Positions 1 to 64,000 of a stretch of DNA of 64,000 nt are shown here, one piece after another. The notes beneath the pieces were generated by a model. That model did not search any database, was not told the DNA's origin, and saw only the letters and a program-made list of their open reading frames with translations. The translations under genes were made by a program, and so were the position numbers. The DNA lies in the NCBI GenBank assembly GCA_963667365.1, contig OY763324.1, positions 534,433-598,432 on the forward strand, in the 5' to 3' direction. Positions within the stretch are counted from its first letter, which is position 1. Every line of letters begins with the position of its first letter. The DNA comes from Candidatus Poribacteria bacterium. GTDB taxonomy: Bacteria > Poribacteria > WGA-4E > WGA-3G.

Positions 1-822
1 TGTTCGCATTGTCGCAAGTATAGAATTACTGGAATCGGGGTTTGGATATCCCAACTTGAAGAACGCAGAGTAATCCCATTCTGCATCGCACTCACGCCAT
101 TCAAGTTTGGATGCTTCTTCTGCAGTAATCATTGTGCTTCGCCACACTCGCCAGTCGCGAATCTCTGGTACGACAGGAGCTTTCCGCGGATGGATCTTTG
201 CTTCACCAACTGCAGCAGTCATTTTCATGCCGGTCATACGTTCAAGCATGCCGAGTCGGTGTGTCAAACCATTGTTTAATGCACCGCCACCGTGAGCAAG
301 AGAACTCATCCAATTCCAAGGTTTAACCTTATCTGAAGGTTGTCCACCTGGAAGTCTGCGGGTGTATCCAACATCAACTGCTGTTATATCTCCGATAACC
401 TTCTGCTGCGTTAGCAGTTCACGCACATAAGCCACACTCGGATCATACAAATGTGTTGCGGCGAATGCATGTTTCAATCCAGTATCTTTGATGGTATTGT
501 AGATATGACCACCATCTTCGGCGTTAAGTGCAAGCGGTTTTTCACAGATGATATGGCATCCGAGTTCAACTGCTAATTCAATGACTTCAGTGCGTAAAAT
601 AGCAGGTGTTGTAACCGCAACAATATCAGGCTTATGTTCCAACAAACTCTTTCGCCAGTCAATTGAGGCATTTGGAACACCTAATTCGGTGGCGACTCTC
701 CCAACGATTTCGGGTTTGCGCGCACAGATGACAACTACTTCAACACCGTAATGCTGAAATGCCTTTATATGTCCTTCTGCTGACCATCCTGCACCAACAA
801 CAACCGCTCTTAATTTGCTCAT
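1..822 (-). CDS. Gfo/Idh/MocA family oxidoreductase (3' end runs off the window)
   Basis: Manual translation from ATG at 822: MSKLRAVVVGAGWSAEGH... with Rossmann GxGxxA and 'CEKPLA' motif; open to position 1; absent from the ORF track because there is no stop in the window. Confidence 0.85.
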   Translation of the reverse strand, partial: MSKLRAVVVGAGWSAEGHIKAFQHYGVEVVVICARKPEIVGRVATELGVPNASIDWRKSLLEHKPDIVAVTTPAILRTEVIELAVELGCHIICEKPLALNAEDGGHIYNTIKDTGLKHAFAATHLYDPSVAYVRELLTQQKVIGDITAVDVGYTRRLPGGQPSDKVKPWNWMSSLAHGGGALNNGLTHRLGMLERMTGMKMTAAVGEAKIHPRKAPVVPEIRDWRVWRSTMITAEEASKLEWRECDAEWDYSAFFKLGYPNPDSSNSILATMRT

Positions 823-869
823 ATAACCCTCGCAACTTACACATATATGCAATCAAATGATGTTTTAGG

Positions 870-2348
870 TTATGCTAATATCTCATTTACAACACGTGCC
901 TTCTCTTCAACCCCAGTTAACCGATGATCAAGTCCTTGGAACTTATAGGTTAACCGTTCGTGGTCAATACCAAGTTGATTGAGGATGGTAGCGTTTAGGT
1001 CTCGGACAGATACGGGGTCTTTGACGATATTATAACTGAAGTCATCAGTTTCACCGTGGACAATCCCGCTTTTAATACCAGCACCTGCCATCCACATAGT
1101 GAAACACTTCGGATGATGGTCTCGTCCGTAGTTATCCTTTTTGAGAGCGCCTTGGCAGTAAACAGTCCGTCCAAATTCACCACCCCACACAACGAGCGTA
1201 TCGTCAAGCATACCACGTTGTTTCAGGTCTTGCACAAGTGCTGTTGCAGGTTGGTCAATATCACGGCACTGGTTTCGGATATCGTTAGGTAGGTTGCCAT
1301 GCTGGTCCCAACCACGATGGAAGATTTGGACGAGACGGACATCTCGTTCCATCATCCGACGTGCAAGGATACAACAGTTTGCAAATGTGCCGGGGGTGTT
1401 AACATCGGGACCATACATCTCTTTTATCTTGTCCGACTCCTGATTTAGATCCGTGAGTTCTGGTACTGACGACTGCATTCGGAATGCCATCTCATATTGA
1501 GAAATCCGTGCATGCGTTTCTGGATCGCCCACTTCCTCATAGATTTCCTCGTTGAGTTTGACAAGTGAGTCAAGCATGCGTTTCCGCGCCTTTTCACTCA
1601 TACCTTTTGGGTTTGAGAGGAATAGCACGGGATCCCCTTGACTACGTAGAAGCACACCTTGATGTTCGGAAGGCAAGAATCCAGAACCCCAAAGTCGGTT
1701 ATAAAGTGCCTGTGCTGACTTTCTACCTGTCCATGTAGCATTCATCACAATAAAAGATGGTAGATTCCTGTTTTCTGTTCCTAAACCATAACTTAGCCAT
1801 GCACCGAGACTCGGTTTACCGGGAGTTTCATCTCCGGTACACACAAAAGTAATAGCAGGATCATGGTTAATCGCATCAGTATGTAACGATTTGACAATTG
1901 CGATATCTTTTACCATTGATGCAGTATGGGGGAGTAATTCGCTAACCCATGCACCATCACCACCGTTGTCATGTTTTTTAAACTCAAAAATGGAAGGTGC
2001 AATCGGAAAACGTTTCTGTCCAGAAGTCATTGTGGTGAGACGTTGTCCCATCCGTATAGTCTCTGGTAGGTCCTTATCAAACCATTCCCCCATCGTTGGT
2101 TTATAGTCATACATATCCATTTGAGAGGGAGCACCGGACATGAATAAGTAGATAGCACGTTTTGCTTTCGGTGCAAAGTGTGGCAGTTCAGGTAACCCAC
2201 CAGTCTGTGTCACTGCTTGCTGTTCAAGAGCACGAACGATACTACTCGGCAGTAGTGAGGCAAGGGCTGCACCACCAAGTCCCATCGCACATTTGCCAAA
2301 GAATTGGCGGCGTGTTTCAAGGTGAAGATATTCTCTAATTGGGTCCAT
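870..2348 (-). CDS. DUF1501 family protein (sulfatase-like, Tat-exported), copy A
   Basis: TRRQFF twin-arginine signal; [37 protein letters not shown] motifs typical of PVC-group DUF1501. Confidence 0.9.
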
Positions 2349-2395
2349 TGTTTGTCTCCTTTGTCTGTCTTTCCTTTAATTCAGACATGTGATGC

Positions 2396-3355
2396 TTAAT
2401 CATTTGCAGGCGGGGGTTGAATATCCAGTCCTTTTGTTGGTGGGATATCCAGTTCCAAATCCGGATTCTGTTCTAATAATGTTTGTAGTGGTTTCAAATC
2501 CTGAATCGGATTTTCTCTGATATATAAACGCTCCAAATTCCTGAAGTCTTCAACAAAACTGATGTTGCTAATTTGATTACGATTCAACCGTAATCTCATC
2601 ATCTGTGTCAAATCAGTGAGTGGTGTGACATTATTTATTTGATTTTCATTGAGTCCCAATTCTACCAATTCTGCCAACCCAACAAGTGGGGTAAGGTCAT
2701 TGATTTGATTCTTGTCAAGCCATAATCCTTCCAACTGGATTAGTTCTTTGAGTGGTGTGAGATTGGAGATGTTATTCTCCATGAGAATTAAATGTGTTAG
2801 CTGCGTCAATCTGGTAAGCGGTGTTAGGTCACTGATGTGATTGTCGCGCAGTCGTAATATTGCAATCTGTGTCAACTTGGTGAGTGGCGTTAGGTCGCTG
2901 ATCTCATTCCCATTAAGTCCTAATATTGTTATCTGTGTCAAGCCAGTGAGTGGCGTTAGGTCACTTATCTGATTATAGTCAAGCCATAATATCGTTAAAT
3001 TTGTTAATCCACTAAGAGGCGTGATATCGTCAATCCGATTTTTAAAAAGTTCTAATCGGACCAACTGAGTTAATTCAGCAATAGGGGTGATGTCACTGAT
3101 TTGATTCTTCTGCAGTTTTAAAGTCTTTAATCTTGTTGCCTTTTCTAACCCCGTTAAGTCTTTTATTCTTTTGTCATTTGCATCCAACTGTTCTAATTCT
3201 TCTAACTTCTTTTGTGGAATCGGATCGGTTGAAGCTAAATCAAGTGATTCTCTTACAGCAGCGGCTAAGTGAGGATCTGGTATTGTTACATCTTGATTAG
3301 ATGAACAACTACAGATAACAATAAGAAAAACAATAATGGTAGAAAAATGTTTCAT
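2396..3355 (-). CDS. Internalin-like leucine-rich repeat protein, possible lipoprotein
   Basis: 22-aa repeats LxxLxLxxNQISDLTPLxxL; N-cap IPDxxLxxAVRxxL; hydrophobic leader ending VICSC; start moved to MKHFS. Confidence 0.9.
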   Translation of the reverse strand: MKHFSTIIVFLIVICSCSSNQDVTIPDPHLAAAVRESLDLASTDPIPQKKLEELEQLDANDKRIKDLTGLEKATRLKTLKLQKNQISDITPIAELTQLVRLELFKNRIDDITPLSGLTNLTILWLDYNQISDLTPLTGLTQITILGLNGNEISDLTPLTKLTQIAILRLRDNHISDLTPLTRLTQLTHLILMENNISNLTPLKELIQLEGLWLDKNQINDLTPLVGLAELVELGLNENQINNVTPLTDLTQMMRLRLNRNQISNISFVEDFRNLERLYIRENPIQDLKPLQTLLEQNPDLELDIPPTKGLDIQPPPAND

Positions 3356-3531
3356 AAAGAAAACCATCTATTTTGAAGTTATTTGTATGCTAAGAATAAC
3401 TGAACATAATTGACAAGCAGACTTGCAATACCCGCCTGTTAGTAATAGATAATGTCTAATGTTTTCTCCGTAATTCAGTAATGCCTCAATATGTGTTCCA
3501 CATCCGATAGGTTATTAGATGCCTGTTAATA

Positions 3532-4692
3532 TTAACTTCTACTGGCAAGTTTATTGGCGAAAATACTGATTAGTCCACCAAGCATAATATATCCGAATAT
3601 GACTTCAAGTGTAACGAGGATACGTGCTGAGGTATTGTCCGCAACTACATCCCCGAATCCCAACGTCGTAAAGGTTACGATGCTAAAGTAAAAGGATTTC
3701 CAAAACGTAAAATCTTCGTTTGCTCCAGTGCCGGTTACTTGATGAAATTGTGGCATCGTTTCTTGTAGCCATTCTGGGTACATTTCTGGTGACGGCATAT
3801 ACACAAATGCAAACGACAGCGCAATGAGCAGTGACCAGAATGCCCAAAGGGCTAAACTGCGACCATAATCTGAACTCCCTCTCCAAATCGATGCCCAAAA
3901 CGGGTGCTTCTCTTTGAAAGCGCGTATGTACTGTTGATCCGCCACGTAACGTTTGAAAAACGGATTCAAAACGCCATTAATGTCTTCGCTATCTAAATAG
4001 AATTCTGTTGGTTGTTCGGGTTGATGGCGTAACTTGCTAAACAACCATTGCCACACGGTGTTTGGGGTAAAACTCACGGAACGATAGGATGCAGTAACAG
4101 CAAACCGTGCAGCTGTAAAATCAGTTTTTCCGAGAAACGTAGACTCATTAAAAACTGTGGTTTCTGAGAATCGTGCTTGTGTGAAGTCTAATTCGCTACC
4201 GAAAAATGCTTGTCTGAAATGCACGGTATCTTGAAAGGTTGCATTTCTGAAAACTGCGTTTTCTGTGAATTGCACCTCATTAAAATCTGCTACCTCATGA
4301 AAGTGTGATTGTGCAAACCGTACCATTCCGTGAAAGACTGTCCCACGGAAAAGGGACGAACCTTCAAACACCGATTCCCCGAAATCACATGCATTTTGGA
4401 AGACACTATTGCGGAAATAAACAGCATCTTGAAACCTCGAATTCCCGAAAAACACATCCTTTTGGAAACAGGTGTTTTCGAATTTGACAAGGTTTTTAAA
4501 CGTGCACCGGATGCAAACAATTTCCTTATCCACTACCAATTGTACTTCAACATCCGCTTCAGGTTCAGATGAAAAGTCAATCATTCCTTCAATTATACAA
4601 TTTGTCAAAAACACGCTTTCACAATCTGATCGCAAAATCGAAAGGAACGTATCTGCATCAAGCGTCTGTTCGGCACTATGATAAATTTCCAT
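3532..4692 (-). CDS. Pentapeptide-repeat protein fused to a C-terminal 2-TM potassium-channel pore
   Basis: F-x4 periodic repeats (FQDAVYFRNSVFQNACDF...), then TM, pore helix YFSIVTFTTLGFGD, TM. Confidence 0.85.
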   Translation of the reverse strand: MEIYHSAEQTLDADTFLSILRSDCESVFLTNCIIEGMIDFSSEPEADVEVQLVVDKEIVCIRCTFKNLVKFENTCFQKDVFFGNSRFQDAVYFRNSVFQNACDFGESVFEGSSLFRGTVFHGMVRFAQSHFHEVADFNEVQFTENAVFRNATFQDTVHFRQAFFGSELDFTQARFSETTVFNESTFLGKTDFTAARFAVTASYRSVSFTPNTVWQWLFSKLRHQPEQPTEFYLDSEDINGVLNPFFKRYVADQQYIRAFKEKHPFWASIWRGSSDYGRSLALWAFWSLLIALSFAFVYMPSPEMYPEWLQETMPQFHQVTGTGANEDFTFWKSFYFSIVTFTTLGFGDVVADNTSARILVTLEVIFGYIMLGGLISIFANKLASRS

Positions 4693-4824
4693 ATTACCTC
4701 CATACGTCTTGAAAACTGTAGTGCGAAAGTTATGAATGTAGACTGAGATGAAGGCTGCAGCCGATCGTAATTATATCTCTGAGCGCATGAGAAACTAACT
4801 ACCAAAAGACCTTAATGATCTGAG

Positions 4825-6303
4825 TTATGCCAATATCTCATTGACGACACGCGCTTTTTCCTCCACCCCAGTTAAGCGATGGTCAAGTCCTTGGAACTTA
4901 TAGGTCAACCGTTCGTGGTCAATACCGAGTTGGTTGAGAATAGTAGCGTTAAGGTCTCTAACAGAAACAGGGTCTTTGACGATATTATAGCTGAAGTCAT
5001 CGGTTTCACCGTGGACAATACCGCCTTTAATTCCACCGCCAGCCATCCAAAGCGTGAAACACTTCGGATGATGATCCCGTCCGTAGTTGTCTTTTTTGAG
5101 CGCACCTTGGCAATAGACAGTTCGTCCGAATTCACCACCCCACACCACAAGGGTTTCATCAAGCATACCACGTTGTTTCAGGTCTTGAACGAGTGCAGTT
5201 GCAGGTTGGTCAATGTCGCGTGCCTGATTCCGTATGTTATTGGGAAGGTCTCCGTGCTGGTCCCAACCACGATGGAAGATTTGAACGAGTCGTACATCGC
5301 GTTCCATCATCCGACGTGCAAGAATACAGCAATTAGCAAATGTGCCGGGTGTGTCAACCTCAGGACCATACATCTCCTTGACTTTATCCGTTTCCTGTTT
5401 CAGATCTGTAAGTTCGGGAACAGAGGTCTGCATACGGAATGCCATCTCATATTGTGAGATACGCGCATGCGTTTCTGGATCACCGACTTCCTCATAGATT
5501 TCCTCGTTGAGTTTGACAAGTGAGTCAAGCATCCGTTTTCGTGCATTTTCACTCATACCTTTCGGATTAGAGAGGAACAGCACCGGATCGCCTTGACTAC
5601 GGAGTAACACACCTTGGTGCTCAGAAGGGAGGAAACCAGAACCCCATAGGCGATTGTAAAGTGCTTGTGCTCCCTTCGGACCGCTCCATGTAGCGTTCAT
5701 CACAATGAAAGCCGGTAAGTTTTGGTTTTCACTGCCGAGTCCATAACTTAGCCATGCACCGAGACTCGGTTTGCCGGGGGTTTCGTCTCCAGTACATACA
5801 AAGGTGATTGCAGGATCGTGATTAATAGCATCGGTATGTACCGATTTGACAATAGCAATATCTTTTACCATTGATGCAGTATGCGGGAGCAATTCGCTAA
5901 GCCACGCACCATCGCTTCCATTATCATACTTTTTAAACTCAAAGATTGAAGGAGCGATTGGAAAACGTGCTTGTCCAGAGGTCATCGTGGTGAGACGTTG
6001 TCCCATCCGAACGGTCTCAGGTAAGTCCTTATCAAAGAATTCCCCCATCTTCGGTTTGTAGTCAAACAGATCCATTTGCGAAGGCGCGCCAGACATAAAT
6101 AGGTAGATTGCGCGTTTTGCCTTAGGCGCAAAGTGCGGGAGTTCTGGTAGACCGCCAACTCGTACTCCTGATTGCTGTTCAAGAGCATGGACAATACTAC
6201 TCGGCAGCAGCGAGGCAAGGGCTGCACCACCGAGTCCAGCGGCACATTTACCGAAGAATTGGCGGCGTGTTTCAAGTTTCAAATATTCCTTAATCGGGTC
6301 CAT
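4825..6303 (-). CDS. DUF1501 family protein, copy B
   Basis: Near-identical in protein to 870..2348, same motifs; start moved to MDPIK at 6303. Confidence 0.9.
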
Positions 6304-6352
6304 TGTTATCTCCTTTTGCAATGTCTGCTGCTTCTTTGGACATCGCTATGCT

Positions 6353-7774
6353 TTACTTATTTCCAGGTGGTGGTTGAATGTTCAGTTCATTTGATGTTCG
6401 GATATCTACTTTCAACTTTTCATTTTGTTTCAAAAGTACTTGAAGAGGTTCCATATCTTGAATTGGATTTCCCCTGAGATTTAGACTCCTTAAATTTGGA
6501 AACTTCACAAGGAGGCTAATGTCAGTGATTTGGTTTCTGTCTATATCCAATAGTTCTAACTTTGTTGCTCCGGCTATGGGAGTGAGATCACTGATTTTGT
6601 TAACTCCAAGGCTTAATTCTTCCAATTCTGTCAAATGGGTTAATGGTGTGAGATCGCTGATTTGATTCCCCCAAAGCCACAACTTCTGCATTTGTGTCAA
6701 CTCAGTTAATGGTGTTATGTCGGTAATTTTGTTATCCCATGCCCAAAATGATGTCAAACTTCGTAAATTTTGGATAGGTGCTATGTCAGTAATTTTGTTT
6801 CCACCCAGATTTAATTCTTTTAACTTTGTTAAATCTTTCAGTGGTGTGATATTATCAATCTGGTTTCTTTGGAGACTCAAACTATCCAATTTTTTCAACC
6901 CAGCGAGAGGTTTAATGTTTGTAATTTGATTTTCCTGAAGCAGTATACCTGTTAGTTCTGTTAAGTTCGTGAGTGGTGTAATATCGTTGATTGCATTCTT
7001 ATGAATTCGGAGCCATGTCAATTTTGTCATTCCACCAAGGACTGTGATATCATGAATTTGTGTGTTATGAAGGTTTAAGCCTGTTAATTGGGTTAGTTTT
7101 TTGAGTGGTGTGATGTCCTGAATCTGACTTCCCCAAAGCCATAGCATCTTTAGGTTAGTCAAGTCTGCGAGAAACGTGATGTCACGAAACTGATTGCCAC
7201 CAAGTGCTAACTCAGTCAAATGTGTTAATGCACCCAGAGGTGTTATATCGCTGATTTGATTTCTGGTGAGATATAAATGTGTCAACTGCGACATTCGTAT
7301 GAGCGGCAAGACATTTTTGATTTTATTGTCATTTAGACGTAAGTATGTAATTTGTTTCAAATTAGATAACGGTTTTATGTCACTTATTTGATTGGCTTGA
7401 ATCCGCAGTTCCGTAAGTTGTGTCAAGTCAGCAAGGGGTGTGATATTAATGATCTTATTATTATCGAGATTTAGATTTTTTAACTGTGTCAGTTTGGCGA
7501 GTAGTCCAATGTTACTTATTTGATTTACCGACAAATTTAACGCTATTAGTCCTGTTGCTTTTTCTAAACCAGTTAAATCACTTATGTCTTTATTTCTTGC
7601 ACTAAGTTGTCCTAATTCTTTCAATTTGTTTTCCGATATAGGATCGGTTGGACTTAAATTGAGTGCCTCACGGACAGCAGAAGCTAAGTTCTCGTCCGGT
7701 ATTTTCACAGTATCGCTATATGCAAATGTGAGCGAAGATATGAGTATGAGAACTATAATGAAAAAAGACTTCAT
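6353..7774 (-). CDS. Internalin-like LRR protein with Sec signal peptide
   Basis: MKSFFIIVLILISSLTFA leader; long run of 22-aa LRRs; same N-cap as the other two LRR genes. Confidence 0.9.
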   Translation of the reverse strand: MKSFFIIVLILISSLTFAYSDTVKIPDENLASAVREALNLSPTDPISENKLKELGQLSARNKDISDLTGLEKATGLIALNLSVNQISNIGLLAKLTQLKNLNLDNNKIINITPLADLTQLTELRIQANQISDIKPLSNLKQITYLRLNDNKIKNVLPLIRMSQLTHLYLTRNQISDITPLGALTHLTELALGGNQFRDITFLADLTNLKMLWLWGSQIQDITPLKKLTQLTGLNLHNTQIHDITVLGGMTKLTWLRIHKNAINDITPLTNLTELTGILLQENQITNIKPLAGLKKLDSLSLQRNQIDNITPLKDLTKLKELNLGGNKITDIAPIQNLRSLTSFWAWDNKITDITPLTELTQMQKLWLWGNQISDLTPLTHLTELEELSLGVNKISDLTPIAGATKLELLDIDRNQITDISLLVKFPNLRSLNLRGNPIQDMEPLQVLLKQNEKLKVDIRTSNELNIQPPPGNK

Positions 7775-7789
7775 ATTGTAGACCTCAAT

Positions 7790-8527
7790 TTAATTGTCAA
7801 CAATAGATGGAATATCCAATTCTAAATCCCTGAGTTTTTGAAGCGGTTCCAAATCCTGAATCGGATTATCTTTGATATGTAAACGTGATAAACTCTCCAA
7901 ATTCGCTATAGGACTCACATTACTGATTTGATTATTATCCAGCGATAAGTGTGTCAAATGTAACAATCCCTCAATAGGTGTGATGTTGTTGATCTGATTT
8001 CCGCTAAGCCATAAGTGCGTTATCTGCTTCAGATTCGTAAGAGGCGAGATATTGTAAAGATGATTCCGTCGAAGGTTTAAAAACTGCATCTGCGTCAGAT
8101 TAGCAAGCGGTGTTATATCTGTGATTTCATTGTCCCAAAGTCCTAATTCTGTGAGATGTGTCAATCCCGCAAGCGGTGTTATGTCACTAATTTGATTATC
8201 ACCAAGTCCCAATTTTGTGATTTGCTTTAACTTTTCCAGCGGGGAAATATCGCTAATTTGATTGTCCCAGAATTCTACATTAGTCAGTTGTGTCAAACCA
8301 CTAATAGGTGTGATGTCGGTGATATGATTCTTTTGAAATTCTAAAACCTTTAAACCTGTTGCCTTCTCCAGTCCAGTTAAGTCTTTTATGTCTTTTTCTT
8401 CAGCATGCAGTTTCTCTAATTCTGTAAACTTGTTTTGCTGAATAGGATCGGTTGTGCCTAAACCGAGTGCATCTCGCACTGCAGCAGATAAGTTGCTATC
8501 TGGTATTGTAACAGGAGTAGAATTCAT
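7790..8527 (-). CDS. Internalin-like LRR protein without signal peptide
   Basis: IPDSNLSAAVRDAL N-cap followed by LRRs; no hydrophobic leader. Confidence 0.88.
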   Translation of the reverse strand: MNSTPVTIPDSNLSAAVRDALGLGTTDPIQQNKFTELEKLHAEEKDIKDLTGLEKATGLKVLEFQKNHITDITPISGLTQLTNVEFWDNQISDISPLEKLKQITKLGLGDNQISDITPLAGLTHLTELGLWDNEITDITPLANLTQMQFLNLRRNHLYNISPLTNLKQITHLWLSGNQINNITPIEGLLHLTHLSLDNNQISNVSPIANLESLSRLHIKDNPIQDLEPLQKLRDLELDIPSIVDN

Positions 8528-8575
8528 ATTCTTATGCGATGGGTACTGCTATAAACAGTACCCATCAAGGTTAAA

Positions 8576-11500
8576 TCATCCTTTATTTAGGACTTCATCT
8601 AAATTGAGGATTAGGTTTGCAATCATCGTCCATGTAGCAACTTCGACCGCATCCAATTTTTCATCAGGTGTGGATTCACCGACAGCGATGAGTTCTTTGG
8701 CTGCCTCAGGAGCTGCATTCAGTTCTTCTTCGTGTGCCTGCATCGTTTCGAGTATTAGTGCGGCTTCCATTGCTTTCGGTTCGCGTGCAGTTGCCAACTC
8801 AAACATATAGGAGATCCGCTCCTCAGGTGTATTACCTCCAAATTTAATCGTGTGTTCAGCAAAAACGCGTGCCGCTTCAAAGAACTGTGGATCATTCATC
8901 AACATTAACGCTTGCATCGGTGTATTCGTCCGTTCACGACGAATTGTGCAAGCCTCGCGTGATGGCGCATCCAATATGTTCATCTGAGGCGGTGGTGCGG
9001 TTCGCTTCCAGAATGTATAGAGGCTACGACGATAGATTTTATCAGCACCAGAATCTTTCCTAAAGGTATCAGTATTAGATCCTGTGAACCCGACAGCTTT
9101 CCAGAGTCCACCCGGTTGTGGTGGTTTTACACTCGGTCCACCGATACGTTTATACAACAATCCACTGAGAGCAAGTGCATTATCGCGCACGATTTCTGCA
9201 TCAAAACGATACCTTGGAGCACGAGAGAGTAGCACATTATCAGCATCACGTTCTAATTTTTCTGACGTAACCTGTGCACTCTGTCGGTATGTAGCCGAGG
9301 TAAGCATAAGTTTCAGCATTGTTTGCATGTCCCAACCAGATTCGACAAATTCTGTTGCAAGCCAATCCAGAAGTTCCGGATGCACTGGCGGTGTGCCTTG
9401 TGTACCGAAGTCTTCTGACGTTCTCACAATGCCTGTTCCGAAGACGTGTTGCCAGAAACGGTTAATCGTAACACGTGAAGTTAGCGGATGTTTGGCTGAG
9501 ACCAACCATTTTGCCAATGAAAGTCGGTTCGGTGGTGAACCTTTTATCATCGGTGGTAGAACTGCTGGAGTTTGTGGAGTGACCTGTTCTGCGCGATGTT
9601 CGTATGCACCGCGTTCAAGAACATACGCACCACGCGGTTCCGAACGTTCCTGCATCACCAATGTTGTGGTAAGCGAATTGTTTAGGGAATTCCGCTTATT
9701 CTGGGTATCCGTGATGTCAGCGTAGAGTTTCTTCAAACCTTCATCGGTTGATACATTCCGACGGTAATATTCCCGAATTTGCGTCTGTTGATCACCGTTA
9801 CGTTTTCCTCTTTCAATTGCTATCGTATCAACGATATTTGCTGTTACCATCGGAGTATCAGATTCCATGCGGAAGTAGAAACCAGACGGTCCAGAATAGT
9901 TAACAACCTTTAACAACAAAGCATTGTTACCCGGATTAAGCTGAATTTGGATTCTGTCCGTATCCGGTGTCGCATCGCGTTGGATATTACTGGCAAGCAC
10001 TTCTGTTTGGTTTACCCACACTTTCAACGCATCGTTGCTGCTGAGAAATAGTGTTGCCTTCTGTTGGGTTTCAGATGAGATGTTACGATAGAGATATGTG
10101 GCACTATTTTCACCAACAATGTCGTTATGCACTTCTCCATCTGTCCAATGTGTCTGCTGTTTCCACGTCAATTCCTGCGAATCGACAGTGAATTTATCAC
10201 CCGTATTCACAGGTTTCGTTTCCGGTTCATAAACATTATAGAAAGCGATATTTCCGTGTTCAGCAGTAAACGGACCGGCTGAATGCCAGTTCCCAAGTGC
10301 CACCTTAGAACCAATGGGATAGATCGTAGGTGCATTTGTGACTGCCAGTCTGAACCGACCAAAGTGGTGCTTTGCATGTTCAGACTCGTGTCTAATACGA
10401 ATCCTTACCAACCCACCTTCCGTACCAAACGGATTGGCAACAAGGAAAATCGCTTGGCGACTGTTGCCACGATTATTGTTACTTTCCAATCCCCAACCTG
10501 TTTCCGATTTATCATCAATTACATTTGCAATGACAAAATCAGCGCTTGCTTGCTCTTTATCTGCCCATGCCTTTACGATGGGTACGGATGTCCAAGGATC
10601 TTTTTCCTCAACGGGTTCTGCAGTTTCTTCAGTTGTTTCCTCAGTTTCTGGTGCTGCATCCTCAGCGGTATCCGTTTCCTCAGTTTCTGGTGCTGCATCT
10701 TCATCGGTTTCAGGAGCAGCCTCTTCAACTGGTTTCTCTTCATCGGTTTCAGGAGCAGCTTCATCAACTGGTTTATCAGTAGTTTTCTCCTCATCAGTTT
10801 CTTCAGCGGTTTTCGTTTCTTCTGCTTTAGCAGCTTCTTCAGCAGCTTTGGCTTCTTCAGCAGCCTTTGCCTCAGCGGCTGCTTTTGCTTCAGCGGCAGC
10901 CTTTGCCTCTTCAGTCGCTTTTTGTGCTGCTTCCTTAGCAGAATTAAGCATTTCTTCTGCCATTGCAGCAGGTACAATGTCAACAGAAAATCCGGTTAAA
11001 ACCACGTTGCTATTATCGCTGCGTCCAATCCCACTTCCCGGCAAAGACTTATCTGGAATACCTTCCAATCGTACTGCACTCCATTTGCCTGGAGGTAGTT
11101 TCGCATAGACTTCGTATACCTCTTTGTCAGGATTCATGCCACTTGCCAAAACGGAATTATCCTCACTGATATTAACCGTTGCCAAACCTTGTGAAAGGAC
11201 AACATCTGGCTTGATGAATGTCCATCGCGGCATTCTGTTTTCCCATGCAGTTTGGGCAGCATCAATATGTGGAATCGATCCTTTGCTCTGAGCATCTAAG
11301 TCTTTAATCTGTTCATCATACTTTGCGAGTTGTGCTGTCTGCTCAGGGGTCGGTAACTTCACTACAGGTGGAGAATCCTTGCGGTTACCATCCATTGCAT
11401 TTTCAGTAATGTTGTTAAAATAGGCGTAAAGTTGATAGTATTCCTTCTGAGAAATAGGGTCATATTTATGGTCGTGGCACTGTGCACAACCCGCGGTTAA

Positions 11501-12508
11501 ACCCATCCAGACGGTGGCAGTGGTATTTGCCCTATCAACTGCATATCGGACGTAGTATTCCTCAGCGATGGATCCACCTTCACTTGTTGTGACGTGGCAT
11601 CGGTTAAATCCAGTGGCAACGCGTTGATCAAGTGTCGGTTCCGGTAAGAGATCACCTGCCAACTGCTCAATCGTAAACTGGTCAAAGGGGATATTTTTGT
11701 TGAATGCGTTGATAACCCAGTCTCTATAGGGCCACATTTCGCGATAGTTGTCCAAATGCAGTCCGTGTGTATCACCATAACGTGCGACATCTAACCAAAA
11801 TCGTGCCATATGTTCGCCATATTCGGGTTTTGCCATGTAAGAGTCAATTAGTTTTTCGTAAGCATTAGGAGAATCGTCATTGAGGAATTGGTGTATCTCT
11901 TCAAGTGTTGGTGGTAGACCTGTCAGGTCAAAACTTATTCGTCGGATGAGTGTGCGCTTATCCGCTTCTTTAGCTGGTTGCAGCCCTTCCTTTTCAAGAC
12001 GCGAAAGGATGAACGCATCAATCGGATTTCTGACCCAATCGGATTTCTTGACGTTGGGAGGTGTTGGACGTACAGGTGTTGTAAATGCCCAATGTTCCTC
12101 CCATTTTGCACCTTCACTTATCCACTGTTTGACGACTTCAATTTGTTCTGGTGTGAGTGTTTTATTAAAGTTTGCTGGTGGCATCTGATAACTTTCGTCC
12201 TCAGAGGTAATCCGTAGGTAGAGTTCACTCTCCTCTGGTTCATTAGGGACGACAATCGGATATCCACTGGGTTCAGAAAACGCGCCTTCCTTTGTGTCAA
12301 GTCGTAGGTTTGCCTGTCGGGTCTTTTCATCTGGTCCATGGCAGGCAAAACAGTTATCCGATAAAATAGGACGGATGTCTTGGTTATAATCAACTGTGGC
12401 TTCTGCGGATTCATGATGTTCTGCAGATGCAATGGGAATCCCTAACATAACGAAGAATAAACATACCAACATAGCAGTTAGTGGGACAGAACTTTTAGAA
12501 CTTTTCAC
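8576..12508 (-). CDS. Planctomycete cytochrome c (PSCyt1) + DUF1549 + DUF1553 (PSD1) protein with internal beta-sandwich domains
   Basis: Signal peptide; CFACH and CAQCH heme motifs; YGEHMARFWLDVARY, NRFWQHVFGTGIV, TNTPMQALMLMND; GTG start. Confidence 0.9.
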   Translation of the reverse strand: MKSSKSSVPLTAMLVCLFFVMLGIPIASAEHHESAEATVDYNQDIRPILSDNCFACHGPDEKTRQANLRLDTKEGAFSEPSGYPIVVPNEPEESELYLRITSEDESYQMPPANFNKTLTPEQIEVVKQWISEGAKWEEHWAFTTPVRPTPPNVKKSDWVRNPIDAFILSRLEKEGLQPAKEADKRTLIRRISFDLTGLPPTLEEIHQFLNDDSPNAYEKLIDSYMAKPEYGEHMARFWLDVARYGDTHGLHLDNYREMWPYRDWVINAFNKNIPFDQFTIEQLAGDLLPEPTLDQRVATGFNRCHVTTSEGGSIAEEYYVRYAVDRANTTATVWMGLTAGCAQCHDHKYDPISQKEYYQLYAYFNNITENAMDGNRKDSPPVVKLPTPEQTAQLAKYDEQIKDLDAQSKGSIPHIDAAQTAWENRMPRWTFIKPDVVLSQGLATVNISEDNSVLASGMNPDKEVYEVYAKLPPGKWSAVRLEGIPDKSLPGSGIGRSDNSNVVLTGFSVDIVPAAMAEEMLNSAKEAAQKATEEAKAAAEAKAAAEAKAAEEAKAAEEAAKAEETKTAEETDEEKTTDKPVDEAAPETDEEKPVEEAAPETDEDAAPETEETDTAEDAAPETEETTEETAEPVEEKDPWTSVPIVKAWADKEQASADFVIANVIDDKSETGWGLESNNNRGNSRQAIFLVANPFGTEGGLVRIRIRHESEHAKHHFGRFRLAVTNAPTIYPIGSKVALGNWHSAGPFTAEHGNIAFYNVYEPETKPVNTGDKFTVDSQELTWKQQTHWTDGEVHNDIVGENSATYLYRNISSETQQKATLFLSSNDALKVWVNQTEVLASNIQRDATPDTDRIQIQLNPGNNALLLKVVNYSGPSGFYFRMESDTPMVTANIVDTIAIERGKRNGDQQTQIREYYRRNVSTDEGLKKLYADITDTQNKRNSLNNSLTTTLVMQERSEPRGAYVLERGAYEHRAEQVTPQTPAVLPPMIKGSPPNRLSLAKWLVSAKHPLTSRVTINRFWQHVFGTGIVRTSEDFGTQGTPPVHPELLDWLATEFVESGWDMQTMLKLMLTSATYRQSAQVTSEKLERDADNVLLSRAPRYRFDAEIVRDNALALSGLLYKRIGGPSVKPPQPGGLWKAVGFTGSNTDTFRKDSGADKIYRRSLYTFWKRTAPPPQMNILDAPSREACTIRRERTNTPMQALMLMNDPQFFEAARVFAEHTIKFGGNTPEERISYMFELATAREPKAMEAALILETMQAHEEELNAAPEAAKELIAVGESTPDEKLDAVEVATWTMIANLILNLDEVLNKG
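10595..10969 (-). repeat. Low-complexity in-frame insert: (E)AKAA repeats then acidic AAPET repeats (39-bp period)
   Basis: 125 aa AAMAEE...EEKDP; identical DNA 'cctcagtttctggtgctgcatc' at 10639 and 10678; 'tcatcggtttcaggagcagc' at 10701 and 10740. Confidence 0.9.
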
Positions 12509-12573
12509 TGGAATTCACTCCCTTTTCAATATGGCTTGCAATCTGAAGTTTGTTAAATCAAAATATTAAGTTA

Positions 12574-12585
12574 TATAACGTTATA
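12574..12585. promoter_or_regulatory. Perfect 12-bp palindrome TATAACGTTATA, candidate operator
   Basis: Lies about 66 bp upstream of the 12508 start codon. Confidence 0.35.
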
Positions 12586-12658
12586 GCAATCAAAAAGTTT
12601 AATAGTGATTAAACCATTTTAAGGTGCAGAAGGTTTTGTTGTCAACACTTTCTACCCT

Positions 12659-13465
12659 TTATTCAGTCCTTACCTTCTCAAAAATGATAATATGCTGCCA
12701 TGGCAAGACATCAATCGTCTCTACCCAAGACAACGGATGAGGCGTTACCTCCTTCATCACCTGCAATTGACTCATCTTGTGCAAAAGTTTGATAGGCACA
12801 TTCGGATCTTCTAAGCGATATTCTACAAACACAACCCTACCACCTACTTTTAGTCCATGGACAATATTCTGCATCATCTCATACGGATGCGAAAATTCAT
12901 GGTAGACATCTACCATAATAGCCAGATCAACCGAATTCGGTGGCAGCTTCGGATCAGTAATAGTACCTAATACCCCTTTTATATTAGTAATACCTTCTTC
13001 CGCCATTTTCTCTGCGAGAATATCAAGCATCTCTTGCTGAATTTCCACCCCGTAAATCGTGCCTGTATTGCCGATTATAGGCGAAATACGTCGGGCAATG
13101 TAACCTGTACCAACCCCAATATCAGCGACGACATCTCCCTCCTTTAGCTTTAGCGATTCGATGAGACGATTCGGCATCTCTTCGCGTTCGCGTTCAGGAC
13201 GTTCCAACCATCCCGCAGCAAGATGTCCCATCACCTGCGATATTTCGCGTCCCATGTAATATTTGCCTATACCATCTCTACTGGGAGCGCGTTCTTCATA
13301 TAGTGTGCTTGCAGGACGAGTCGGGTCAGTTTCTTTATGAGAATCGCCTCGCGGTGATGTGGTAACATGGTTGAATAGTAGCAACACACCAACGATACAA
13401 ACAAAGATTCTTGTGGTTTTTCTGGAATTCAGACTTTTCTTACGGATGTTTTGGAATGTTTTCAT
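12659..13465 (-). CDS. Class I SAM-dependent methyltransferase with N-terminal hydrophobic segment
   Basis: VVADIGVGTGY motif I, GVEIQ, VDLAIMVDVYHEF; start moved to 13465 because the longer ORF overlaps the upstream gene. Confidence 0.88.
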   Translation of the reverse strand: MKTFQNIRKKSLNSRKTTRIFVCIVGVLLLFNHVTTSPRGDSHKETDPTRPASTLYEERAPSRDGIGKYYMGREISQVMGHLAAGWLERPEREREEMPNRLIESLKLKEGDVVADIGVGTGYIARRISPIIGNTGTIYGVEIQQEMLDILAEKMAEEGITNIKGVLGTITDPKLPPNSVDLAIMVDVYHEFSHPYEMMQNIVHGLKVGGRVVFVEYRLEDPNVPIKLLHKMSQLQVMKEVTPHPLSWVETIDVLPWQHIIIFEKVRTE

Positions 13466-13469
13466 CAGT

Positions 13470-14513
13470 TTACCACCTTCCGAGATAGAGACCTCGGTTT
13501 TCCATCGGGATGGGTACCCGAACACCTTTCTGTCGTTGAGAGTCAACAATTGCAAATACCATTTCTGTGCTACGATGCGCGAGTTGAATGTTGCCTTGAG
13601 TTTCAGTATCGGTGTCGATTGCTTCAACGATGTCTTCAATACAACCCACGGTACCGCTTTTACGTTCAAAAGGAGGGAATTGGGTATCTAATACTTCGTT
13701 AAACTGTCCCTGTCGTTTGCGAAGTTGGAAGCCGAGCCCATTGTTAAGAGAACGGACTGTACCCTCACTACAATTCACTTCAAATTCGTAAGCAGTACCA
13801 GGAATACTAATGCCTTTGATGCCGTTCTGAAAACAGATGAATCCCATCACAATTCCTGGGTCCGATTCAGTGCGGTTATCCTCAAAATCAGCATCATCAA
13901 CAGCGACATTGCCTTGGACATATTCTATCGGTGAATCGCTTGCCAAAAAGAGGATCAGATCGGCGGCGTGTGTATAACCCCATAAGGCAGAACCACCCGT
14001 ATAAGAGATGATAGAACGACGTTCTCCTAATTCACCACTCTCAAGAATTTCACGCATCTTCATGTAACCTGGAGTAAACCGTCGCTGCGTGCCAAGGTTA
14101 AATTTGATGTTGTGTTTATCACATACTTCAAGCATTGCATCCGCCTCTTCCATAGAGGCACAAAGTGGTTTATCACAATAGATGCCTTTCACACCGTTTT
14201 CTGCAGCAAATTGTGTAATGTCAGCATGGTTTCCAGGACGTGTGGCAATACTGATAATATCGGGTTTTTCTTGTACTATCATCTCTTGATAGTCAAGGTA
14301 ATACTTCGGAATGTCCCATTTGTCGCAAACATATTGTGCTTTTTCTTCAACCACATCTGCAGCAGCAACAAGGTCTGTTCGTTCATAAGCTGTATAACCC
14401 GCAGCATGAGAATACGGTAATGCACCGTGTGGTGTTCCGCTAACCTCCTCATCAATAGTGCCACCCATACGTCCACAACCAACAATACAGACACGATATT
14501 GTGTCGTTTCCAT
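13470..14513 (-). CDS. Gfo/Idh/MocA family oxidoreductase
   Basis: IVGCGRMG, YCDKPLC, NLGTQRRF motifs. Confidence 0.88.
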   Translation of the reverse strand: METTQYRVCIVGCGRMGGTIDEEVSGTPHGALPYSHAAGYTAYERTDLVAAADVVEEKAQYVCDKWDIPKYYLDYQEMIVQEKPDIISIATRPGNHADITQFAAENGVKGIYCDKPLCASMEEADAMLEVCDKHNIKFNLGTQRRFTPGYMKMREILESGELGERRSIISYTGGSALWGYTHAADLILFLASDSPIEYVQGNVAVDDADFEDNRTESDPGIVMGFICFQNGIKGISIPGTAYEFEVNCSEGTVRSLNNGLGFQLRKRQGQFNEVLDTQFPPFERKSGTVGCIEDIVEAIDTDTETQGNIQLAHRSTEMVFAIVDSQRQKGVRVPIPMENRGLYLGRW

Positions 14514-14556
14514 CGGATTCCTCCATTAAATTCTGTCTTGGACGTTGTATTTTCGG

Positions 14557-15396
14557 TTAAGCCGTTAATTTGACAACATCCTGTTTGACTACTTCCTTTA
14601 TATGTCCATAAGATGCCGTTTTTGTCAATTCCTGCACCTCTGGTGACAAACGATTGACGATTGCCTCTGGTAGACCGGCTTTACCTTCAAATTGCGGACG
14701 ATACCGAAGTATAAGGAAACGTCTGTCTCGGTCTTTTGGTCTCCACTGCAAAACACCGTGTGTCAAAAGTTCAGAGATAACAAGGAAATCACCTGCTTTC
14801 GGGGTGAGGTTGGTAAAAACGTCGTCTGGTTCCGGATCAATACCGTCTGGTCCTGGTGTCAGTAGGTCTTCAGGACGGTCAAATTGACTCTTATGTGATC
14901 CCGGAATGACAATGAGTCCGCCATCACCGGGTTGGACATCGGTTAAGTAGAAGAAAGCTACGAAATCGTTGCAGTAGATTTGTTTATTCTTTACTTCGTA
15001 TCGGGTAAGCCAATGTCGACCCTCCCGCGCGCAATGCAATCCCGCAGGATTTGTTCCCGACGGTTGCCTGTCAGGATTGTGCTGTTCTAATGTGAGGGTG
15101 CCTGTTACAAACCTTGGCATATCAAAAGTAAACTCTTTAACGAGTGACCAAATAGCCGGATGTACCGTCATCGCTTCAAGCGAACGGTCAAATGCAAATC
15201 CGTGTTCATATCTGCCACCTTTGCCGGGTTCTAAATCACGCGGACGCGTCGTAAATCCCTCGGGTCGTTCGTCAAGCGGCATGTGGATATATCTGTCAAC
15301 AGCATTTTGGGCTGCTTTCAGCGCATCCCCCGTGACCGCATTTTTTATGTGTAAATAGCCAGTAACATCAAATAGATAACGTTGTTCTGGTGTCAT
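14557..15396 (-). CDS. PhyH-like Fe(II)/2-oxoglutarate oxygenase with H-C-A motif (halogenase-like)
   Basis: TGYLHIKNA, GGLIVIPGSHK, AGDFLVISELLTHG, distal Arg (RRF); proximal motif H121-C-A123. Confidence 0.85.
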   Translation of the reverse strand: MTPEQRYLFDVTGYLHIKNAVTGDALKAAQNAVDRYIHMPLDERPEGFTTRPRDLEPGKGGRYEHGFAFDRSLEAMTVHPAIWSLVKEFTFDMPRFVTGTLTLEQHNPDRQPSGTNPAGLHCAREGRHWLTRYEVKNKQIYCNDFVAFFYLTDVQPGDGGLIVIPGSHKSQFDRPEDLLTPGPDGIDPEPDDVFTNLTPKAGDFLVISELLTHGVLQWRPKDRDRRFLILRYRPQFEGKAGLPEAIVNRLSPEVQELTKTASYGHIKEVVKQDVVKLTA

Positions 15397-15408
15397 TCTC
15401 AGGTCCTT

Positions 15409-16224
15409 TTAGGTTAATTGGACATGTTCCTTATTAACAATATCCTTGATATGTGTATAATGCGTAGGTTGTGTGAGTTCGCGGGTTTCAGGAGAAAGAC
15501 GTTCCATCACTTCTGGTGGAAACGCGTCTCTTTTTCCTCTGTTATCTTCAAAAAATTGAGTCTTGTAACGTAAGATGAGAAATCTACGATACCGTTCCTT
15601 CGGTTTCCATATAAGAACACCGTGTGTCAATAGTTCAGAGAGGACAATTGCATCTCCTGCACGGGCGGTAACATTAACGAGAGCGGGATGAAGTTCATCG
15701 TCAGGATTCTCTGGGTCTGGAAAGAAAATCCCTTCTGGTCGTTCGAAATTCGCTTTGTGAGAACCCGGTAAAACAACTAATCCACCATCACCTGGATAAA
15801 CATCGGTGAAGTAGAAGAAGATTGCAAAGTCATTGTTGTGTATTTTTCCATTTTTCGCGACGTAGCGGCGCGTCTGCCACCCACAGTCTTCACGGGCACA
15901 ATGTAACTTACCGATAACCTGATCATGCTCAGATCCCTTTGCTACTAAAGACCCTCGATTAAATCGCGGTCTATTACTGGTCAATTCCTTTACAATGCCC
16001 CACGTTTTTGGATGGAGTGTGAGTGCCTCAAGCGATTTATCAAACGAAAATCCGTTGGAAAAACCACCTCCACCATAACTTATACCCGGTGGGAGTTCGT
16101 CTGGGGGTGTCTGGACACAGCGTTCAACAGCATCTTGTGCATTTTTTAATTCTTCTTCATTGAGAACGTTTTTTAAGTGGAGATACCCTGTCAAGTCAAA
16201 TAGGTACCGTTGTTTAGGAGTCAT
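15409..16224 (-). CDS. PhyH-like Fe(II)/2-oxoglutarate oxygenase with H-C-A motif, tandem paralog
   Basis: Same motifs; H108-C-A110 and H201. Confidence 0.85.
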   Translation of the reverse strand: MTPKQRYLFDLTGYLHLKNVLNEEELKNAQDAVERCVQTPPDELPPGISYGGGGFSNGFSFDKSLEALTLHPKTWGIVKELTSNRPRFNRGSLVAKGSEHDQVIGKLHCAREDCGWQTRRYVAKNGKIHNNDFAIFFYFTDVYPGDGGLVVLPGSHKANFERPEGIFFPDPENPDDELHPALVNVTARAGDAIVLSELLTHGVLIWKPKERYRRFLILRYKTQFFEDNRGKRDAFPPEVMERLSPETRELTQPTHYTHIKDIVNKEHVQLT

Positions 16225-16386
16225 AAATACCCTCCTTATACATATATGGCATGAATTGTATCATATTTATTATATTTTGAAACAAAATTCATCGCATTAG
16301 AAAGAATAAATAGGAACAGAATCGAATTTACACACACTTTTGTTGTTTTAAGGTGTTTTCAACCAGAACATCACAACCTACTGCAA

Positions 16387-16523
16387 AAATGTCATACTTT
16401 TGAGTCAATCCTGACTATATTTGTCATAAATAAGCCATAAAACCAGTCCTGATATAGGTTCTTTCCTTATACGCAAATTTGAAAAATTGCGATTTACTCA
16501 AAAAACTCAAAAGTATGACATTT
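16387..16523. repeat. 137-bp element bounded by perfect 19-bp inverted repeats (MITE-like)
   Basis: aaatgtcatacttttgagt (16387-16405) is the reverse complement of actcaaaagtatgacattt (16505-16523); no internal ORF. Confidence 0.7.
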
Positions 16524-16765
16524 AGAACCATTCAATTGTAACAATGTATTTTTATAAGAATGGTTTCTACCCGTTGTAAGTGTGCAGAAGTAAATCTTGT
16601 TTGTAAAACGGACGTATAACTCATACTTTTTATCTATTCACTGTTCAAAAATTCGACAATTGACTACCACTGACTATACAACTCAACACCTACTTGTAGA
16701 ATTGAAAATCTCCAAAAATTGTGATATACGTAGTATAATGTTAGATAATAACTTGGAGGATGTGT

Positions 16766-17680
16766 ATGAAACTCGGATTTGTAAGTGCAATTTTACCAGA
16801 TCAGACCTTAGCAGAGGTAGTCAAATTTGCTTCAGATACAGGTTACGATTGCGTTGAATTGATGTGTTGGCCCAAAGGAAAAGCGGAACGACGTTATGCA
16901 GGTGTAACCCACGTAGACGTGGCTTCACTTACCGAGGCAGAAGTTGATCAAATCTTGCATTGTGTATCGGATGCAGGAATTACAATTAGCGGTTTAGGTT
17001 ACTACCCAAATCCACTAACTCCCAACGAAACAGAAGCGGAAATATATAGCGAACATCTCAAACAACTGATATTGGCAGCGAAACGGTTATCATTGGAAAT
17101 TGTAAATACCTTCATCGGTAGAGACCAGACACGCACAATAGACGACAATTGGGATAGATTCAAACAGGTGTGGAAACCGCTCATCCAATTTGCAGAGGAC
17201 AACGGAATTCGCATCGGCATTGAGAATTGCCCAATGTTCTTTACCGAAGACGAATGGCCCGCCGGACAAAACCTCGCATATAGTCCAGCGATATGGGAAC
17301 GGATGTTTGACGAGATACCTTCACCGAATTTTGGACTTAACTTTGATCCATCCCACTTTATATGGTTACAAATGGACTACCTGAAACCCCTTGCCACTTA
17401 TGCTGACCGCATTTTCCATGTGCATGCAAAAGATGTTAGATTAGATAGAGAACGGCTTGACGAGGTGGGAATCCTCGCAACGCCGCTTGCCTATCATACT
17501 CCAAAATTGCCGGGACTTGGAGATGTCAATTGGGGCAGTTTTTTCTCTGTTCTGAACGATACAGGCTATGAAGGGGCTGTCTGCGTTGAGGTAGAGGATC
17601 GCGCTTATGAAGAAACATTAGAATCACGACAACGCGCTTTAAGACAAAGTCATATCTTCCTTAGACAATTCATCGGGTAG
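16766..17680 (+). CDS. Sugar phosphate isomerase/epimerase (xylose-isomerase-like TIM barrel)
   Basis: [27 protein letters not shown] metal motifs; GGAGG RBS at 16755-16759. Confidence 0.88.
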
Positions 17681-17684
17681 CTGC

Positions 17685-18851
17685 ATGAAACAATATGACT
17701 GGATTCAAACAGAGTACGCTGAGCTTGAAGAAGCAGGATTAGCACGCCACCTACGCACCGTAATGAGTCCTCCACAAAACACAGTCACTGTTGATGGACG
17801 CTATGTTGTGATGCTTGGGTCAAACAATTATCTGGGTTTGAGCACACATCCCAAGGTTATGTCGGCAGCAGCATCTGCAGCAATGGTATATGGCACAGGC
17901 GCAAGCGGTTCTCGTCTTATTTCTGGAAATAACAAAATCTACGAAACATTGGAAAACAACTTAGCGGAAACAAAAGGTACTGAAGGAGCACTCGTGTTTA
18001 GCTCAGGTTATGCCGCGAATATAAGTATAATTCCTGTACTTGCACGGGAAAACGATCTTATTATAAGTGATGCTCTGAATCACGCAAGCATCATTGACGG
18101 ATGCCGTCTCAGTCGTGCAACTAAAAAAATCTACCGACACTGTGATGTTGAACATCTAAAGACATTATTAGCAGAATCAACGGAATTCAAACGTAGACTG
18201 ATTATTACAGACGGTGTTTTCAGCATGGATGGTGATATCGCCCCGTTACGGGATATATACGAAGTCGCAACGAATTATGAAGCCATGCTGTTAGTAGACG
18301 ATGCACACGGATTCGGTGTACTGGGAAAACGTGGAAGTGGAACTGTGGCTCACTGTGGGTTAGAAGGTGAAGATATCGTCCAGATGGGTACGCTTAGTAA
18401 AGCAATTGGAGGATTAGGAGGATATATTGCGGGAAGTCGGACGTTAATTGAATTGCTTATCAACCGTGCACGTGGCTTTATCTTTACAACAGGACTACCA
18501 CCTGCAACATTAGCAGCAGCCAATGCAGCACTGAACGTTATGCGTGATTCACCAAAATTGCGGAAACGTCTACATGAACATGCGGATACAGTCAAAAAAG
18601 CGTTGACAAGAATGGGATATACGCTATTGCCAAGTCAGACCCAAATTATACCTGTGGTTTTAGGTGACCCGCAACTCGCAACGGACATTACCCAAGCACT
18701 ACTGGCAGAAGATGTGTTTGCACCTGCAATTCGTCCTCCTGCTGTTCCAGCAGGGACAAGTCGTCTACGTGTTACCGTGATGGCAACGCATACAGATAGA
18801 GATATAGAACATGCCTTGCACGGGTTTAAGAATGTGTTGGGTTCTTTCTAA
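17685..18851 (+). CDS. bioF: 8-amino-7-oxononanoate synthase-like alpha-oxoamine synthase
   Basis: GSNNYLGL, FSSGYAAN, DALNHASIIDG, TDGVFSMDGD, DDAHG, GTLSKA (PLP lysine). Confidence 0.8.
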   Translation: MKQYDWIQTEYAELEEAGLARHLRTVMSPPQNTVTVDGRYVVMLGSNNYLGLSTHPKVMSAAASAAMVYGTGASGSRLISGNNKIYETLENNLAETKGTEGALVFSSGYAANISIIPVLARENDLIISDALNHASIIDGCRLSRATKKIYRHCDVEHLKTLLAESTEFKRRLIITDGVFSMDGDIAPLRDIYEVATNYEAMLLVDDAHGFGVLGKRGSGTVAHCGLEGEDIVQMGTLSKAIGGLGGYIAGSRTLIELLINRARGFIFTTGLPPATLAAANAALNVMRDSPKLRKRLHEHADTVKKALTRMGYTLLPSQTQIIPVVLGDPQLATDITQALLAEDVFAPAIRPPAVPAGTSRLRVTVMATHTDRDIEHALHGFKNVLGSF

Positions 18852-18947
18852 TTGTTCATTTATCTTATCAGAGTTGACAATAACATATTGAAATTAATGT
18901 GTATTTATGTGAAACTATGACAAATCCTATCTGAGAGACCTACCATA

Positions 18948-19361
18948 ATGAGCACAAAAGCACATGTAATTGACTTTGATAAACAAGACCCTATTGACCG
19001 AGGCACAGGGGTTAGAACGGTACCGTTGGCAGGAAGGTGGCTTGACTCGACATCCCTTACCAACGGTATAACGATGTTTGAACCCGGTGCTGCAATTGCA
19101 CGCCACTACCATAACTGCGATGAATCTGTGACTATTCTTGAAGGTAAAGCTACTTGTGAAGTTGATGGTGAAATCTTCACGATGGACACCTACGACACGA
19201 CCTTTGTCCCTGCTGGTATACCACACCGATTTTGGAATGAAAGCAATGCACCGATGAAGATTTTGTGGACATACGCTTCTGTTGAAGTGACCCGCACCTT
19301 TACAGAGACCGGTGAAACGGTAGGACATTTGTCCGCAGGTGACCAAGCGGTTGTGTCCTAA
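18948..19361 (+). CDS. Cupin domain protein
   Basis: HYHNCDE...GKA and PAGIPHRFWN cupin motifs. Confidence 0.85.
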   Translation: MSTKAHVIDFDKQDPIDRGTGVRTVPLAGRWLDSTSLTNGITMFEPGAAIARHYHNCDESVTILEGKATCEVDGEIFTMDTYDTTFVPAGIPHRFWNESNAPMKILWTYASVEVTRTFTETGETVGHLSAGDQAVVS

Positions 19362-19389
19362 ACAGGAAATCGCTGAAGGAATATAAAAT

Positions 19390-20628
19390 ATGTCCGTACA
19401 AGACTTTATTAAGGACAATCAAGATTCGTTGTGTAGTCTACTACAAGAACTTGTCAGAATCCCAACCGTCAATCCACCCGGAGAGAATTATGCCGAGATT
19501 GTAGCACTACTTGAGGCAAAGTGCAAGACGTTGGGAATGAAGACGAAAGTCGTAAAGGTTACAAAACGGCGTGCAGATCAGGTTATTTCAAATGCATCAA
19601 CTGATCCACGTTTGAATTTGATTGCACGTTGGGATGTTGGTGCAGAAAAGACGGTACATTTCAATGCACATTACGATGTGGTGCCAGTTGCGGGGAAGTG
19701 GCGTTTCGGAGATCCGTTCAGTGGAAAGATAGAAGGGGAATGGCTTTATGGACGCGGTGCGGATGATATGAAGGATGCCATCGCTGCCCTTTTATTCGCA
19801 ATTCAAGCTATTCAGGAGAGTGACATAGTACCGTTGTTTAACATTGAATGTTCGTTTACTTGTGATGAGGAGACTGGTGGACAGTTAGGAGCTGGATATA
19901 TTGTTGAGAAAGGATTAGTCAACGCGGATTACGTCGTCAATTGTGAAGGTGGATCGGAGATGAATATCGGCAACGGACATAACGGAGTATTATGGGTAGA
20001 CATTGATGTTCATGGAAAAGCAGCACACGGGTCTCAGCCGAATAAGGGTATTAATGCTTTTGAGAAAACTGCCGAACTTGTTTCTGCATTACAACGGGTT
20101 AAACGGGATTTGAAGTCGCCAGAACGTGCATTTAAACTGCCAGATGGTGGTGAACGTTTTCCAACTATAAATATTGGCGGAACATTTCGCGGCACTGAAG
20201 GAGATAAAGTCAACACTGTTCCTGCACGCCTCACGTTCTCTATTGACCGACGGGTTACACCAAATGAAAAACTGGAGTTTGCTGAACTGGAGTTACGTGA
20301 AGCGATTGCGGGAGCATGTGAATACTATCCAGATTTGAAAGCAGATGTACGCGCAATCTTGCGTATTGAGCCATGTCTAACGGATACCGATTCCCCATTA
20401 GCACAAGGTTTTGCTGATGCCGTGCGTACAGTTCGTTACAACCAACCGAAATTTAAGAGCACTGCAGGGTTTACAGATTTGCACTATTTTGTCAATTCAG
20501 GATTGCAGGGTATTGGATACGGTCCGAGCGGTGAAGGCGGACATGCTATAAATGAGCGTGTACATATTCCTGATCTGGTTCGGACTTCTGCTATCTATGC
20601 GATCTTTATGACACGTGCTGAGTTATAA
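19390..20628 (+). CDS. M20/ArgE/DapE family metallopeptidase
   Basis: NAHYDVVP, GRGADDMK, CDEETGG, HGKAAHG, HAINE. Confidence 0.9.
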   Translation: MSVQDFIKDNQDSLCSLLQELVRIPTVNPPGENYAEIVALLEAKCKTLGMKTKVVKVTKRRADQVISNASTDPRLNLIARWDVGAEKTVHFNAHYDVVPVAGKWRFGDPFSGKIEGEWLYGRGADDMKDAIAALLFAIQAIQESDIVPLFNIECSFTCDEETGGQLGAGYIVEKGLVNADYVVNCEGGSEMNIGNGHNGVLWVDIDVHGKAAHGSQPNKGINAFEKTAELVSALQRVKRDLKSPERAFKLPDGGERFPTINIGGTFRGTEGDKVNTVPARLTFSIDRRVTPNEKLEFAELELREAIAGACEYYPDLKADVRAILRIEPCLTDTDSPLAQGFADAVRTVRYNQPKFKSTAGFTDLHYFVNSGLQGIGYGPSGEGGHAINERVHIPDLVRTSAIYAIFMTRAEL

Positions 20629-20644
20629 TAATGGAGTGATTACC

Positions 20645-22681
20645 ATGCAAACTCCAAAACCCTTCCCTTACAATGTTCTACCAGATGATACCACAGGAAA
20701 AACATGGGCATTACCGGATGGTGCAATAATCCGATTGGGTAAAGGGTACCAAGACTCACAAAGGGTTAATATAGCACTTTCTCCGGATAGTACATATTTC
20801 GCGGTTGGAACTCGCATGGGACTGTGGTGGTATGACGTATCCTCAATGTCCCCTATAGCACTGTGGGAAACGGAACGCGGAATGATCTCTGTCATAGATA
20901 TTTCACCTGACGGTAAACTGATCGCTTATGCCAATTGGGACGGTTTCACTAAAGTACGGGACATTCAGAGTGGTGAATGTATAACCCAGATAAAACTGAC
21001 AGAAGAACATTTCGTTTGTAGAAATTTAACATTTTCTCCAGATAGTTGTTGCATTGCCATCGTAAATAAGGATGGTAATGTTGAAGTGTTAGATGTTCAA
21101 AGCGGTGAATACATCACCCAAATAGAGCAACAATTAAACGAAGATCAAAAATATCATATCTCCAAACTGGAATTTTCACCGGATGGACAACACCTCGCAA
21201 CCAGATTAGGGAAACAAATTTATGTGTGGAACAGATTGACAGGATCACTAACCGCTAAGTTTACAGGATGGAATTTCGTGTTTTCCCCAAATAGTCACTT
21301 GTTGACCTGTGTGAATACTAATAGAATACCTAATACCACACCCGTTCAAGGTGTTAGTGATATTTCGGTGTGGGATATAGCAACAGGTGAACACGTCGCT
21401 CACTTTACGGAACATAAGGAAGTGGTAACGACTGTCAGATTTTCACCGAATGGTCAACTCATTGCCTCAAGTGATAGAAAGAGTATACTACACGTATGGA
21501 ATCCAACCGAAGGTTTACTGAAAGAAACTTATACTGATTATGAAAAGTCAGCGATTCGACCTGAGTATTTGTCGGATGGAACGCTACTTGTTACCGTGTT
21601 TAACCGTGAAACGGTTGAGATGTGGAACGTGGAACAGCAGGAAAAACTATGGACTCATGAACGGAAAAATGAAAGTATTGGTGATAAATGGTTTTCCAGA
21701 TACCCAAACTTGTTGATTGCCCATGCTCTGTCTGACAACCTAAATTCAACAAACAAGACACAATCCTTTCCAACACTTGAAGAATCTGACGGTTATCTAT
21801 ATCCGGGGCTATTTTCTCCTAATGGAGAGACACTTGCCAGCAGAGGACATAATAATGGTATTGTGTTATGGGATGTTGAACGAAAGCAGGAACAAGAACT
21901 AATATTCAAAGAAAAATCTGTTGGGGCATTAGCTTTTTTACCTGATGAAAATATACTTGTCATAAAAAGGGATCAAGATGATTATACGGTATCGGAGATT
22001 AGTAAAACAGATGAAGTTGTAATCGGTAAATTCACACTTCCTTCGTTGGAACGGCATACAGCCGCATTTTCAGGTTGTCGATTTGCTATTGGAGGTAAAG
22101 GTGGTAATCTATATCTGTGTGATCCAAAGCACAGTGAAAAACCGAGATCCTTCATAGGACATACGGAACACATCTGGTCATTGGCATTTTCACCAGATGG
22201 AAAAAGATTAGCAAGTGGGTCAAGTGATAAAACTGCAAGGATTTGGGAGGTTGAGACAAGTAAAGAAATAGCCACGTTGCCTTTAGATACACCGCGCACC
22301 ACGAACGCATTGACAATTTCACCATGCGGCAATGTAATTGCAGGTGGTATGTTGGGTGAAATCCGCTTTTGGTGTGCTGAAAATTTTAAACTGATACACT
22401 CAATTCCACAGCCTGAGGACAGTCCAAGTCCCTATGCGCTTGCCTTTTCACCTTGTGGAAGTTTTCTTGCATCAGGAACTTGGCGGAAAAGTGGGATGCA
22501 GAAAATGGCAATCCGTTTATGGGATGTTGCTACCGGTAAAAATATCCATACCTTCTGGGGACATCCGACTGACGTGCAAACACTTGATTTTTCACCAGAT
22601 GGCACACTATTAGCAAGTGGTAGTTTTGATGGCACTATCCTACTATGGGATGTGAACCCTTTTATTCGTTCTCAAGACTAA
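20645..22681 (+). CDS. WD40 repeat protein (two beta-propellers)
   Basis: Repeated xFSPDG...SGSxDxTxxxWD units; start moved to MQTPKP to match its paralog. Confidence 0.9.
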   Translation: MQTPKPFPYNVLPDDTTGKTWALPDGAIIRLGKGYQDSQRVNIALSPDSTYFAVGTRMGLWWYDVSSMSPIALWETERGMISVIDISPDGKLIAYANWDGFTKVRDIQSGECITQIKLTEEHFVCRNLTFSPDSCCIAIVNKDGNVEVLDVQSGEYITQIEQQLNEDQKYHISKLEFSPDGQHLATRLGKQIYVWNRLTGSLTAKFTGWNFVFSPNSHLLTCVNTNRIPNTTPVQGVSDISVWDIATGEHVAHFTEHKEVVTTVRFSPNGQLIASSDRKSILHVWNPTEGLLKETYTDYEKSAIRPEYLSDGTLLVTVFNRETVEMWNVEQQEKLWTHERKNESIGDKWFSRYPNLLIAHALSDNLNSTNKTQSFPTLEESDGYLYPGLFSPNGETLASRGHNNGIVLWDVERKQEQELIFKEKSVGALAFLPDENILVIKRDQDDYTVSEISKTDEVVIGKFTLPSLERHTAAFSGCRFAIGGKGGNLYLCDPKHSEKPRSFIGHTEHIWSLAFSPDGKRLASGSSDKTARIWEVETSKEIATLPLDTPRTTNALTISPCGNVIAGGMLGEIRFWCAENFKLIHSIPQPEDSPSPYALAFSPCGSFLASGTWRKSGMQKMAIRLWDVATGKNIHTFWGHPTDVQTLDFSPDGTLLASGSFDGTILLWDVNPFIRSQD

Positions 22682-22716
22682 CAGCCACTGGTGCAAACTT
22701 ATAAAGGAATGACACA

Positions 22717-24816
22717 ATGCAAACACCAAAACCTGCACTTTTCAATGTTGTACAGGGTGACCCTACAGGAGCAACTTGGGCTTTACCGGAAGGGGCAATC
22801 GTCCGATTTGGAAATGGTAGCGGGGATGAGGGAGATGTTAAAGTGTCTCCAGATGGCACGTTTTTCGCCGCTGGAACGCTGATGGGACTGTGGTGGTATG
22901 ACGTATCCTCAATGTCTCCGATTTCATTGTGGGAAACGGAAAGGGGATTGGTTAATTCCATCGATTTTTCTCATGATGGCAAATGGATTATCATCAATAC
23001 TTCGGATGAAGTCATTAAAGTGTTGGATGTTCAAAGTGGAGAGTGTATCACGCAGATGGCGGGTTTAGACGCTTTTGGTGGACTTGCCTGTTCGTCGAAC
23101 GGTAGGTGGATTGCTATTGCAGCGATGAATGGGGTTGTGAAGGTATTAGATATCCATAGTGGTGAGTGCATTGCACAGATGGATCGAGGCGCGCACGAAG
23201 TCCAATCGAATGATATTCACCAACTCGAATTTTCACCCGATGGCAAACTCCTTGCTGCTACAGCGGGCAATCCCAAAATTTATTCAAACGATGGTAAAAT
23301 CTTGAATCCCGACTCAGAAGGCAGGCAAACTTACGTGTGGCATCCAGAGACGGGTGAGGTAATCGTCAAGTTTGCGGGTAGAAATTTTGTCTTTTCTCCA
23401 GACTGCAGTCTGTTGGCGGGTGCAGCTGCTGACGAAACGCTTGGTAGTACCGATCGCGTTGACCATTGCGTTTCAATATGGGACGTAACAACCGGTGAGC
23501 GGACCTTACACTTCCCGGAGCATACGGATTGGGTAGATGATATAACCTTTTCACCGTGTGGTGAGTTTCTGGTGTCAAGTAGTAGGGATAAAAGCCTACG
23601 CGTGTGGGACATTGCAAAGGGTGTGCAAAAGAAAGTTTATACTAACGCCGAAACAGATTGGGGACTTCCCTTCTACTCACCAGAAGGGGAGTTATTTACT
23701 GTTGTATTTCGCCATGAGAACGAGACTGTAGCCATTGACATCTGGGGGGTAGAACTCCATGAAAGAGTACAAACGATCGAATTCTTGGTAGGGAGTGTTG
23801 GTGCGAAGTGGTTTATCGAATGTACACAGTTGGCTATCACCTACGCTCTGTCCAGCAAGCAAACAGATGGCAAGACCCAAACATTACCAACACTGCGTGA
23901 ACCTCATTTTCCGTGGCCCTATCCGAAAGTAGCTTGGTTGGATAACCAAACGCTCGTAAGCACCCGCGATTACCCAGGTATTGAGTTATGGGATGTTATC
24001 AAGAAGTGTCCACGCGAAACATTGTTGAAGGATAAGTATATTCATACTTACACGATTTTGCCCTGCGGAAGGATACTGGCTACCAATCTCAGCAATGAGA
24101 CCAAAGTATGGGATACTGATAAACCCACTGAACCTATCGCTGAGTTCATAGCATCTAAGGAACCTTCAGAGTGGGTACGTCACGAGATATTCGCTCCTAC
24201 TGGTGATCGGATTGCAGCCGGAAGCAGAGAAGGCACGGTCTATGTATGGAACTTTCAGAACCCAGAAGAACCAATATTGCTCACTGGACATACGGATTAC
24301 GTTACATCACTGGAGTTTTCACTGGATGGTAAGCGGTTAGTGAGTGGAGCACGAGACGACACCACTCGCATGTGGGATGTTGAGTCAGGTGAACAAATTG
24401 CAACACTACCTCTGGATGAACCGCGCACGACTATGGGGATAACGTTCTCACCGTGTGGCAAGATAATTGCTGGTGGGATGGACGACGAAATTCGTTTTTG
24501 GTGTGCTGAGCAGCTGACGATGTTACGCACAATTCCGCAACCTGAGAACAGTCGACATACGTATGCGCTTACTTTTTCACCGTGTGGCAAGTATCTTGTA
24601 TCGGGTACTTGGTGGCAGCCGGGGATGGAGAAGATGGCAATCCGTTTATGGGATGTTGCTACCGCAGAGAATATCCATACCTTCTGGGGACATACAACCG
24701 ACGTTCAGTCCCTGGACTTCTCACCTGACGGCACGCTTCTGGCGAGTGGCGCGGATGATGGTACTATTCTGCTATGGGATTTAAAACCATTAATAGATAC
24801 GAAAAGATTTGTCTGA
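22717..24816 (+). CDS. WD40 repeat protein, tandem paralog
   Basis: Same architecture; shared MQTPKP start and C-terminal MEKMAIRLWDVAT...FWGHxTDVQxLDFSPDG. Confidence 0.9.
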   Translation: MQTPKPALFNVVQGDPTGATWALPEGAIVRFGNGSGDEGDVKVSPDGTFFAAGTLMGLWWYDVSSMSPISLWETERGLVNSIDFSHDGKWIIINTSDEVIKVLDVQSGECITQMAGLDAFGGLACSSNGRWIAIAAMNGVVKVLDIHSGECIAQMDRGAHEVQSNDIHQLEFSPDGKLLAATAGNPKIYSNDGKILNPDSEGRQTYVWHPETGEVIVKFAGRNFVFSPDCSLLAGAAADETLGSTDRVDHCVSIWDVTTGERTLHFPEHTDWVDDITFSPCGEFLVSSSRDKSLRVWDIAKGVQKKVYTNAETDWGLPFYSPEGELFTVVFRHENETVAIDIWGVELHERVQTIEFLVGSVGAKWFIECTQLAITYALSSKQTDGKTQTLPTLREPHFPWPYPKVAWLDNQTLVSTRDYPGIELWDVIKKCPRETLLKDKYIHTYTILPCGRILATNLSNETKVWDTDKPTEPIAEFIASKEPSEWVRHEIFAPTGDRIAAGSREGTVYVWNFQNPEEPILLTGHTDYVTSLEFSLDGKRLVSGARDDTTRMWDVESGEQIATLPLDEPRTTMGITFSPCGKIIAGGMDDEIRFWCAEQLTMLRTIPQPENSRHTYALTFSPCGKYLVSGTWWQPGMEKMAIRLWDVATAENIHTFWGHTTDVQSLDFSPDGTLLASGADDGTILLWDLKPLIDTKRFV

Positions 24817-24948
24817 ACAAATGAGCTGATTGCACTACTATTTCATGGAAATGTTTGCAGGTATTTTGGATGGGAATTTATACTTTGGACATGTTATTAT
24901 CTTTATATCACATTCGCGTACATATTACTATACAGGAAACTTCTCTTT

Positions 24949-26103
24949 ATGATTATCAATCGGCTGATTGCTAAAAACTGGCGAAATTTTCAACAAATTG
25001 ATGTTCCACTTAGGGAACGGCAGTTTATTGTCGGTCCAAATGCTTCTGGTAAATCAAACCTTCTTGATATTTTTCGTTTTCTTCGAGATATTGTTAAAAT
25101 GGAGGGCGGAGGATTTCAGAAAGCAGTTAAAGATCGGGGTGGTGTATCTAGAATTCGGTGTTTAGCAGCAAGACGTGATCCTAAAGTTGCGATTGAGATC
25201 CACATGGCGGAAACCACAGATACCCCTACAACTTGGAGATATGCCTTAGGATTTAGCCAAGAGCCGCGTGGATACCGTCGAAATCTTCTGACACATGAAT
25301 TGATCTGGAAAGGAGGTAAACAACTTCTGAATAGGCCAGATGAAGATGACAAGAAGGATCCTGATCGTCTCACTCAAACCTTCCTTGAACAAGTCAATAT
25401 GAATGCCAAGTTTAGAGAGATTGCACAGTTCATAAGAAATGTCACCTATCTACATCTTGTTCCACAACTTCTTCGTTATGCGGATTCAATTCAAGGAAGA
25501 ATTGTTGAAGAAGATCCTTTTGGGCAAGGTTTTCTTGAAAGGGTTGCCAGTGTTACTGAACGTACCCGCCGTTCTCGTCTGAAAAAAATAGAATCTGCAC
25601 TTAAAATTGCTGTTCCGCAATTTGAGCAATTGGAATTTATTCGTGACGAAAATACGGGACGTCCCCATTTACGAGCACTCTATTCGCATTGGAGATCTCA
25701 AGGGATTTGGCAACAAGAAGATCAATTTTCTGATGGTACACTCCGACTCGTGGGGCTTTTGTGGTCACTACTTGAAAGCGACTCAGTTCTTTTATTAGAA
25801 GAACCAGAACTTTCCTTGAACGCTGGAATTGTGTCACAACTCGCTCCGCTGATTTCCAGGATGCAAAGAAGTAGAAAATCTCAGGTACTAGTTAGTACAC
25901 ACAGTGATGCACTTCTTAAAGAACGAGGTATTGATAGCAGGGAAGTCCTTCTCCTTCTACCTGCCAAAGAAGGCACAGCAGTTAATCCAGCCTCTGATAT
26001 AGACGAAATTCCTCCACTTCTTGAGAATGGGTTTACTATTGGTGAAGTTGTGTTTTCACGAACTAGACCAGAAAATGCTGAACAATTGAGTTTATTTGAA
26101 TGA
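24949..26103 (+). CDS. ABC-type ATPase (AAA_21/AAA_15-like)
   Basis: Walker A GPNASGKS, signature FSDGTLR, Walker B/D-loop LLLEEPE, H-loop STHS; no TM segments. Confidence 0.88.
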   Translation: MIINRLIAKNWRNFQQIDVPLRERQFIVGPNASGKSNLLDIFRFLRDIVKMEGGGFQKAVKDRGGVSRIRCLAARRDPKVAIEIHMAETTDTPTTWRYALGFSQEPRGYRRNLLTHELIWKGGKQLLNRPDEDDKKDPDRLTQTFLEQVNMNAKFREIAQFIRNVTYLHLVPQLLRYADSIQGRIVEEDPFGQGFLERVASVTERTRRSRLKKIESALKIAVPQFEQLEFIRDENTGRPHLRALYSHWRSQGIWQQEDQFSDGTLRLVGLLWSLLESDSVLLLEEPELSLNAGIVSQLAPLISRMQRSRKSQVLVSTHSDALLKERGIDSREVLLLLPAKEGTAVNPASDIDEIPPLLENGFTIGEVVFSRTRPENAEQLSLFE

Positions 26104-26696
26104 AATTAGAGAGTGTAATTCTTGCTGTAGAGGATGAACTTAGCGAGGCAATCTCGACTAAGATTTTAAATAGTTTTGCTATCAAAGTCACGATAACGCT
26201 AAAAGATGGTGGAAATGCTTATCTTCGAGAAAAAGCCTCAGAACTCAATAGAGCCGCTAATAAGTTAGATATTTTTTTATTGACTGATTTAGATTCGCCA
26301 AAAAATTGTCCTTTAGGACTCATTCACTCTTGGATTAAAGGTCCTCTCAGTCCAAGATTTATGCTTCGCGTGGCAATTATGGAGGTTGAGTCTTGGCTGA
26401 TGGCAGATAGAGTAGGGTTTGCAAACTTTCTATCAATCCCTATACATCGTATACCGACTGTAACAGATGATATTCGCAATCCAAAAGAATTCCTTGTCTC
26501 GCTTGCAAGATTGAGTAAAAAAAGAAAGTTGCGAGATGAACTGATACCGCAACAAGGATCAAGAATTCCAATAGGGTATGGCTATAATACCCGATTAAGA
26601 GCATTTGTCCAAGACCATTGGGATTTAGAACGTGCTGCCACCGTTTCCCCAAGTCTAAAACGCACATTAGACCGAATCAGAATTGTAAGAGACTAA
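26100..26696 (+). CDS. DUF4276-like TOPRIM-fold protein
   Basis: LAVED (first-strand Glu), LTDLD (DxD), EVESWL; 4-bp ATGA overlap with the ATPase. Confidence 0.7.
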   Translation: MKLESVILAVEDELSEAISTKILNSFAIKVTITLKDGGNAYLREKASELNRAANKLDIFLLTDLDSPKNCPLGLIHSWIKGPLSPRFMLRVAIMEVESWLMADRVGFANFLSIPIHRIPTVTDDIRNPKEFLVSLARLSKKRKLRDELIPQQGSRIPIGYGYNTRLRAFVQDHWDLERAATVSPSLKRTLDRIRIVRD

Positions 26697-26699
26697 CCT

Positions 26700-26996
26700 G
26701 TGAACAAAAGATTTCAACGTCACATCGAAGATTTTACTTGTGAAAATTGCGGGGTTTTTGTGAAGGGAGATGGTTATACAAATCACTGTCCAGAATGTCT
26801 CTGGAGTCAGCATGTAGATATCAATCCGGGTGATCGTGCTGAGGTTTGTAAAGGCTTGATGGAACCAGTGAGTTGTACAATGAAACGAGGAGATTATATA
26901 CTCGTCCACCGCTGCACCGTCTGTGGGATAATAAAAAAAAATAAAACCTCAAGAAACGACAAGTTTGATACCATACTTAGTTTACAAGGAGAATAA
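26700..26996 (+). CDS. RNHCP domain zinc-binding protein
   Basis: FTCENCG...TNHCPECLWSQHVD..PGDR...C.G.MEP...HRCTVCG. Confidence 0.85.
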   Translation: MNKRFQRHIEDFTCENCGVFVKGDGYTNHCPECLWSQHVDINPGDRAEVCKGLMEPVSCTMKRGDYILVHRCTVCGIIKKNKTSRNDKFDTILSLQGE

Positions 26997-26997
26997 A

Positions 26998-27891
26998 ATG
27001 GGTACAAAAGGAATAATTGCGATTACATCTATTGTCATAGCTGCTGTTGCAGCGGTTGTGTTAGGAATTCTGTTGTATACAACTTCTGATGAACTCAAAC
27101 AGACACAGGCAGAACTGTCTACTACCAAAACGACATTGAAGACGACTGAGACAGCGAAAACCGATTTAGAAAATAAGTTAGCTAAATCTGAGAAGACACT
27201 CAAAGAAACGCAGACAGAACTCACTCAAACAAAAGAGATATTGGAAAATGCAAGTGAAGCCGCTCGGAAGATCGCTGCTGATCGCAACAAACTCCAACAG
27301 GACAAAAGTAAGCTTGAAAGTGAAAAGGAGAGTCTCCGATCAAAACTGACCGAGATTGAATCGGAATTGCAGCGGATTAGAGAGCAATCACAACGTTCAA
27401 TTACCGCAATTCAGGAAAGGTTTAAAGATACAGTCGGTGCTGTGTTGGATGAAGCAGGACGGTTGACACTTGATGTGAAAGGCAAAATTCTGTTCGAAAC
27501 AGGTAGTGCGACTCTTAGTAAAGACGGGAAAGCACTACTTGATGCAATTGCAGAAGAGGTGTTGCTAAACGAAGATTATTCAGATTATGGTATCCGCATT
27601 GAAGGACATACAGACAATAACCCTATTGCAGGAGACGCGCTTCGGAACTGGGACCTCTCTACAGACCGATCTATTTCTGCGGTGAAGTATTTACAAGAAA
27701 ATGCTGGTATTGATCCTGAGCGTTTGTCGGGGACAGGATATGCGTTTTATCAACCGATAGATGTAGCCGAGACAGCGGAAGCGAAGGCGAAAAATCGCAG
27801 GATTGAGATTGTCCTTGTGCCACCGCAAGATTTCTTACCAGAGTTGCTCAAATCGCTGCAAAATGTAGTGGAATCTATTGAGGAAAAGTAA
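26998..27891 (+). CDS. OmpA/MotB-like peptidoglycan-binding protein with N-terminal TM anchor and coiled coil
   Basis: Single TM, long heptad region, then LFETGSA, IEGHTD, NWDLSTDR, NRRIEI. Confidence 0.88.
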   Translation: MGTKGIIAITSIVIAAVAAVVLGILLYTTSDELKQTQAELSTTKTTLKTTETAKTDLENKLAKSEKTLKETQTELTQTKEILENASEAARKIAADRNKLQQDKSKLESEKESLRSKLTEIESELQRIREQSQRSITAIQERFKDTVGAVLDEAGRLTLDVKGKILFETGSATLSKDGKALLDAIAEEVLLNEDYSDYGIRIEGHTDNNPIAGDALRNWDLSTDRSISAVKYLQENAGIDPERLSGTGYAFYQPIDVAETAEAKAKNRRIEIVLVPPQDFLPELLKSLQNVVESIEEK

Positions 27892-27912
27892 AGGATACAT
27901 TTATATTTTAGG

Positions 27913-28725
27913 TTACTCTTCTTCTTTTGCTGGTTCGCGCTTTGCTTGACTTGCGAGTTTTGCAGCTTGCCGTGCAAGTCGTTTTGCCCCATCAATCTGT
28001 TCCATCATTTGTGCATTTGACCACGAGATTGAGACAAGATAACGGATATCATCAGGTTTATTCAACGTCTCAACTCCGAGTGCTATTTGGAGACCACTGT
28101 CAGCAGTATGCCGGATTCCAGTATTCACACCCTCCCCATCAAATTCCAAACTCAGTGAGATATCTCCCCTTGCAAAAGTTGGGTTAAATTCCGTGCTAAC
28201 ACCTGCGAATAATCCGAGAGGACGTTCATCAAACGCGAAGCGGTTATTGCCGACACCGATATGTCCTGATACAAGATGGATTCGTGGTAGATTAAAAGTT
28301 TTGCTGATAACGAAATATGCGGAATTAGCATGATAGGTATTCCACCGTTGTATCACATTATCTCCGAGATTGTCAATACCGATTGCGACATACGGTAATT
28401 TCCCGGATTCATTTAACAGTTGTGCTTTTACGTGTCCCAAAAAGGAGCGTGAGGCATCATTATCCTGCGGCAATATGTGTGATGCACCAAATTCAATTCT
28501 ATCAAACATCCCAAAGTTGACACGGAAAGCAACAGGAAACCGTTTAAAATGTGTGGTATTTTGGAAAGGAGCATATACGCCTACTCCGAATATGCCGTGT
28601 TTCAGCACCTTGCCTGATGGTATATCCACTAAACCACTATCTAAGAATATTTCACTCTTAACTTGACCAGAGAAGGTTAGGATTGCAACAAGTAAAATAC
28701 AGAAAAAATGCAGATACTTGACCAT
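27913..28725 (-). CDS. Exported YjbH-like outer-membrane beta protein
   Basis: Signal peptide; 'GLVDIPSG', alternating beta-strand pattern, GHIGVGN; similarity judged by eye. Confidence 0.5.
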   Translation of the reverse strand: MVKYLHFFCILLVAILTFSGQVKSEIFLDSGLVDIPSGKVLKHGIFGVGVYAPFQNTTHFKRFPVAFRVNFGMFDRIEFGASHILPQDNDASRSFLGHVKAQLLNESGKLPYVAIGIDNLGDNVIQRWNTYHANSAYFVISKTFNLPRIHLVSGHIGVGNNRFAFDERPLGLFAGVSTEFNPTFARGDISLSLEFDGEGVNTGIRHTADSGLQIALGVETLNKPDDIRYLVSISWSNAQMMEQIDGAKRLARQAAKLASQAKREPAKEEE

Positions 28726-28730
28726 TTATG

Positions 28731-29405
28731 TTACTCCATATATTTTAAACCGTGCATTGTGCCAATAATCACTCTATCCGCACGATTAACAAAAATCCCA
28801 TTCTCAACTACACCAGGGATATTGTTCAGTTGTAACTCAATCTTCTCAGGTTCAGCAATTCCATCAAAGTTGCAGTCTAAAATATAATTTCCGTTGTCGG
28901 TAATCAATGGGTTTTCAGTTCCACCTCGTAGTTCTGATTGACCACACACTTCATCAACGACACATTTTGTTGCTTCCCATCCGAATTGGACGATCTCCAC
29001 AGGTAGTGCGAACGAAGTGCCGAGAACATGGGAAACCTTGCTTTCATCAACGACAATTACGATTCGTTTTGAGGCATTGGCGATAATCTTTTCTCTGACT
29101 AAGGCTGCGCCTCCACCTTTAATTAAGTTGAGGTGTGTATCGACCTCATCGGCACCATCAATTGTTAATTCTATTGAGGGATGTGCTGCAAGTGTTGATA
29201 GAGGAATATCCTGTTCTCGGGCTATTTTCTCTGTCCCCGAGGATGTAGGAATTCCAATGATATTGAGTCCGTTACGAACCATCACTCCGATTTTCAACAA
29301 GGCATAGTAGACGGTAGAACCAGTGCCTAATCCGAGTACCATGCCCTCACGAATCTCTTCTGTGGCTTTTTCTGCTGCAATCTTTTTTAAGTGTTCTATC
29401 TTCAT
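28731..29405 (-). CDS. rpiA: Ribose-5-phosphate isomerase A
   Basis: GLGTGST, DGADE, IKGGGAAL.REK, ITDNGN, PGVVENG. Confidence 0.95.
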   Translation of the reverse strand: MKIEHLKKIAAEKATEEIREGMVLGLGTGSTVYYALLKIGVMVRNGLNIIGIPTSSGTEKIAREQDIPLSTLAAHPSIELTIDGADEVDTHLNLIKGGGAALVREKIIANASKRIVIVVDESKVSHVLGTSFALPVEIVQFGWEATKCVVDEVCGQSELRGGTENPLITDNGNYILDCNFDGIAEPEKIELQLNNIPGVVENGIFVNRADRVIIGTMHGLKYME

Positions 29406-30376
29406 AGTTCTATCCGTCTATTTTTATGTATTGATTGTGCTGAGGCAAGACTTATGCGGATTGCTGAAAGTGCTACATCAGTATCTGCGAAACAGGGTTC
29501 TTGCTGATTTGCGTTTAGAATTTCGGATAACCAGAGATCTTGAAGTGTGGGTTGAGGAGTTTTTTGGATTGCCAAATTTGTAACTTCCGTTGGTGTAGAA
29601 CAGTTCCATCCGTGTCCATCATTGCTTAATGTTCCTTCTGTAAGAACATACCGTTCATGCTGTTCAGCGGTGTTGATAGCGATACCACCTGCCCAACTCC
29701 ATTGTCCAATACCTCCACGTCTAAACGCTACGGTGACACTATTAACAAAACGGTCATATTGTCCAGATTCAGTTAATCCCTCATAGCAAGCATCACCTTC
29801 TACCCATACAGCTTCACCGAATAGATCAACAATAGGGTATATATGGTAGATAAAGAAATGAGCGGGAGTTCCTGACACAGACAGATTGAACAGGATTTCT
29901 GGTCGTGCACCGCGTCCAGGAGTCAAGCGAATAAATGATGTGAGAAATAAATCCCCCAATTCACCTGTTTTTTGCTTGAGTGCAGTATGGGTATTAGATG
30001 CTACCTCTGGATGTGAAACACGGAGGACACGATGACGAGTTTTGGCGAGATGCAAGGCACTTTCACCTTCATCAACATCGTTTGCCAGAGGATATTCCAC
30101 AAAGACGTGTTTATCCGATTGCAACGCTGCAATCGCAATTTCCCCATGGCTGTTGTTATGTGTACAGATCACAACACCGTCTAAATCATCACGTTCTACG
30201 AGATGTTTCCAATCGGAAATAAATGTTGCAGTCCATTTAGCAGCGAGTTGATTACCTGTTTTCTCGTTTCTGGATGCGATGGCGACCACTTCGGCTGTTT
30301 CTATTGATGAAAATCGTTCAAGGTGGTGCCGCGCCATTCCCCCTGAACCGATAATACCGATTTTTATTTTCCTCAT
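29402..30376 (-). CDS. Gfo/Idh/MocA family oxidoreductase
   Basis: [19 protein letters not shown]; ATGA overlaps with both neighbours. Confidence 0.85.
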
Positions 30377-31590
30377 GCCCATCCTTGACTTTCGCCACCG
30401 ACCCGTGCTTTACTAATCTTCTCGTAGTAGCCACTTTTCCGATATGCTGTCAATGGATGTGGGTCTCGTCCCATCTCTAAACGCACCCGTTCAAGAAGTG
30501 GGTTCACATCTGTTTCAAATGCACGTTGGAGTATACTTTCTGCTTCAACAAGGTCTGCGGAATCTTGTGCTTCAGTCAATGCCTGTCGGTCTACTAATAG
30601 TGCTTTTGCGTAAGCTTTTTGTAGGTTGCACACAGATTGGATACTCGCCTCGACCTTTGGTTTCAAATTATGACTCTGGTCAATCATATATGCAATATCA
30701 GTTTCCGTATCCGGATCAAGTTCTGCAGCAACAAGTTCAGTATAGATTAGGAAGAGTTCTTGTGGGTTAATAGATCCAACCGTCAGATCATCGTCAGCGT
30801 ATTTCCGGCAGTTGAAGTGGAATCCACCGAGTTTGCCTTCATCGATGAGGTATGCCACTATAAACTCAATATTGGTTCCTTGGGGATGATGTCCGAGATC
30901 GACGAGGACTTGTGCTTTCGGTCCAAGTTTCGTAGCCATCAGGTAAGCGGTGCCCCAATCGGCTAAATCGGTATGATAAAATGCTGGTTCAAAGAACTTA
31001 TATTCAATCAACATACGTGTGGCTTCAGGGAGTGCGTTGTATACCTCACTCAACGCTTCAGTCATCCACTGCTTACGTTTTCGGAAATTGGCTTGACCGG
31101 GAAAGTTTGTGCCATCTGCAAACCACAAACTGAGCAGATCTGATCCTGTTTTTTCCATAATGTCTACACACTCTAACATGTGATCAATTGCGAGTCGGCG
31201 TATTTCTGCATTCGGGTTGCATACGCTACCGAGTTTATAGACTTGATCTTGAAAAACGTTCGGGTTAATCGCACCGATGCCAATTCCGACATCCGCAGCG
31301 TATTGTTTCAATGCACCCCAGTCGTTTGTCTTATCCCATGGAATGTGTAGTGCCACGGTTGGAGCAACGCCAGTGAATCGGTGGACGGTGGCTGCATCTT
31401 CTAACCGTTCGGCAGCATTTCTCGCTGCCCCAGGTTGTTCAAACACTCCGAATCGTGTGCCAGAATTACCATAACCCCAAGATGGTGTCTCAATATGTTG
31501 TTGTCTTAGGTGCGTCTTAACTTCCTCTATATGAATTCCCTGTATCTCTAATTTTTCAGCTAACAGGTTATATGCTGGACTGCTGCTCAT
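30373..31590 (-). CDS. rhaI: L-rhamnose isomerase (RhaI type)
   Basis: [40 protein letters not shown]. Confidence 0.85.
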
Positions 31591-31629
31591 ATATAATTAC
31601 TCCTGATTGCAGTACATAGTATGAAAATA

Positions 31630-31659
31630 ATTATACCATATTTTCAGTTTTTTAGTAAA
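31630..31659 (-). promoter_or_regulatory. Sigma70-like promoter with extended -10 (TGGTATAAT)
   Basis: Reverse complement of attatacca at 31630-31638; TTTACT -35 at an 18-bp spacer; upstream of rhaI. Confidence 0.55.
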
Positions 31660-31718
31660 GAATAGGTGTGTAAGTTAGATTTTACCGTACGGAGAGTCTG
31701 AACCACGATTGATATAAA

Positions 31719-31771
31719 TTGGGCAGGTTAAGGTGATGGATACTTACATCCAGCATATCTTACCTGCCCAA
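31719..31771 (-). terminator. Long stem-loop downstream of the DUF1553 gene
   Basis: ttgggcaggt (31719-28) pairs with acctgcccaa (31762-71), with an inner tggat/atcca stem; short U-rich tail on the minus strand. Confidence 0.5.
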
Positions 31772-31793
31772 AGGTTATTTTATAAAGTGACAC

Positions 31794-34052
31794 TTACCGA
31801 TTGAAAAGGAAGGAACGGGATGAGATAAGTGCCCAGAGTAGATCTTCCGTATCTTTGCGTCTTGTTGAGTCATCGGCAATATATGTCGCAGCTGTCTCAA
31901 GTTCCGCATCCGTGGGAGGACGACTCAATGTTGTCAGATACAACTCCGTAGCCAATTCTACTGGTTCCATTTTTTCACCTGTCTTTGGTTCAAGAAGTTG
32001 GGTTATTGTCTTACTGTTTCTTAACTTTCCATTTATATACGGGGAGTTAATGATGTGAAGTGCCTGCGTGAGCGTAGGTTCAAGTAAGGGGTCTAAGTTG
32101 CCTAAGAATTCCCTATTAGAACGACCAAAAAGATTGAGAAACCGTGAGCTTACTGGTAGCGGTACTTCAATTGCTCGCATACCTACCGGGTAACGTCCGT
32201 ACTTCTCCGATGATCCTACGACATCGTTTAAGACATCAAGCAGTACCTGTGCCATTAAAGGACGTGGCATGAAGCGAGAGAAGAATCTATCATCTAATTC
32301 GTTAGTTTCATTCGGTTCAGCAGAAAGTTGGTATGTTCTGGAGTTAAGTATCAGTTTGATAATATGTTTGGTATCAAATTCACTCCGAACAAATTCTTCT
32401 GCTAATGCTTCCAATAGTCCCTCAACACTTGCGGGGGTTGTGGCACGCATATCGTCAACAGGGTCAACAATCCCTCTACCAAAATAGTAACTCCATAAAC
32501 GGTTGACGGTTGCCTTTGCAAAGTATGGATTTGAATCGGCAGTGATCCAGTCAGAGAGATGTTGTATTGCCTCATCTCTATACGCCTCTGGTAGCGTTGG
32601 TCCGCCGAGGAATGTCGGTTGTGCAACCTGACCGCGATTTCCTTGTACAGACTGGTTAATCACCCTTCCTGCGGGATTGTTATAGACTACCAGTTCTTGG
32701 TAGAGTCCACCTCCACGGGTTCCGACTTTACCCGTGAACGCAGCGAAGTTCCAATAATCGTCTGTTGTCCATTCGTCAAATGGGTGTTTATGGCATCGTG
32801 CACAACTGAGACGAATTCCAAGGAAGACTTGTGCAGTCGTTTCAGCTCTGCCCGCAGGTTGTCGTTCAATCCGGTAATAGTTTGTTGGACCGTGTTGGTA
32901 TGTACTGCCAGTAGCGGTTAATATATCTCGTACAAACTGGTCATAAGGTTTATTTTCTTTAACGGAATCTTGAATAAATTCATGGAAGATAGTTGCACCC
33001 CTATCCCCAAATTCTCCGTTTCCTAATCTACGTGGATGCACACGCAACATATCCGCCATTTTTAATGTACGCAAATTAACCCAATCCGGTTTTTCCATGA
33101 GTGTATCTATCAAACGTGTCCGTTTGTCTGGGTTTGAATCGGCAAGGAACTCCCTCACCTCATCAGAAGAGGGTAACTTTCCGACTGTATCCAGATAGAC
33201 TCTCCGTATGAATTCTGCATCGGATGTGAGTTCGGATGGGCGTACGTTCAATTTTTCCAGTTTTGCTGCAACGAATTCATCAATGAAATTGTTCGTAGGA
33301 AGTTCCGGGTAAGGTTTTCCATCGGATTCTCTTGGAACAGTGATGAATGAGGAGGAAACAACCCCTAAATATCTTGCCAAGATAGCAGTTCCACCCCAAC
33401 GAGTGCTGGTAACCAAGCCGGATTCCGTGACAATAGCAACCGGTTCATCTTTGGATTCATAAACCGCTTGGTCTGTAACATCTTCCACGGACCCATTTGT
33501 AAAATGTGCGAGAACTTTTAGTTGCTTTGTTTCGCCAACAGAAGTGAACGCAGTTTCGCTTGGTTCAATTACAAGTTTTTGCAAACGTGGTTCGTCAGGT
33601 GAGAAGGGAGCACCAGCGGAGATCCATTCCAAAATAGTTTCCGCTTCATCAGAATTTGAATCAAATCTCAATCCACCCTCATGTGGAATCTGTCCAGTCG
33701 GTTTTAGGTAAAGCAGACTCTGCTCAGGTTCAAGCAGATTGATACGTCTACCTCGGTTATGGTGTACAATAGGTTCATAATCACTTTCTGGGTTAAGAGT
33801 GAGTAAGGATAAATTTAAACCACCTTGCCCACCGAATTTACCGTGGCAGAGTCCGGCAGAACATCCCATTTTGTCGAGGATAGGTGCGATATCTTTAAGA
33901 AAAAGCGGTGCTTCTTCTTTTATTTCATTATCGTGTTGTATTTCGCTGTCAGTATTTCCCCAACATGGTGGGGAAGCCAGCATGTATGTAAATGCTGTAA
34001 TAGCAAATACTATGAAGAGAGGAACGATACTGTTCCATCTTACGCTTTTCAT
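31794..34052 (-). CDS. DUF1549/DUF1553 protein with Ig-like (Big_2) domain
   Basis: Signal peptide, CSAGLCH, GKFGGQGG, EFIRRVYLD, CARCHKHP, VNRLWSYYFGRGIV. Confidence 0.88.
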   Translation of the reverse strand: MKSVRWNSIVPLFIVFAITAFTYMLASPPCWGNTDSEIQHDNEIKEEAPLFLKDIAPILDKMGCSAGLCHGKFGGQGGLNLSLLTLNPESDYEPIVHHNRGRRINLLEPEQSLLYLKPTGQIPHEGGLRFDSNSDEAETILEWISAGAPFSPDEPRLQKLVIEPSETAFTSVGETKQLKVLAHFTNGSVEDVTDQAVYESKDEPVAIVTESGLVTSTRWGGTAILARYLGVVSSSFITVPRESDGKPYPELPTNNFIDEFVAAKLEKLNVRPSELTSDAEFIRRVYLDTVGKLPSSDEVREFLADSNPDKRTRLIDTLMEKPDWVNLRTLKMADMLRVHPRRLGNGEFGDRGATIFHEFIQDSVKENKPYDQFVRDILTATGSTYQHGPTNYYRIERQPAGRAETTAQVFLGIRLSCARCHKHPFDEWTTDDYWNFAAFTGKVGTRGGGLYQELVVYNNPAGRVINQSVQGNRGQVAQPTFLGGPTLPEAYRDEAIQHLSDWITADSNPYFAKATVNRLWSYYFGRGIVDPVDDMRATTPASVEGLLEALAEEFVRSEFDTKHIIKLILNSRTYQLSAEPNETNELDDRFFSRFMPRPLMAQVLLDVLNDVVGSSEKYGRYPVGMRAIEVPLPVSSRFLNLFGRSNREFLGNLDPLLEPTLTQALHIINSPYINGKLRNSKTITQLLEPKTGEKMEPVELATELYLTTLSRPPTDAELETAATYIADDSTRRKDTEDLLWALISSRSFLFNR

Positions 34053-34202
34053 GTCATATCTCCTTCCTTGAACAAGGAATGAAATCTATGGTGATGTTAC
34101 GTTTACCATTTTAACAATGTTTTGCAGTAATCTACAATATTTTGATACCGCTGTCAAGGTCAGTATTAAAAGCGTCTCAGGTCTATAAATCTTCCAACTA
34201 AA

Positions 34203-36692
34203 TTATTCAAATACCTTGGTAAAGACATCTGTCATATTTTCAACAAAGTGGAATGCAAGTCCTTCTTGGATATCCTCAGGGATTTCAACAAAGTCCTTTT
34301 GATTGCCTTGTGGAACAATTATTTTTTTAATACCTGCTTGCTTCGCTGCAAGGATTTTCTCTTTTACACCACCAATAGGCAGAACCCTTCCTCGTAAGGT
34401 TAATTCTCCAGTCATAGCTATTTCTGGGTCAATCCCTTGCTTTGTAGCAATAGAAGCAAGTGCAGCTGCAATAGTAATTCCCGCGGAAGGACCATCTTTG
34501 GGAATAGCACCCGCAGGCACATGGATGTGAATATCGTCTTGTAGTGCGAGCGTATCGAATTCCAATGAAGAGGATTGCGATTTTATATAAGACAATGCGG
34601 TTTGCGCGGATTCCTGCATCACTTCCCCTATCTGTCCTGTGATTCGGAGATCACCTTTACTTCCTTGTTTTTGTGTTGCAGTTGCTTCTACAAACAGTAT
34701 CTCACCACCTGCTGGTGTGACGGATAGTCCTGTAGCAACACCAACATCAGCAGTTCTTCCAGCGATTTCAGAATCAAACTTCGGAGGACCAAGATAATTC
34801 GGTATATCCTTAACACCAATCTTGTTGCGTTCAGTTGTCCCTTCTGCTACGCGTCGTGCAGATTTACGACAGAGCGTGCCAAGTTCGCGCTCCAGATTGC
34901 GAACACCAGCCTCTCGAGTATATTCTTTGACAACTTTTTGAATAGCTGCATCAGAGATCCCTAACTGTTTTTTCGTAATACCGTTTTCCTTGAGTTGGCG
35001 TGGAATGAGATACTGTTTGGCAATCTGTTTTTTCTCATTTGAAGTGTAACCGGGCAACTCAATTGTCTCCATACGGTCACGAAGTGGAGGTGGAATTGTG
35101 TGAATTTGGTTCGCCGTTGTGATGAACATGATCTGTGACAGATCAAATGGTACATCCAAATAGTTATCGGTGAACGCATGATTCTGTTCAGGATCAAGCA
35201 CTTCCAGGAGTGCAGCTGCAGGATCCCCTCGAAAATCGGACCCGAGTTTGTCAATTTCATCAAGCATAAAGACAGGATTGTTGGATTCTGCTTGCCGTAT
35301 TCCTTTAATAATACGTCCAGGCATGGAACCGATGTAGGTTCGTCGATGCCCTCGAATTTCAGCTTCGTCGTGCATTCCACCTAAAGAAAGACGGACAAAT
35401 TTTCTACCGATAGCACGTGCGATTGATTTACCAAGAGAAGTTTTACCCACACCCGGCGGTCCTACGAAACAAAAGATTGGTCCCTTCATTTCAGATTTGA
35501 GAAGGCGTACAGCGAGATGTTCAACAATACGTTCTTTGACTTTAACTAAATTATAGTGATCCTCGTTAAGAATCTTCATTGCCTTTGATAGATTGATAGA
35601 ATCCTCAGTTTGAGTCGACCACGGCAGATTGAGAAGCCAATCCAAATAATTTCGTGATACGGTTGACTCTGGAGAAAAAGACTGCATTTTGGAAAGACGA
35701 TTAAGTTCTTTATTTGCTGCCTTTTTTGCCTTGGACGGTAAATCAGTCTCTTTCAACTGTTCACGCATATCGTTAATATCGGAAGCTAAATCATCTGCTT
35801 CTCCGAGTTCTGTCTGAATTGCTTTGAGCTGTTCACGTAGATAGTATTCCCGTTGACCTTTATTTATAACGGCTTGTGCATTGGATTGTATTTTACTTTC
35901 TAATTCATGCAGGTCAACTTCTTTAGCGAGGATAACAGTAAGCTTATTCAGTCTCTCAGCGATAGGGATTGTCTCAAGAATCTGCTGTTTCTCTTGTGGT
36001 TTTAGGTCTAATACAGCAGCGATATAATCTGCTAACCGTCCAGGTTCTTCAATACTCTTCGTCATCAACCCATGCTCTTCTTGATAACGTGAGGAGAGAT
36101 GGACAATCCGTTGGAACATTTCATCAGTGCTGCGGACGAGTGCCTCTAACTCCAACTTACCCTCTTCATCTTCTTCGGAGTTCTCGCTATCATCGACACT
36201 TACCTTTTCTTTAATAATTTCTTCCTCTTCAATATCCTCTTCATCCTGTATGAGTCGGACACGTGCTTTGAGGAACGGTTCTGTGTGAAGTATTTCTTCA
36301 ATCATGACACGTGCACGACCATTCGCGAGAAATAGAACATCCTCATCATCTTTTTTAGCACGGAGAATGTGAATTAAACTACCGATAGGACGTAATTCCT
36401 CCAGTGTCATGTCCTTCGCTGCGCGCGGGTCCGTGTCAAGACTTCGACCAGTAGTCGTTTGGAAAATACAGAGTACACGTTCGCCGTTTAGCATCGCATC
36501 GTCAACAGCATCCATCACCATCTTTCCTGACAGTGCGACGTGATGCGGTGGAAATGGTGGAACAGGTGGCATATAAGGAAAAATTACAAGATCATCAACT
36601 GGTAGTATAGGTAATTCCACCGTCTCCAAATTTTCTTCAGCAATCTCATTTTCTTCTGGATTTTCATATTCTGTAATGTTTTCATTTTCCAT
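34203..36692 (-). CDS. lon: ATP-dependent Lon protease
   Basis: GPPGVGKTS Walker A, MLDEIDK, RRTYIG, PKDGPSAG (catalytic Ser), GGVKEK (catalytic Lys). Confidence 0.97.
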   Translation of the reverse strand: MENENITEYENPEENEIAEENLETVELPILPVDDLVIFPYMPPVPPFPPHHVALSGKMVMDAVDDAMLNGERVLCIFQTTTGRSLDTDPRAAKDMTLEELRPIGSLIHILRAKKDDEDVLFLANGRARVMIEEILHTEPFLKARVRLIQDEEDIEEEEIIKEKVSVDDSENSEEDEEGKLELEALVRSTDEMFQRIVHLSSRYQEEHGLMTKSIEEPGRLADYIAAVLDLKPQEKQQILETIPIAERLNKLTVILAKEVDLHELESKIQSNAQAVINKGQREYYLREQLKAIQTELGEADDLASDINDMREQLKETDLPSKAKKAANKELNRLSKMQSFSPESTVSRNYLDWLLNLPWSTQTEDSINLSKAMKILNEDHYNLVKVKERIVEHLAVRLLKSEMKGPIFCFVGPPGVGKTSLGKSIARAIGRKFVRLSLGGMHDEAEIRGHRRTYIGSMPGRIIKGIRQAESNNPVFMLDEIDKLGSDFRGDPAAALLEVLDPEQNHAFTDNYLDVPFDLSQIMFITTANQIHTIPPPLRDRMETIELPGYTSNEKKQIAKQYLIPRQLKENGITKKQLGISDAAIQKVVKEYTREAGVRNLERELGTLCRKSARRVAEGTTERNKIGVKDIPNYLGPPKFDSEIAGRTADVGVATGLSVTPAGGEILFVEATATQKQGSKGDLRITGQIGEVMQESAQTALSYIKSQSSSLEFDTLALQDDIHIHVPAGAIPKDGPSAGITIAAALASIATKQGIDPEIAMTGELTLRGRVLPIGGVKEKILAAKQAGIKKIIVPQGNQKDFVEIPEDIQEGLAFHFVENMTDVFTKVFE

Positions 36693-36843
36693 TGCTATCT
36701 ATTCTCCTTTCAAAATTCACTCAGGTATCACTACGTTGCTAAAGTTAGTGTCAATAAATAAACGTTCCGTCAAGCGATATGTCAGGAACTTCTCACCAGT
36801 ATTTCATAACTGTGATGTAAGTCTGATGTTCTTGTAAAATATT

Positions 36844-37947
36844 CTACTGAGGTATATTGACACTGTTAATCCATCCGCGTTTACCTTCAATAATTACCTC
36901 TGTTTTTAGTGCGGCGCAACGTTTCTGATAGTCCTTCAATGTCTCTATAGCGGTTTCTTCCAATTTTACATCAAGAGACTCCTTTGCAGTATCTATAGTT
37001 TTGAGGAGACTCGGTTGTGGAAAGGATGCCCCTGGTTTGTCTGCCAAGATTGGTATCAATTCTATAGATTTAAGTGTATCTTCTACAAAAGTCACTTTTG
37101 GTATAATTGTCCGTGCATGCTGTAATGCGTATGTGTCGTAAATAAAATCTGCGAGACTATAGATAATCGGTTTTTCGTTGTAAAGTTCAATACCGCCAAG
37201 TGTATGAAGTTGTTGGCATAAGACCAAATCGGCACCAGCATCAATAAGTGCTTGAGCAAATATCCTTTGACGACCAATAGTCGATTGTTGTGCGCTTGTG
37301 TCTGCTTCTCTTTTACCCCAATGTAGCCATACAATTACAAGTGCTGCGGTATCATTTACCTCTCTAACAGCACGCGTCATTTGACTAAAGGCAGCCGAAG
37401 CTACAACGTTCAACGAAGCCATATTGAATTCATTCCCGCGTAAGTACGCAAACATTGCAATTTTTTTAGAATTGACCTCCAACCATGCAGGGGCATTTGC
37501 CGCTGCAGGTGTAATTCCTGCACCCATAGGTTTGACGTTATACCATTCCAAATGGGTTAATGTATCTTCAAGTGCTTCAATTCCAAAGTCCATGATGTGC
37601 GGTGTTGCTAAGGAGACAGCATCAAATCCAGCATTTGCGATTGCTCGTGCAAGTTCAGGTGTCGCACGGAAATGTAGTTCTCGTCTTGTATCCGGTTCCC
37701 CTCTATCTGAAATGCTGGTGTTGAGTGATACTGTAGCGACATCTGCTGATTGAATGACAGATGTAGTTTCTTCAAAAAATACGCTTGCACCATGCTGTTC
37801 TATTGTTGGTGTCAAGTTACTCCCTATTGTGATATCCCCAATCGCGATCACGGAGATCTCTTCAGTATCCAACAGAGATGCTTCGGATAAGGTGCTGTTC
37901 TGAATGATTAGTAGGACAAAAATGAGAAAGTAGTGAGTGTATTTCAT
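36844..37947 (-). CDS. CapA/PGA_cap metallophosphatase-fold protein with degenerate metal motifs
   Basis: Signal peptide; GD, 'SLATPH..DFG', HWG, 'ADLVLCQQLH', 'YSLADF' align to CapA motifs. Confidence 0.8.
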   Translation of the reverse strand: MKYTHYFLIFVLLIIQNSTLSEASLLDTEEISVIAIGDITIGSNLTPTIEQHGASVFFEETTSVIQSADVATVSLNTSISDRGEPDTRRELHFRATPELARAIANAGFDAVSLATPHIMDFGIEALEDTLTHLEWYNVKPMGAGITPAAANAPAWLEVNSKKIAMFAYLRGNEFNMASLNVVASAAFSQMTRAVREVNDTAALVIVWLHWGKREADTSAQQSTIGRQRIFAQALIDAGADLVLCQQLHTLGGIELYNEKPIIYSLADFIYDTYALQHARTIIPKVTFVEDTLKSIELIPILADKPGASFPQPSLLKTIDTAKESLDVKLEETAIETLKDYQKRCAALKTEVIIEGKRGWINSVNIPQ

Positions 37948-38414
37948 GAGTCTTTTTTCAGTTGAGTACCTATTGTAATCAATGCATCTCCCAAAGATTG
38001 TCTGTCTAACTGATTCGTGTTTTGGAGAGTTTGAGTTTCTTTCTGTAATCCGTCAATCTGTGCCTGAAATTCTGTTGCAAACTCATTGATAAGCATTGAT
38101 AATTTCTCAAGATCATTTTCACTTCGACTGATTAGTTCGTCAATACGTGTATCAACACGTTGTACTATGTTGTCCGGTATATTACCGTATTGCGTTTTAA
38201 CATCCGAGATTTCCTTTAACAACCTCGCTTCAACTTCAGCGATATTCTGTCGGGTATTTTCTATCTCTTGAGTCAATTTTTCAAACTTTTCATTGTAATT
38301 ACGGAAGTCGTCTCCAAAGATGCTGTCCCTGAGATAGGATTCTAAGTTTTGCGGATTTTGTTGTTCTGATTCTGTTGTCTCTTCAATTACAACTGGTTGC
38401 TGTGGTTCATTCAT
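37944..38414 (-). CDS. Coiled-coil hypothetical protein
   Basis: Heptad pattern; 4-bp overlap with the CapA-like gene. Confidence 0.7.
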   Translation of the reverse strand: MNEPQQPVVIEETTESEQQNPQNLESYLRDSIFGDDFRNYNEKFEKLTQEIENTRQNIAEVEARLLKEISDVKTQYGNIPDNIVQRVDTRIDELISRSENDLEKLSMLINEFATEFQAQIDGLQKETQTLQNTNQLDRQSLGDALITIGTQLKKDS

Positions 38415-38455
38415 TAACTATCTCCTTCGCCAATCTAAGTCCTTAACTCAAGGAA

Positions 38456-39520
38456 TTATGGATAATTATATAAATTTTCCGGTGTGCTGTCCTCGTTATC
38501 AACGTCTAATTGGACTGAAGTCTCGTTTGTTGGTTGAGTGCGATTAGCGTTAAACTCCCGGAGGATACAGTTAACAATTTCTTCACTATATGCCTCTGCA
38601 GAGACTTGTCGCTGATTTGCTTCCCATGCCATACGCGCGACAGCTTCAAAATACTCAGCGTGTTTATATGCATCTAAAAGGTTTGTCCCGCGTGAAAAGG
38701 TTCCGTGTCCAACCCAATAAAGGATGTGTCGCATCGGATCAGCACCGTTTTCAAATAGGCGTAAACTCTCATAAGACAATTCCGGTATCCCAGGTACACG
38801 TTCCTGCACAAATCCAATCCCACCAGAAGGATCGTAAATAATCGGTGTTTCCGGTTCATATCCCTTCAAGAAGTTATAAAAACGATCAGGGTGACCGTGT
38901 TCTGTGCGAGAGATTAAGTTCAAAAACTTCGGTTGTAAGTGGACTAATGCTTGAAATCCCTGTTTCTCTAATTGCTCAAAAATCAGTAGATAATGGAACA
39001 TCTCACTGGTCGGAACACAGCTGCTTGACGCGTTATCTGTATCTGTGGTGTTATCTATCTCTGTTTGTGTTTGTGTGCCATACCGCATTCGGTAGTGTGT
39101 GCCGTCCGGTTCTACTTCAATGACAGTGAGATTTAGTGCGGGGTGCTCTATGCTTATCATATCTAACCGAGACCCCGATTTGGTCAAAAGGACATGTCTG
39201 CCTGCTAATCCTTTGACGACAATTGCTGCTGGTAGTGCATGCCGAGGCGACTCGTCGTAATCAATAAGACACTTCGCATCTACCAATTCAGACAATATCA
39301 CCCCCATATTACCTGCTGATGCCCATAGGTAATTGTGTGCATGTGCATGTGCACCTACCCAACCCATTTGTCCGATACATGTGCCCAATTCACTATCAGG
39401 TGAAATTGGGTGGAGACCTTGTTGATAACCCCTTGCACACCATTGTTGGTGACGGTAACTATGTGCTGGTGGTGGTGTTTGCTGTTGTGTCAGATAAGGA
39501 TTGACTAATGTAAATTCCAC
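38456..39520 (-). CDS. Class II aldolase/adducin family protein (RhaD-like), divergent
   Basis: AGN, LLTKSGS, PTSE, LVHLQP, RVPG, WVGHG, AEYFEAVA match the RhaD layout. Confidence 0.7.
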   Translation of the reverse strand: MEFTLVNPYLTQQQTPPPAHSYRHQQWCARGYQQGLHPISPDSELGTCIGQMGWVGAHAHAHNYLWASAGNMGVILSELVDAKCLIDYDESPRHALPAAIVVKGLAGRHVLLTKSGSRLDMISIEHPALNLTVIEVEPDGTHYRMRYGTQTQTEIDNTTDTDNASSSCVPTSEMFHYLLIFEQLEKQGFQALVHLQPKFLNLISRTEHGHPDRFYNFLKGYEPETPIIYDPSGGIGFVQERVPGIPELSYESLRLFENGADPMRHILYWVGHGTFSRGTNLLDAYKHAEYFEAVARMAWEANQRQVSAEAYSEEIVNCILREFNANRTQPTNETSVQLDVDNEDSTPENLYNYP

Positions 39521-39565
39521 TTGTACCTTTTTATTGTCTTTTCTATTCCAAAATCTTTACCTTAA

Positions 39566-39594
39566 AATATACCATGTTTCAGAGGTATTGGCAA
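39566..39594 (-). promoter_or_regulatory. Sigma70-like promoter TTGCCA-N17-TATATT with extended TG
   Basis: Reverse-complement reading 46 bp upstream of the 39520 start. Confidence 0.55.
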
Positions 39595-40028
39595 GTAAAA
39601 ACGTTTGATTGATAGAGAGATTCAATTGTGGAAATCCTGAACGTTGTATTGTCATAAATTGGAAAACATATACTTTGCAAGTAAAATATATCTCTGCATA
39701 CATAAAACGGGTTAGATATGAAATTAGTAAATTAACTTTATGAAACAGGAATGACTCTAAAACTTTTATAATAGTCGTATAGGATAGGTTGTTCGTGTTG
39801 AAAATCGCTGAACCAAGAATTAAGTGTGAGTAAATTGAGGTCGGAACACTACAATAATTATGTAGCGCGACAATTGGACGGTTCTGTTAATTAAGCCCAT
39901 TACTTGACACATATCCGCTTTTGCGTTAAAATTGAAACTGCTACAGAAAACAGACGGAATCTTTACACGTAATAAACAAAGATAATTCCCGTCAGCACTA
40001 AAACGTAATTGTAAACAAGAGGATTTTG

Positions 40029-41420
40029 ATGAAAACACGAATAGAAAAAGATAGTTTAGGTGAAGTAGAGGTACCTGAAGAGGCATATTGGGGTGCACAG
40101 ACACAGCGCGCATATATTAACTTTGACATTGGAGACGAACATTTTCCACCTACTTTCATTCGCGCCCTCGCTATTATTAAGCAGGCAGCAGCGACTGTCA
40201 ATACCGAACTCGGTGGTATTACCTCAGAGATAGCAGGCTTAATTTGTAGTGCATCGGATGAAGTCGCAGATGGCAAACTTGCAGACCAATTCCCACTCCG
40301 AATTTGGCAGACAGGAAGTGGAACACAGACACACATGAATATCAACGAAGTCATTGCAAACCGTGCGAATGAACTTGCCGGTGGAAGTCTCGGTATGAAG
40401 TCCCCTGTGCATCCGAATGATCATGTGAACCGTTCACAATCTACGAACGATGTTTTTCCGACTGCCATTCACATCGCCGTTGTAACGCAGTGTGTTGAAC
40501 GGCTATTACCAGCAGCCGCAGCATTACAAGGAGCATTAGAGGATAAAGCACAAGAATTTTCAGACATTGTTAAGACGGGACGCACACATCTGATGGATGC
40601 AACCCCGTTGACGTTAGGACAGGTATTCGGAGGGTATGCACATCAGGTGGTACATGCACAGGAGGCGATTAGGAACACATTGACACATCTCTATGAACTA
40701 CCGATTGGTGGAACGGCGGTAGGTACCGGTCTAAACACACATCCTGATTATGCTGATGCTGTTGCATCTCGTATTGCTGAACGTACTGGACACCCATTTG
40801 TAAGTGCACCGAATAAGTTTGAAGCGATGGGAGGTAGAGACGCACTTGTATCAGCAAGTGGTGCTTTGAAAAGGTTTGCTTGTGCGTTGTATAAGATTGC
40901 TAACGATATCCGTTTGTTAGGGAGCGGTCCTCGATGCGGTATCGGTGAGTTGATATTGCCAGAGAACGAACCGGGGAGTTCTATCATGCCCGGTAAAGTT
41001 AATCCTACACAGTGTGAGGCTATGACGATGGTTTGTGCACAAGTGATTGGCAATGATACAACTATATCATTGGCTGGCAGTGCGGGTAACTTTGAGCTGA
41101 ACGTATTTATGCCTGTAATTGCTTTTAACAGTCTCCAATCCATTCGGCTGTTGGCAGATGCGTGCGATGCGTTTCGGCAGCATTGTGTGGTTGGAATCAA
41201 AGCGAATACATCTGCAATTGCTGGGTATTTGGAAGCATCGCTGATGTTGGTAACAGCACTTACGCCAAAGATAGGTTACGATGCAGCTGCAAAACTTGCA
41301 CAGAAGGCACATCGGGAAGGCTCTACACTACGGGAGGTAGCAATTGAGGAAGGTGCGTTAACAGCAGAAGAGTTTGATACGCTTGTTGTGCCAAGTGACA
41401 TGATAGCACCGAATCTATAG
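40029..41420 (+). CDS. fumC: Class II fumarate hydratase
   Basis: [41 protein letters not shown] signature. Confidence 0.97.
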
Positions 41421-41512
41421 TTATTATTTTTCAGTTAAATATGTTTCTTTCTGAACACGGTCACGGAAAATGTGGTATGATGTGAGTATCAATATACAAG
41501 GAGGTATATGGT

Positions 41513-42364
41513 ATGAATCAACACGATTTCAACCTCACCGATTCGGAGATTAATTTCTTTAAGACATTCGGTTACCTCAGTTTTCCACAACTGATGGCAG
41601 ACCGAATTAATGCAATTCAGGATGCATTTGAAGCCGTGTGGGTAGAACGAGGCGGTGGTCATAACGGCAAGCCACACGAAGGCACTGCACGTTCCTGTAT
41701 TGTTCCTTTTATCGATCAGAGTGAGGAGTTATCATCGCTACTTGATGATCCGCGGATTCTTGCAATTGCGAAAACATTGCTCGGAGACGATTTTAACTAT
41801 ATGGGGAGTGATGGTAATTTTTACGTTGGTGATACAGGTTGGCATTCTGATGGTGGACATCGTTTAGAAGATCCGATGCACATCAAAATTGCATTTTATC
41901 TGGATCCACTCACACGGGATACAGGTGCGCTCCGAGTCATTCCCGGTAGCCATCTCTTCGGGGATAACTATGCTGATGGACTGAGCCAGCAAGTTGGAAA
42001 AAGCCAAGAGGTGTGGGAATTGCACGGAAAAGATGTGCCAGCGGTTGTCTTTGAAACAACTCCTGGTGATCTTGTGCTCTTTAACCATAACACAAAACAC
42101 GCTGCTTACGGAGGTGGTACGCGTAGACGTATGTTTACCATGAATCTCTGTCAACGATATCCAGATGAGAAAATCGAGGCATTGCAAGCCTATATTGCGG
42201 GTTCCGCAAGGTTCTGGATTGATCGAAAATATGGAGAGAAAATGGTAAGGACAGCGACTCCAGAGCGGAAGATTCACCTTGAACAGGTGATGGCGAACGA
42301 TGACCATCTTGCAGAGTTGTCACGTCAAGCACAGGAACGAATGAGTGAACCATCACGTGGATGA
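41513..42364 (+). CDS. PhyH family dioxygenase with canonical H-x-D...H triad
   Basis: WHSD, GALRVIPGSH, PGDLVLFNHNTKHA, RRMF. Confidence 0.88.
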   Translation: MNQHDFNLTDSEINFFKTFGYLSFPQLMADRINAIQDAFEAVWVERGGGHNGKPHEGTARSCIVPFIDQSEELSSLLDDPRILAIAKTLLGDDFNYMGSDGNFYVGDTGWHSDGGHRLEDPMHIKIAFYLDPLTRDTGALRVIPGSHLFGDNYADGLSQQVGKSQEVWELHGKDVPAVVFETTPGDLVLFNHNTKHAAYGGGTRRRMFTMNLCQRYPDEKIEALQAYIAGSARFWIDRKYGEKMVRTATPERKIHLEQVMANDDHLAELSRQAQERMSEPSRG

Positions 42365-43183
42365 TGTTTGCTGCCACGTTTGCTTTACATACGTGACCGC
42401 TTTTTCAAACCCTTGCTGTCCTTGGCGACTGGCTTCCTCTATGCTAAGCCAACCGTCGTAATTTGCTTGCCGCATTCGGGAAAAGACTTGGGGGATTGGA
42501 GACGCGCCTGTGCCGACGCGGACAGGTTCAAACGTTCCTGCTTCGTGCATGTCAAAGACATGAAGTACGACAACGCGATCAATCACTTTGTCCAGAAGGC
42601 TGAGTACATCTTCTTTTAGGACAAGAGGGTTTGCTGTGTCAAAGCATACTCCGAGTGGTGTATCCGATAATGCATCAAGGATTTCTAAGAAAATCTCTGA
42701 TGGTTGTGAAAAATCCCAATACTGCCACGGTGCACCTATGGTATGGTTCTCATAAGCGAGTGTGATACCATTTTTCTCGGCTACCTCAAGTGCCTGACGA
42801 AATCCGTCTATAACCCAACGTACCCCAATATCTCGTTTTGTTCCAGGATGATTTTGTCCCGCCGTCACCCGAACAAATTTTGCCCCCAATGCCTTCGCCA
42901 ATTCAATGTCCGATTTCAGGTTCGTTAGTTCTTGTTTACGTTGTGTTTCATCGGGATGTGTGAAGTCAGAATAACAAGCGAGCATACACGCTTCTATACC
43001 GCGTTTGGCAAGGATCGTACGTATTAAGTTCACCGTTTTTGTATTTCGATGTGGTAAAAATTTTATGCTAAAGTCTACTGCATCAAGTCCCAATTTTGCA
43101 CCAAATCGGATCCAATCGGCAACAGTGCTTTTTCCAGTAAAGATGTCATCGTATAGGGAAACAGGTAGGCAGCTTAGTTTCAT
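42353..43183 (-). CDS. Sugar phosphate isomerase/epimerase (TIM barrel)
   Basis: LAYENH, CFDTAN, LHVFD, SIEE; start moved to MKLSCLP. Confidence 0.85.
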   Translation of the reverse strand: MKLSCLPVSLYDDIFTGKSTVADWIRFGAKLGLDAVDFSIKFLPHRNTKTVNLIRTILAKRGIEACMLACYSDFTHPDETQRKQELTNLKSDIELAKALGAKFVRVTAGQNHPGTKRDIGVRWVIDGFRQALEVAEKNGITLAYENHTIGAPWQYWDFSQPSEIFLEILDALSDTPLGVCFDTANPLVLKEDVLSLLDKVIDRVVVLHVFDMHEAGTFEPVRVGTGASPIPQVFSRMRQANYDGWLSIEEASRQGQQGFEKAVTYVKQTWQQTSST

Positions 43184-43364
43184 GGTTATTTTCGTTGTGC
43201 TAAGGTAATTTGTAATGACGGTTATTATAATGAAGTTCGTTAGGATTTTCAAGTATTTTGTTAGTGAGTCAGATTTTGTTAGCAATCCTGTTAAAATTGA
43301 TTGAATCGGCTGGTTAATATATGTTATCATAACCTCATAAGATAATGATATACTGGAGAAAACA

Positions 43365-43658
43365 GTGGAACATCAGAATCAGGAACTTGCTGAAAAGTAT
43401 TTAAACAGTGGATTAGAAAACAGCAAAAAAGGAGAGGTAGAACTTGCTATTGAAGACTATACGAAAGCAATAGAACATAATCCCGATTTTGCTGAGGCAT
43501 ATTATTATCGTGGCGGGTCGTGGTTACGTCTTGAAGAATGGGAAAAAGCCAGATCAGATCTTGAGATTGCCAGAGAAATGAAAATGGATACCATCGTTGC
43601 CTCAGATGAGATACGAAAAAAATATGACCGAGCATGGAAAACCTTAGGAAACATATAA
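43365..43658 (+). CDS. Small TPR protein with antitoxin-like C-terminal helix
   Basis: AIEDYTKAIEHNPDFAEAYYYRG TPR; tail DEIRKKYDRAWKTLGN; overlaps the doc-like gene. Confidence 0.75.
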   Translation: MEHQNQELAEKYLNSGLENSKKGEVELAIEDYTKAIEHNPDFAEAYYYRGGSWLRLEEWEKARSDLEIAREMKMDTIVASDEIRKKYDRAWKTLGNI

Positions 43659-44029
43659 AATATCTGACGATTGAAGATATTCTGGTAGTTGCTGAGGACC
43701 ACGTCGGAAACTTCCAGGTGATTAAGGAAGAGCAGTTACATTATTTGATTGAAGCGGTAGGTGCGAAATTTGGTGATACTGAATTATTTCCGACTCTATT
43801 CCAAAAAGCTGCTGTATATGCACATCATATTGTTTCCGGACACATATTTTTTGATGGAAATAAACGCATCGGCATGCATAGTGCAATTTTATTTTTAGGT
43901 TTGAATGGTTGTAAATTTCAACCCAACATAGATGATTCAATTATTGAACTCGGTCTAAAAATCGCAGATGGTTCCATAACTGATATTGACATAATTGCAA
44001 ATCACATACAGCAATGGGTTTTACCGTAA
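43634..44029 (+). CDS. Doc (death-on-curing) family Fic-fold toxin
   Basis: HIFFDGNKR (Doc-type Lys), LFQKAA, KYLT N-terminus; start uncertain (ATG 43634 or ATA 43655). Confidence 0.88.
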   Translation: MENLRKHIKYLTIEDILVVAEDHVGNFQVIKEEQLHYLIEAVGAKFGDTELFPTLFQKAAVYAHHIVSGHIFFDGNKRIGMHSAILFLGLNGCKFQPNIDDSIIELGLKIADGSITDIDIIANHIQQWVLP

Positions 44030-44068
44030 ACAGACTGGGTTTATTTTTTACATAACACTATCCCACCT

Positions 44069-44401
44069 ATGAATCCATCAGATAAACAGAAATACCTTGA
44101 AATGTGCCAACATCCCGCAATTCAAGCACTTAAGCCAAACACAGAAAATTCTAAAACTCTTTGGATACCAATCGCTGAACAACTACACACACTTTTAAAC
44201 CAGAAGTTACCCTACCCAGAACGTTCCAGTTTTCACCGTACTGCAAACGGATGGGAATACGAAACCTACTTTCAGGAGTGGGCAGCCGACTACGGCACCT
44301 ATATTGATACCCACCGTCAGTTTGTTGGACCTGAGGAAGAGGTTGTGCTAATGCAGGTGTTAATGGCGTTGCTCGGTATTGACGGACGATGGATGGTATG
44401 A
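44069..44401 (+). CDS. Hypothetical protein
   Basis: 110-aa ORF with ATG, same strand as its neighbours, fills the gap. Confidence 0.65.
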   Translation: MNPSDKQKYLEMCQHPAIQALKPNTENSKTLWIPIAEQLHTLLNQKLPYPERSSFHRTANGWEYETYFQEWAADYGTYIDTHRQFVGPEEEVVLMQVLMALLGIDGRWMV

Positions 44402-44426
44402 AAATTCAATACCCTAAGGAGAATGT

Positions 44427-45137
44427 ATGACATTTGGTGTATTATTTACAACGATTCGAGAATACAAACAGGCAGGTATCACTAATCTTGATACTCTCAC
44501 TACTCTTCTCAACGATACTTTCGGAGATTGGTTAATATCTCAAGGGATAAGTCATCTTGAGGTGTTGGAGGAAAGCAGGTTGTGCTTGAATGTGACGGGA
44601 CAACTCAAAGAGCACAATCCTCTAAATGATATACAACTATTTTCACGATTTCTCGTGATTTCGCTTGACGAGGATATAGTAAATCCAGAGACAGTTGAGG
44701 AGGCACTAAAATTCTATTCTTCAGATGGGGACGGTGCTTATGTCTGGGTAATTCCTGATGGTTACATGGCAGGGTTAACTGCATCTGAACAGGAATGGGA
44801 GGAACATGGTGGTGGATACTTTTCACACGAATCTATCTGCATTTCTAATACCGCAGATATTGATACTATATGTCTCTTAGAGGTGCTTTACGAGGACACT
44901 GATATGGATAATGTTTCTTGCGAGTTTGATGTGCCTGCACATAGGTCGGTGCATTATCGGTTGGATAAACTAAAGGACGCGAATGGTGAACCACTGATTG
45001 CTAAAGATGCACCAGTCAGTTACAAAATCACAAGCCGTAATGCACGAATTGTTGTACAAGGTTCACGTATTTTAACAAGCGGAGAGGACAGCATGTTCGC
45101 CAGTTTTGGTACGGTGATGGCGTGGTGTCCACAATAA
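44427..45137 (+). CDS. Unknown N-terminal domain fused to an ASRT (Anabaena sensory rhodopsin transducer)-family domain
   Basis: From aa 107: WVIPDGY...SHESICISN...VPAHRSVHYRL...IVVQGSR matches ASRT motifs WAIAEGY, SHETVCILN, VPARRTKHVRF, IVVQHTR; AGGAG RBS. Confidence 0.8.
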   Translation: MTFGVLFTTIREYKQAGITNLDTLTTLLNDTFGDWLISQGISHLEVLEESRLCLNVTGQLKEHNPLNDIQLFSRFLVISLDEDIVNPETVEEALKFYSSDGDGAYVWVIPDGYMAGLTASEQEWEEHGGGYFSHESICISNTADIDTICLLEVLYEDTDMDNVSCEFDVPAHRSVHYRLDKLKDANGEPLIAKDAPVSYKITSRNARIVVQGSRILTSGEDSMFASFGTVMAWCPQ

Positions 45138-45138
45138 C

Positions 45139-46107
45139 TTAAAGACTTTTCCTGTAAGGTTCCAAATCAATCCCTGGGAATGCTTGTGCCATACGGTCTA
45201 ATGCTTGCGGTGTGTAGTAAGGATCACCAGTGGTAGGCCATCCTAACACATTTCTCACGGTAGGTGTTGTCTGTGTGATAAAATTCATATAGTGTGGACT
45301 TGACCGTGGTATGGGTCGTGTCGTGTTACACCAATCAGCATTGTCGGCACGGTGAAAATGATACCCCATCCAAACCCGTTGTTTGCTTCTGTTCGCAAAA
45401 GGTTGTGCTGCATGGACTATATAACTTGACCGATAGATAGCACTCCCTGCTTTCGCGATGAGAGGAACAGGTTTCGCCAATTCTTTAAATTCACGTAGGT
45501 CCGGAATACCAAGACCACCTGCGCTTCCTGGCTGCTTTTCCCATATTATATCCAGTTGGTCTTGTGAACCAGGACAGATGAGCATCGGTGCCCCGTCCAA
45601 ATCAACATCGTGCAGCATAATGCTGCATAGAATATATCCGTATCGTAGCCAATCGGGATGCGGTGGCAATGCGGAATTCGTCCCGTTGTCAATGTGATAC
45701 CCTTGCCACGGATGTTCACTATACCGCGAATCTGTCAATCCTTCTCTCAGAAAAATTTGCCCGTAACTAATACGAATTTCATCTGTGTCCAACAACTGTT
45801 TCGCAATTGCCGTATAGGTTTCATTCTCAATAAGTTTGTCCACAGGTGCTAATCCTGTTGGAAAGTGCGAGACCTTAGCAAAGGGACCCGCGAGTCGATT
45901 CATTAGATCATTCTTTTCGTAGGCACTTTTCAGTTCGTCCGGTTTTTCATCCCATTTAGCGCGATATTCTTTGTATGTTAATCCATCATAAGCATTTTGT
46001 TCAACCGCTTCCAACGCAGAAGAAACTGCTTCCTCCGAAAATACGTTAGGCACAATGATAATTCCGTCTCGTTTCCAGGTTGCAAGTTGGTTATTTGTCA
46101 GTTTCAT
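45139..46107 (-). CDS. PhyH family dioxygenase with canonical H-x-D...H triad
   Basis: WKRDGIIIVPNV, YHIDN, PMLICPGS, YIVHAA, QR; start moved to MKLT. Confidence 0.85.
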   Translation of the reverse strand: MKLTNNQLATWKRDGIIIVPNVFSEEAVSSALEAVEQNAYDGLTYKEYRAKWDEKPDELKSAYEKNDLMNRLAGPFAKVSHFPTGLAPVDKLIENETYTAIAKQLLDTDEIRISYGQIFLREGLTDSRYSEHPWQGYHIDNGTNSALPPHPDWLRYGYILCSIMLHDVDLDGAPMLICPGSQDQLDIIWEKQPGSAGGLGIPDLREFKELAKPVPLIAKAGSAIYRSSYIVHAAQPFANRSKQRVWMGYHFHRADNADWCNTTRPIPRSSPHYMNFITQTTPTVRNVLGWPTTGDPYYTPQALDRMAQAFPGIDLEPYRKSL

Positions 46108-46111
46108 CTCT

Positions 46112-47149
46112 TCACCTCTTTTGCTGAGAGAACTTTTCCCATTTGTCCTCTTCAACGTTTTCAGTTGTGTCCTGCTGAATTTTCTCCCACCATTCACGAT
46201 TTCCAACGTACCACTGAATCGTTTGTCGCATACCGTTTCCAAAAGGTATTATTGGTTTCCATCCAAGTTCACGGTGAATCTTTCCTGAATCTAAGAGATA
46301 CCTGCAATCATGTCCAGGTCTGTCAGGAACATAAGTCTTTAGGTTTTGAGGTTTTCCAAGCACCTCCAAGATAAAATCGCTTATCTCTTCAATGCTTTTC
46401 TCAACACCACTCCCAATATTATAGGTTTCTCCTATTTTCCCGTTGTGAATAACCGATTCAATTGCGCGGCAGTGATCATCAACATGCAACCATTCTCTGC
46501 GGTTGTGGCTACTTCGGTAGAGTGTCAAAGGTAGATCCTGTAAGGCGTTCGTTGTAAAAAGAGGAATCAGTTTCTCAGGATGCTGATAGGGACCGTAATT
46601 ATTGGAACAGTTGGAAATCGTAATCGGTAATCCGTAACTATGGAAATATGTGTTTACAAGATGGTCAGCGGATGCTTTTGATGCATTATATGGGGTCTGG
46701 GGTCGGTAGGGTGCGGTTTCTGTGAAAGCATGGGGTGAATCTAATGGTAGTTCGCCATATACTTCGCACGTAGAAATATGGTGGAACCGAGGGACTTCGT
46801 AATGTCGTGCAACATCTAATAAAACCTGCGTCCCAATCACATTGGTTTCAAAAAATGCACGCGGATTCAAAATAGCACGACTATTGTGTGATTCTGCTGC
46901 AAAATTGACAATTATCTCAGGTTGATGTGTTTCTATTATTTCTGAAACACATGATACATCAAGAATATCTCCGTGGGCAAATACATACCGGTCAGAATAA
47001 GCCAAAACGATATCTGCCAAGTTGGTAAGATTTCCTGCGTACGTCAGCCTGTCGAGGTTGATTATAACATCATCAAGATTTTCCTTAAGCCAGTATCTGA
47101 TAAAGTTGGTGCCGATGAATCCTGCACCTCCAGTGACCAATAATTTCAT
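46112..47149 (-). CDS. rfbB: dTDP-glucose 4,6-dehydratase
   Basis: VTGGAGFIG, NFAAESH, STCEVYG, YNASK, SNNYGPYQ.PEKLIP, DRPGHD.RY. Confidence 0.92.
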   Translation of the reverse strand: MKLLVTGGAGFIGTNFIRYWLKENLDDVIINLDRLTYAGNLTNLADIVLAYSDRYVFAHGDILDVSCVSEIIETHQPEIIVNFAAESHNSRAILNPRAFFETNVIGTQVLLDVARHYEVPRFHHISTCEVYGELPLDSPHAFTETAPYRPQTPYNASKASADHLVNTYFHSYGLPITISNCSNNYGPYQHPEKLIPLFTTNALQDLPLTLYRSSHNRREWLHVDDHCRAIESVIHNGKIGETYNIGSGVEKSIEEISDFILEVLGKPQNLKTYVPDRPGHDCRYLLDSGKIHRELGWKPIIPFGNGMRQTIQWYVGNREWWEKIQQDTTENVEEDKWEKFSQQKR

Positions 47150-47343
47150 TTATATTCCTAAAAAAGCATGTTTAATCTACTAAGACGCGTAAAATACTTT
47201 CCAGTGTGCTTGACTGACAATATCCTATCAGATACACCTACAGGATGTCAATGTTATTGTGCGTCATGATAGAAAAATATTGTAGACAAAAAAGAGCAAA
47301 TATTGTAATATACACATCAAGTCAACATGGGGAGGGTAAGACG

Positions 47344-48282
47344 ATGCGGCTGCGCAAATTTAGAAAAACAGGATTGACCGTCTCTGAAATCGGTATGGGA
47401 ACCTGGGAACTCGGTGGTCGCGAATGGGGAGACATCGGTGAAAAGGAAGCTGTTGACCTACTTCGGTACGCTTTTGAAAAAGGTGTCACCTATTACGATA
47501 CCGCTGACCAATACGGTGGAGGTCGCGCTGAACGTCTCTTAGGAGAAGCTTTTTCTGCACTCGGTACGAGGGTTCTCATCGCAACAAAACTCGGATATGA
47601 ACTGGACTCGGATGGATGGATTAGTCAAGGTGGTAAGGTTCCAGCATTTAATGCGTCGCGTGACTATATCCGACAAGCAGTAGAAGGAAGTCTCACCCGA
47701 TTGAAAAGGGATGTGATAGACATCTATCAATTCCACACGCCACCTCCTGCTGAAATATGGGATGAAGCGTTCGGTACTATGGAGGAACTTAAATCCGAAG
47801 GAAAGATCCGGTTTTATGGGTTATGCCTTGGAAATGAAGCACAAGCGATTAAAGCGATAGATGAAACAGGTATCACCTCCCTCATGCTTACATACAATAT
47901 CTTGAATCAAGGCATGGCAAAGACTGTGATGGAAACAGCTGCAAAGAAAGGAATCGCTGTCGTAGTCCGTCAACCTTTGTCGTCAGGTTTGCTTTCTGGG
48001 AAACTCAATGCGGACACCGAATTCGCTGAAAACGACTACAGAAAAACGTGGTCCCGTGAGAAATTCTTGGCTGACTTAGAAAAAGTAGATAAGATTAAAG
48101 CAGTAATTAGTGGTAAAGCACGAAGTCTGCCGCAAGCGGCGTTAAAATTTATATTAGCACATCCTGCGGTATGTAGTGTTACACCGGGAATGATGACTCC
48201 CGCGCAAGTTGATGACGGTGTGGCTACCTCTGGTGCTGTCCGTCTTCCATCTCCAATTTTGAAGAAACTGCGTGACAATTAA
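47344..48282 (+). CDS. Aldo/keto reductase
   Basis: GMGTW, YDTADQYG, IATK, SLTRLKRDVIDIYQFH, QPLSSGLLSG. Confidence 0.9.
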   Translation: MRLRKFRKTGLTVSEIGMGTWELGGREWGDIGEKEAVDLLRYAFEKGVTYYDTADQYGGGRAERLLGEAFSALGTRVLIATKLGYELDSDGWISQGGKVPAFNASRDYIRQAVEGSLTRLKRDVIDIYQFHTPPPAEIWDEAFGTMEELKSEGKIRFYGLCLGNEAQAIKAIDETGITSLMLTYNILNQGMAKTVMETAAKKGIAVVVRQPLSSGLLSGKLNADTEFAENDYRKTWSREKFLADLEKVDKIKAVISGKARSLPQAALKFILAHPAVCSVTPGMMTPAQVDDGVATSGAVRLPSPILKKLRDN

Positions 48283-48297
48283 GGATAAGGAAATTGC

Positions 48298-48603
48298 ATG
48301 AAAGTTATTGCAGATCTGTGTGTTGTTCCGATGGGTGTTGGCGTATCTGTGTCAAAATATGTGACTGCATGTGAACAAGTCCTGAAAGCAGCGGGTTTAA
48401 AGACAAAATTGCACGCCTACGGCACAAACATAGAAGGCGACTGGGATGATGTATTCGCAGCGATAAAACGGTGTCATGAGGTGGTGCATGAAATTGGCGC
48501 GCCAAGAATTACCACAACGCTTAAGTTTGGCACTCGGACTGATAAAGCACAAACGATGGAAGATAAAGTTGATAGTGTGCACAAACAGTTGGTAGCAGAA
48601 TAA
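48298..48603 (+). CDS. MTH1187/YkoF family thiamine-binding protein
   Basis: VVPMGVGVSVSKYV, HAYGTNIEG, RTDK..TMEDKV. Confidence 0.9.
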   Translation: MKVIADLCVVPMGVGVSVSKYVTACEQVLKAAGLKTKLHAYGTNIEGDWDDVFAAIKRCHEVVHEIGAPRITTTLKFGTRTDKAQTMEDKVDSVHKQLVAE

Positions 48604-48613
48604 CTAATATTTT

Positions 48614-49217
48614 ATGAAAAAAAATATTGACTTATACAGAAGCGAACCAGGGTGGTGCTAATTCTACTGATATTGATTCACTCGCAGTTGCAAGTAATGA
48701 TGAGGTTACGGAAGCAATGGTTGCTGAGGATGGCGCAACTGAAGGCGATAGCGTCGGCGATTACGATTGGACACTCGCTGAACTCCCAGCTAACGGTGAT
48801 ATTAATGCTATGCTCGTGGAAGCAGGTGTGTTAGAAAACGCCGATCAAAACGATGTTTCGTCTTATGCGGTCATTACCCTCGTCGCGGAAGAAGCCATGG
48901 AAGGTGTCGTGATGGGTGTTAGCAGTGATGATTCCATTAAAGTTTGGCTCAATGGCGAAGTCGTTCATACTAACGCTGTAAACCGTGGTCGTGGTGGTGC
49001 TGGCAGCTTCCAAGATAAGTTCAATGTTGACCTGAAAAAAGGTGATAACTTGTTGATGGTTAAGGTCAGTGAACGCGGCGGTGGATGGGGTATGTATGCT
49101 GGTATCGGTGCCGATGTGGAAACAGCCTACAGACCTGGATCAACTGATGTTGACACTGCTGTTGAAGCTAAGGACAAACTCGTCACAACTTGGGGTAAAC
49201 TCAAAGGTGCTAAGTAA
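48614..49217 (+). pseudogene. Beta-sandwich protein with C-terminal VEAKDKLVTTWGKLK tail; 5' end frameshifted or truncated
   Basis: Long ORF opens only at TTG 48627; ATG 48614 plus an A8 run is one base out of frame; SSDDSIKVWLNG...LKKGDNLLMVKV jelly-roll pattern. Confidence 0.55.
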
Positions 49218-49238
49218 CACCATAAATTTATAACAATA

Positions 49239-49272
49239 AATAAAGGACAGTGGTACACCACTGTCCTTTATT
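49239..49272. terminator. Bidirectional intrinsic terminator
   Basis: aataaaggacagtgg-taca-ccactgtcctttatt perfect 15-bp stem between convergent genes. Confidence 0.85.
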
Positions 49273-49305
49273 ATTTAATTCCTTGGTAAGATATTTCTTT
49301 CCCAA

Positions 49306-50175
49306 CTATTCTTTCAACGATTCCATCAATCCCATAAACACCGGCAGCGATTCCCTAAACCCATCTTCTCGCGTGCCATTTTTTGGGGTGTAAACACTTT
49401 CAAAAGAAATTGTCCCTTGATACCTATCCCTTTTTAACACGTTCATAATATCCGTGTAATATGACACCATCTGTCCTTGTCCCATTGCACAGAAATCAAA
49501 GGTTGCTGCGGGAAGATTGACAATACCGTCCTTGAGATGGATATGCGCGATATGATCACGAATAATTTCATATCCATCAGGATAAGGAGTTTCGGTACAA
49601 TAGAGTGAACTACACGGATCCCATAGCACTCTGAGGTGGTTTGTTCCTAATTCATCAATCAATTTTCGTGCAAGCAAAGCCGATGTAATGTTTGAAGAGA
49701 TCGCAGTCTCAATCACCAATGTAATGTTTGCATCTTCAGCCATTTGTAGCGGTTCTTCTAAACGATTCAAGAGTGTTAACCAAGCTCCCTCAGAAACAAT
49801 TGGTTCCGCACCAAATAACACCATCTCCTTGCTGAAACTGAATATCCGCACCAGATTTGTTCCAAGTGTCTGTGCTATTTCTATACACCGTTGTAATGTG
49901 TTAAGTTGGTCTCGATATTCTTGAGTATCCATTGAAGTGTCAACAGGAATTCCTGCTAAATTGTGATGTGAAATGCACGACACCTTCAAATTCCGTGCTT
50001 GTATAAGACTCTTTACCTGTTCAACATCCGCATCTGTCAACTCCCCTATCTGTTTCTCCCACAGATACTGTAATTCAACATATTCCAATCCGGTTTCGAC
50101 CATAGTATTAAGTGCATACTCGAAATTTCTGCTGATTCCATCTGTTATAATCCCTATTTTCGGTGTATTTACCAT
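49306..50175 (-). CDS. Sugar phosphate isomerase/epimerase (TIM barrel)
   Basis: LVIET, LWDP, IHLKD, SFES. Confidence 0.85.
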   Translation of the reverse strand: MVNTPKIGIITDGISRNFEYALNTMVETGLEYVELQYLWEKQIGELTDADVEQVKSLIQARNLKVSCISHHNLAGIPVDTSMDTQEYRDQLNTLQRCIEIAQTLGTNLVRIFSFSKEMVLFGAEPIVSEGAWLTLLNRLEEPLQMAEDANITLVIETAISSNITSALLARKLIDELGTNHLRVLWDPCSSLYCTETPYPDGYEIIRDHIAHIHLKDGIVNLPAATFDFCAMGQGQMVSYYTDIMNVLKRDRYQGTISFESVYTPKNGTREDGFRESLPVFMGLMESLKE

Positions 50176-50202
50176 TTAACCCCCTATCAACTCTAAGTTC
50201 AA

Positions 50203-51096
50203 TCAGTCCGTTTTTCTTACTTCAATACCTGCGATATTTTCAAGAATTTTGATTATTGTCCAATTATCCTCATCAGGATTTACTGCCTTTCCTGCTTGGA
50301 ATAACTCAAAAGCAGCACTCGCTGCAAACAGAGGCACACCACAATCATTCGCCATACTTTTTGCGAGACTGAGATCTTTATACATTGTTCCGATATTGCT
50401 TTGTCCTTTAAAGTTACGTTCTAATATGTTCTCTGTCGTATCTTTAAATAGAAAATTACCGACAACGCTTGTGCTAACAACCTCACGAAGTGTTTCTGGT
50501 TTTACGCCTGCTTTGACTGCCAGTGTCAGAGATTCAAATATACCTGCATAAGTGGTACCTATCAGGACTGCAAGTGCAGACTTGACGGTTTGTCCCATAC
50601 CGATCTCTTCTCCAACGTGGTAGATATCTCTCCCAACTGCTTTTAGAATTGGCATTGCTTCCTCATATAACTTTTTCTTTGCTGCTACCATCATTGTTAG
50701 TGTGCCTGCGGCTGCACCTGGTGCACCACCACTAACTGGTGAATCAATGATATTAATTCCTTTTGACGCTACCAGTTCGGATACCTCAATCACCTGTGAA
50801 CGTCCAATGGTCGCAGTACAGATAATCGTAGATTCCGACTTTAACCCGTCTAACAAACCGTTTTCAGTGAGCAACACTTCTTTGACCTGATCGACGTTGA
50901 GCACCATAATAAAAACTGTATCAGCAGATTCACCTACCTCTTTTGGGGAGGCTGCGGCATGTGCTCCCAATTGTGCAAGTTCCTCCAATGGTTCCGTTCT
51001 GACATCATATACCGTGAGTTCATGACCGGCTTTCAAGATGTTTTTTGACATACCTGTACCCATATTACCAACGCCAATAAGTCCTATTTTTGCCAT
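50203..51096 (-). CDS. NAD(P)-dependent oxidoreductase (3-hydroxyisobutyrate/tartronate-semialdehyde family)
   Basis: IGVGNMG, DSPVSGG, GTLTMM, conserved Lys (TVKS), MYKDL. Confidence 0.9.
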   Translation of the reverse strand: MAKIGLIGVGNMGTGMSKNILKAGHELTVYDVRTEPLEELAQLGAHAAASPKEVGESADTVFIMVLNVDQVKEVLLTENGLLDGLKSESTIICTATIGRSQVIEVSELVASKGINIIDSPVSGGAPGAAAGTLTMMVAAKKKLYEEAMPILKAVGRDIYHVGEEIGMGQTVKSALAVLIGTTYAGIFESLTLAVKAGVKPETLREVVSTSVVGNFLFKDTTENILERNFKGQSNIGTMYKDLSLAKSMANDCGVPLFAASAAFELFQAGKAVNPDEDNWTIIKILENIAGIEVRKTD

Positions 51097-51156
51097 CGTC
51101 ATCTCCTGAATGTATAATGTATTTATATTCTTGTAACCTTGTCGAATCACAACCCT

Positions 51157-51185
51157 ATTTTATTGTAAAACAAGGAGAAAGTCAA
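51157..51185 (-). promoter_or_regulatory. Sigma70-like promoter TTGACT-N17-TAAAAT
   Basis: Reverse-complement reading upstream of 51096. Confidence 0.55.
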
Positions 51186-51223
51186 GTGTTAGGAGGGTTT
51201 AGAGGTGTATGGAGTATCTGATG

Positions 51224-54010
51224 TTATACTGTACCGGACCTTCTTTTTGCTGCCAACAATCGCGTCATTGTACCTTCAGCTGGTTGTGCAGTTTCATGCG
51301 TTTCCTTTTCCTCAACGACTTCCCGTAAGGGAACATCTTCCACCTGTGCATGGATATCTGGATTAGAAATTGTAGCAATGTTGTCTTTTTTTTGTGTGAG
51401 ACGGGTTAATGTATCAGGTATAACCGTTTCAGATTTTCTACGAAACTGCGCGCGGAGTTCAGCAAAATATCCACTCGCTATGCTAAAACGACGGAGAATC
51501 ATTTCCAAAACAAACAACACAACCGCAATAATTAATAACGATTGGGATAATGATTTACGTTCTTCAGTTGGAATACCTGCTGACTTAGAAATCTGAGTTA
51601 TAGTTGGTTGATAAATTCCTCCCGTAGTTTCGGATAGTCTCTTTAGTAAATCTTGATTAACATCAAAAACTGCATATTCTGCAGGATAGGAAAGCGAAAT
51701 TGTCTCTGTCTGCCTGCTTTCATCGTCCTCACGTTTTGCGGTGACAATATAGGAACCGCTATCGTTTATCTGAAATGTCCCAACGTAACGGGTTGCACTC
51801 TGCTGCTGCATCTGAACAGATTGACTCGCACTCATTGGACCGGCAACTTGTACCGTATAGGATGTAGGTGATGCATGTTGCGTATCAATGACAACTTCCG
51901 CGCTTCCATTACGCGATGAAACGATTAGATCGAAATCCGCGCCTATGCCTTCAGTCGGCAAAGTCCAATTGACAACTTGTCCCCAAAACTTACCAAAGTT
52001 TGCCCACGAAATCCATTCTTTGCTCCACGAAGGTTTGACATCCGATGTCCATGCGACAGATTTTCCCAATCCGTAATTCCAAGCGGCAAGTATAGGTTCT
52101 TCTTTATGTGATTTAATGAAAACCTGTGCTGCTGTTTTTTCTGCTGAAGCAACATATCCGTCAAGCAAAGGTAATGCACTGATACCTTCTAACATTTGTG
52201 TTGTTTGGTTGACTATTTTGGGTTGGAACTGTTCCTGGACAATATAGTTTTGCGTTTCTCTGACGGCATCCATCAATACCTCTGGCAATTCTTGTATATT
52301 CTTAACAGGAACTGTTCTCCCAACACCTGCATCCTCAATATCCTTTAGCAGTATTGTGTCAGCATCTCCAATGCCAATTACGGTAAGACCGATTCGTGCG
52401 TCAGTCAGATTTTTCGCTTTCGTAACAAATCCAGCACGGTCTCCACCAGACTTAACGTCCGACAATAAAATGATATGTTTCCGTTTTACATCAGCAGCTT
52501 GGAGGATCTGACCAGCCTTTTCAATTGCTTCTGTCATTGCAGTCGTACCCCCAGTTGGTTTAAGCCTACCAACTGCGTCAACCAGTACATCATGGTCAGA
52601 TGTGAGTGGTGATATATCACGTTGTTTTACGTCGAAACCCAAAATTGCTGCTTGATCTTCATCTTCCAAATTTCTGATACCCGCACGTATTGCCTCAATG
52701 GCAAGTTCAATCTTTTTCTGTGATCCAATATAGTTTGCCATGCTTCCTGAAGTATCAATAACAAACACAAGAGCAACAGACTCTTGTCGTTCACGCGGTG
52801 TCATTTCTACAGGAAGTACGCGTTCCAATGCAGTATCCGTGTATCCTCCCGGACCATAGGCACGGTCACCACCGATAACTACCAACCCGTGTCCAAGGTC
52901 ACGGACATAAGTCTCAATAGCTGTCAACTGTTCTGATGATAAAGTGTCAGCAGAAATGTTGCTAAGTATTAATACATCGTTATGTTGAAGCGTTACCAGT
53001 TCTGTGGGTATCTCTGTTGCAGGCAACATATTTACGGAAAACCCGTTCTCCTCAAGCACATTTTTTAGATTATCCGAATATTCCATATCCCCTTCTGCAT
53101 ATAGGATCTGGGGTTTGTCCACAGTTTGCACCACACCATACGCCTGATTATTTTCAAGGATTTCATCGGTGATGTTTAATTTTAATTGATATGTATGCGG
53201 AAGGTCTTCCCAAACCTGTTGTGTTGGCAGCGTTAACACATTTTTACCTTTTTCCAGAGTGAATTCCAGATCAGATATTGGAACATCGTTGTGGTATAGC
53301 GTAGCAGTTACTGTTGGAATGCTGCCGTCTGTGACAACGATTGCCTGTATGGTGAAGGACTGTCCCTTTCTAACCATATTCGGTAACAGAAGTTCCTGAA
53401 TCTGAATTGCATCTTCCACAGAATATAATGGAACAGTCAATATTTCTACATTACTTGCAGCAAACAACGGTAAATAATCTTCGACTGTGAAATTACCTGT
53501 GTTATGTATTCCATCGCTAAAAAGTACTATTCTTGGATGGTAATTGTCTGGTAGTAGGTCAAGTGTCTGCTTGAGAGTAATGAGAATATCAGTGCCACTC
53601 ACTTCAGCATTTGACTGAACCAAATCCGATGTTAACAACTGTTGCTCTTGCACTGGTCCCATCTCAATAAGGACAGATGGTTCCTGTGCAAAACAGATTA
53701 CCCCAAAGTAGTCAGTCTGTTTCAATTTTGCGATAGATGCGTTAATCTGATTAATTGCCTCTTCCTGTTGAGATGGTGCAATGCTATCTGATGTATCCAG
53801 TAGGAATGCTACAGCGAGCCGTTGTTCTTGGTGAGTATGTTGTAGATTGGCTAAGGCAAGGATAGCACATAAGAGTGCAGTGCATCTGAGAAGGAAGGTG
53901 GTGCGTTTTCGCCATTTGGCAGCAATCACACTTGTGCGTGACTGAATATAGATTAAAATGGGAATTACCGCGAGGAGGATTAAAAAGAGAGGTGAGCGGA
54001 AATCCAACAT
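51224..54010 (-). CDS. Membrane-anchored double-VWA protein with glutamine-amidotransferase-like domain
   Basis: BatA-like N-terminal TMs, MIDAS DTSDS and DTSGS, GLVVIGG...GGY, C-terminal TM. Confidence 0.85.
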   Translation of the reverse strand: MLDFRSPLFLILLAVIPILIYIQSRTSVIAAKWRKRTTFLLRCTALLCAILALANLQHTHQEQRLAVAFLLDTSDSIAPSQQEEAINQINASIAKLKQTDYFGVICFAQEPSVLIEMGPVQEQQLLTSDLVQSNAEVSGTDILITLKQTLDLLPDNYHPRIVLFSDGIHNTGNFTVEDYLPLFAASNVEILTVPLYSVEDAIQIQELLLPNMVRKGQSFTIQAIVVTDGSIPTVTATLYHNDVPISDLEFTLEKGKNVLTLPTQQVWEDLPHTYQLKLNITDEILENNQAYGVVQTVDKPQILYAEGDMEYSDNLKNVLEENGFSVNMLPATEIPTELVTLQHNDVLILSNISADTLSSEQLTAIETYVRDLGHGLVVIGGDRAYGPGGYTDTALERVLPVEMTPRERQESVALVFVIDTSGSMANYIGSQKKIELAIEAIRAGIRNLEDEDQAAILGFDVKQRDISPLTSDHDVLVDAVGRLKPTGGTTAMTEAIEKAGQILQAADVKRKHIILLSDVKSGGDRAGFVTKAKNLTDARIGLTVIGIGDADTILLKDIEDAGVGRTVPVKNIQELPEVLMDAVRETQNYIVQEQFQPKIVNQTTQMLEGISALPLLDGYVASAEKTAAQVFIKSHKEEPILAAWNYGLGKSVAWTSDVKPSWSKEWISWANFGKFWGQVVNWTLPTEGIGADFDLIVSSRNGSAEVVIDTQHASPTSYTVQVAGPMSASQSVQMQQQSATRYVGTFQINDSGSYIVTAKREDDESRQTETISLSYPAEYAVFDVNQDLLKRLSETTGGIYQPTITQISKSAGIPTEERKSLSQSLLIIAVVLFVLEMILRRFSIASGYFAELRAQFRRKSETVIPDTLTRLTQKKDNIATISNPDIHAQVEDVPLREVVEEKETHETAQPAEGTMTRLLAAKRRSGTV

Positions 54011-54068
54011 CTGTTAATTCTCCTGACGACCCCGCTATGAAGTAAGTCAAGTAGTTAATACCTGACTT

Positions 54069-55772
54069 TTATTGTTGGTGCAATTCTTCAAAATAGGCTT
54101 CAGAAACTTGGTGTTCAGCAGTGTGTGTCAAACCGTGCCGATTGCACAATGCAATATATTCAGCGATCAAGGTGCGGCGTCTTTTCGGTTCAATATCACC
54201 ACCTGCTACCAACATTGCTTTATAAGCAGGAATAGACGCTTTTTCTACGCGTGTCTGTACCTCAGAATTTTCTGCCAGTGCCAACGCTTCTTGAAAATAG
54301 TCAAACACACGTTGTGAACTCTCCGCATCTAATCCGACATCTTCTGGTGATGGGAAACACCTTGGGTGAAGGTTTCTCTCCTCAACGTTATCGTGGAGAA
54401 AAGTAATGTATTTCAAAATTGCTGGTGCTGCTGCTTTGTAATGCAAATGGACAAATTCAGTTAATATTGCTTGATCGTTGAGGCGTGGATTCCAGATGAG
54501 ATGTGATATTAGATAATTTCGCAAATCGGAGAATTCACCTGTTAACCCGTTGCCATTTGCCTGCATGAAAACACCTTTTGCATTGTTTTGTAAGAAGTAG
54601 CGGACATTTGGACCAATACTTCGTAAATTTGGAAAAGGCAAATCGTAGGATCGGAAGTTGGTGTTGTAATTCCAAATCCAGATGTCATTACAGATTTTCC
54701 CCCATGCGTTTGTATCTGCACAAAACGCCAGATTCTGTTCACAATCAGGATTATCAATTGCATGCAGCGTGCAGCATTCAATGCTACAGAGTTGAATTTG
54801 GACGTTATGACGAGGCTTAACTGTCTTAGGTGGTTTGCGTGTATACCAATATGCAAGTGTACCAACTTTGACATCCGGATGTGCTTTTTCAATGCGTTCT
54901 GCTACTGCGTTGACCAAGGTCAACTGTGAACCCATCGGAGTACCTTCAGTTTCGTTTAGTGCCTCACACGGTTCACATCTACAGTATGCGGCAGTATCTG
55001 CCTGACTGACGCTGATGTTCGCAACATTAGGATTGTCTGTGAGACGTTGAATTGCTGACTCTGCTGCTATTTCAATAACTTCTGGATTAGTGACACACAA
55101 CTGTGGTCCACCACCGTGCGTATTTGTATCACGTTTTCCTTCAACTAATGCGTAATACTCTGGATGACTTTCTCCGTACGTGCCGTAGGGAACGAGCACA
55201 TGAAATGAATGGTTGATGAGTTGTTGAGGGGTTTTCCCACCAAGTTTTTCAGCATCCGTGACTGTATTTACTTTTCGTTTCGCTGCAAATTCTGGGTGGT
55301 TTGAATTTTCACGATAGTAACTCCACCTGAATGAGAACGGTGGCGTATAGGTATAACTTCCACAAGGTATTTCCAGTTCTGAGGCATTCGGAATATGGGT
55401 ATTGTCAGCAGTTAGAAAACGGAGACCGACTATCTCTTCAAGGAACTGATACACAGCATATAGTACACCTCTTGATACGCCGCCACTCAGTTGGATTTGT
55501 TTTTTATTAACAGTGATACGGATCTCCTCATCATCCATTATATCAGATGCGTTAATAAAAATTTGCCCATCATACTTAGATGTGTTTTCGTCTGCATTTC
55601 CAAGTGGTAACGCCAATAGGGTTGCTTGATTAAACCATTTTTGGAATTCTTCGGCGGCATATCTTTCTGAAGCTGTAGCATCATCAGAGATGATAATTCG
55701 CCAATTCCGCATCACTGAGACCGACAAATTCGCACCAGATGATTGAAACACGAGTGTCTTGATAGTTGACAT
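54069..55772 (-). CDS. DUF4838 domain protein (glycoside-hydrolase-like)
   Basis: RGVLYAVYQFLE N-domain, HPEYYAL, QLCVTNP, GTLAY.YTR.PP. Confidence 0.8.
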   Translation of the reverse strand: MSTIKTLVFQSSGANLSVSVMRNWRIIISDDATASERYAAEEFQKWFNQATLLALPLGNADENTSKYDGQIFINASDIMDDEEIRITVNKKQIQLSGGVSRGVLYAVYQFLEEIVGLRFLTADNTHIPNASELEIPCGSYTYTPPFSFRWSYYRENSNHPEFAAKRKVNTVTDAEKLGGKTPQQLINHSFHVLVPYGTYGESHPEYYALVEGKRDTNTHGGGPQLCVTNPEVIEIAAESAIQRLTDNPNVANISVSQADTAAYCRCEPCEALNETEGTPMGSQLTLVNAVAERIEKAHPDVKVGTLAYWYTRKPPKTVKPRHNVQIQLCSIECCTLHAIDNPDCEQNLAFCADTNAWGKICNDIWIWNYNTNFRSYDLPFPNLRSIGPNVRYFLQNNAKGVFMQANGNGLTGEFSDLRNYLISHLIWNPRLNDQAILTEFVHLHYKAAAPAILKYITFLHDNVEERNLHPRCFPSPEDVGLDAESSQRVFDYFQEALALAENSEVQTRVEKASIPAYKAMLVAGGDIEPKRRRTLIAEYIALCNRHGLTHTAEHQVSEAYFEELHQQ

Positions 55773-55842
55773 AATCTTCTCCTCAATTCTGCCATGCAGC
55801 ATGTCTTTTTATTCGGCATCCGCATCTACCTGATATTTCTGT

Positions 55843-56202
55843 TTATTGAACATAATAAAGAAAACTATCGCGGCAATAACTGTTAAGACGAGTTGTCTGT
55901 TTCAAAGCGATGAGAAGGAAGACACCGCTGAGTATATGTGAGATCGAAGTGAATATTTGGTCGGGCATCAATCGGTCTGCAACCCAACCGGCTTTGATAG
56001 GAGAAATAATTGAACCGATAGCAGTTGTGCCAAAAACATAACTTATCTGTTTACCAGTGAACCCAAGATTATCCATGTGACCGGCAATGAGAACTGTCCA
56101 CGCACCCCATATAGTGAATTGCAGAAACATCATTCCCGACAAACGAGAAAAGGTAAATATCTCTGATGCTCTTTTTGTCATGACTATCTCCGTGCTTATC
56201 AA
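55843..56202 (-). pseudogene. Truncated MFS nucleoside:H+ symporter (NupG/XapB-like) fragment
   Basis: RLSGMMFLQFTIWGAW...GWVADR matches the family N-terminus but stops after about 3 TMs (119 aa vs about 400). Confidence 0.7.
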
Positions 56203-56232
56203 CTTCGGAGTTTCACTTCTAAGTTCTTACCC

Positions 56233-57279
56233 TTAAATCCAGTTTTCAATCGGTTCAGTTGACTTGACGATATGTACTCCTTCATCCGAAAATCTTGCAA
56301 AAGCTGCATCTGCCGACTCTGTATAGTCCACTACACCAGGGACAACGACTGGAGAGGTTAGGTCTTCCATCAGATATATTTTCTCCGCAAATGTTGTATC
56401 CGTTTGCTGAATTTCTTTGAGTAGGTCACTTACCGTCCAAGCAACACAGTGGCTCTTTGCCTGTCCTGCTATAATCACGCGATCATACGTTAAAAGCCTT
56501 TGCAGTAAGTCCGTTTTCTCTTGATCAATTGGGTTTTCTTCTGCATCATTAACTACTTCTGGTCGAAGTACAGAGTAGTTTTCTGTCAACGGGTTACGTC
56601 CCTTGGTTTCATATTCCGTTTGGCTATTACGGGCAATTGCATGGAAAAAGCACGTTTCATCAACAGCAGAAACAACAGCATGTCCAATTCCTCCGATCAT
56701 AGCGTGGTAGGGCCATATCGTGAGCGGATACTTACCTTCAGAGGTAAGTGTTTTGACATAATGTTCGCTATATTCCTTGAGCCATGTATACTGATTAGCA
56801 TTTCCCTTCAAACTGTCAACAACGGCAGGATTGACGTGCCATCTTCCTGTTTCTATATCCTCTTGCGTAATGAGGGTCTGTAAGGGAACGGGGTTCTCGC
56901 CTGCATCATTAATCCAAAAGATTTCGTGGAATATCTGCATAGCAGTATGTGTATCCAAAGTGCATACGATTTTACTGATATGCGGAAGGTTACGATAGAT
57001 GAATTGACATAAACGCACATTATCCTCTACAGCACCCGTTCCTGACCTACCACCCACGAAAAGTTCAAAATCTGGCATACAGAACGTATTTTGGACATCA
57101 ACAAGCAGCAAACATGTCCGCACAGAATCCTCGGAAGCAGGTGCAATGTCGTATTCTTGTGCCCATGCACGAGCATCATGCAGCCGATCTTGATATGGAA
57201 TACGCCAAACCTGTCCGACCTTAGCCGAATCGAAATGCTCAGGAATCGGAATTTGGGATGTTGAAGAAATGTCACTCAC
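56233..57279 (-). CDS. Isochorismatase/nicotinamidase-like cysteine hydrolase
   Basis: LLVDVQNTF, TLDTH, WPYHA, GQAKSHCV. Confidence 0.85.
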   Translation of the reverse strand: MSDISSTSQIPIPEHFDSAKVGQVWRIPYQDRLHDARAWAQEYDIAPASEDSVRTCLLLVDVQNTFCMPDFELFVGGRSGTGAVEDNVRLCQFIYRNLPHISKIVCTLDTHTAMQIFHEIFWINDAGENPVPLQTLITQEDIETGRWHVNPAVVDSLKGNANQYTWLKEYSEHYVKTLTSEGKYPLTIWPYHAMIGGIGHAVVSAVDETCFFHAIARNSQTEYETKGRNPLTENYSVLRPEVVNDAEENPIDQEKTDLLQRLLTYDRVIIAGQAKSHCVAWTVSDLLKEIQQTDTTFAEKIYLMEDLTSPVVVPGVVDYTESADAAFARFSDEGVHIVKSTEPIENWI

Positions 57280-57715
57280 TTTTCTATCCTTTACAGATTA
57301 AATGCGTCTAATGTATATCACAATGCAAAATAGTGTTTTTACTATCTTTTTTTATACCAAATAGTCTATTATATGTAACGAGGATGAAAAAGGTGTGCTC
57401 GGTATAATTTATAGAGTTTTCAATTATTAGTATAAGGATAACCGCAGCCCGTAGTACATGAATTGTCGTTATTTTATAGCACATAACTTTTTTTTACAAC
57501 AAAAAACGGGGTTAACCTGTCTAATAATGTAGTTACTTAATCAGGTGTTTCGACATTTTTTGAAAAACATGAATTCTTTTACAGATTCTTTCGTTACTAA
57601 ATTTGTTGGGATTGCGTTTGTCATGTAGAATTGTTGTTAAACGACATATTATGTCAAACATACTCTTTGATTTGATACGCATTCCACACAGTATAAAGAG
57701 GCATAGAGATTAATT

Positions 57716-58327
57716 ATGCGACGATCAAGAAAACGGAGACCAGAATTAGACGAAAAACTTGCTAAGGTTAATCAACAGGTACGTGAAGCTCGCGGTCGTT
57801 TACGATGGCAAGTTCGTCAAGCACTTGTACCACTTAATATACAAGAGAATAAAGGTATCTCTAAATTGAGCGGTCAAGTTTTGATTGTTACCTATAATGA
57901 TGATTTGCAAGAGAGAATAAGAGGTGTTCTTGAATCAGAAAGTTATAAGTGTGATGTCGCTGAAGGAAGTTCAAGAGCAGTCGGCATGCTAAGGTTGGCA
58001 AAATATCAGCTGATTATTGTAGACTTCACCCGATACCGACGTTCCAACGTCTTTTCTTATGTCAGAAGGTATCAACCTCACATCAAAATTATTTCCATTG
58101 TTCCGGATGAAGGCAGAGCACGTGAGATGATGAGATTGGGAAGTTACAGTTTCTTAGTAGGACGTAATTTTGATACAGAACAGCTGCGAACCTGTCTGAT
58201 TAGTTCTTTAAGGATGGGACATAGCGTTTGCTCATTACAGGCACACGGGGAACGATGTAATCGCTCCTGTGTCAATAGTTATCAAACTGAAGAAGATATC
58301 ATGCATTTTGATAATATACAGGATTAG
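57716..58327 (+). CDS. Atypical receiver-domain protein
   Basis: VLIV...LIIVD...IISI...GSYSFL receiver topology; basic N-terminal extension. Confidence 0.65.
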   Translation: MRRSRKRRPELDEKLAKVNQQVREARGRLRWQVRQALVPLNIQENKGISKLSGQVLIVTYNDDLQERIRGVLESESYKCDVAEGSSRAVGMLRLAKYQLIIVDFTRYRRSNVFSYVRRYQPHIKIISIVPDEGRAREMMRLGSYSFLVGRNFDTEQLRTCLISSLRMGHSVCSLQAHGERCNRSCVNSYQTEEDIMHFDNIQD

Positions 58328-58354
58328 AATTCAAAAACACATTTAAATCGTATA

Positions 58355-58867
58355 ATGGCAAAAAACTTAGAGTTCAAAGTGAGGTGCAAATCCCTTGATT
58401 CGCTTCTGCCCAAGTTAGCAGATTTGAAGGCAACACACCGTGAAATTATTCACCAAGTGGATACCTATTTCCACAACCCGAAAGGCAGGTTAAAACTACG
58501 CGAATCAGAGGGATCCGATGAAGGTTGGCTTATCTACTATGAACGTCCAAATGAATTAGAATCTCGCTATAGTATATATCAACTATGCTCAACCTCTGAA
58601 CCAACGGCACTAAAAGAACTTTTGACTGCTGCGTTGGGTATAAAGACAATCGTGAAAAAACAGAGATCGCTATGGATGTTCCAAAATACCAGAATCCACC
58701 TTGATACTGTTGATGATTTAGGTGAATTTGTTGAATTGGAAACGGTATTTCAAGGACAAACTGAAGCAGAAGCAAAGAAAGAACATCAACACGTTAAAAC
58801 TACACTTGAATTAAACTCGGCAGAACCGATTGCTGTTTCATACAGTGAACTGCCAAAACAAAAGTAA
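58355..58867 (+). CDS. CYTH domain protein (class IV adenylate cyclase-like)
   Basis: LEFK, QVDTYF, LKLR, VKKQR, IHLD.V..LGEFVELE, SYSEL. Confidence 0.9.
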   Translation: MAKNLEFKVRCKSLDSLLPKLADLKATHREIIHQVDTYFHNPKGRLKLRESEGSDEGWLIYYERPNELESRYSIYQLCSTSEPTALKELLTAALGIKTIVKKQRSLWMFQNTRIHLDTVDDLGEFVELETVFQGQTEAEAKKEHQHVKTTLELNSAEPIAVSYSELPKQK

Positions 58868-58919
58868 TAAAGAAAACAGACACAATTTAACCGCGCATGG
58901 CAGAATTGGAGACAAAACT

Positions 58920-59147
58920 ATGGACTATTCACGATATCGTAAAATCATAGAATCTGAAAATGAAATGGATAGTACTAAAAGAAAAGAATTGCTGAGCATA
59001 TATCTGAAAACCCCATCATTGCCGCAGTTGCAAGCTGCCCGCGCATTGTTAATTGAGATTAAAGCTAAATTAAATCGCTGTGAGACTTCCAAGAAGAAGT
59101 GCTTGAAAGCAATTCGGCATATGCTGTATAAGAAGCGTTCAGTATAG
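58920..59147 (+). CDS. Small basic hypothetical protein
   Basis: ATG 58920 after GGAGA RBS; 75 aa. Confidence 0.55.
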   Translation: MDYSRYRKIIESENEMDSTKRKELLSIYLKTPSLPQLQAARALLIEIKAKLNRCETSKKKCLKAIRHMLYKKRSV

Positions 59148-59267
59148 AAGGTTCAGTATCCCCGCAAACCTACAAATGCCAATTGTTATCTGAACCGGAA
59201 TTTTCAATATTTTTCCAGTTCCTGATTTTCATTTATAGTAAATATACAAATAAGTTGACCCATCTTC

Positions 59268-59315
59268 TGTAGGCGGGGAATGCCTAAATGGCATTCCCCA
59301 GAGTTCCTTCCTACA
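59268..59315. repeat. REP-like nested palindrome / bidirectional terminator
   Basis: tgtagg...ggggaatgcc-taaat-ggcattcccc...cctaca between convergent genes. Confidence 0.55.
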
Positions 59316-59407
59316 TCTAACAGTGTCAAAGTAATACTAAAACCCACTATAATATCCCTGCTCTATTGACATCTATGAGTTGAACGAAGCGGGTACCGAT
59401 ATAAGGA

Positions 59408-60355
59408 TTATAGACGTGAAAGAACGGATTGCACCAAAAGCGGTATCATCAACTCGTGATGTCCCGTGAAAGAATAACCTTTCCCTCCCATCTCTGTCGG
59501 TCGTTTAACGACATTCTCTGCAGGACGATATTGCTGTATCATATCAAAATCGGCAGCAGTGAAGTGAGACACCGTATGTCCCAAATTCCGAGCAACCGTT
59601 ATAGCCTTCAGAAAAACCTCAGGCAAAATCACAGCTGAACCGAGATTTAGTACAACCCCACCATCTTCCAACTCCGTAACAAGTTGTGTTAGCAAACGGA
59701 AATCGGTAAAACTCGCCTCGCCAATGGCAGCGCCGTCCGCTGATGGGTGTTGATGAATAATATCCGTCCCAATTGCAACATGCACAGTAATCGGAATATC
59801 AAGTCGAATACCTGCGGCAAGAAGACTTGACTCGTTGTATGGTGCGTCAATTTCTATCAACTTCTTACCCAATGCTTCTCCCATTCCTATACCTGTATCC
59901 GCAGCATTTTGGATCGCATCGTTCATCAGTTTTCCTGTCTCTTCCCACATCCCAAATTGTCCTGTCTGCAGATAGACAGAGACATCTTCAGATGTCTCTC
60001 CGATAAGCGCAATCTCAAAATCATGAATGCTGCTTGCCCCATTAAATGCGAAACCAGTAATAACCCCACATTCTATCAGTGCGATTAAATGTGGTGATAA
60101 ACCGCACTTGATGACATGTCCACCCATCATTACTATAACAGCCTTTTTTCGTTTATATGCTGTAACGATCTTGTCAATAAATTCTATGAAGTCTGTTCCT
60201 TTGAGTATCTTAGGAAGTGAATCTAAAAGCGGAGATAAATCAACTTGTGAGTCTGGAAGTGTTGCAAAATCCTTAACAGAAACTTTGTTGATCCGATCTT
60301 TAAGTGGATACGTTTTTACATTAGACATGTCAATTGGTTTCAAGTCTTTTTTCAT
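59408..60355 (-). CDS. Deoxyhypusine-synthase-like protein (GSU2086-like family)
   Basis: MGGHVIKCG, NGASSIHDFE, GTDIIHQHP, GSAVILPEVFLKA, GHHELMIP. Confidence 0.7.
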   Translation of the reverse strand: MKKDLKPIDMSNVKTYPLKDRINKVSVKDFATLPDSQVDLSPLLDSLPKILKGTDFIEFIDKIVTAYKRKKAVIVMMGGHVIKCGLSPHLIALIECGVITGFAFNGASSIHDFEIALIGETSEDVSVYLQTGQFGMWEETGKLMNDAIQNAADTGIGMGEALGKKLIEIDAPYNESSLLAAGIRLDIPITVHVAIGTDIIHQHPSADGAAIGEASFTDFRLLTQLVTELEDGGVVLNLGSAVILPEVFLKAITVARNLGHTVSHFTAADFDMIQQYRPAENVVKRPTEMGGKGYSFTGHHELMIPLLVQSVLSRL

Positions 60356-61868
60356 GCATTTCATCCTTATGTATTTGGATATAATATATTATGCCGATGA
60401 TAAACCAAAAAAGCAATAATGAACGGTGATGGAATATGTAATCTGCTATTCCGTAGACAAGCACTGAGATCAGAAATCCGCTTCCTCCGATAAATACCCC
60501 TATACTCCAAAAATCACCTTCAGTCTTCATACTGGAACGATATTCCCATATCCGCTTCCAAAATTGACCAATCATCCACAAAAACAGAATGAGGGCAGGA
60601 ATACCTTGTTCAACAGCGATATGCAGATAAATGTTATGAGCATGAAAAGGGACATCATGCATATTAGGTAGTGCATTTAATTGTGCTTCATAGCGAAACC
60701 TACCCGGTCCAATTCCTGTAATAGGATATTTCTGTATAAGTTCGAGTGATGTCTGCCACCACTGTGGACGTTCTCCCATAAAACCCATTGGTCGTTCAAT
60801 CATAGTGTTAAAACGTGTTTTGATATGGTTAGGCATCAGAAATATAGATAAACCAATAACCGTTATCAACAGAACGGTGCCAATTAACACACGCTTTATA
60901 GCATCTACAGTAGATTCTAATCCTGATAACCTACGGACAACCAAGTAACAACAGATACATAATGTCGCGAAAGCAACACCTACCCAAGCACCACGCGTGA
61001 GGGTTAACAACAGATTCGCGCTCATCATGGCAACAACTACTCCCAGCATTAAGATTACCCATAATCCATTTTTCTGAGTGCGTAGAGATTGCCAGCTTGC
61101 AACAAAATAACCAATTACAAATGGAAGACTGAGGGCAAGATATGCACCGAGGTAATTTGGTGCCTTGAAAGTTCCAGCGAGACGTTGTTCAATCATATAT
61201 ACCATAAGGTCCGTTTCATGCTTTCGGACTAAGTAGCGTCTATTTCTCGCTAAGTCATCTATCCGCCATTCATTAGTTAATTTTGTTTTCAAGATAGACG
61301 CGCTCTGGGTAAGTGGTATGTTGATCTGACGCAATTCAGCACGTAATTCATCCGAAAATCCTTCCCTTGCCGAAAGTTCTCCCTGATATTCTGATCCGAC
61401 TCGTCCCATCAAACTGAGTGCTAATCCTGTGTCGTTTAAGTAGGACAAGAGACCAAGGAATGATGAGACACCCACAGAGACAAAAAAAGCGATAAGGACA
61501 TGACGCAACCGAATTCCCAGACGGCAGTGTATAACAGCATAAAAAAGCAGAACTGCACGAAGTAGTTTCCAAAAATAACCGAGACTACTCGTGTCAGGAT
61601 GTGGTGCAAAAATTGAGGCAGCTAATGCTATTCCTAAAAATAGTACAATGGGAACATCAAGAGGAGTACGATGCCAGTTGAGTTTACACTCAAAAATGAT
61701 GCGTCCTACCCATCCAAATAGGACAAGCGACATACCTATGTTTAAATACAACGATGTATAGTCGAATGGGAGTGATAGGACAAAGATTAAAAATCCGATG
61801 TAGACCGAAAATGTGAAAAAATTTGCTAACGTGAAATTTGATTTCAATGAAGATTTTAATTTTAACAT
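60330..61868 (-). CDS. O-antigen ligase (WaaL/Wzy_C) family membrane protein
   Basis: Multiple TMs, RLAGTF..PNYLG, LTRGAW, ER..WW, GIGPG, HAHN.YL. Confidence 0.88.
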   Translation of the reverse strand: MLKLKSSLKSNFTLANFFTFSVYIGFLIFVLSLPFDYTSLYLNIGMSLVLFGWVGRIIFECKLNWHRTPLDVPIVLFLGIALAASIFAPHPDTSSLGYFWKLLRAVLLFYAVIHCRLGIRLRHVLIAFFVSVGVSSFLGLLSYLNDTGLALSLMGRVGSEYQGELSAREGFSDELRAELRQINIPLTQSASILKTKLTNEWRIDDLARNRRYLVRKHETDLMVYMIEQRLAGTFKAPNYLGAYLALSLPFVIGYFVASWQSLRTQKNGLWVILMLGVVVAMMSANLLLTLTRGAWVGVAFATLCICCYLVVRRLSGLESTVDAIKRVLIGTVLLITVIGLSIFLMPNHIKTRFNTMIERPMGFMGERPQWWQTSLELIQKYPITGIGPGRFRYEAQLNALPNMHDVPFHAHNIYLHIAVEQGIPALILFLWMIGQFWKRIWEYRSSMKTEGDFWSIGVFIGGSGFLISVLVYGIADYIFHHRSLLLFWFIIGIIYYIQIHKDEMHEKRLETN

Positions 61869-61974
61869 AAATGCTGTTACAGATTTATTCAGAAAAACTT
61901 AACTATATCCTTGTCAAATTCCATATTACATGATAGAATTCTATAAATTACCCATTACCATTGGAGGTTTGCTA

Positions 61975-63201
61975 ATGCGTTTAACACGTGTCCTTCTAAC
62001 ATTAATTGTTTCGCTATTTCTAATCGGTTTCTTTGTTCCATCCTCTTCATTTGGTTTCATTGAACGTGAGTATACAATTCGCGAAGTTATTGATGCCTGC
62101 ACAAATATCGTTTTCGGTGAAGTGGAAACTGTTAATACTCGGCGGCTACAGGCAGTCATTAAAGTCAAAGAAGATGTAAAAGGCAAAAGTTATTTAAAAG
62201 AAATAAAGATGAATTTTTCCACAGGACAATATAAACAGAACACCTCACCTCAAAAGATGGTTCGTCTGCTAAAAGAAGGCATGCCGATTATCGTGTTTTA
62301 TCGTGAACATTACGGTATTGATAGTATGTGTTTTATAGATAACACATGGTTCCAAATGCGTGGTTATCAAGGTAGACGCAGCAATTCAAACAGAAACAGC
62401 GGTTCATGGTGGAGTTTCACGCACATTGACCCGATGATGTCACGCACTTATGATGGCAAAACGATAGCGTTCCAACAGGCTGTACGGGACATGATAGATG
62501 GTAAGATGTGGGTTGTCGCACCGAAAAATGCGGTAAAAGTTCTTGTTCTAACTGGAAATAGTACTGCCACAACTTGGGGGCAAACCTATGTCCACACAAA
62601 TAGTATGACGTACGAATACAAGGCATTACGTGATATAAAAAAGGTTGGTAAACGTCCAGTGGCTTATGAATCTACCAAAATGCGATCGCTGCCAAACTTA
62701 AAAGATGCAGATATTTTATGGATTGGATATGAAGAGATCTCCAGTTTTGGTCGGTACCTCCTTACCAATACAACTGATAAAAAAATCAAAGACTTCGTCA
62801 ATGGTGGTGGTATTGTAGTCGTTTCAGGACAAGACAGTACTCCGATAAAACCGTGTGGAATCGGATGGTTGCAAGGCAATTTGACAGGTGTTGAAAGTCC
62901 ACCAGATAGATATTTTGTTGTTACAGATAAGTCTGAATCCCTCTTTTCCAAACCCAACAAAATTCAATCAGGTAGAATCTATATTGATGATGCATGGGTG
63001 GATTGGGAAAGTAGCGATAAGATATTTGCAACTACCCAAGAACGTAACGAACTCGTCATTGGTGCACGTAAATATGGAAAGGGTCTTTACCTTATTACAA
63101 GCCTTCGCAACGACAGCCAATATACGGTATCCATGAATAAATTACTTATGGAAAATGTAATCCACTATGCTGTTAATCAGATTGAGCAGCAGAAGCGGTG
63201 A
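61975..63201 (+). CDS. Exported hypothetical protein
   Basis: GGAGG RBS, signal peptide MRLTRVLL...SSFG; C-terminal alpha/beta region resembling a glutamine-amidotransferase-like fold. Confidence 0.75.
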   Translation: MRLTRVLLTLIVSLFLIGFFVPSSSFGFIEREYTIREVIDACTNIVFGEVETVNTRRLQAVIKVKEDVKGKSYLKEIKMNFSTGQYKQNTSPQKMVRLLKEGMPIIVFYREHYGIDSMCFIDNTWFQMRGYQGRRSNSNRNSGSWWSFTHIDPMMSRTYDGKTIAFQQAVRDMIDGKMWVVAPKNAVKVLVLTGNSTATTWGQTYVHTNSMTYEYKALRDIKKVGKRPVAYESTKMRSLPNLKDADILWIGYEEISSFGRYLLTNTTDKKIKDFVNGGGIVVVSGQDSTPIKPCGIGWLQGNLTGVESPPDRYFVVTDKSESLFSKPNKIQSGRIYIDDAWVDWESSDKIFATTQERNELVIGARKYGKGLYLITSLRNDSQYTVSMNKLLMENVIHYAVNQIEQQKR

Positions 63202-63227
63202 TTCAACCAGATTGATTTCCTCATACA

Positions 63228-64000
63228 CTACAGAAACTTTGCCACTACTAAAGTAATATCATCATGAAGACTTTCGCCTTGCTGAAAGGTTTCAAGATCA
63301 GAAAGGATTGCCTTCCTTATTTCAACTGGAGACAGATGTCGCTTTTTATACAGTAGGTTTTTGAATCGTTCAAGTCCATACATCTCTGTATCTGCATTAA
63401 AGGTTTCAGTGATTCCATCCGAATAAAGCACAAGTAGGTCGCCAGATTCCCATGTCGTTTCTGTACTGTGGTAGTGTGTAACTGGGTTTTGGTCCGGTAA
63501 AGCGATACCTACAGGTGTAAATTGCGATTCCAACTCAATAAACTCATCGCTGTTTGTCCGAAAAAGAAGCATCGCTGGGTGTCCAGCATTCGCAAACTCA
63601 AAACGATTGTCCAAATGGATGATAACATAACAGCATGTCATATAGATGAAGGTTTGTGCATCCTCATCGGTAACTCGTTTGATAGCCTTCATCACCTCTG
63701 GCACTGATGCATCAAAACGTATTTGTGTCTGTATGCAGCTTTTCGTCATTGCGGCAACCATAGCGGAATGAAACCCGTGTCCCATAACATCCCCGATAAA
63801 AATCCCAACCTGTTTGTTTGGTAGATATAGGTAATCGTAATAATCACCCCCAACACTGTTTGTCGGTTTACAATATCCAGCAGAGGTGATACACGGGTGT
63901 ACTATCTCTTCGTTTGGCAAAATCGATTGTTGTACCTCGGCGGCAAGCCGCATTGATTCCTCTTGTGCGACCTCTTTGCGGATAGCACTCATCTGAACTT
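63228..64000 (-). CDS. PP2C/SpoIIE family phosphatase (probably 5'-partial)
   Basis: VGGDYYD, IGDVMGHG, NAGHP, YSDGITE, DDITL; frame is still open at the window edge. Confidence 0.88.
   Translation of the reverse strand, partial: VQMSAIRKEVAQEESMRLAAEVQQSILPNEEIVHPCITSAGYCKPTNSVGGDYYDYLYLPNKQVGIFIGDVMGHGFHSAMVAAMTKSCIQTQIRFDASVPEVMKAIKRVTDEDAQTFIYMTCCYVIIHLDNRFEFANAGHPAMLLFRTNSDEFIELESQFTPVGIALPDQNPVTHYHSTETTWESGDLLVLYSDGITETFNADTEMYGLERFKNLLYKKRHLSPVEIRKAILSDLETFQQGESLHDDITLVVAKFL

Follow-up and report, generated by a model that had tools for sequence, protein, structure and literature searches.

A putative Phd-C/Doc toxin–antitoxin module with a TPR-bearing antitoxin on a Poribacteria chromosome

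Two overlapping genes in the window, by which we mean the whole 64,000-nt stretch of contig OY763324.1 of Candidatus Poribacteria that was analyzed, are best explained as a chromosomal type II toxin–antitoxin module of the Phd-C/Doc type. From a comparison of sequences and predicted structures we consider it likely that the downstream gene codes for a Doc toxin and the upstream gene for its antitoxin, which would carry a tetratricopeptide repeat (TPR) accessory domain and no DNA-binding domain.

The gene pair and its upstream region

The features of the locus, in window coordinates, are the following.

43301..43330, + strand: candidate sigma-70-type promoter, with a -35 hexamer TTGAAT at 43301-43306, an 18-nt spacer and an extended -10 element TG-n-TATCAT
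43325-43330, + strand: -10 hexamer, from a consensus scan
43325..43350, no strand assigned: imperfect inverted repeat TATCATAACCT / AGATAATGATA, 82% complementary, overlapping the -10 hexamer and the leader start
43355..43358, + strand: Shine-Dalgarno-like GGAG, 6 nt 5' of the GTG, read from the sequence
43365..43658, + strand: putative antitoxin gene, 97 aa, two TPRs and a putative C-terminal neutralizing helix
43392..43595, + strand: TPR1 (residues ~10-43) and TPR2 (residues 44-77), from Pfam stretches and AF2 helices
43590..43655, + strand: Phd-C-like tail, residues 76-97, predicted helix 75-93, from conservation and hhalign
43634..43658, + strand: 25-nt overlap, in which the last eight codons of the antitoxin gene (WKTLGNI*) encode MENLRKHI of Doc in another frame
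43634..44029, + strand: Doc toxin gene, ATG start, 131 aa, TIGR01550
43841..43867, + strand: catalytic motif HIFFDGNKR (H70-R78), of the Doc 'NKR' and not the Fic 'NGR' type

By its profile, its catalytic motif and a predicted fold like that of P1 Doc, the downstream ORF is a Doc toxin gene. Its product scores 56.2 bits against the NCBIfam model TIGR01550 DOC_P1 (cut-off 38.65; residues 11-126 of 131) and 39.1 bits against Pfam Fic (cut-off 24), matches 9VZC_A and 3K33_A among PDB sequences, and shares F72, D74, G75, N76, K77 and R78 of the motif invariantly with the 36 homologs compared. The AF2 model has six helices (pLDDT 86.9); its best five Foldseek matches are all P1 Doc chains (3DD7, 3K33, 3KH2; TM 0.72-0.78, rmsd 2.7-2.9 Å), taken from structures of Doc in complex with Phd. 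The inhibitory motif (S/T)xxxE(G/N) was absent from both proteins when their sequences were read by eye, and the TPR protein and Doc are encoded by separate ORFs that differ in frame, which sets the pair apart from the single-chain Class I-III Fic and FICD-like proteins.

The upstream ORF starts with GTG and its product, which ends in TIVASDEIRKKYDRAWKTLGNI, belongs to the TPR proteins (at least two 34-residue helix-turn-helix repeats), with two stretches matching Pfam TPR_1 (41.4 bits, E 1e-10) and further matches to TPR_2 (37.8 bits) and TPR_11. AF2 predicts five helices (pLDDT 93.6), four of which form the TPRs (2-21, 25-38, 43-55, 59-71), and this core superposes on a designed consensus TPR at 0.5 Å over 64 columns. 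Homologs form 81 clusters, of which the named ones are from Candidatus Poribacteria. Searches of Pfam and NCBIfam with the 97-aa protein returned TPR families only and no DNA-binding domain; likewise, it has no Pfam match to Panacea/DUF4065 and does not belong to the PanA proteins. It thus stands outside the Phd/YefM, AbrB/MazE and RHH families and would act like their C-terminal half. The initial annotation had described two TPR-like repeats, in place of the usual DNA-binding domain, followed by a tail and overlapping a Doc gene with an intact motif, and this description agrees with the profiles, the TPR fold and the overlap. With E-values of 1e-10 and 3.7e-15 for the two ORFs and recurrence in dozens of genomes, the assignments lie far beyond chance. 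Both genes are under purifying selection (dN/dS ~0.19 for the antitoxin gene and ~0.13 for doc).

The 25-nt overlap is found in 28 of the 51 intact pairs, the others including overlaps of 4, 28, 31 and 34 nt within an overall range of 4-53 nt; an overlap of this kind suggests that the two genes are probably translationally coupled. Upstream of the pair, both promoter hexamers are kept in 10 syntenic orthologous loci, while paralogous cassettes elsewhere in the genome have TTGACA-17-TGTTATCAT and a similar leader, and the segment 43301..43330 would accordingly be expected to function as the promoter. A GGAG(G/A)A block 5' of the start is kept in both orthologs and paralogs of the antitoxin gene. 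The inverted repeat at 43325-43350 is possibly an operator or a 5' hairpin. A conserved operator at this site was considered and rejected, the repeat not being kept in orthologs; paralogs have only a weak ATTAC-N6-GTAAT dyad there. Promoter and leader, conserved in orthologs and traveling with the paralogous cassettes, were counted in favor of the toxin–antitoxin reading. Checked for signs of expression, the sequencing runs that contain the locus proved to be DNA contigs in which both strands are continuously covered, and no RNA data came to light.

The C-terminal tail

The last ~22 residues of the TPR protein are amphipathic and are classified here as a Phd-C-type module on the strength of their sequence. 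Residues D81, Y87, R89, A90, W91, L94, G95 and N96 are conserved in at least 90% of the family. In a profile-profile comparison, the tail aligned with the tails of classical Doc antitoxins (AbrB, Phd, RHH) at an hhalign probability of 95.2% (P 2.6e-8, 23 columns), compared with P 0.02 for a reversed control and a probability of 1.3% for the internal TPR junctions of the same proteins. The resemblance to Doc-antitoxin ends that had been pointed out from the sequence of the locus is borne out by this result. The hydrophobic register of the tail (80/83/84/87/91/94) corresponds to the hot spots 56/59/60/63/67/70 of Salmonella Phd (PMC9207808); the equivalent positions are hydrophobic at 4 of 6 sites in the window protein, where S80 and R84 are polar, and at 5 of 6 in the family consensus.

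Similar ends are seen in several Doc antitoxins, and the tail resembles tails validated as Doc-neutralizing. An AbrB-type antitoxin of Staphylococcus ends in QYDKAFKELVNR and P1 Phd in STNKELVNR, while the antitoxins of Doc loci on viral contigs end like AFEELAK in 17 of 17 cases. The Phd of Enterococcus faecalis (9VZC_B) ends in HNELYKELVT, with residues 65-79 contacting the toxin (PMC13034048).

Three other searches with the tail were less informative. When 386 ORFs from outgroup Doc loci were searched with a narrow HMM of the Poribacteria tail, the Spirochaete antitoxin ranked first (E 0.008) and the Staphylococcus antitoxin third (E 0.48), which is suggestive but weak, and the profile-profile comparison was therefore used instead. 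A PDB search with the tail profile gave nothing but 9-mers matched by chance (DQAWKILGN of a J-domain helix, and DarR) and missed Phd because the query is too short. A loose regular expression matched 107 ends upstream of Doc together with some 20 internal TPR junctions, and was discarded as unspecific; the worry it raised, that the tail is a remnant of a TPR, was answered by the TPR-junction control in hhalign.

Proteins ending in the tail range from 61 to 1113 aa and contain from two to about 30 TPRs. Some have an N-terminal TIR domain, as in L019 and L112 (TIR_2, 46.8 and 96.7 bits), and in L019 the tail lies ~75 residues beyond the TPR array. Two 69-aa partners (L140, L149) bear the tail without any TPR, and the closest outgroup Doc, from a Spirochaete (L190, 46% identity), is preceded by a 50-aa non-TPR protein that ends in ILNKYKRAWEDLAR. 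The occurrence of the tail on TPR, TIR-TPR and non-TPR proteins of such different size indicates that it is a portable module.

This distribution bears on the reading of the tail as a mere C-terminal capping helix of the TPR domain, adjacent to doc with no functional meaning. AF2 confidently folds the tail of the monomer into a fifth helix (pLDDT 83-89) that follows TPR2 directly, unlike the disordered segment of Phd; since the tail is helical and continues the TPR stack, it could partly be a TPR cap. The end AWKTLGN also fits the TPR helix-A signature (W4-L7-G8), in line with the matches of the loose expression to TPR junctions. However, an identical tail occurs on proteins without TPRs or far from the array, its profile is unlike TPR junctions and like Doc-antitoxin tails, it is linked to doc without exception in the clade (see below), and adding it to the superposition on capped consensus TPRs worsens the fit from 0.5 to 4-6 Å. 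We regard a purely structural cap as extremely unlikely.

Recurrence of the pair and decay of the toxin gene

The initial annotation had called for a search for other TPR-doc pairs. The tail motif was sought in 185,579 species genomes and found at 66 loci, nearly all in Poribacteria, with an ORF containing the Doc motif directly downstream at 55 of them (at least 120 aa long in 51); the pairing is not unique to this assembly. A tail-bearing gene precedes each of the 30 full-length Docs of the clade (30/30), and in the window the antitoxin gene is directly upstream of doc on the same strand and overlaps it. Together with the tail profile and the tail on non-TPR partners, this linkage gives strong comparative support to the earlier proposal that the TPR protein would be the antitoxin of the overlapping Doc, neutralizing it by the C-terminal helix and carrying TPRs where a DNA-binding domain is usual.

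Doc is truncated at 4 of the 66 loci and its motif is absent at 11, with an intact partner; several of the 11 retain Doc remnants, and the others its first 16-19 codons or nothing. Frameshifts in doc are seen in L001, L003 and L005, and in a near-identical strain a single nucleotide of the catalytic motif is missing, at 43858. The frequent frameshift, erosion or deletion of doc beside an intact partner is the asymmetry expected of a toxin and its antitoxin, and the frequency of the loss implies that Doc is dispensable.

The decay pattern also helps to evaluate a different function of the TPR protein. In FICD/HYPE, TPRs located N-terminally to the Fic domain recruit the substrate, and TPR-containing FICD/HYPE proteins are the next Foldseek matches of the Doc model after P1 Doc. 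The TPR protein might thus be a targeting or regulatory subunit, whose tail docks Doc and which presents a substrate in the FICD/HYPE manner or is the chaperone with which Doc is exported to the sponge host. A weak likeness to SycD/LcrH-type TPR chaperones (E 3e-5, far under the cut-off) and the presence of TPR proteins among the eukaryotic-like proteins described for sponge symbionts in the literature are consistent with this view. It is opposed by the Doc-type NKR motif in place of the Fic-type NGR, by the alignment of the tail with the neutralizing tails of antitoxins and by the toxin-first decay. An adaptor is useless without its enzyme, and a partner that is kept after Doc has decayed is therefore more readily understood as an inhibitor. 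In addition, neither a secretion signal nor genes for secretion were noticed in the vicinity. We judge the targeting function very unlikely, and retain the TPR protein as a putative antitoxin.

The locus is from the chromosome of a sponge symbiont (Poribacteria). The loci are situated amid metabolic genes in stable synteny, with no obvious mobile elements, which counts, like the dispensability of Doc, against the toxin–antitoxin reading. A 110-aa ORF and an ASRT-domain gene downstream accompany the pair in only 23 of the 66 loci and, being limited to the syntenic ortholog group, were rejected as parts of the module.

The variable arrays raise the question of whether the module serves in defense. 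The TPR or TIR-TPR array may be a ligand sensor, such that a phage or other foreign protein bound in the groove of the TPRs, or degradation of the antitoxin, frees Doc and leads to translation shutdown and abortive infection. This view refines the toxin–antitoxin reading and does not contradict it. It draws on the variation from two to about 30 TPRs within a cassette whose promoter, N-terminus, last TPR, tail and Doc are otherwise conserved, as would be expected of a diversifying recognition surface; on the TIR domain of some partners, which matches ThsB-like defense models (72.5 bits); on the matches of the window Doc to the PADLOC candidate defense families PDC-S23 and PDC-M59B; and on one TIR-TPR/Doc locus that adjoins an Eco57I-type methylase. 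A sensory role has also been suggested for accessory antitoxin domains by Ernits et al. (PMC10440598). On the other hand, no more than two TPRs are present in the window copy, which at an omega of 0.19 is strongly conserved and not diversifying; the neighbors of this copy are the metabolic genes mentioned above and no defense island; and no close relatives of this Doc clade were found on the viral contigs searched. Moreover, Poribacteria are rich in TPR proteins, so that the array variation may be due to neutral recombination. On balance, a sensor-coupled defense role appears unlikely.

A more specific form of this idea, to which we give an equally small chance, sees the TPR and TIR-TPR arrays as serving recognition in an immune or conflict module specific to Poribacteria, in which the tail would toggle between its own TPR stack and a plug of Doc. 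Doc would then be freed, and translation arrested, when a phage or other foreign protein occupies the groove of the TPRs or when TIR is activated in the long forms, and growth or shrinkage of the repeat array would retune the specificity.

Proposed mechanism and comparison with known systems

In the preferred reading, a Phd-C/Doc module with a TPR-bearing antitoxin, Doc would be a Fic-fold kinase that, by analogy with P1 Doc, phosphorylates EF-Tu and stops translation. The last ~22 residues of the antitoxin would form an amphipathic Phd-C-type helix in the groove of Doc and keep it inactive. The TPR array, two repeats in the window, would at minimum be a folded carrier that steadies the tail, as SUMO and Panacea are for Phd-C, and might also oligomerize or bind another protein; the initial annotation had suggested that control could come from protein binding in place of autorepression. 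Both genes would be transcribed from the conserved near-consensus promoter, and classical autorepression is unlikely for an antitoxin with no DNA-binding domain. What we infer from the comparisons above comprises the physical binding of the two proteins, toxicity, EF-Tu as the target, the absence of autoregulation and the function of the TPR array.

Uncultured sponge symbionts have many unexplained TPR proteins, at present annotated only as 'tetratricopeptide repeat protein', and for some of them the module may supply a function. Since TPRs bind peptides and proteins, the family lends itself well, as a natural test case, to asking whether accessory domains of antitoxins sense triggers.

Compared with the Phd-Doc systems of P1, Salmonella and E. 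faecalis (9VZC), the pair has the same two-gene order with the antitoxin first, the same HxFxD(A/G)NKR Doc with the predicted fold of 3DD7 and 3K33 (TM 0.73-0.78), and the same ~22-residue amphipathic end, with its hydrophobic register and a [FWY]-K-x-L-x-N terminus. It differs in the N-terminal TPR array, which replaces the Phd/YefM or AbrB DNA-binding domain, so that neither binding to an operator nor conditional cooperativity would be expected; in the overlap of 25 nt instead of a few; and in a tail that is predicted to be helical without the toxin.

The AbrB- and RHH-type Doc antitoxins (the Staphylococcus simulans plasmid pair, Nostoc pCC7120epsilon and IMG/VR loci L207-L223) share the motif I-L-x-x-[YFH]-x-[RK]-A-[FWM]-x-x-L-[AGV], placed, as here, just before or overlapping the doc start. 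However, they are proteins of 65-116 aa with DNA-binding N-terminal domains, and many are located on mobile elements (plasmids, prophages). The metazoan FICD/HYPE proteins likewise combine two TPR motifs with a Fic-fold enzyme, but in one polypeptide, with an HxFxxGNGRxxR motif, an intramolecular inhibitory helix with Glu and AMPylation of BiP, and they show no sequence relation to the tail mechanism of the Poribacteria pair.

The closest precedent is PanA::Phd-C/Doc, the PanAT system of Corynebacterium doosanense (Ernits 2023), in which a portable Phd-C is attached to a non-DNA-binding accessory domain. Phd-C neutralizes Doc when fused to either Panacea or SUMO; the activity of SUMO::Phd-C makes the Panacea domain dispensable for neutralization, and a sensory role was proposed for it (PMC10440598). 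The family described here has as accessory domain, instead of Panacea (DUF4065), a TPR or in some cases TIR-TPR array whose length varies widely; it is nearly confined to Poribacteria and known from sequence and predicted structure. The claim of a new toxin–antitoxin pairing, made when the locus was first annotated, accordingly stands in part: no description of a TPR-Doc or TPR-antitoxin pairing was found within the literature searched, whereas a portable Phd-C on a non-DNA-binding domain was already known from PanA::Phd-C and SUMO::Phd-C (PMC10440598), which leaves the TPR accessory domain as the novelty. Arrays of protein-binding repeats, very variable in length and sometimes with TIR, would thereby join the accessory domains in the combinatorial network of type II antitoxins, in support of the view that nearly any carrier will accept the short linear Phd-C element as a graft.

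The TPR-Doc gene pair and its operon

The description of this locus in the initial annotation, TPR repeats overlapping a Doc gene with an intact motif, proved exact. The upstream protein contains two tetratricopeptide repeats (Pfam TPR_1, 41.4 bits, E 1e-10) and ends in TIVASDEIRKKYDRAWKTLGNI. Its ORF shares 25 nt, in a different frame, with that of a protein that scores 56.2 bits (cut-off 38.65) against NCBIfam TIGR01550, 'type II toxin-antitoxin system death-on-curing family toxin', and carries HIFFDGNKR at residues 70-78.

Features of the locus in the window
41513-42364: PhyH-family (phytanoyl-CoA dioxygenase-like) gene flanking the locus
42353-43183, minus strand: AP_endonuc_2, xylose-isomerase-like TIM-barrel gene
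43301-43330, plus strand: predicted sigma-70-type promoter (TTGAAT, 18 nt, TG-extended TATCAT)
43365-43658, plus strand: TPR protein gene (97 aa, GTG start, GGAG six bases 5')
43634-44029, plus strand: Doc gene (131 aa)
44069-44401, plus strand: conserved 110-aa ORF without family match, directly 3' of Doc
44427-45137, plus strand: 236-aa ASRT-domain protein (Anabaena sensory rhodopsin transducer; Pfam 56.5 bits)
45139-46242: PhyH-family gene flanking the locus

In the AF2 model of the TPR protein (pLDDT 93.6), helices span residues 2-21, 25-38, 43-55, 59-71 and 75-93, and the first four superpose on designed consensus TPRs at 0.5 A. The best five PDB matches of the Doc model (pLDDT 86.9) are P1 Doc in Phd complexes (3DD7, 3K33, 3KH2; TM 0.72-0.78). 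The G+C content of the pair is 0.36-0.38 vs 0.43-0.45 in the flanking genes. This would fit a cassette gained from elsewhere; synteny of the locus is, however, shared by many species.

The promoter is kept in ten syntenic orthologs. Cassettes at other sites, one of them TIR-type, combine a promoter of the form TTGACA-17-TGTTATCAT with a similar leader and the GGAG block, and their proteins likewise begin with MQELNQE; in paralogous cassettes (e.g. loci L098, L114, L131, L136, L146) the promoter lies ~75 nt 5' of the start codons. Since the promoter and a 35-nt leader, TACCCTCAAGTAAnCGCATTGTGGAGGAGAAAA, recur at differing sites in the genome and with TPR arrays that differ widely in length, the spreading unit comprises promoter, leader, N-terminus, variable TPR array, last TPR, tail and Doc. 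No conserved palindromic operator was found upstream in the window, orthologs or paralogs. Only the window has the inverted repeat at 43325-43350; in paralogs the promoter/leader region contains a weak ATTAC-N6-GTAAT dyad, a possible operator or 5' hairpin. Between Doc and the gene that follows it, no terminator-like site was detected.

Distribution, linkage and decay

Homologues of the TPR protein form 81 clusters, most of ~97 aa, and those with a named source come from Candidatus Poribacteria, which are sponge symbionts. Members that carry a source name are labelled 'hypothetical protein', 'tetratricopeptide repeat protein' or as a pilus-assembly protein, never as an antitoxin. The window Doc has 465 such clusters. 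Proteins encoded on either side of the pair share up to 94% identity with Poribacteria MAG counterparts, so the window very probably belongs to a Poribacteria chromosome.

Scanning 185,579 species, one genome each, with the tail motif Y[DE][RQ]AWK[TI]LG identified 66 loci, essentially all in Poribacteria, and thus the pairing is not unique to this assembly. In 51 of them the tail gene is directly followed by a Doc ORF of 120 aa or more, the overlap being 25 nt (28 pairs), 4 nt (11), 34 nt (6), 28 nt (3), 31 nt (2) or 53 nt (1); Doc is truncated in four loci and its motif is absent from 11. Searching from the Doc side, we found a tail-bearing gene 5' of all 30 full-length Docs of the clade.

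Some of the 11 motif-less loci show eroded Doc remnants, and others retain just the first 16-19 Doc codons, those overlapping the tail. Doc is frameshifted in loci L001, L003 and L005 and cleanly gone from L007, which keeps an intact TPR gene. In public runs of a related strain (~99% identical), a 1-nt deletion at window position 43858, seen at contig level only (word depth 85), falls in GGAAAT of the Doc catalytic motif (at the HIFFDG/NKR junction) and frameshifts Doc, and the TPR protein of this strain has two conservative changes only, E2G and S52A. The toxin thus never occurs without its partner and the partner often occurs without the toxin, the pattern predicted for a toxin and its antidote. 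This asymmetry and the NKR form of the Doc motif disfavour an adaptor or chaperone role for the TPR protein, for which FICD-like enzymes would be the model. Median dN/dS over 74 ortholog pairs, overlap excluded, is 0.19 for the TPR gene and 0.13 for Doc; in pairs with both genes intact, each is thus under purifying selection.

The window order (PhyH, AP_endonuc_2 on the opposite strand, TPR, Doc, 110-aa ORF, ASRT-domain gene) recurs in ~23 of the 66 loci, and a second conserved site reads sulfatase, sulfatase, TPR, Doc, D-serine-dehydratase-like. The 110-aa ORF and the ASRT gene still adjoin the TPR gene in the Doc-deleted L007 and are unlinked to the cassette at other genomic sites; the PhyH and AP_endonuc_2 neighbours are ordinary metabolic genes. 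One contig (JAAXGN010000015.1) holds two TPR-Doc copies ~6 kb apart (L092, L095), one following PhyH/AP_endonuc_2 with Doc truncated to 79 aa and the other preceding the 110-aa ORF and ASRT with Doc intact, as if ~6 kb had been inserted between two cassette copies or the locus had been duplicated.

The tail as a portable module

Tail-ended proteins range from 61 to 1113 aa: 47 have at most 140 aa, and 11 exceed 400 aa, with up to ~30 TPRs. Three architectures of 701-1052 aa start with a TIR domain.

TIR-TPR proteins with the same tail (locus coordinates)
L019/L142, 493-3651: TIR_2 46.8 bits (Pfam, L019); TIR matches ThsB-like models (PADLOC)
L112, 1373-4072: TIR_2 96.7 bits; adjoined by an Eco57I-type restriction-modification methylase
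L011/L105, 1174-3279: N-terminus of the same TIR type by sequence; same locus, likewise with MPI-cupin and acyltransferase genes 3', but Doc lost

The tail lies ~75 residues past the last TPR in L019, and two loci (L140, L149) encode a 69-aa TPR-less carrier that also overlaps a Doc gene. Beyond the phylum, the closest Doc belongs to a Spirochaete MAG (46% identity); its partner, 50 aa long and free of TPRs, ends in ILNKYKRAWEDLAR, and the partner of an Anaerolineae Doc ends in INDHRDAWDILAEM. The tail therefore goes with Doc rather than with the TPRs, and its fusion to TPRs seems to have arisen inside Poribacteria.

L019 (residues ~930-1000), L011 and L131 also contain the module REWEKAKxDLxxAxxMGxNIVxAFxNDYxSVxDFEQxHGVxLPEDI, which had no match above threshold in Pfam or NCBIfam. 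It comes after a 'last TPR' closely resembling the pre-tail one of short proteins and looks like a second kind of array terminator.

The variability of the TPR array, the TIR domain of some partners, the matches of Doc to PADLOC PDC-S23 and PDC-M59B and the methylase beside L112 would suit a refinement of the toxin-antitoxin reading, in which the TPR or TIR-TPR array is the trigger sensor of a defence module. We regard this as unlikely: the window copy has the conserved two-repeat form and lies among housekeeping genes. The system would gain in interest if the TPRs turned out to be sensors, and in the TIR-TPR forms the antitoxin would itself bear a potential NADase effector domain.

Putative mechanism and comparison with Phd-type antitoxins

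The locus is probably a type II toxin-antitoxin module. From its homology, the window Doc would be a kinase acting on EF-Tu (Castro-Roa et al. 2013, cited via PMC10440598), and we propose that the Phd-C-like tail of its upstream partner keeps it inactive. In place of the DNA-binding domain, the TPR array would at least provide a folded carrier for the tail; Ernits et al. reported that Phd-C alone gives no neutralisation and that it neutralises when fused to SUMO or Panacea (PMC10440598). Because a DNA-binding domain is lacking, autorepression and conditional cooperativity are not expected, and the strength and conservation of the promoter, together with the 25-nt overlap, point to constitutive and coupled expression. 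The claim of a new pairing stands in part: we found no description of a TPR-Doc or TPR-antitoxin pairing in the literature searched, whereas it is known in principle that a portable Phd-C can sit on an accessory domain that does not bind DNA (PMC10440598).

A tail that merely caps the TPRs is disfavoured by its non-TPR carriers and by a profile control. The tail end AWKTLGN also fits the TPR helix-A signature, and a loose tail regex matches internal TPR junctions; however, the tail profile compared with 60 such junctions of the same proteins gave only 1.3% (P 0.039), which answers this concern. In the window protein, W91 lies ~20 residues past helix B2, where a next repeat would need roughly 7. 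The TPR-likeness of the tail might have eased its recombination onto TPR genes. Residues 88-96, DRAWKTLGN, fit the TPR W4-L7-G8-N9 signature; their near-identity to J-domain helix III DQAWKILGN (PDB 1WJZ/2L6L; E 0.014, short profile) is probably due to chance.

The initially noted resemblance to the ends of known Doc antitoxins was borne out, the Poribacteria profile matching that of 16 classical tails end-to-end over 23 columns (95.2% probability, P 2.6e-8; reversed control, P 0.02). In Salmonella Phd the hot spots are F56, I59, M60, H63, L67 and L70, the last being the 'gatekeeper' (PMC9207808). Anchored at the C-terminus, they align with tail positions 80, 83, 84, 87, 91 and 94, occupied in the family by L/S, I, L, Y, W and L (Y87 invariant, W91 and L94 at least 90% conserved) and in the window protein by S, I, R, Y, W and L. 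Toxin binding by E. faecalis Phd is mediated by residues 65-79 (PMC13034048). In the two solved systems, this Phd (9VZC_B) ends in ...KQKHNELYKELVT and P1 Phd, sequence verified, in ...LFDTLDSTNKELVNR; ends similar to the Poribacteria tail are found in a plasmid-borne Staphylococcus AbrB-type Doc antitoxin (...EEISNQYDKAFKELVNR) and in viral-contig Doc antitoxins (...ILKKFKPAFEELAK, ...INAKHKKAFKKLAE, ...CNKKYARAMKELAK; 17 of 17 IMG/VR loci).
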